This document shows, piece after piece, positions 1 to 10,094 of a stretch of 10,094 nt of DNA. The translations under genes were made by a program, and so were the position numbers. The stretch is from Candidatus Thorarchaeota archaeon. Its GTDB lineage: Archaea > Asgardarchaeota > Thorarchaeia > Thorarchaeales > Thorarchaeaceae. The notes beneath the pieces were generated by a model. That model saw only the letters and a program-made list of their open reading frames with translations. It was not told the origin of the DNA and did not search any database. How positions within the stretch are numbered: position 1 is the stretch's first letter; every line of letters starts with the position of its first letter. The stretch is from assembly GCA_003345555.1 (NCBI GenBank), contig PRDJ01000053.1:1-10094 (forward strand), given 5' to 3'.

Positions 1-25
1 TTCTGTGGACGAATTCGTGCTCGGA

Positions 26-679
26 CTATGGTGCAGGATATGACAGCTCCCAACCCGGATGATAGATTTCAATGAGTCCAAGTATCTCTGCAAGGTCGGA
101 TGCTCCAAAGAACGGTTCAGGGTCGAGCCAATCGTTGCCCTTCTGGACTCCAAAATGGATGTGGGCGGAATCCTCGATGCGCAGGAAGTGGCCAATCAAG
201 TCTCCTTTCTGAACCCAATCACCCTCTTCCACCGTTAGCATGCTAAGTTGCCTGTACTGGTCTCCGACGACGTGCGTGAATGGTTCGAAGCCATAGCGCA
301 CGAGTATGGTGGCATTGAAGCGGATAGCAACATAGATGTTGTACATGTTGAGAGTTGTATTCGGGTTCTCTCGCCAGCTCACATCCTCCACATAGCCGGG
401 TGCCGCAGCAATCACTGGCGAGTTGTTGTAGAACACGTAGTCTATCCCGTTATGGATAAAACCCCAAGGGCAGTCTGCAGTCTCGCTATAGCCCTCGTAG
501 TAGCCATACAGATCTGAACGGTTGACGTAGATTACGCCCATGTAATTGAGCTTAGTCGATGGATATCTATCGCCCGGATCGAATGTGGCGGGCTGGAGAC
601 TGTTTCTTACAAACAAAGCAATCACCAGACCCGATACTACAATCAGGATAACGAGAAGCGCGCGGCGTCCTAGGTGCAT
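26..679 (-). CDS. Membrane-anchored M23/LytM-like zinc metallopeptidase, copy A (217 aa)
   Basis: N-terminal hydrophobic helix (ALLVILIVVSGLVIALFV). HxxxD motif (H76-NGI-D80), SPVIAAAPG, the V..GDWVQKGDLIG strand and HxH motif (H173-I-H175, followed by FGV and W.DP) are typical of the M23 domain. Confidence 0.8.
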   Translation of the reverse strand: MHLGRRALLVILIVVSGLVIALFVRNSLQPATFDPGDRYPSTKLNYMGVIYVNRSDLYGYYEGYSETADCPWGFIHNGIDYVFYNNSPVIAAAPGYVEDVSWRENPNTTLNMYNIYVAIRFNATILVRYGFEPFTHVVGDQYRQLSMLTVEEGDWVQKGDLIGHFLRIEDSAHIHFGVQKGNDWLDPEPFFGASDLAEILGLIEIYHPGWELSYPAP

Positions 680-701
680 GGGGTGGATTCCACTGAAGGA
701 G

Positions 702-710
702 CTATTAAGT
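702..710 (-). promoter_or_regulatory. Putative TATA box (ACTTAATAG) for M23 copy A, probably giving a leaderless mRNA
   Basis: The 9-mer is conserved exactly in both duplicates while its flanks have diverged. TTAATA ends 23 nt before the ATG, and there is no SD. Confidence 0.55.
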
Positions 711-770
711 GTGCTAGTTCTCGCTTCCGCATTTCATTCCATGGCGCTTCTTACATGACTTGTCCGTGTT

Positions 771-1424
771 CTATGGTGCGGGGTAGGAGATATCCCAGTC
801 GGGCTGGTAGATGTGGATGAACCCCATTATCTCTACGAGGTCAGACTCTCCATAGAACGGCTTGGGGTCAATCCATTCATTCCCGCTGACGACTCCGAAG
901 TGGATGTGGGCACTATCTTCGACCACCAAGAGCTGACCTATCAAGTCGCCTTTCTGAACCCAGTCTCCCTTGTGAACAGCTAGTATGCTTAGTTGCCTAT
1001 CCTGATCTCCTACCACGTGTGTGAATGGTTCAAAGGTGTAGCGCACAGTGATGGTTGCATTGAACCTGATTGCCACGTAGATGTTGTACATGTTGAGAGT
1101 GGTATCCGGGTTCTCTCGCCAGCTCACATCCTCCACATAGCCGGGTGCTGCAGCAATCACCGGCGAGTTGTTGTAGAAGAAGAAGTCAATACCGTTATGG
1201 ATACGACCCCAAGGACAGTCTGTGGTTTCACTGTATCCTCCGCGCCAGTCATACATATCTGAGCGATTGGCATAGATCACGCCCATGTAATCTAGCTTGG
1301 TGGATGGATACCTATCGCCCGGATTGAATGGGACGGGCTCGAGACTATTCCTCACTAGCAAAACGACGACCAGACCGGATACTACAATCAGGATAATGAC
1401 AACGGCGCGGGTTCCTAGGTGCAT
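771..1424 (-). CDS. Membrane-anchored M23/LytM-like zinc metallopeptidase, copy B (217 aa)
   Basis: Same motifs as copy A (HNGID, AHIHFG). About 77% amino-acid identity to copy A (168/217 by manual count) with no indels. Confidence 0.8.
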   Translation of the reverse strand: MHLGTRAVVIILIVVSGLVVVLLVRNSLEPVPFNPGDRYPSTKLDYMGVIYANRSDMYDWRGGYSETTDCPWGRIHNGIDFFFYNNSPVIAAAPGYVEDVSWRENPDTTLNMYNIYVAIRFNATITVRYTFEPFTHVVGDQDRQLSILAVHKGDWVQKGDLIGQLLVVEDSAHIHFGVVSGNEWIDPKPFYGESDLVEIMGFIHIYQPDWDISYPAP

Positions 1425-1446
1425 GGAATGGATTTTGCTGACGTGT

Positions 1447-1455
1447 CTATTAAGT
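1447..1455 (-). promoter_or_regulatory. Putative TATA box (ACTTAATAG) for M23 copy B
   Basis: Same 9-mer and same spacing to the ATG as copy A, with purine-rich BRE-like sequence upstream. Confidence 0.55.
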
Positions 1456-1493
1456 CTACTACTCTTGTCCTTCCCCTATCGAAGCCCGACACT

Positions 1494-2372
1494 TCAAATC
1501 TCGAGACCGAAGAATACCCTCACCAATAAGCCCAACATGAAGGTGAGGGCAGCCACGCCCAGACTTATCGAAGCGGTCTCCAGAAACCTCCTTCTAAAGG
1601 GCAGACTCTTCGCGACTGATATGTAGAATGTAAAGACGAACAATACTAGTATCCCACTGGCGATTGATACTAAGAGCGACAGGTAGATCCAATTTAGAAC
1701 GATGAACGGCACCACGAGCGCAAACACGGTCAGTATGTAGGCAATGGTCGTGTACGTGGCGGCCTTTCGCGGGCTCTTCTCCCCGCCCTCCGACTTCGTT
1801 GAGAGATATTCCGATGATCCCATTGAAAGCGATGCCGCAATGCCCGTAATCAAGCCTGTCATGGCGACCAGCTTTGCGTCCTGCAATGCGAAGGTGAAGC
1901 CGGCTAGTGCGCCCGTGAGTTCAACGAGCGCGTCGTTGAGACCGAGGACAATGGCGCTAACATACTTGAGCCTTTCTTCGTTTATGAGTTCGACAAGCTG
2001 GTTTTCATGCTTGGTTTCGTCATCGACTACGGCGAGTGCCTGTGGTACTTGCTCTGAAAGAGTCTGATAGAACTTCTCTGCTTTCTTCTCTCCGTTCTCC
2101 ATGAGCTTCAGACTGAATGTTAGGCCAAAGAGCCTAGCGTACAGCATGTGCTTCCGAACAGTGGAGGACTTGGGCTTCACATCCTCCCCCGTTAGGGACT
2201 TCCAGATATTGTAGTGGTCGAGCTCATCATCCGCCAGCTTCTTCAGGGTTCTCCTGTTTTCCTCATCTTTGGCTGACTCTGCAAGCTTGCTGTAAATCAC
2301 ATATTCTGTGATTTCTTGCCTCTGGCTGGCAATCACGCGCTTCCTCAGTTCCCTATCAAGAGCCCCTGACAT
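1494..2372 (-). CDS. Rubrerythrin/ferritin-like di-iron domain fused to a VIT1/CCC1-family transporter (MbfA-like architecture, 292 aa)
   Basis: N-terminal paired E...ExxH motifs (QRQEITE...DDELDH; ENGEKKAEKFY...DDETKH). C-terminal VIT1 motifs VLGLNDALVE and SLSMGSSEYLS, plus multiple transmembrane helices. Confidence 0.85.
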   Translation of the reverse strand: MSGALDRELRKRVIASQRQEITEYVIYSKLAESAKDEENRRTLKKLADDELDHYNIWKSLTGEDVKPKSSTVRKHMLYARLFGLTFSLKLMENGEKKAEKFYQTLSEQVPQALAVVDDETKHENQLVELINEERLKYVSAIVLGLNDALVELTGALAGFTFALQDAKLVAMTGLITGIAASLSMGSSEYLSTKSEGGEKSPRKAATYTTIAYILTVFALVVPFIVLNWIYLSLLVSIASGILVLFVFTFYISVAKSLPFRRRFLETASISLGVAALTFMLGLLVRVFFGLEI

Positions 2373-2465
2373 ACGACCTCGTCGAGCGTCCTCATCTTAT
2401 GTTTCTTCTGGGTGCCCGGCTGAGGTCTGCATCCGACGCTGCAGCTCGATTTGAATCTCTCCGCA

Positions 2466-2891
2466 TTAGCGAAATGTGGCGGATTCAAGGATTCGTTCTT
2501 TGACGAGCCGCTCAATCTCATTTCGAGTTTCTCTGAACTTCTGGAGTTTCTCATCATCACTGCCTTCAAACATGGCAGGGTCATCAATCGACCAATGCTC
2601 CATACGCTTTGCATTAGGAAAGAACGGGCAGACCTGTCTGGCCTTATCGCAGACGGTCACAACCAGATCGAACGACTGGTCCACGAATATGGTGACCTTC
2701 TTTGTATGCAGTTTCCGCACATCTGCGCCGCGTTCTCTCAAAACCTCGAGCGCTAACGGGTTGACCTCTGGAGCGACTTGGGTCCCGGCGCTGTACGCCT
2801 CATACTTACCCGTCCCCAGCAGCCCGAGTAGCGCTTCGGCCATCTGGCTTCTGGCTGAGTTCCCGCTGCAGATGAAAAGTACGCGTTTCAC
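2466..2891 (-). CDS. arsC: Arsenate reductase, thioredoxin-coupled LMW-PTP type (141 aa, GTG start)
   Basis: P-loop C8-SGNSA-R14-SQMAE, resolving pair C81-x6-C88 and HWSIDD104P match the C10/C82/C89/D105 set of pI258-type ArsC. AGGAGG SD at 2905..2900 lies 8 nt before the GTG. Confidence 0.9.
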   Translation of the reverse strand: MKRVLFICSGNSARSQMAEALLGLLGTGKYEAYSAGTQVAPEVNPLALEVLRERGADVRKLHTKKVTIFVDQSFDLVVTVCDKARQVCPFFPNAKRMEHWSIDDPAMFEGSDDEKLQKFRETRNEIERLVKERILESATFR

Positions 2892-2910
2892 AAGGGAAGC
2901 CTCCTACGGA

Positions 2911-2933
2911 GTGATATAACATCACGCATATGA
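2911..2933 (-). promoter_or_regulatory. arsC upstream element: TCATATGC-N6-TTATAT overlapping a GTGAT-N5-ATCAC palindrome
   Basis: TTATAT (2919..2914) ends 22 nt before the GTG. The 8-mer TCATATGC (2933..2926) has the same sequence and spacing as upstream of the AbrB-PhoU gene. The palindrome spans 2911-2925. Confidence 0.4.
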
Positions 2934-2954
2934 CAATTACGTGATATTTAGCAG

Positions 2955-2978
2955 AAAGCCCAGGAGTTCACTCCTGGG
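2955..2978 (+). other. IS left-end guide tetranucleotide (AAAG) and subterminal hairpin
   Basis: 8-bp perfect stem with a TTCA loop, directly after AAAG. Confidence 0.85.
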
Positions 2979-3073
2979 ATGAACGCGAAATATAGGAGCT
3001 ATTATGTTGAGTCATGTAGACATATACCAGAAGTAATAGCCGAAAGTTCGTCGAGGAGCAGAAGGGACGATGA
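2979..3073 (+). pseudogene. tnpA: Vestigial Y1 transposase: N-terminus fused to the C-terminal helix, with a large internal deletion and a frameshift
   Basis: Reads MNAKYR-SYYVESCRHIPEVI, then after a 1-nt shift RKFVEEQKGR-stop. This resembles the TnpA C-terminus SY(Y/F)VES.GHISE..I.KYIEEQK. The HUH core is missing, and the catalytic Tyr position reads TTC (Phe). The stop overlaps the tnpB start (ATGA, 3070-3073). Confidence 0.7.
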
Positions 3074-4107
3074 TACTGACCTTCAGGATTAAGCATGGGA
3101 CGGACTTCTCGAAGGAGTTAGCACTCGCCCGAAAGGTGGCCGAGATTGCGATAGTGACAAGGTCTAGGAGTACTGCGGACGTGAGACACATAGGCCTGAA
3201 GTCTGCAATCTCCAACCAGATTCTCAGGAAGTATTCGCGCAAGAGCATTATGAAAGTGAAGAGCGTTCCACTTACCGTTCCCGGCCAGTCCATCAAAGTG
3301 AACAAGGAGTCGCGGTGCATAGTGATTCCATGTTTGGGGCTCAGCCTGAATTACGAGTTCAGGAACGACTTTGGAAAGGTGAACCAGATAGAAATCGATA
3401 GCGAGTACGCCTGCGTTTCTGTATCGATAGCCGAACCACCTCAAATCAATGTCTGGGGCGCAATTGGCGTCGACAGGAACACGACGAAGCACTGTGTGGT
3501 CATCGCTTGCCCCCGGACAGGCAAGGTGTGGAAGCTCGGGAAGAGCGCTGAGCACATTCACAAGAAGTACTCCAGACTGAGGCGGAGATACCAGAGGTTA
3601 AGGAAGTACAAGAAACTCAAGCAGGTTAGCCGTCGGGAGCGAGACATAGTCAAGAATATAGATCACAGAATCAGTAAGAAGATAGTGGAAATAGCGAAAG
3701 AGAATAGCTGTATGATTAGGATGGAAAATCTCACAGGGATAAGGAAGAACAAAGGACATTCCAGGTCGTTCAGGTATTCCCTGAACAGCTGGTCCTTCTA
3801 TCAGCAGCAAACGTTTGCCGACTACAAGGCCAGACTGCAAGGAGTACAGGTATCATATGACGAACCTGCACTGACGAGCCAGTTATGCTCAAGGTGCGGT
3901 CTCATAGGTATCAGGAGCGGCAAGGAATTCAAGTGCCCGAGTTGCGGGCACGTTGACCACGCTGACTCTAACGCTTCATTCAACATAGCGTTGTGTCGTG
4001 GCGCAGGTCGATTGCATGCAGACAGAGATGCATGCAACGGGAGCACTGATACCCCCAGAGAGGCAATAGCGAGAATGACGCCAACCTCAGAACCCCACGC
4101 GCCTTAG
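3070..4107 (+). CDS. tnpB: RNA-guided endonuclease TnpB (345 aa)
   Basis: RuvC-I IGVD135RN, RuvC-II RME219NL, zinc ribbon C273xxC276...C289xxC292, RuvC-III HAD299SNASFNIA, and a basic bridge-helix region. It lies inside IS200/IS605 ends. Confidence 0.93.
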   Translation: MILTFRIKHGTDFSKELALARKVAEIAIVTRSRSTADVRHIGLKSAISNQILRKYSRKSIMKVKSVPLTVPGQSIKVNKESRCIVIPCLGLSLNYEFRNDFGKVNQIEIDSEYACVSVSIAEPPQINVWGAIGVDRNTTKHCVVIACPRTGKVWKLGKSAEHIHKKYSRLRRRYQRLRKYKKLKQVSRRERDIVKNIDHRISKKIVEIAKENSCMIRMENLTGIRKNKGHSRSFRYSLNSWSFYQQQTFADYKARLQGVQVSYDEPALTSQLCSRCGLIGIRSGKEFKCPSCGHVDHADSNASFNIALCRGAGRLHADRDACNGSTDTPREAIARMTPTSEPHAP

Positions 4108-4142
4108 CGGCGGGAGTATGTCAGAGATGAGCACCGATGGTC
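3985..4142 (+). ncRNA. Predicted omega/reRNA overlapping the tnpB 3' end and right end, with the guide taken from the flank starting at 4125 (boundaries approximate)
   Basis: This is the established location of TnpB guide RNAs. Visible structure: 9-bp perfect stem TTGCATGCA(4012-4020)/TGCATGCAA(4029-4037) and the right-end hairpin 4094-4114. The 5' end and guide length cannot be fixed from sequence alone. Confidence 0.65.
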
Positions 4143-5137
4143 CTGTTAATAGCGACCTCCCCGATGTCTGCGCAATATGAAGCGATTCTTACCAAGTGGT
4201 ACACGAACACAGCCTTCTGAGAGGAGGGGGTGTTCTCGACTGATGATTCGAGTGCTGCGAGTCTGTGTGCAAGGTCCTCTGCGTTTGCCAGGGACCTTAG
4301 GGCGTCTGCGGACTCCACTCTTGCGTCAAAGCTGTGATTTCTCTGTTGGGTCTCGACTCCAAAGAAGACCCGTGACGAGTTGTCGTATACATCAGAAAGC
4401 TCCTCGGCGAGCTTGAGAACCTTCGGTCCTGCAGAACGCAGCTTGAGGAGCTCTGCGGTCGCCCCGCATACGTGATCAGCAATGCGTTCAATGTATTTGG
4501 CCGCCAAGCTGAAGTGCAAGGCGTCGGATGACGAAATCTCAATCTTTCTCGCGTAGGTAGGGTCCTGCAATGCTAGGTGGCACAGGCGCTCGACGAAGTA
4601 ACGGTGACGATCAACATCTTCGTCACGTGCCACGATTCTTTTTGCATCATCGAGATCTCCTGTCTTCATTGCTTTGATGAGTCCTGTAAGCATGTACTTG
4701 GTCGTCGAGAACTGCCGCTTGAGTATCGGGCTGATGACCTGTTTCTCGCTCGTGTCTCCTATCAGCAGGCGCTTCTCGTCCTCTTCCAGCACTTCGAATC
4801 CGGGGAGGCGTCTAACCAGCTGACTCGTCTCTTCTCTTGCTGCCATGTCAATTGGTTCTGCGAATTCCACTTCAAAGGAATTCACTCCTACAATGTAGGC
4901 TCCGACCAGAAGGCTCTGAATGCTGCTGCTCCCGCTCTCATCCATTGCGAACCTGATTGGCGCTGTGGCTGGTTTCTCCATTTCAGGCGGCAGAATCTCC
5001 AGCGCTCCTCCTGCAGTCTCAGTTATTCTTACTTCCGGGCTCTCAGTGCCCGTGAGACCTGACCGTTCGCACCACTCCAGCGGCAAGTAGACATAGTAAG
5101 AGTTGCGGACTCTGTTCAGCTTTCGGGTTATTGTCAC
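4121..5137 (-). CDS. Archaeal-type phosphate uptake regulator: N-terminal AbrB/SpoVT-like DNA-binding domain plus PhoU repeats (338 aa from GTG at 5137)
   Basis: N-terminal TRKLNRVRNSYYVYLPLEW..SGL is AbrB-like. PhoU motifs RDEDVDRHRYFVER, KYIERIADH and a degenerate second repeat LVRIASYCADIGEVAINR are present. It is divergent from pstS. The start was moved from 5239 to GTG 5137 because the domain begins there and TTATCA lies 24 nt upstream. Confidence 0.85.
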   Translation of the reverse strand: MTITRKLNRVRNSYYVYLPLEWCERSGLTGTESPEVRITETAGGALEILPPEMEKPATAPIRFAMDESGSSSIQSLLVGAYIVGVNSFEVEFAEPIDMAAREETSQLVRRLPGFEVLEEDEKRLLIGDTSEKQVISPILKRQFSTTKYMLTGLIKAMKTGDLDDAKRIVARDEDVDRHRYFVERLCHLALQDPTYARKIEISSSDALHFSLAAKYIERIADHVCGATAELLKLRSAGPKVLKLAEELSDVYDNSSRVFFGVETQQRNHSFDARVESADALRSLANAEDLAHRLAALESSVENTPSSQKAVFVYHLVRIASYCADIGEVAINRTIGAHL

Positions 5138-5161
5138 AATGAGTACATCTGATGCACTCTT

Positions 5162-5230
5162 TGATAAGTGTTGGCATATGAAGCATATACAGCACTTGCA
5201 AACATGTGAAGTACATGCACAGCATATATC
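5162..5230. promoter_or_regulatory. Divergent promoter region of the regulator and pst operon, with roughly 10-bp-phased CAT(A/G)-like repeats
   Basis: TATA-like TTATCA (5167..5162, minus) and TATATC (5225-5230, plus). CAT/CAC triplets fall at 5175, 5184, 5193, 5203, 5214 and 5223. Imperfect direct repeat: catatgaag-catatacagca / catgtgaagtacatgcacagca. Confidence 0.5.
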
Positions 5231-5275
5231 TCCTCCCACAGATGGCGAAGATTGACAAAAGGTGAGAAAAGAAAC

Positions 5276-6322
5276 ATGAACAAGAGTATGACCAATCTAT
5301 TCGTTGGTTTGCTCATTGGCATTGTCGTTGGCGCCGGTGCACTTTTCATAGTCACACCATCGAGCGGCCCAGCGACTTACACCATCACCACGGCTGGCTC
5401 CACAACTGTCTATCCGCTGAGCCAAGAGTGGTCAAGCATCTTCCATGAGGACTTCCCTGCTTTCCTGGTCAATGCGGCAGCAGGCGGTTCAGGAGTCGGG
5501 CAGTCTCAGGTAGCTGAACGGCTGATACATATCGGCGGGTCTAGCTCTTATCCATCTGCCCAGTACCGCGCGAACTACACAAACGTCAAGATTCTGCCTG
5601 TTGCAGCTGACGCACTCGCAATTGTCGTCAATCCTTCGGTGAACGGCTCGCTCTTCAGGCTTGATTCTGACATGGCTGCGGCTATCTTCCAAGGTAACAT
5701 CACAACCTGGGAGGACTTTGCCTCAACCTTCCACGTCAGTGTGGCAGCCACTGGCACGATTGATGTATATGTGAGATCAGACGCAAGTGGAACGACCGCG
5801 ACATTCGGCAAGTGGCTATCTACATCAACCGGCAACCCGAACCCTTACGCGAACCTCACATGGAGACTCGGAAGCTCGGAGGTCATCTCCTGGCCTGCTG
5901 GGTTCAACGCGGTTATGGGTAATCCTGGTGTGGCTTCAGGAGTGAAGGGCGACTCCAAGGCGATAGGCTATGTAGGTTTTGCCTTCACGGAAGGTCTGAC
6001 TGATGCTGACCTCTACAACTATGGAAACGGTGAGTGGGTTGTCCCCAGCTTGGCAGCTGCTCTCAAGGCCATTCCAACCACACTGACTGACCCTGGCCAG
6101 GATCTGATGAATTCTGCTACTTCTGGTGCATACCCGATAGCTCGGCTCCTCTTCTATTTGGTGAACGTAGACAATGTGCCGTGGTATGTCATTGTATACC
6201 TTGACTGGGCGATTGCACAGGGACAGGCATACGTATCCGGCGTTGGATATGTGCCAATCAACGGAACGGCGGCAGCCTCCTACTCTCTGAACGCGGTGGG
6301 CATGCTCAAACCAACTATGTAG
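5276..6322 (+). CDS. pstS: Phosphate ABC transporter substrate-binding protein, membrane-anchored (348 aa)
   Basis: AGSTTVYP, GGSGVG, DALAIVVNP, RSDASGTT and YPIAR motifs. N-terminal TM anchor with no lipobox. GGTGA SD at 5261-5265 favours the ATG at 5276 over TTG 5252. Confidence 0.93.
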   Translation: MNKSMTNLFVGLLIGIVVGAGALFIVTPSSGPATYTITTAGSTTVYPLSQEWSSIFHEDFPAFLVNAAAGGSGVGQSQVAERLIHIGGSSSYPSAQYRANYTNVKILPVAADALAIVVNPSVNGSLFRLDSDMAAAIFQGNITTWEDFASTFHVSVAATGTIDVYVRSDASGTTATFGKWLSTSTGNPNPYANLTWRLGSSEVISWPAGFNAVMGNPGVASGVKGDSKAIGYVGFAFTEGLTDADLYNYGNGEWVVPSLAAALKAIPTTLTDPGQDLMNSATSGAYPIARLLFYLVNVDNVPWYVIVYLDWAIAQGQAYVSGVGYVPINGTAAASYSLNAVGMLKPTM

Positions 6323-6333
6323 GCTTTCTCGTT

Positions 6334-6372
6334 CGAGAGGTGGACTGGCGGGTGCCAGCTCACCCCTCGTTT
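6334..6372 (+). terminator. Intercistronic stem-loop after pstS (attenuator or mRNA stabiliser)
   Basis: 16-bp stem 6334-6349/6354-6369 with 2 mismatches and 1 G-U pair, a GGGT loop, and TTT following. A pyrimidine tract follows the pstS stop. Confidence 0.5.
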
Positions 6373-6452
6373 CCATCAAGTTGGCAGGACCAAAAAGGAT
6401 TCAACATGCGAACGATATTCCCGAGCACGGACAGCAGACTGGTGAGAGGCCG

Positions 6453-7484
6453 ATGGCATCAGAAGATTCATCAGGGGCATCATCTCCAAGCCGATTTCCC
6501 GGACGGATTGGGTCAAACACCACGGTTCGACTTCGGGCTCTCACGAGAATGCGAGGCCCCGCTTTGCAGGATGCTGTTGGCAAGTTCGTTCTTCTCGTAC
6601 CGGCCTTCGCAGGTTCTGCTCTAATAATACTGATTCTAACATTCCTCTGGTACGAAGCAACACCGATCTTTCTGGCCCCTCAAGGAGGGCCTTCCATTGT
6701 TATACAACCCATTTGGGACCCAAACAGAGACCTCTACGGTATTGCGTTGTTCATACTTGGGTCGTTCATATGCACGTTCTTAGCAATCGCGATGGCTGTT
6801 CCCTTGGGTATCGGGGCGGCCGTGTTTCTGAGCGAGTTCTGTCCACCTAGAATCAGAACCTCGTTGCGCATGATTGTAGAGATGATGGCCGCAATACCTT
6901 CCATAGTGTACGGATTATGGGCTTACATCGTTATGGTGCCTTGGATTAAGAACTCTTTTGCACCCGCGGTGCAATCAAATCCCTTGACGGCTTGGATGCC
7001 GTGGTTCCAGGGCTCGACTAATGGTCTCAGTGTTCTTGCTGGCGGCACCATCCTTGCCATAATGCTATTGCCCACAGTAGTAGCAGTTTCGGACGACGCG
7101 CTCCGGTCTGTGCCAAGCTCGTACCGTGAGGCATCACTTGCGCTTGGTGCAACCAAGACAGAGACAGCCGTGAAGATAGTGGTGTCTGCGGCCATACCGG
7201 GCATAGGGGCGGCGATAGTGCTGTCGCTAGGAAGAGCGGTCGGCGAAACGATGGCAGTGCTCATGGTAACAGGCAACTCCCTGCAGATACCTTTCACGCT
7301 CCTAGACCCGGCTTACGTCATGACTAGTATAATAACAAACCAGCTTGGCTACGCTTTTGTCTTTCCGCTTTGGAGGTCAGCTTTGTTTGCAGTGGCGTTT
7401 GTTCTGTTAATGATGTCTGTATCTTTCACAGTCATTGCCAAATGGTTCGTAAAATGGGGAATGAAGACCAGAGGTCTGGTATAG
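6453..7484 (+). CDS. pstC: Phosphate ABC transporter permease PstC (343 aa)
   Basis: EMMAAIPSIVYGLW, MLLPTV, EAA motif EASLALGAT and RAVGETMAVLMV. GGTGA SD at 6441-6445 supports the ATG at 6453. Confidence 0.93.
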   Translation: MASEDSSGASSPSRFPGRIGSNTTVRLRALTRMRGPALQDAVGKFVLLVPAFAGSALIILILTFLWYEATPIFLAPQGGPSIVIQPIWDPNRDLYGIALFILGSFICTFLAIAMAVPLGIGAAVFLSEFCPPRIRTSLRMIVEMMAAIPSIVYGLWAYIVMVPWIKNSFAPAVQSNPLTAWMPWFQGSTNGLSVLAGGTILAIMLLPTVVAVSDDALRSVPSSYREASLALGATKTETAVKIVVSAAIPGIGAAIVLSLGRAVGETMAVLMVTGNSLQIPFTLLDPAYVMTSIITNQLGYAFVFPLWRSALFAVAFVLLMMSVSFTVIAKWFVKWGMKTRGLV

Positions 7485-7495
7485 GATGTGAAGAA

Positions 7496-8461
7496 ATGTC
7501 GAGCGACTCTTGTGCGACATCAGGCACGGCAAATGAAACAGCCTCCTCAGCTCCGGAGCCTGAGATTGGGCCAACGAGAAGATCATTGCTCTGGCTCAAG
7601 TCTCAGCTGCTGGTGAAGACCAGACGCGAAGCGAAGGACTTGCTCCTGAAGATTCTCTTTGCGATAACGACGCTGATAGTCATCCTTCCATTCTTCCTCA
7701 TTGTCATTCAACTGGCAGTTACGGGACTGAGCGGACTCACTCTGGACCTCTTCACGACATTTCCAGGTGCTTCTCTGACAGGAGGAATCCGGAACGCAAT
7801 TGTGGGGACCATTCTGCTGGTGCTTGTCGCAGGTGGGGTTGGCATTCCTCTAAGCGTATTGGGCGCAGTATACATCAGTGAATACTCTCCGCCCGGCAGA
7901 ATACGCAGTACTGTCGAGTTCGCGTCTGACGTTCTGGCTGGCATACCATCTATCGTTTTCGGAGCCTTTGGATTCGCTTTCATTGTGGTTTTCCTGAATG
8001 TGGGAATGGGACTTGTTTCGGGAGGTCTGACCTTGGCCTTCATGATGATGCCCACAGTCCTGAGGACAACTCAAGAGGCCTTGCGGCAGGTCCCTGTTTC
8101 ATTGCGAGAGGCGTCGTTTGCTCTGGGTGCCACTAAGTGGACCACTACCTGGCGAGTAACCATAAGAGCAGCATTCCCGGGAATCGTGACGGGAGTGCTA
8201 CTGGCAATAGGGCGAGTAATGGGTGAAACCGCCCCACTGATATTCACATCCGGCAACAGCCTCACCACCCCAACATCAATTCTGGGTCCTGCTTCGTGGG
8301 TTGCGTCGCTTCCGTTCACGATCTGGGCATATGTTTCTGACCCACGGCCTTATCTTCAGGTCAAAGCCCAGAGCACTGCGCTTGCCCTGCTTGTCATGGT
8401 CTTGGCTGTGGATGTGGTTGCAAACTACATTTCGCGAAAGGTGACTAGGAGGCTGGTATGA
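7496..8461 (+). CDS. pstA: Phosphate ABC transporter permease PstA (about 321 aa; start uncertain)
   Basis: LAGIPSIVFG, MMMPTVLRTTQEAL, EASFALGATKWTT and RVMGETAPL. ATG at 7496 follows the pstC stop. The stop overlaps the pstB ATG (ATGA). Confidence 0.93.
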   Translation: MSSDSCATSGTANETASSAPEPEIGPTRRSLLWLKSQLLVKTRREAKDLLLKILFAITTLIVILPFFLIVIQLAVTGLSGLTLDLFTTFPGASLTGGIRNAIVGTILLVLVAGGVGIPLSVLGAVYISEYSPPGRIRSTVEFASDVLAGIPSIVFGAFGFAFIVVFLNVGMGLVSGGLTLAFMMMPTVLRTTQEALRQVPVSLREASFALGATKWTTTWRVTIRAAFPGIVTGVLLAIGRVMGETAPLIFTSGNSLTTPTSILGPASWVASLPFTIWAYVSDPRPYLQVKAQSTALALLVMVLAVDVVANYISRKVTRRLV

Positions 8462-9225
8462 TGACAGCTAGGACGCATCAGATTGAGGTTTACGACCTGT
8501 CCACATGGTTCGGACCGAAGGCGGTTCTGAAGAACATTACATGCCACTTCAGTGACAACGCAGTGACAGCCATCATGGGGCCATCGGGCTGTGGGAAGAG
8601 CACCTTCCTCCGAACGATTAACAGGCTCAATGACATGATTGGCAACTTCAGGATGAAAGGCAAAATCCTCCTCGAAGGAGAAGACATCTACGGTCCTCAA
8701 GCGAATGTGTACGAGTTGCGACGTAAGATTGGGATGGTCTTCCAGCGGCCAAACCCGTTCCCTATGAGTATCCGGGACAACGTCAAGTATGGACCGAGGC
8801 TACACGGAGTAAAGGATGATAACGAGCTGGACCCGATAGTGGAAAAATCCCTCAAAAGAGCTGCTCTTTGGGACGAGGTCAAGGACGGCCTTGACGAACC
8901 TGCGCCAAACCTGTCAGGAGGCCAGCAACAGAGGCTCTGCATTGCTAGAGCACTTTCAGTGGATCCTCCTGTTCTTCTCATGGACGAGCCTGTCTCCTCT
9001 CTGGACCCCATAAGCGCCCAGAAGATCGAGAACCTTATTGTAGAGCTGAAGAAGGATTATACGATTATAATGGTCACGCACAATGTCCAGCAGGCATTCA
9101 GAGTGTCCGACCAAGCAGCATTCCTCTACCTCGGCGAGCTGATTGAGTTCGATAAGACACGTCGGATTGCTGAAGCCCCGGCTGACGAGAGAACAGAGGC
9201 ATTCATCACAGGTCGTATCGGGTAA
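8458..9225 (+). CDS. pstB: Phosphate ABC transporter ATPase PstB (255 aa)
   Basis: Walker A GPSGCGKST, GMVFQRPNPFPMSI, signature LSGGQQQRLCIAR, Walker B LLMDEP, H-loop VTHN, and C-terminal TEAFITGRIG. Confidence 0.96.
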   Translation: MMTARTHQIEVYDLSTWFGPKAVLKNITCHFSDNAVTAIMGPSGCGKSTFLRTINRLNDMIGNFRMKGKILLEGEDIYGPQANVYELRRKIGMVFQRPNPFPMSIRDNVKYGPRLHGVKDDNELDPIVEKSLKRAALWDEVKDGLDEPAPNLSGGQQQRLCIARALSVDPPVLLMDEPVSSLDPISAQKIENLIVELKKDYTIIMVTHNVQQAFRVSDQAAFLYLGELIEFDKTRRIAEAPADERTEAFITGRIG

Positions 9226-9233
9226 GTGATAAC

Positions 9234-9920
9234 ATGAAGACTCAGATCGAGATCTACCTCGGAGAGATTGAACAGAAGCTTCGAAGAGAACAGGAAATCA
9301 CGACCGGCGCCATCTTGGACTCGATTAAGGCATTCGAGGGTTTGGACCTTTCTCTTGCTTCGAAGCTCAAGGAAACGAGCACCGCAATCGAGGAACTCTC
9401 GGACAATGTTGAGGCGCACGTATTCGAGACCATTGCACGCAGACAGCCTGTCGCTAAGGACCTTAGGAAGCTTGCGGCGTACCTGCATGTTGCACACAGT
9501 CTTTTCAGAATAGGGCGCTATACCTACAAGATTGCTCACATGGTCAATTTGGCTCAAGGCCTCAAACACTACAAAGAGCTTGAGATACTGCCGCGCATGG
9601 CAGAGACGGCCAAGAAGACTCTTGATATTGCGATGGATGCGGTTATCACAGGTGACTTGTCCCACATCGATGAGCTCGAGAAGCTGGAAGTACAGATGGA
9701 CAAGGATACGGAGGACATGTTCGAGGAGATTGTGGGATACCTTCGAGAGCGGCAGGACATTACGAGGATGTCCTTGTTCTACATACTCGTGGGCAGATAC
9801 TATGAGCGCACCTCCGACCATGCATTCATGATAGCAGAGCGAGCGATATACATGGTAACGGGCAAGAAAAGGAAGCTCGGCCTCGCATACCGCGGCAGGA
9901 AGTCAACGGCACCTCACTAG
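9234..9920 (+). CDS. phoU: Phosphate transport system regulator PhoU (228 aa)
   Basis: RRQPVAKDLR, two helical repeats, EVQMDK and GRYYERTSDHAFMIAERAIYMVTG. It is the last gene of the pst operon. Confidence 0.92.
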   Translation: MKTQIEIYLGEIEQKLRREQEITTGAILDSIKAFEGLDLSLASKLKETSTAIEELSDNVEAHVFETIARRQPVAKDLRKLAAYLHVAHSLFRIGRYTYKIAHMVNLAQGLKHYKELEILPRMAETAKKTLDIAMDAVITGDLSHIDELEKLEVQMDKDTEDMFEEIVGYLRERQDITRMSLFYILVGRYYERTSDHAFMIAERAIYMVTGKKRKLGLAYRGRKSTAPH

Positions 9921-9960
9921 GTGCCTTCTTGCTGGTATAAGAGCTGCACTTGTCCAGATT

Positions 9961-10094
9961 TCAGCTGCGTGTGCCATGTAACTTCAATGTCAGTTCTGCG
10001 ATTCTCTTGCCCAGCTCTTTGCACATATCTATGTCCTTGTCCTCTGGTTCCTCGACAGCAGCAGCACCGTAGTGCTTATTGTCAGCTCTCCCGA
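9961..10094 (-). CDS. Partial CDS (3' end only): flavodoxin/WrbA-like NAD(P)H-dependent oxidoreductase
   Basis: Not in the ORF track because it runs off the window. The frame 10092..9961 reads GRADNKHYGAAAVEEPEDKDIDMCKELGKRIAELTLKLHGTRS-stop, resembling the HYG...P...C..LG.R.A C-terminus of WrbA-like flavodoxins. Confidence 0.65.
   Translation of the reverse strand, partial: GRADNKHYGAAAVEEPEDKDIDMCKELGKRIAELTLKLHGTRS

Follow-up and report, generated by a model that had tools for sequence, protein, structure and literature searches.

A conserved promoter box shared by arsC and phosphate-uptake genes suggests linked control of arsenate reduction and phosphate uptake in a Thorarchaeota family

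Phosphate transporters, including the high-affinity Pst system, also admit arsenate, and for this reason it would make sense for a cell to switch an arsenate reductase gene together with its phosphate uptake genes. Phosphate sensing in archaea, which proceeds without PhoBR, is still little understood. The window analyzed here, a stretch of 10,094 nucleotides from an uncultured Candidatus Thorarchaeota archaeon, carries an arsC gene, a gene for an AbrB-PhoU-type regulator and a pst operon (Table 1), and thereby raises the question of whether arsC is controlled with phosphate uptake. The original prediction, made from a motif common to the arsC and regulator promoters, was that arsC may belong to a Pho regulon read by the AbrB-PhoU protein. 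The idea is largely supported insofar as arsC appears to share a phosphate-type operator. Specifically, we regard it as probable that one operator box is shared by the core promoters of arsC, of pstS and its AbrB-PhoU regulator, and of a Na/Pi-cotransporter-PhoU gene, and that arsC would be switched with phosphate uptake. The membership of arsC is the new part of this picture.

The arsC product contains the CX5R P-loop and both downstream redox cysteines of its family. In alignment with Bacillus subtilis ArsC (1jl3), C8-X5-R14, C81 and C88 correspond to C10, C82 and C89, the C-X6-C pair included. The protein misses the TIGR02691 equivalog cut-off (109.8 vs. 174.3 bits) and is best called ArsC-like, with a predicted arsenate reductase activity. 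No arsR-like gene is found among the annotated genes of the window, as had been noted at the outset. The N-terminus of the regulator aligns to an AbrB/MazE-like paralogue which matches PF04014; the regulator itself has no Pfam AbrB match. Its divergent arrangement with pstS is conserved in the family.

Table 1. Genes and promoter elements of the window, with positions counted from its first nucleotide.
Feature	Position	Strand	Details
arsC, arsenate-reductase-like, LMWP family	2466..2891	-	Cys8/Cys81/Cys88; PF01451 78.6 bits
arsC promoter box	2914..2933	-	proximal unit TCATATGC 2926-2933; 6-nt spacer; TATA-like TTATAT 2914-2919; 22 nt to GTG
TnpB-only IS200/IS605-type insertion, between arsC and regulator	2937..4120	+	boundaries approximate
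AbrB-PhoU-type regulator gene	4121..5137	-	divergent from pstS; PF01895 PhoU
Regulator promoter	5162..5197	-	about 3 units phased 9 nt (PWM matches from 5197 and 5188), then TATA-like TTATCAA 5162-5168; 24 nt to GTG
Weaker unit and TATA-like CATATATC facing pstS	5204..5231	+	10.0 bits with pst PWM at 5204-5220; partly conserved with G001
pst operon	5276..9920	+	pstS 5276-6322, pstC, pstA, pstB 8458-9225, phoU 9234-9920; Pfam matches on pstS, pstB and phoU; ORFs

The two composite sites that prompted the prediction were both recovered on the minus strand where they had been placed: TCATATGC-GTGATG-TTATAT before arsC (2933..2914), 22 nt from the GTG at 2891, and TCATATGC-CAACAC-TTATCA before the regulator (5181..5162), 24 nt from the GTG at 5137. 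Both GTG starts match the N-termini of orthologues. The core TCATATGC-N6-TTAT, at 2916-2933(-) and 5164-5181(-), occurs only in these two promoters in the entire genome of 2,277,301 bases, against an expectation of approximately 0.3 copies (79 copies of the 8-mer multiplied by 1/256). Among shuffles of the window, 2 of 200 reached at least four matches at two or fewer mismatches. The 8-mer by itself had been thought to occur at only two places in the window, but a third exact copy lies inside pstC at 6766-6773(+), followed by N6-TTAG, and genome-wide the word is not over-represented (79 observed vs. roughly 69 expected).

The 8-mer proves to be one unit of a conserved, operator-like box with a consensus of approximately WWATG-TTTC-ATATGCA, its units spaced by 9 nt and its core being TTCATATG. 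Position weight matrices (PWMs) were trained on one promoter set with the source genome excluded and then run on the other set. In 20 of 29 family genomes a box with this core stands just 5' of the TATA-like box of arsC, and the arsC-trained PWM (consensus CTATGTTTCATATGCAT) exceeds 12 bits in 20/29 loci, its matches lying 4-6 nt 5' of the TATA-like box and 32-55 nt 5' of the start. The neighbor of arsC in these box-bearing relatives is a topoisomerase IB gene, not pst. The intergenic regions between pstS and the AbrB-PhoU gene carry the box in 25 of 29 loci, counting matches of at least 10 bits. Each PWM finds the promoter set on which it was not trained: in 8 of 16 pstS-regulator regions the arsC matrix scores at or above 15 bits, which is the 99.9th percentile of the null, and the reciprocal matrix (AAATGTTTCATATGCAT) picks out 17 of 30 arsC promoters at p ≤ 0.01. 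Independently of any seed, TCATATG is the top word of the pst intergenic regions (12/16). A width-11 EM motif search on both strands of the same regions yielded no more than a palindrome of low information (TGCATATGCA, 6.7 bits), which was not used for scoring. The third conserved target is the Na/Pi-cotransporter-PhoU gene, whose ATG in the source genome is preceded by TTTCATATG at a distance of 27 nt (promoter on C57 at about 46671-46730). Across the family, its promoter holds an exact TTCATATG in 12 of 28 loci, with the word kept in at least five genera. Counted on either strand, TCATATG is present in 10/30 arsC and 13/28 Na/Pi-cotransporter promoters; all such counts come from related genomes rather than independent samples and therefore overstate significance. 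Conservation in orthologous promoters, on which the original prediction had staked itself, is thus found at all three gene sets, and the box is absent from control promoters.

Those controls bear on the suggestion that TTCATATG is a mere variant TATA box, a general core-promoter element or a chance word, with no common regulation behind it. The word does stand at the TATA position of the Na/Pi-cotransporter gene, where some relatives have TTTATATA, and its AT-rich sequence includes the palindrome CATATG. T[TC]CATATG is, however, not enriched in the genome (140 observed vs. about 139 expected) and precedes only 17 of 2001 ORF calls. TCATATG itself occurs in 29 of 2001 upstream regions (1.4%), a figure based on crude ORF calls. 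None of 23 hydrogenase promoters contains TCATATG, and these bear ordinary TATA boxes. Moreover, a separate TATA-like box adjoins the word at arsC and at the regulator, and the pst regions contain 9-nt arrays of it. We consequently think a variant TATA box or chance very improbable. To judge from the crude ORF calls, the box appears to be specific to the regulon rather than a general promoter element. Some true promoters are hidden by these calls, as the ORF of the regulator reaches 5239 and an antisense ORF covers the arsC promoter, and the list of noncoding matches accordingly missed both sites; composite and set-based tests were used instead. In the source genome no box was found at the phoA-like, GDPD, phoU, housekeeping AbrB-PhoU paralogue or arsB genes, and searches for Pit and Acr3 genes gave none. 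Box-like matches do precede a sulfhydrogenase-like operon (C41) and an IOR-like gene (C76). The hydrogenase match was rejected as a member of the regulon and attributed to chance, as it is absent even from a sister genome of 92% identity, and 22 orthologous promoters from other genomes gave scattered matches with no conserved position.

For the regulator promoter of the window, the pst PWM gives scores of 20.9 and 15.6 bits and the arsC PWM one of 16.7 bits, the latter ranking sixth of 4.55 million genome positions and, when the box is combined with a TATA-like element and a start, first among genomic composites (arsC PWM, source genome left out of training). Its box and TATA block is identical to that of the sister genome G001 at 30 of 31 bases, and the flanks diverge. 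Read on the plus strand (5176-5192), the array of units lies approximately 85 nt 5' of the pstS ATG. The weaker version that had been proposed to face pstS (5211-5230) overlaps the match of the independent pst-derived PWM on the plus strand and lies in a block conserved, in part, with the sister genome.

The arsC site of the source genome is weaker, with 7.8 bits by the arsC PWM and 5.6 bits by the pst PWM (p of roughly 0.04), since its distal unit is degenerate. It is a reduced box of a single, proximal unit, in a position homologous to the box and TATA of arsC promoters throughout the family. One could therefore suppose that the box is real and shared but that this particular copy does little or nothing, being a relic in decay whose 8-mer identity to the regulator promoter is partly luck. 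Gene order lends this some substance: in the source genus arsC seems to have moved directly downstream of the regulator, a slot occupied by the Na/Pi-cotransporter gene in several other genera, and read-through from the regulator promoter would have rendered arsC's own box dispensable. G001 has arsC 110 bp behind the regulator, no T-run separating the two, and no box at arsC; in G002 the homologous site holds a degraded version (TCAGTTGC). Against this, the site retains the proximal unit, the spacing between it and TTATAT, and the 22 nt up to the start. These fit the class of 11 loci in which the box ends 32-35 nt from the start, an agreement that also makes the leaderless geometry envisaged for arsC consistent with the family. 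A leaderless transcript from this TATA-like element would, however, lack the AGGAGG Shine-Dalgarno sequence of arsC, so that arsC may have two kinds of transcript or the TATA assignment may be wrong, as the original prediction allowed. Furthermore, the TnpB insertion that now separates the two genes blocks read-through, so arsC would need a promoter of its own. We judge a relic to be unlikely, and prefer to see the site as a reduced copy of the shared box.

Which protein reads the box is where the original prediction fares less well. The sharing of a regulon with phosphate-uptake genes is supported by a conserved box that controls lack; the pst-linked AbrB-PhoU protein as the necessary binder is not supported. 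Strong arsC boxes occur in at least nine genomes in which the pst-linked regulator was not found, two of which (G043 and G052) also have no pstS, and this persistence argues that the regulator is probably not the necessary binder. Nor does its presence track the arsC box: six genomes have the regulator and no arsC box, and no positive association was seen. Genomes lacking the arsC box include genus g4, G015 and G016. The upstream regions of pstS in three genomes without the regulator contain no box. Boxes at pstS thus travel with the regulator gene, and those at arsC and the Na/Pi-cotransporter persist without it. The putative binder is probably an AbrB-PhoU-type protein, not necessarily the pst-linked copy, and the AbrB-PhoU paralogue (C50 26520-27499 in the source genome), which turned up in all genomes searched for it, makes an equally good candidate.

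The same persistence of the box in genomes where neither pst genes nor their regulator were found could mean that the factor senses something other than phosphate, such as arsenate, arsenite or thiol-redox state. Such a factor would induce arsC and also adjust the phosphate transporters because they are the entry route for arsenate. It would accord with the share of arsC among strict-consensus matches in the family (11 of 26, more than for any other gene) and with one flavodoxin/FMN-reductase-like gene also having the box. Phosphate transporters, however, make up two of the three conserved targets, and their products carry or neighbor PhoU domains; the arsB gene of the source genome has no box, and no ArsR-type gene is linked to any examined locus. 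We accordingly hold a non-phosphate signal to be quite improbable, and favor phosphate as the signal at a box that serves phosphate uptake and arsC alike.

Under shared control, one DNA-binding factor would most likely read the box at all three gene sets, and arsC would in that case be switched along with phosphate uptake. In the arsC and regulator promoters, 4-6 nt separate the end of the box from the TATA-like element that follows, and the box overlaps the place of the TFB-recognition element (BRE); at the Na/Pi-cotransporter it occupies the TATA position itself. In view of this placement, the bound factor would be expected to have a direct effect on the recruitment of TBP and TFB. Going by the haloarchaeal precedent, it would activate upon starvation; the TATA overlap at the Na/Pi-cotransporter points to repression. 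Our most specific proposal is a tentative one, and we would not call it likely: a one-component AbrB-PhoU sensor, pst-linked or paralogue, may read 9-nt-spaced TTCATATG boxes at pstS, Na/Pi-cotransporter-PhoU, its own gene and arsC, thereby hard-wiring arsenate reduction to phosphate uptake as a form of anticipatory detoxification.

To our knowledge, no transcription-factor operator or regulon has been described in Asgard archaea, and none was found in the literature that we searched. If borne out, the AbrB-PhoU/TTCATATG system would be the first defined in this group. The nearest likeness is in Halobacterium salinarum, where upregulation of pst requires the pho-boxes of the pst1 and pst2 promoters (Furtwangler et al., 2010, as described in PMC6560208). 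As far as that description goes, both elements are short and promoter-proximal and precede archaeal phosphate ABC-transporter operons; the haloarchaeal boxes are attributed to PhoU-type regulators. Such a regulator is known in Haloferax volcanii, where PhoU2 has a DNA-binding N-terminus and is encoded beside pstS (PMC6267482). The present box differs in belonging to the Asgard phylum, in probably having a word of its own, TTCATATG in units 9 nt apart, and in also serving, as predicted from sequence, Na/Pi-cotransporter-PhoU and arsC. A precedent for the arsenic branch is Crocosphaera watsonii, in which arsB is induced by Pi limitation (PMC11665274). The logic is the same, arsenate entering by high-affinity phosphate uptake and detoxification genes rising with the uptake genes; there, however, a bacterial two-component Pho system, other cis-elements and expression data are involved, whereas the archaeal case is deduced from promoter boxes that the genes have in common. 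An arsenate reductase gene is also what ArsR controls in ars operons. In contrast, arsC stands alone here, with no adjacent arsR in the examined loci and with arsB elsewhere in the genome, lacking a box. A short, conserved and specific box that links three gene sets provides DNA probes for two candidate AbrB-PhoU proteins, and predicts that the arsenate reductase of sediment archaea tracks their phosphate status. Should this hold, gene control would join the cycling of arsenic to that of phosphorus, as in marine cyanobacteria.

The insertion between arsC and the regulator comprises TTAC at 2937-2940, a left-end hairpin (2944-2993), tnpB (3070-4107; NF040570 136 bits vs. a cut-off of 100) and a right-end hairpin (4012-4037). 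It lacks tnpA, and no second copy was found in the source genome. The empty site is seen in G001, where 110 bp replace window positions 2891-4127. That the element carried in the arsC box was considered and ruled out, as the homologous promoter of G002 (TTGTCA..TGC..TTATAT, 22 nt, GTG) is without the insertion. If TTAC was the insertion target it predates the element, and the distal unit would then have been degenerate before insertion, bearing in mind that the ends of the element are approximate.

The original prediction held that arsC and the gene for the AbrB-PhoU regulator share an 8-mer-N6-TTAT promoter motif, such that arsC might belong to a Pho regulon. Both composite sites lie exactly where it had placed them, each 22-24 nt from a downstream start codon that is backed by orthologue N-termini, and TCATATGC-N6-TTAT occurs in only these two copies genome-wide (~0.3 expected). 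The further claim that the 8-mer is limited to two places in the window did not survive, as a third copy lies inside pstC; the bare 8-mer TCATATGC has 79 copies in the genome and is not enriched genome-wide. The window comprises the entire 10,094-base contig C53; the genome itself measures 2.28 Mb on 82 contigs and is 93% complete. The ArsC-like product carries the hallmarks of thioredoxin-coupled ArsC (a CX5R loop and both redox cysteines) and scores under the curated equivalog cut-off. The tandem M23-like peptidase genes of this archaeon share ~78% DNA identity.

Features of the window and of the cotransporter locus
Feature	Location	Strand	Remarks
M23-like peptidases, tandem	26-679 and 771-1424		217 aa each
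Rubrerythrin-VIT fusion gene	in window		
arsC, ArsC-like LMWP protein	2466-2891	minus	
TnpB-only IS200/IS605-type element	2937-4120		between regulator stop codon and arsC promoter
TTAC	2937-2940		left-end flank of element
Hairpins	2944-2993 and 4012-4037		insertion landmarks
tnpB	3070-4107	plus	
AbrB-PhoU-type regulator	4121-5137	minus	
pstS-pstC-pstA-pstB-phoU	5276-9920		divergent from regulator
Na/Pi-cotransporter fused to two PhoU domains	same genome, contig C57, 45039-46670		with promoter 45039-46730; locus L189 540-2230

In 29 other family genomes, arsC lies away from pst and is convergent to a gene for eukaryote-type DNA topoisomerase IB, a typical Asgard feature; the genes upstream of arsC vary, and arsR is not among its neighbours. 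That convergent gene (PF01028 plus PF14370) is consistent outside this genus, as at loci L038, L039, L045, L048 and others. A position weight matrix (PWM) trained on the arsC promoters of these genomes, with the present genome left out, yielded the 13-bit consensus CTATGTTTCATATGCAT, in which two units are spaced by 9 nt; the 8-mer corresponds to one such unit. This box scores >12 bits in 20/29 loci, ends 32-55 nt ahead of the start and stands 4-6 nt ahead of a TATA-like element (e.g., TTGAAA, TTAAAT, TATAAT, TTATCAA). The motif is thus conserved in orthologous arsC promoters, and it recurs in the spacers between pstS and the divergent regulator gene, an arrangement conserved family-wide: 25/29 spacers hold at least one arsC-PWM match of at least 10 bits. 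Strict pattern matches at L135, L136, L139 and L141, in four genomes, fall within conserved coding sequence (TYETYASPDFMAVAYS...), so exact-pattern matches include false positives inside genes.

At the pst locus, the arsC PWM reaches 15 bits or more (the 99.9th percentile of a null made from this genome's upstream regions) in 8/16 spacers, and of the 4.55 million positions in this genome it ranks the regulator promoter 6th, or 1st when only composites of box, TATA and start are considered. Spacer matches fall at two conserved places, ~35-45 nt ahead of where the regulator gene starts and ~90-100 nt ahead of the start of pstS; a single array covers both positions in the short spacer of this genome. 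Reciprocally, a PWM built from the spacers alone (AAATGTTTCATATGCAT, 18 bits) matches arsC promoters at p<=0.01 in 17/30 cases, and an unseeded search returned TCATATG as the most widespread 7-mer of the spacers (12/16). Counted on either strand, this word is present in 10/30 arsC promoters, 13/28 promoters of the Na/Pi-cotransporter-PhoU gene, 0/23 hydrogenase control promoters and 29/2001 upstream regions of this genome, where it shows no genome-wide enrichment. In this genome, box-like matches also precede an IOR-like gene and a hydrogenase operon, the match at the operon not being kept in relatives' promoters; no box was found here at arsB, the phoA-like gene, GDPD, phoU or the second, housekeeping AbrB-PhoU paralogue.

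The cotransporter gene carries TTTCATATG 27 nt upstream of its ATG, and TTCATATG(Y)AG is kept at this position in at least five genera (12/28 exact) amid divergent flanks. Several genera have this gene immediately behind the pst-linked regulator, in the slot that arsC occupies in this genus. Already known are PhoU-domain regulators encoded beside pstS (PMC6267482), archaeal pho-boxes (Halobacterium) and, in cyanobacteria, arsenic genes that are induced when phosphate is limiting (PMC11665274). What is new here is the candidate Thorarchaeota word, phased at 9 nt, the addition of the cotransporter to the predicted targets and, above all, the conserved putative membership of arsC in the box set; the support for all of this is comparative.

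The sister genome G001 is collinear with the window at ~80% DNA identity, lacks the TnpB element and begins arsC 110 bp past the regulator stop codon, from which we infer that the ancestral order in the genus is pstS <> regulator > arsC > VIT, later split in this genome by the TnpB-only insertion. The element is present here in one copy, and the same site is empty in the sister genome. Its right-end hairpin falls within the tnpB coding region, and only 13 nt separate the tnpB and regulator stops. Between this genome and G001, the spacer block GTATATGCTTCATATGCCAAC(A/G)CTTATCAA is identical at 30/31 positions, whereas the 23 nt separating it from the GTG are mostly divergent; a conserved block amid divergent sequence is the classic sign of a footprint. 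Ahead of arsC, the box is missing from G001, and in the homologous promoter of a second sister genome, G002, TCAGTTGC replaces TCATATGC. Upstream of arsC in G002 the regulator gene is reduced to a remnant; it appears to have been largely deleted, with arsC fused near its 5' end. The contig there (L035, G002:C13:1-125) begins within the regulator N-terminus remnant (KLNKVR...WCE), with arsC ~60 nt on. The arsC site of the present genome keeps a perfect proximal unit, the spacer and the TATA, with a degenerate distal unit (7.8 and 5.6 bits by the two PWMs, p about 0.04). The losses seen in G001 and G002 raise the possibility that this genus is gradually giving up the arsC box. Another possibility is that the box has become important again in this genome, since the insertion separates arsC from the regulator's promoter.

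At the arsC and regulator promoters the box abuts the TATA-like element and would overlap the TFB contact region, and at the cotransporter it occupies the TATA position (TTTATATA in some relatives). With either geometry, a bound factor would directly control TBP/TFB recruitment. Activation is favoured by analogy with Halobacterium, whose pho-boxes are required for pst upregulation on starvation, as relayed in PMC6560208 from Furtwangler 2010; the overlap with the TATA position at the cotransporter would instead favour repression. TTATAT and TTATCAA, 22-24 nt ahead of GTG, fit leaderless or near-leaderless transcripts. A leaderless start would exclude the AGGAGG of arsC, so the concern voiced with the original prediction still holds.

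The simplest reading, in which the pst-linked AbrB-PhoU regulator binds the box, does not fit all of the evidence. Boxes at the pst locus accompany its gene, and pstS genes without an adjoining regulator (three genomes) have none; but the pst-linked regulator was detected in only 32/61 family genomes, and strong arsC boxes are kept in at least nine genomes without it, among them G043 and G052, where pstS is absent too, and G069 and G008, from a genus in which the regulator is mostly missing. This pattern of presence and absence suggests that pst-locus boxes travel with the regulator gene and that the box itself is independent of it. Those genomes that have strong arsC boxes and no pst-linked regulator retain only the paralogue (27% identical), which was detected at a loose threshold in 24/24 family genomes searched and in this genome neighbours phosphoglucomutase, PolD and Cdc6. 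The box may be bound by this widespread paralogue, by the two paralogues alike or by some unrelated factor. In G069 (L127, contig C7), from a genus in which pstS has no AbrB-PhoU neighbour, pstS is immediately preceded by a small co-directional ORF of ~105 aa; by eye it encodes a putative DNA-binding protein and may be a different local regulator.

Follow-up and report, generated by a model that had tools for sequence, protein, structure and literature searches.

TnpB genes are among the commonest genes of archaea. The described systems which come closest to the locus studied here include the elements IS608 and ISDra2 and the type V-F CRISPR effectors (Cas12f), which act as dimers. IS608 of Helicobacter pylori, which encodes a Y1 transposase (TnpA) and TnpB, inserts 3' of TTAC; AAAG lies 5' of its left hairpin, TTAC is found 19 nt from the hairpin foot, and the right cleavage site TCAA ends 10 nt 3' of the foot of the right hairpin (PMC3201880). 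In the TnpB of ISDra2 from Deinococcus radiodurans (408 aa; 8H1J, 8EXA), the REC domain comprises four helices in residues 13-116, and the omega RNA overlaps a C-terminal domain (376-408) which is disordered (PMC10097598). The characterised TnpBs are mostly about 350-400 aa long, ISAam1 (369 aa) and ISYmu1 (382 aa) being named among those that perform best (2026 review, PMC13639567). In the characterised TnpB of Thermoplasma volcanium the catalytic site is rearranged; its TAM is TGAC, which is found at the left end of its element (PMC10530073).

The window (the whole stretch of 10,094 nt that was analysed, from a Thorarchaeota-type Asgard archaeon) most probably contains, at 2941-4124, a single-copy IS608-like element of the IS200/IS605 type which has lost tnpA by deletion and carries an intact, compact RNA-guided RuvC nuclease (TnpB), its omega RNA and a guide directed at the element's own empty site; we assign this reading a probability of about 0.85. 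The coordinates of all features are presented in Table 1.

Table 1. Features of the tnpB element, its flanks and the encoded protein (nucleotide positions refer to the window)
Feature	Position	Strand	Description
TTAC target tetranucleotide (C_L; putative TAM)	2937-2940	+	Outside the element; common to both copies
Left end	2941-2984	+	AAAG, IP_L and conserved GATGAA; read directly, architecture conserved across the family
Guide tetranucleotide AAAG	2955-2958	+	Left end
Subterminal hairpin IP_L	2959-2978	+	8-bp stem CCCAGGAG/CTCCTGGG, loop TTCA
tnpA (Y1 transposase) 3' remnant	2994-3073	+	About 27 codons in two frames, one frameshift near 3044
tnpB ORF	3070-4107	+	345 aa; TAG stop at 4105-4107
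Omega RNA scaffold	4012-4124	+	Predicted RNA, 113 nt; covariation across 47 relatives
P1	4012-4020/4029-4037	+	Omega RNA helix
P2	4038-4043/4052-4056	+	Omega RNA helix
P3	4060-4062/4086-4088 and 4067-4070/4080-4083	+	Omega RNA helix
P4	4094-4102/4107-4114	+	Omega RNA helix; tnpB stop codon in the loop
Candidate pseudoknot	4046-4051 with 4119-4124	+	CUGAUA (P2 loop) with UGUCAG
Right-end transposase signals	4090-4124	+	GAAC, IP_R, spacer and TCAG
Guide tetranucleotide GAAC	4090-4093	+	5' of IP_R
Hairpin IP_R	4094-4114	+	Coincides with P4; followed by the 6-nt spacer AGTATG
Right cleavage site TCAG	4121-4124	+	3' edge 10 nt beyond the IP_R foot
Guide template (host flank)	4125-4140	+	AGATGAGCACCGATGG; TTAC in front recreates the empty target site
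PhoU-domain gene	4121-5239	-	Pfam PhoU; stop TGA is the complement of 4121-4123, from the last bases of the element
WED beta1	TnpB residues 2-8		Secondary structure, AF2 model
Three REC helices	TnpB residues 14-30, 35-41, 45-55		AF2 model
Remaining WED barrel strands	TnpB residues 68-120		AF2 model
RuvC	TnpB from residue ~130		D135, E219 and D299; zinc ribbon C273/C276/C289/C292; AF2 model
Last helix	TnpB residues 298-308		AF2 model
Disordered tail	TnpB residues ~310-345		Last ~25-35 aa; pLDDT falls after ~310 and is <50 from 323

Comparison with described systems

The element resembles IS608 in its insertion 3' of TTAC without target duplication, in the AAAG directly 5' of the subterminal hairpin, with TTAC at a spacing of 18 nt (19 nt in IS608), in the 10 nt from the foot of the right hairpin to the end of the right cleavage site and in having autonomous relatives that carry a Y1 TnpA. 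It differs in its archaeal host, in the length of its TnpB (345 aa), in retaining only a tnpA remnant of about 27 codons and in the right cleavage site itself, which is TCAG instead of TCAA (one related clade has TCAA).

With ISDra2 the protein shares the WED-REC-RuvC-TNB organisation, the D-E-D triad and a C4 zinc ribbon. Also, both have a disordered C-terminal tail overlapping the omega RNA, a scaffold of about 115 nt which has several stems and, next to the guide, a pseudoknot (a candidate one here), and a TAM which corresponds to the target motif of the transposon, in our case by expectation (PMC10097598). Differences are found in the REC domain (three helices in residues 14-55 vs four in 13-116), in the TAM (TTAC, as expected here, vs TTGAT) and in the order of the RNA helices, the pseudoknot partner being located in the P2 loop here and at the 5' end of the scaffold in ISDra2; the sequence similarity is weak (E 1.7e-5).

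By sequence, Cas12f enzymes and TnpBs (E 5e-18 to 2e-5) are the solved proteins closest to this TnpB. The Cas12f enzymes (AsCas12f 7WJU/8J12, OsCas12f and CnCas12f) reach E values of 1e-16 to 1e-18 over RuvC/TNB and are also the closest in fold (Z 20-21, about 300 residues aligned); however, the present protein is about 75-150 aa shorter, its gene lies within transposon ends and its guide comes from the transposon flank. The gene was rejected as a type V-F CRISPR effector on account of this position, the lack of a CRISPR repeat array in the 10-kb window and its score against the Cas12f2 profile NF049972, which is 120.9 bits for a cut-off of 450. The 415-aa protein deposited as 'TnpB' under PDB 9nzp has a code consecutive with those of Cas12f orthologues, and RhCas12f1 is also 415 aa long; the entry may be a Cas12f, so it provides no basis for a conclusion about dimerisation.

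Among archaeal elements, those of the IS1341 type (tnpB only), such as that of Thermoplasma acidophilum P0020, belong to the same family and have TnpBs of the same length; the family contains tnpB-only as well as tnpA+tnpB forms. The T. volcanium TnpB was rejected as a member, since its rearranged catalytic site and TGAC TAM place it on another branch (PMC10530073).

Element boundaries, target site and neighbouring gene

The source genome is a metagenome-assembled genome (MAG) of 82 contigs, 93% complete, in which the element is found once. A second copy, whose protein is 89% identical, is found at an unrelated locus of another genome of the same genus (G003). At the nucleotide level the two copies are homologous over window positions 2936-4124, with 87% identity, and the homology stops abruptly on both sides. 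The left junction reads ...ATTAC·GT(G/A)AT... in both copies (the dot marks the boundary) and the upstream flanks diverge completely; up to the right junction both copies read ...GGGAGTATGTCAG, and the same end is conserved across the family. Because the homology ends there, the element is delimited to 2941-4124 (1,184 bp), its right end reading ...GTATGTCAG; these are exactly the boundaries predicted by the first-pass annotation. A second occurrence of GGAGTATGTCAG in the genome (contig C41) was rejected as a right end, as it is a chance 12-mer with no further homology to the element.

An empty site is present in G001, a genome of the same genus, where the arsC-like and PhoU-like neighbours are 110 nt apart and the element is absent; the two flanks of the window, when joined, are collinear with it. 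The insertion is site-specific, located 3' of a tetranucleotide, and is accompanied by neither target duplication nor terminal inverted repeats. The empty-site allele of this locus would consist of TTAC followed directly by AGATGAGC.

Concerning the PhoU-domain gene, its reconstructed end before the insertion is ...GCT CAT CTG TAA, the TAA being the complement of the TTA in TTAC, and its present end is ...GCT CAT CTC TGA; both encode ...AHL before the stop. The orthologue in G001 has the same length and ends in ...AHV. The PhoU-like gene is not truncated and its protein is unchanged by the insertion. The earlier proposal that the guide targets an 'empty regulator allele' is thus right in that the guide matches the reconstructed empty site, but the allele is not disrupted, the insertion being on the stop codon.

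The target motif recurs across the family. Some 38 left ends of relatives, whose flanks are unrelated, carry TTAC at a distance of 17-19 nt on the 5' side of a hairpin with a stem of 6-9 bp, measured to its foot. The four nucleotides adjoining that foot are AAAG; the base preceding TTAC is mostly T or A and not fixed. In characterised systems the TAM is the target motif of the element, and TTAC is therefore the expected TAM, as had been predicted; this combination of TTAC, AAAG and hairpin in the IS608 geometry is consistent with it. In T. volcanium the TGAC TAM likewise stands at the left end of the element (PMC10530073).

A guide starting at 4125, also predicted, agrees both with the end of the homology at 4124 and with the match to the reconstructed empty site. 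The guide 16-mer is unique in the genome, in which no off-site targets were found; the one site with two mismatches is at chance level. At the occupied locus the guide template is preceded by TCAG and not TTAC, as the annotation had noted, and by analogy with characterised systems this site should be immune.

The TnpB protein

A direct count of residues along the translation places the D-E-D triad at GVD135, RME219N and HAD299, and a C4-type zinc ribbon (C273/C276/C289/C292) between RuvC-II and RuvC-III. Across the 49 aligned family members D135 and E219 never vary, and conservation reaches at least 90% at D299, C273, C276 and C289; this copy retains each of the 26 positions that are invariant (8) or nearly so (18) in the family. 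When the protein is aligned with Cas12f, E219 falls in the region of the canonical RuvC-II glutamate. The protein scores above the cut-offs of both Pfam PF07282 (Cas12f1-like TNB; 69.3 bits, cut-off 26.3) and NCBIfam NF040570 (guided_TnpB; 136.2 bits, cut-off 100). The match to NF040570 spans residues 81-307 only, which indicates that the short N-terminal WED/REC part is divergent. The triad, the zinc ribbon and the 134 aa ahead of RuvC-I had all been described correctly in advance. The end coordinate of the annotated feature, 4142, is not that of the gene, which stops at 4107; positions 4108-4124 complete the right end, and 4125-4140 are host flank. Based on its sequence, the ORF is an intact TnpB gene, and its product would be expected to act as a nuclease.

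The AlphaFold (AF2) model, which was built with the 49-sequence alignment, has a mean pLDDT of 87.9 and contains a complete WED-REC-RuvC-TNB core. Residues 1-314 superimpose on AsCas12f with Z 21.4 (303 residues aligned, rmsd 4.9) and on the ISDra2 TnpB 8h1j with Z 16.9 (283 aa aligned, rmsd 5.1); model and superpositions agree on the bilobed fold typical of this organisation. The proposed overlap of the last ~38 aa with the omega RNA is close to the observed one: the covarying scaffold begins at codon 315, and pLDDT declines after the last helix.

More than 1,800 proteins match the TnpB at E<=1e-3, and the homologues are full-length at about 335-350 aa. Almost all of the best 120 matches have 334-372 aa with a query coverage of 95-100%, and an exhaustive search of the representative library returned, at E<1e-30, 126 cluster representatives, of which those of full length have about 315-370 aa. 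The hosts include Thermoplasmata, Micrarchaeota, Methanomassiliicoccus and other methanogens, Nitrososphaeria, and Heimdall-, Hod- and Thorarchaeota; among the homologues is the long-known 'transposase related protein' of T. acidophilum (P0020; 350 aa, 59% identical). Since the homologues are equal in length, the N-terminus is naturally short. A truncated copy, for which the annotation had expected all homologues to have a longer N-terminus, was rejected on the basis of the alignment and the structure prediction: the REC domain is naturally short and the compact size of the protein is natural. The REC domain is about 50 residues shorter than that of ISDra2 TnpB and accounts for most of the 63-aa gap between the two proteins. 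The description 'very compact' holds relative to ISDra2 TnpB but not relative to the kin of the protein, since the very large archaeal family to which it belongs typically has members of this size (345 aa).

Omega RNA and right end

Alignment A2 comprises the 3'-terminal 240 nt from 47 related elements. Conservation follows the codons upstream of about position 4005 but not downstream of it. In the predicted helices 94.5% of the cells are paired, compared with 35-47% in controls whose partners were slid by 1-3 columns, and compensatory changes are found in 24 of the 34 pairs; none of 500 shuffles attains the observed values. RNAalifold returns the same helices as the pair counts. The pseudoknot is plausible but weakly supported, its pairing being almost invariant: the single compensatory change occurs in one Methanomassiliicoccus-type clade, where the right end is ...GUCAA and the loop is CAUUGAUA.

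A covariance model (R1) built from the 120-nt omega RNA region gives 127.7 bits at this locus, the best of all its matches and the sole site in the genome. The G003 genome contains six matches and a further genome, G036, contains two. Each match lies at the 3' end of a tnpB gene belonging to this family; the search found no solo omega RNA without tnpB in the source genome, G001-G003 or G036. The copy studied here has mismatches in IP_R/P4 (A.C), in P2 (a closing C.C) and in P3b (one). Taken together, the sequences indicate a structured RNA at the 3' end of tnpB which would end at the right end of the transposon. The only Rfam matches are below threshold and were rejected, as Glutamine-II (3948-4037; 22.6 bits vs 33) and Acido-Lenti-1 (2950-2978) merely detect hairpin P1 and the left-end hairpin, respectively.

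Subterminal hairpins with 5' guide tetranucleotides are present at both ends of the element. At the right end GAAC and TCAG vary in concert, both having switched in one clade (to GAAT and TCAA).

Loss of tnpA and selection on tnpB

Where relatives have ~0.5-0.75 kb more DNA ahead of tnpB, they encode a Y1 transposase (PF01797, 132-142 bits), which is intact at loci L060 (142 bits) and L043. In the present copy the TGA stop of the tnpA remnant overlaps the ATG of tnpB (ATGA), and the translations of the remnant, RSYYVESCRHIPEVIAE and KFVEEQKGR before the stop, match the C-terminus ...RSYYAESVGHISEAVVKKYIEEQKKV of the intact L060 TnpA, also up to its stop. No Y1 (HUH) TnpA is encoded by the element, which is a non-autonomous deletion derivative. 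The G003 copy has the same spacing (112 vs 113 nt), and the deletion therefore predates the split of the two copies. The tnpA-deleted element still reached a new site later, presumably with transposase supplied in trans.

No Y1 transposase (PF01797) was found in the source genome (93% complete) or in G001-G003 (MAGs, 83-88% complete), while G036 contains three. A homing role would therefore have no visible partner at present in the former four genomes. Absence from incomplete assemblies is not proof, and the excision which TnpB would counteract may not occur now.

Compared with the G003 copy, tnpB has a dN/dS of 0.13 and a dS of 0.46 over codons 1-308. Over codons 309-345 dS is down to 0.08 and omega up to 0.8, the figures for this tail resting on 7 differences only; the drop in dS is as expected where an overlapping functional RNA constrains the sequence. 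The motifs YQQQTFADYKA and YDEPALTSQ had been described as drifted. They are instead traits of the nearest clade (P0003, P0004 and P0007), which shares YQQQ.F.DYKA and YDEPA.TSQ. At position 268 this protein has L and the consensus Y, and the family as a whole varies at this site. Decay was therefore rejected as an explanation of these motifs and, by the substitution pattern, the gene is under purifying selection.

Interpretation

In the proposed mechanism the last ~113 nt of the element (4012-4124), which overlap the disordered tail of TnpB, would fold as the omega RNA scaffold, and transcription beyond the right end would append a guide copied from the flank (AGATGAGCACCGATGG...). The complex of TnpB and RNA would then cut guide-matching DNA directly 3' of TTAC, which corresponds to the empty site after excision, and would spare the occupied site, where TCAG lies ahead of the guide sequence. 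RNP formation and cleavage that depends on the TAM, together with the homing role and the mobilisation of the element by a Y1 TnpA acting in trans, are inferred by analogy with ISDra2 and other TnpBs and with IS608.

The element could instead be an immobile relic, in which the ORF is open but the system inactive and which persists because it is harmless where it sits. In favour of this are the single copy in the source genome, the lack of PF01797 matches there and in G001-G003, the mismatches in P2, P3b and IP_R, and an insertion which is silent for the host protein and so meets little counter-selection. We consider it unlikely, given that the dN/dS of 0.13 was accumulated since the split from a copy with the same tnpA deletion, so that TnpB was maintained after the loss of tnpA; moreover, all 26 invariant or near-invariant positions are kept and no other match scores as highly with R1 as this copy does. 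A domesticated TnpB or omega RNA with a role in the host, such as antisense or RNA-guided control of the PhoU-domain gene, is very improbable: although the guide (4125-4140, + strand), like any transcript reading through the right end, would be complementary to the 3' end of that gene, in antisense to its final codons, and TnpB was kept without tnpA, the catalytic triad is intact, unlike that of nuclease-dead TldR-type derivatives, and the ends of the element are fully transposon-like. Also, the flank of the sister copy in G003 is unrelated, which means that the guide is whatever adjoins the right end.

Less credible still is that the 3' structures serve only as single-stranded DNA signals for TnpA and not as an RNA scaffold. 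P4 does coincide with IP_R, and GAAC and TCAG fit the DNA-recognition geometry of IS608 (PMC3201880); by the IS608 precedent, however, TnpA requires just a guide tetranucleotide, one hairpin and a cleavage site, whereas P1-P3 upstream of these (4012-4088) covary strongly, with compensatory changes in 17 of 21 pairs, and synonymous change is suppressed across the overlapping codons. The layout is also like that of the 116-nt ISDra2 scaffold, with its four stems and pseudoknot (PMC10097598). An RNA-guided tnpB element that has lost its transposase remains the reading we prefer.

Implications

The element is an ordinary member of a large known TnpB family and obeys the rules of IS608. The archaeal clade of about 335-350 aa sits at or just below the known lower size edge of TnpBs, not outside it; in a literature search the smallest individually named TnpB was ISAam1 (369 aa), and no member of the clade was found as biochemically characterised. 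We regard as doubtful, though worth stating, the idea that this clade is the smallest natural family of canonical (D-E-D) TnpBs, with a three-helix REC, a 113-nt scaffold and a closer relationship to Cas12f than to ISDra2 TnpB. Were this true, activity in monomeric form would push down the size limit for RNA-guided cutting of double-strand DNA, and a need for a dimer as in Cas12f would offer a transposon-borne model for the origin of Cas12f dimerisation.

The minimal REC, the well-defined 113-nt RNA model and a clade slightly below the sizes of the named TnpBs make this protein a reasonable candidate for screening as a miniature editor. A reading of a TnpB element from its sequence alone (ends, TAM, guide and overlap with the RNA) can, as in this case, be right on every main point. 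A TnpB under purifying selection after the loss of tnpA, in a genus with no detectable Y1 transposase, bears on the persistence of orphan TnpBs in archaea.

Insertion site and surrounding genes

The TAA stop codon of the PhoU-like gene is the complement of the TTA in the TTAC target (window 2937-2940), and the terminal TCAG of the element (4121-4124) turns the end of this gene from CTG TAA into CTC TGA. Because the sequence supplied by the element encodes the same ending, the host protein is unchanged by the insertion and its C-terminus reads ...AHL* both before and after. The guide of the omega RNA (4125-4140, + strand) runs antisense to the final codons of the PhoU-domain gene (4121-5239, - strand), and so does any read-through transcript. 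This overlap is probably incidental; the antisense guide or read-through RNA could affect the mRNA of the gene.

The other features of the window are presented in the table below. The phosphate transporter set is divergent from the 372-aa PhoU-domain gene. In G001, a same-genus MAG with the empty site, the rubrerythrin-VIT1 fusion and ArsC-like genes are collinear with the PhoU-like gene. The two Peptidase_M23 genes share a 300-nt repeat which is 73% identical.

Features of the window other than tnpB and the PhoU-domain gene
Feature	Window position	Strand	Description
Two tandem paralogous genes	26-679 and 771-1424	-	217 aa each; Peptidase_M23 domain; archaeal genome
Rubrerythrin-VIT1 fusion gene	1494-2372	-	Upstream of element
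Low-molecular-weight phosphatase/ArsC-like gene	2466-2891	-	Upstream of element
Y1 transposase gene (tnpA) remnant	2994-3073		~27 codons, frameshifted; between left hairpin and tnpB
Phosphate ABC transporter, complete set	5252-9920	+	PBP-like PstS, two permeases, ATPase, 228-aa two-domain PhoU

Distribution of the family and loss of tnpA

The spacing between the left hairpin and tnpB is the same in the window element and in its copy in G003, another MAG of the genus, so the tnpA deletion predates the split of the two copies. Six omega-RNA/TnpB copies of the window TnpB family are found in G003, along with ~32 TnpB-like matches; the source MAG (G000) contains one copy of the family. The Y1 transposase (PF01797) was not detected in the four same-genus MAGs (G000-G003), where the tnpB genes are orphans.

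Close relatives (L036, L044, L051, L069, L079, L080, L084, L090, L095 and L096; 50-59% identity) also occur on contigs from bacterial bins (Patescibacteria, Proteiniphilum, WOR-3, Marinobacterium, Saccharibacteria, Riflemargulisbacteria, Acholeplasmataceae and 'uncultured bacterium'), and these contigs are in several cases only 2-11 kb long. These family members could reflect either mis-binning or between-domain transfer.

Covariation of the right ends

Looking at the right ends, one Methanomassiliicoccus-type clade (L038, L062, L064, L074 and L101) has changed jointly at three positions: GAAT replaces GAAC as the right guide tetranucleotide, TCAA replaces TCAG as the right cleavage site, and CAUUGAUA replaces CACUGAUA in the loop of the omega-RNA helix P2. 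The same right terminal base seems to be under a double constraint, DNA recognition for TnpA and RNA pairing for TnpB.
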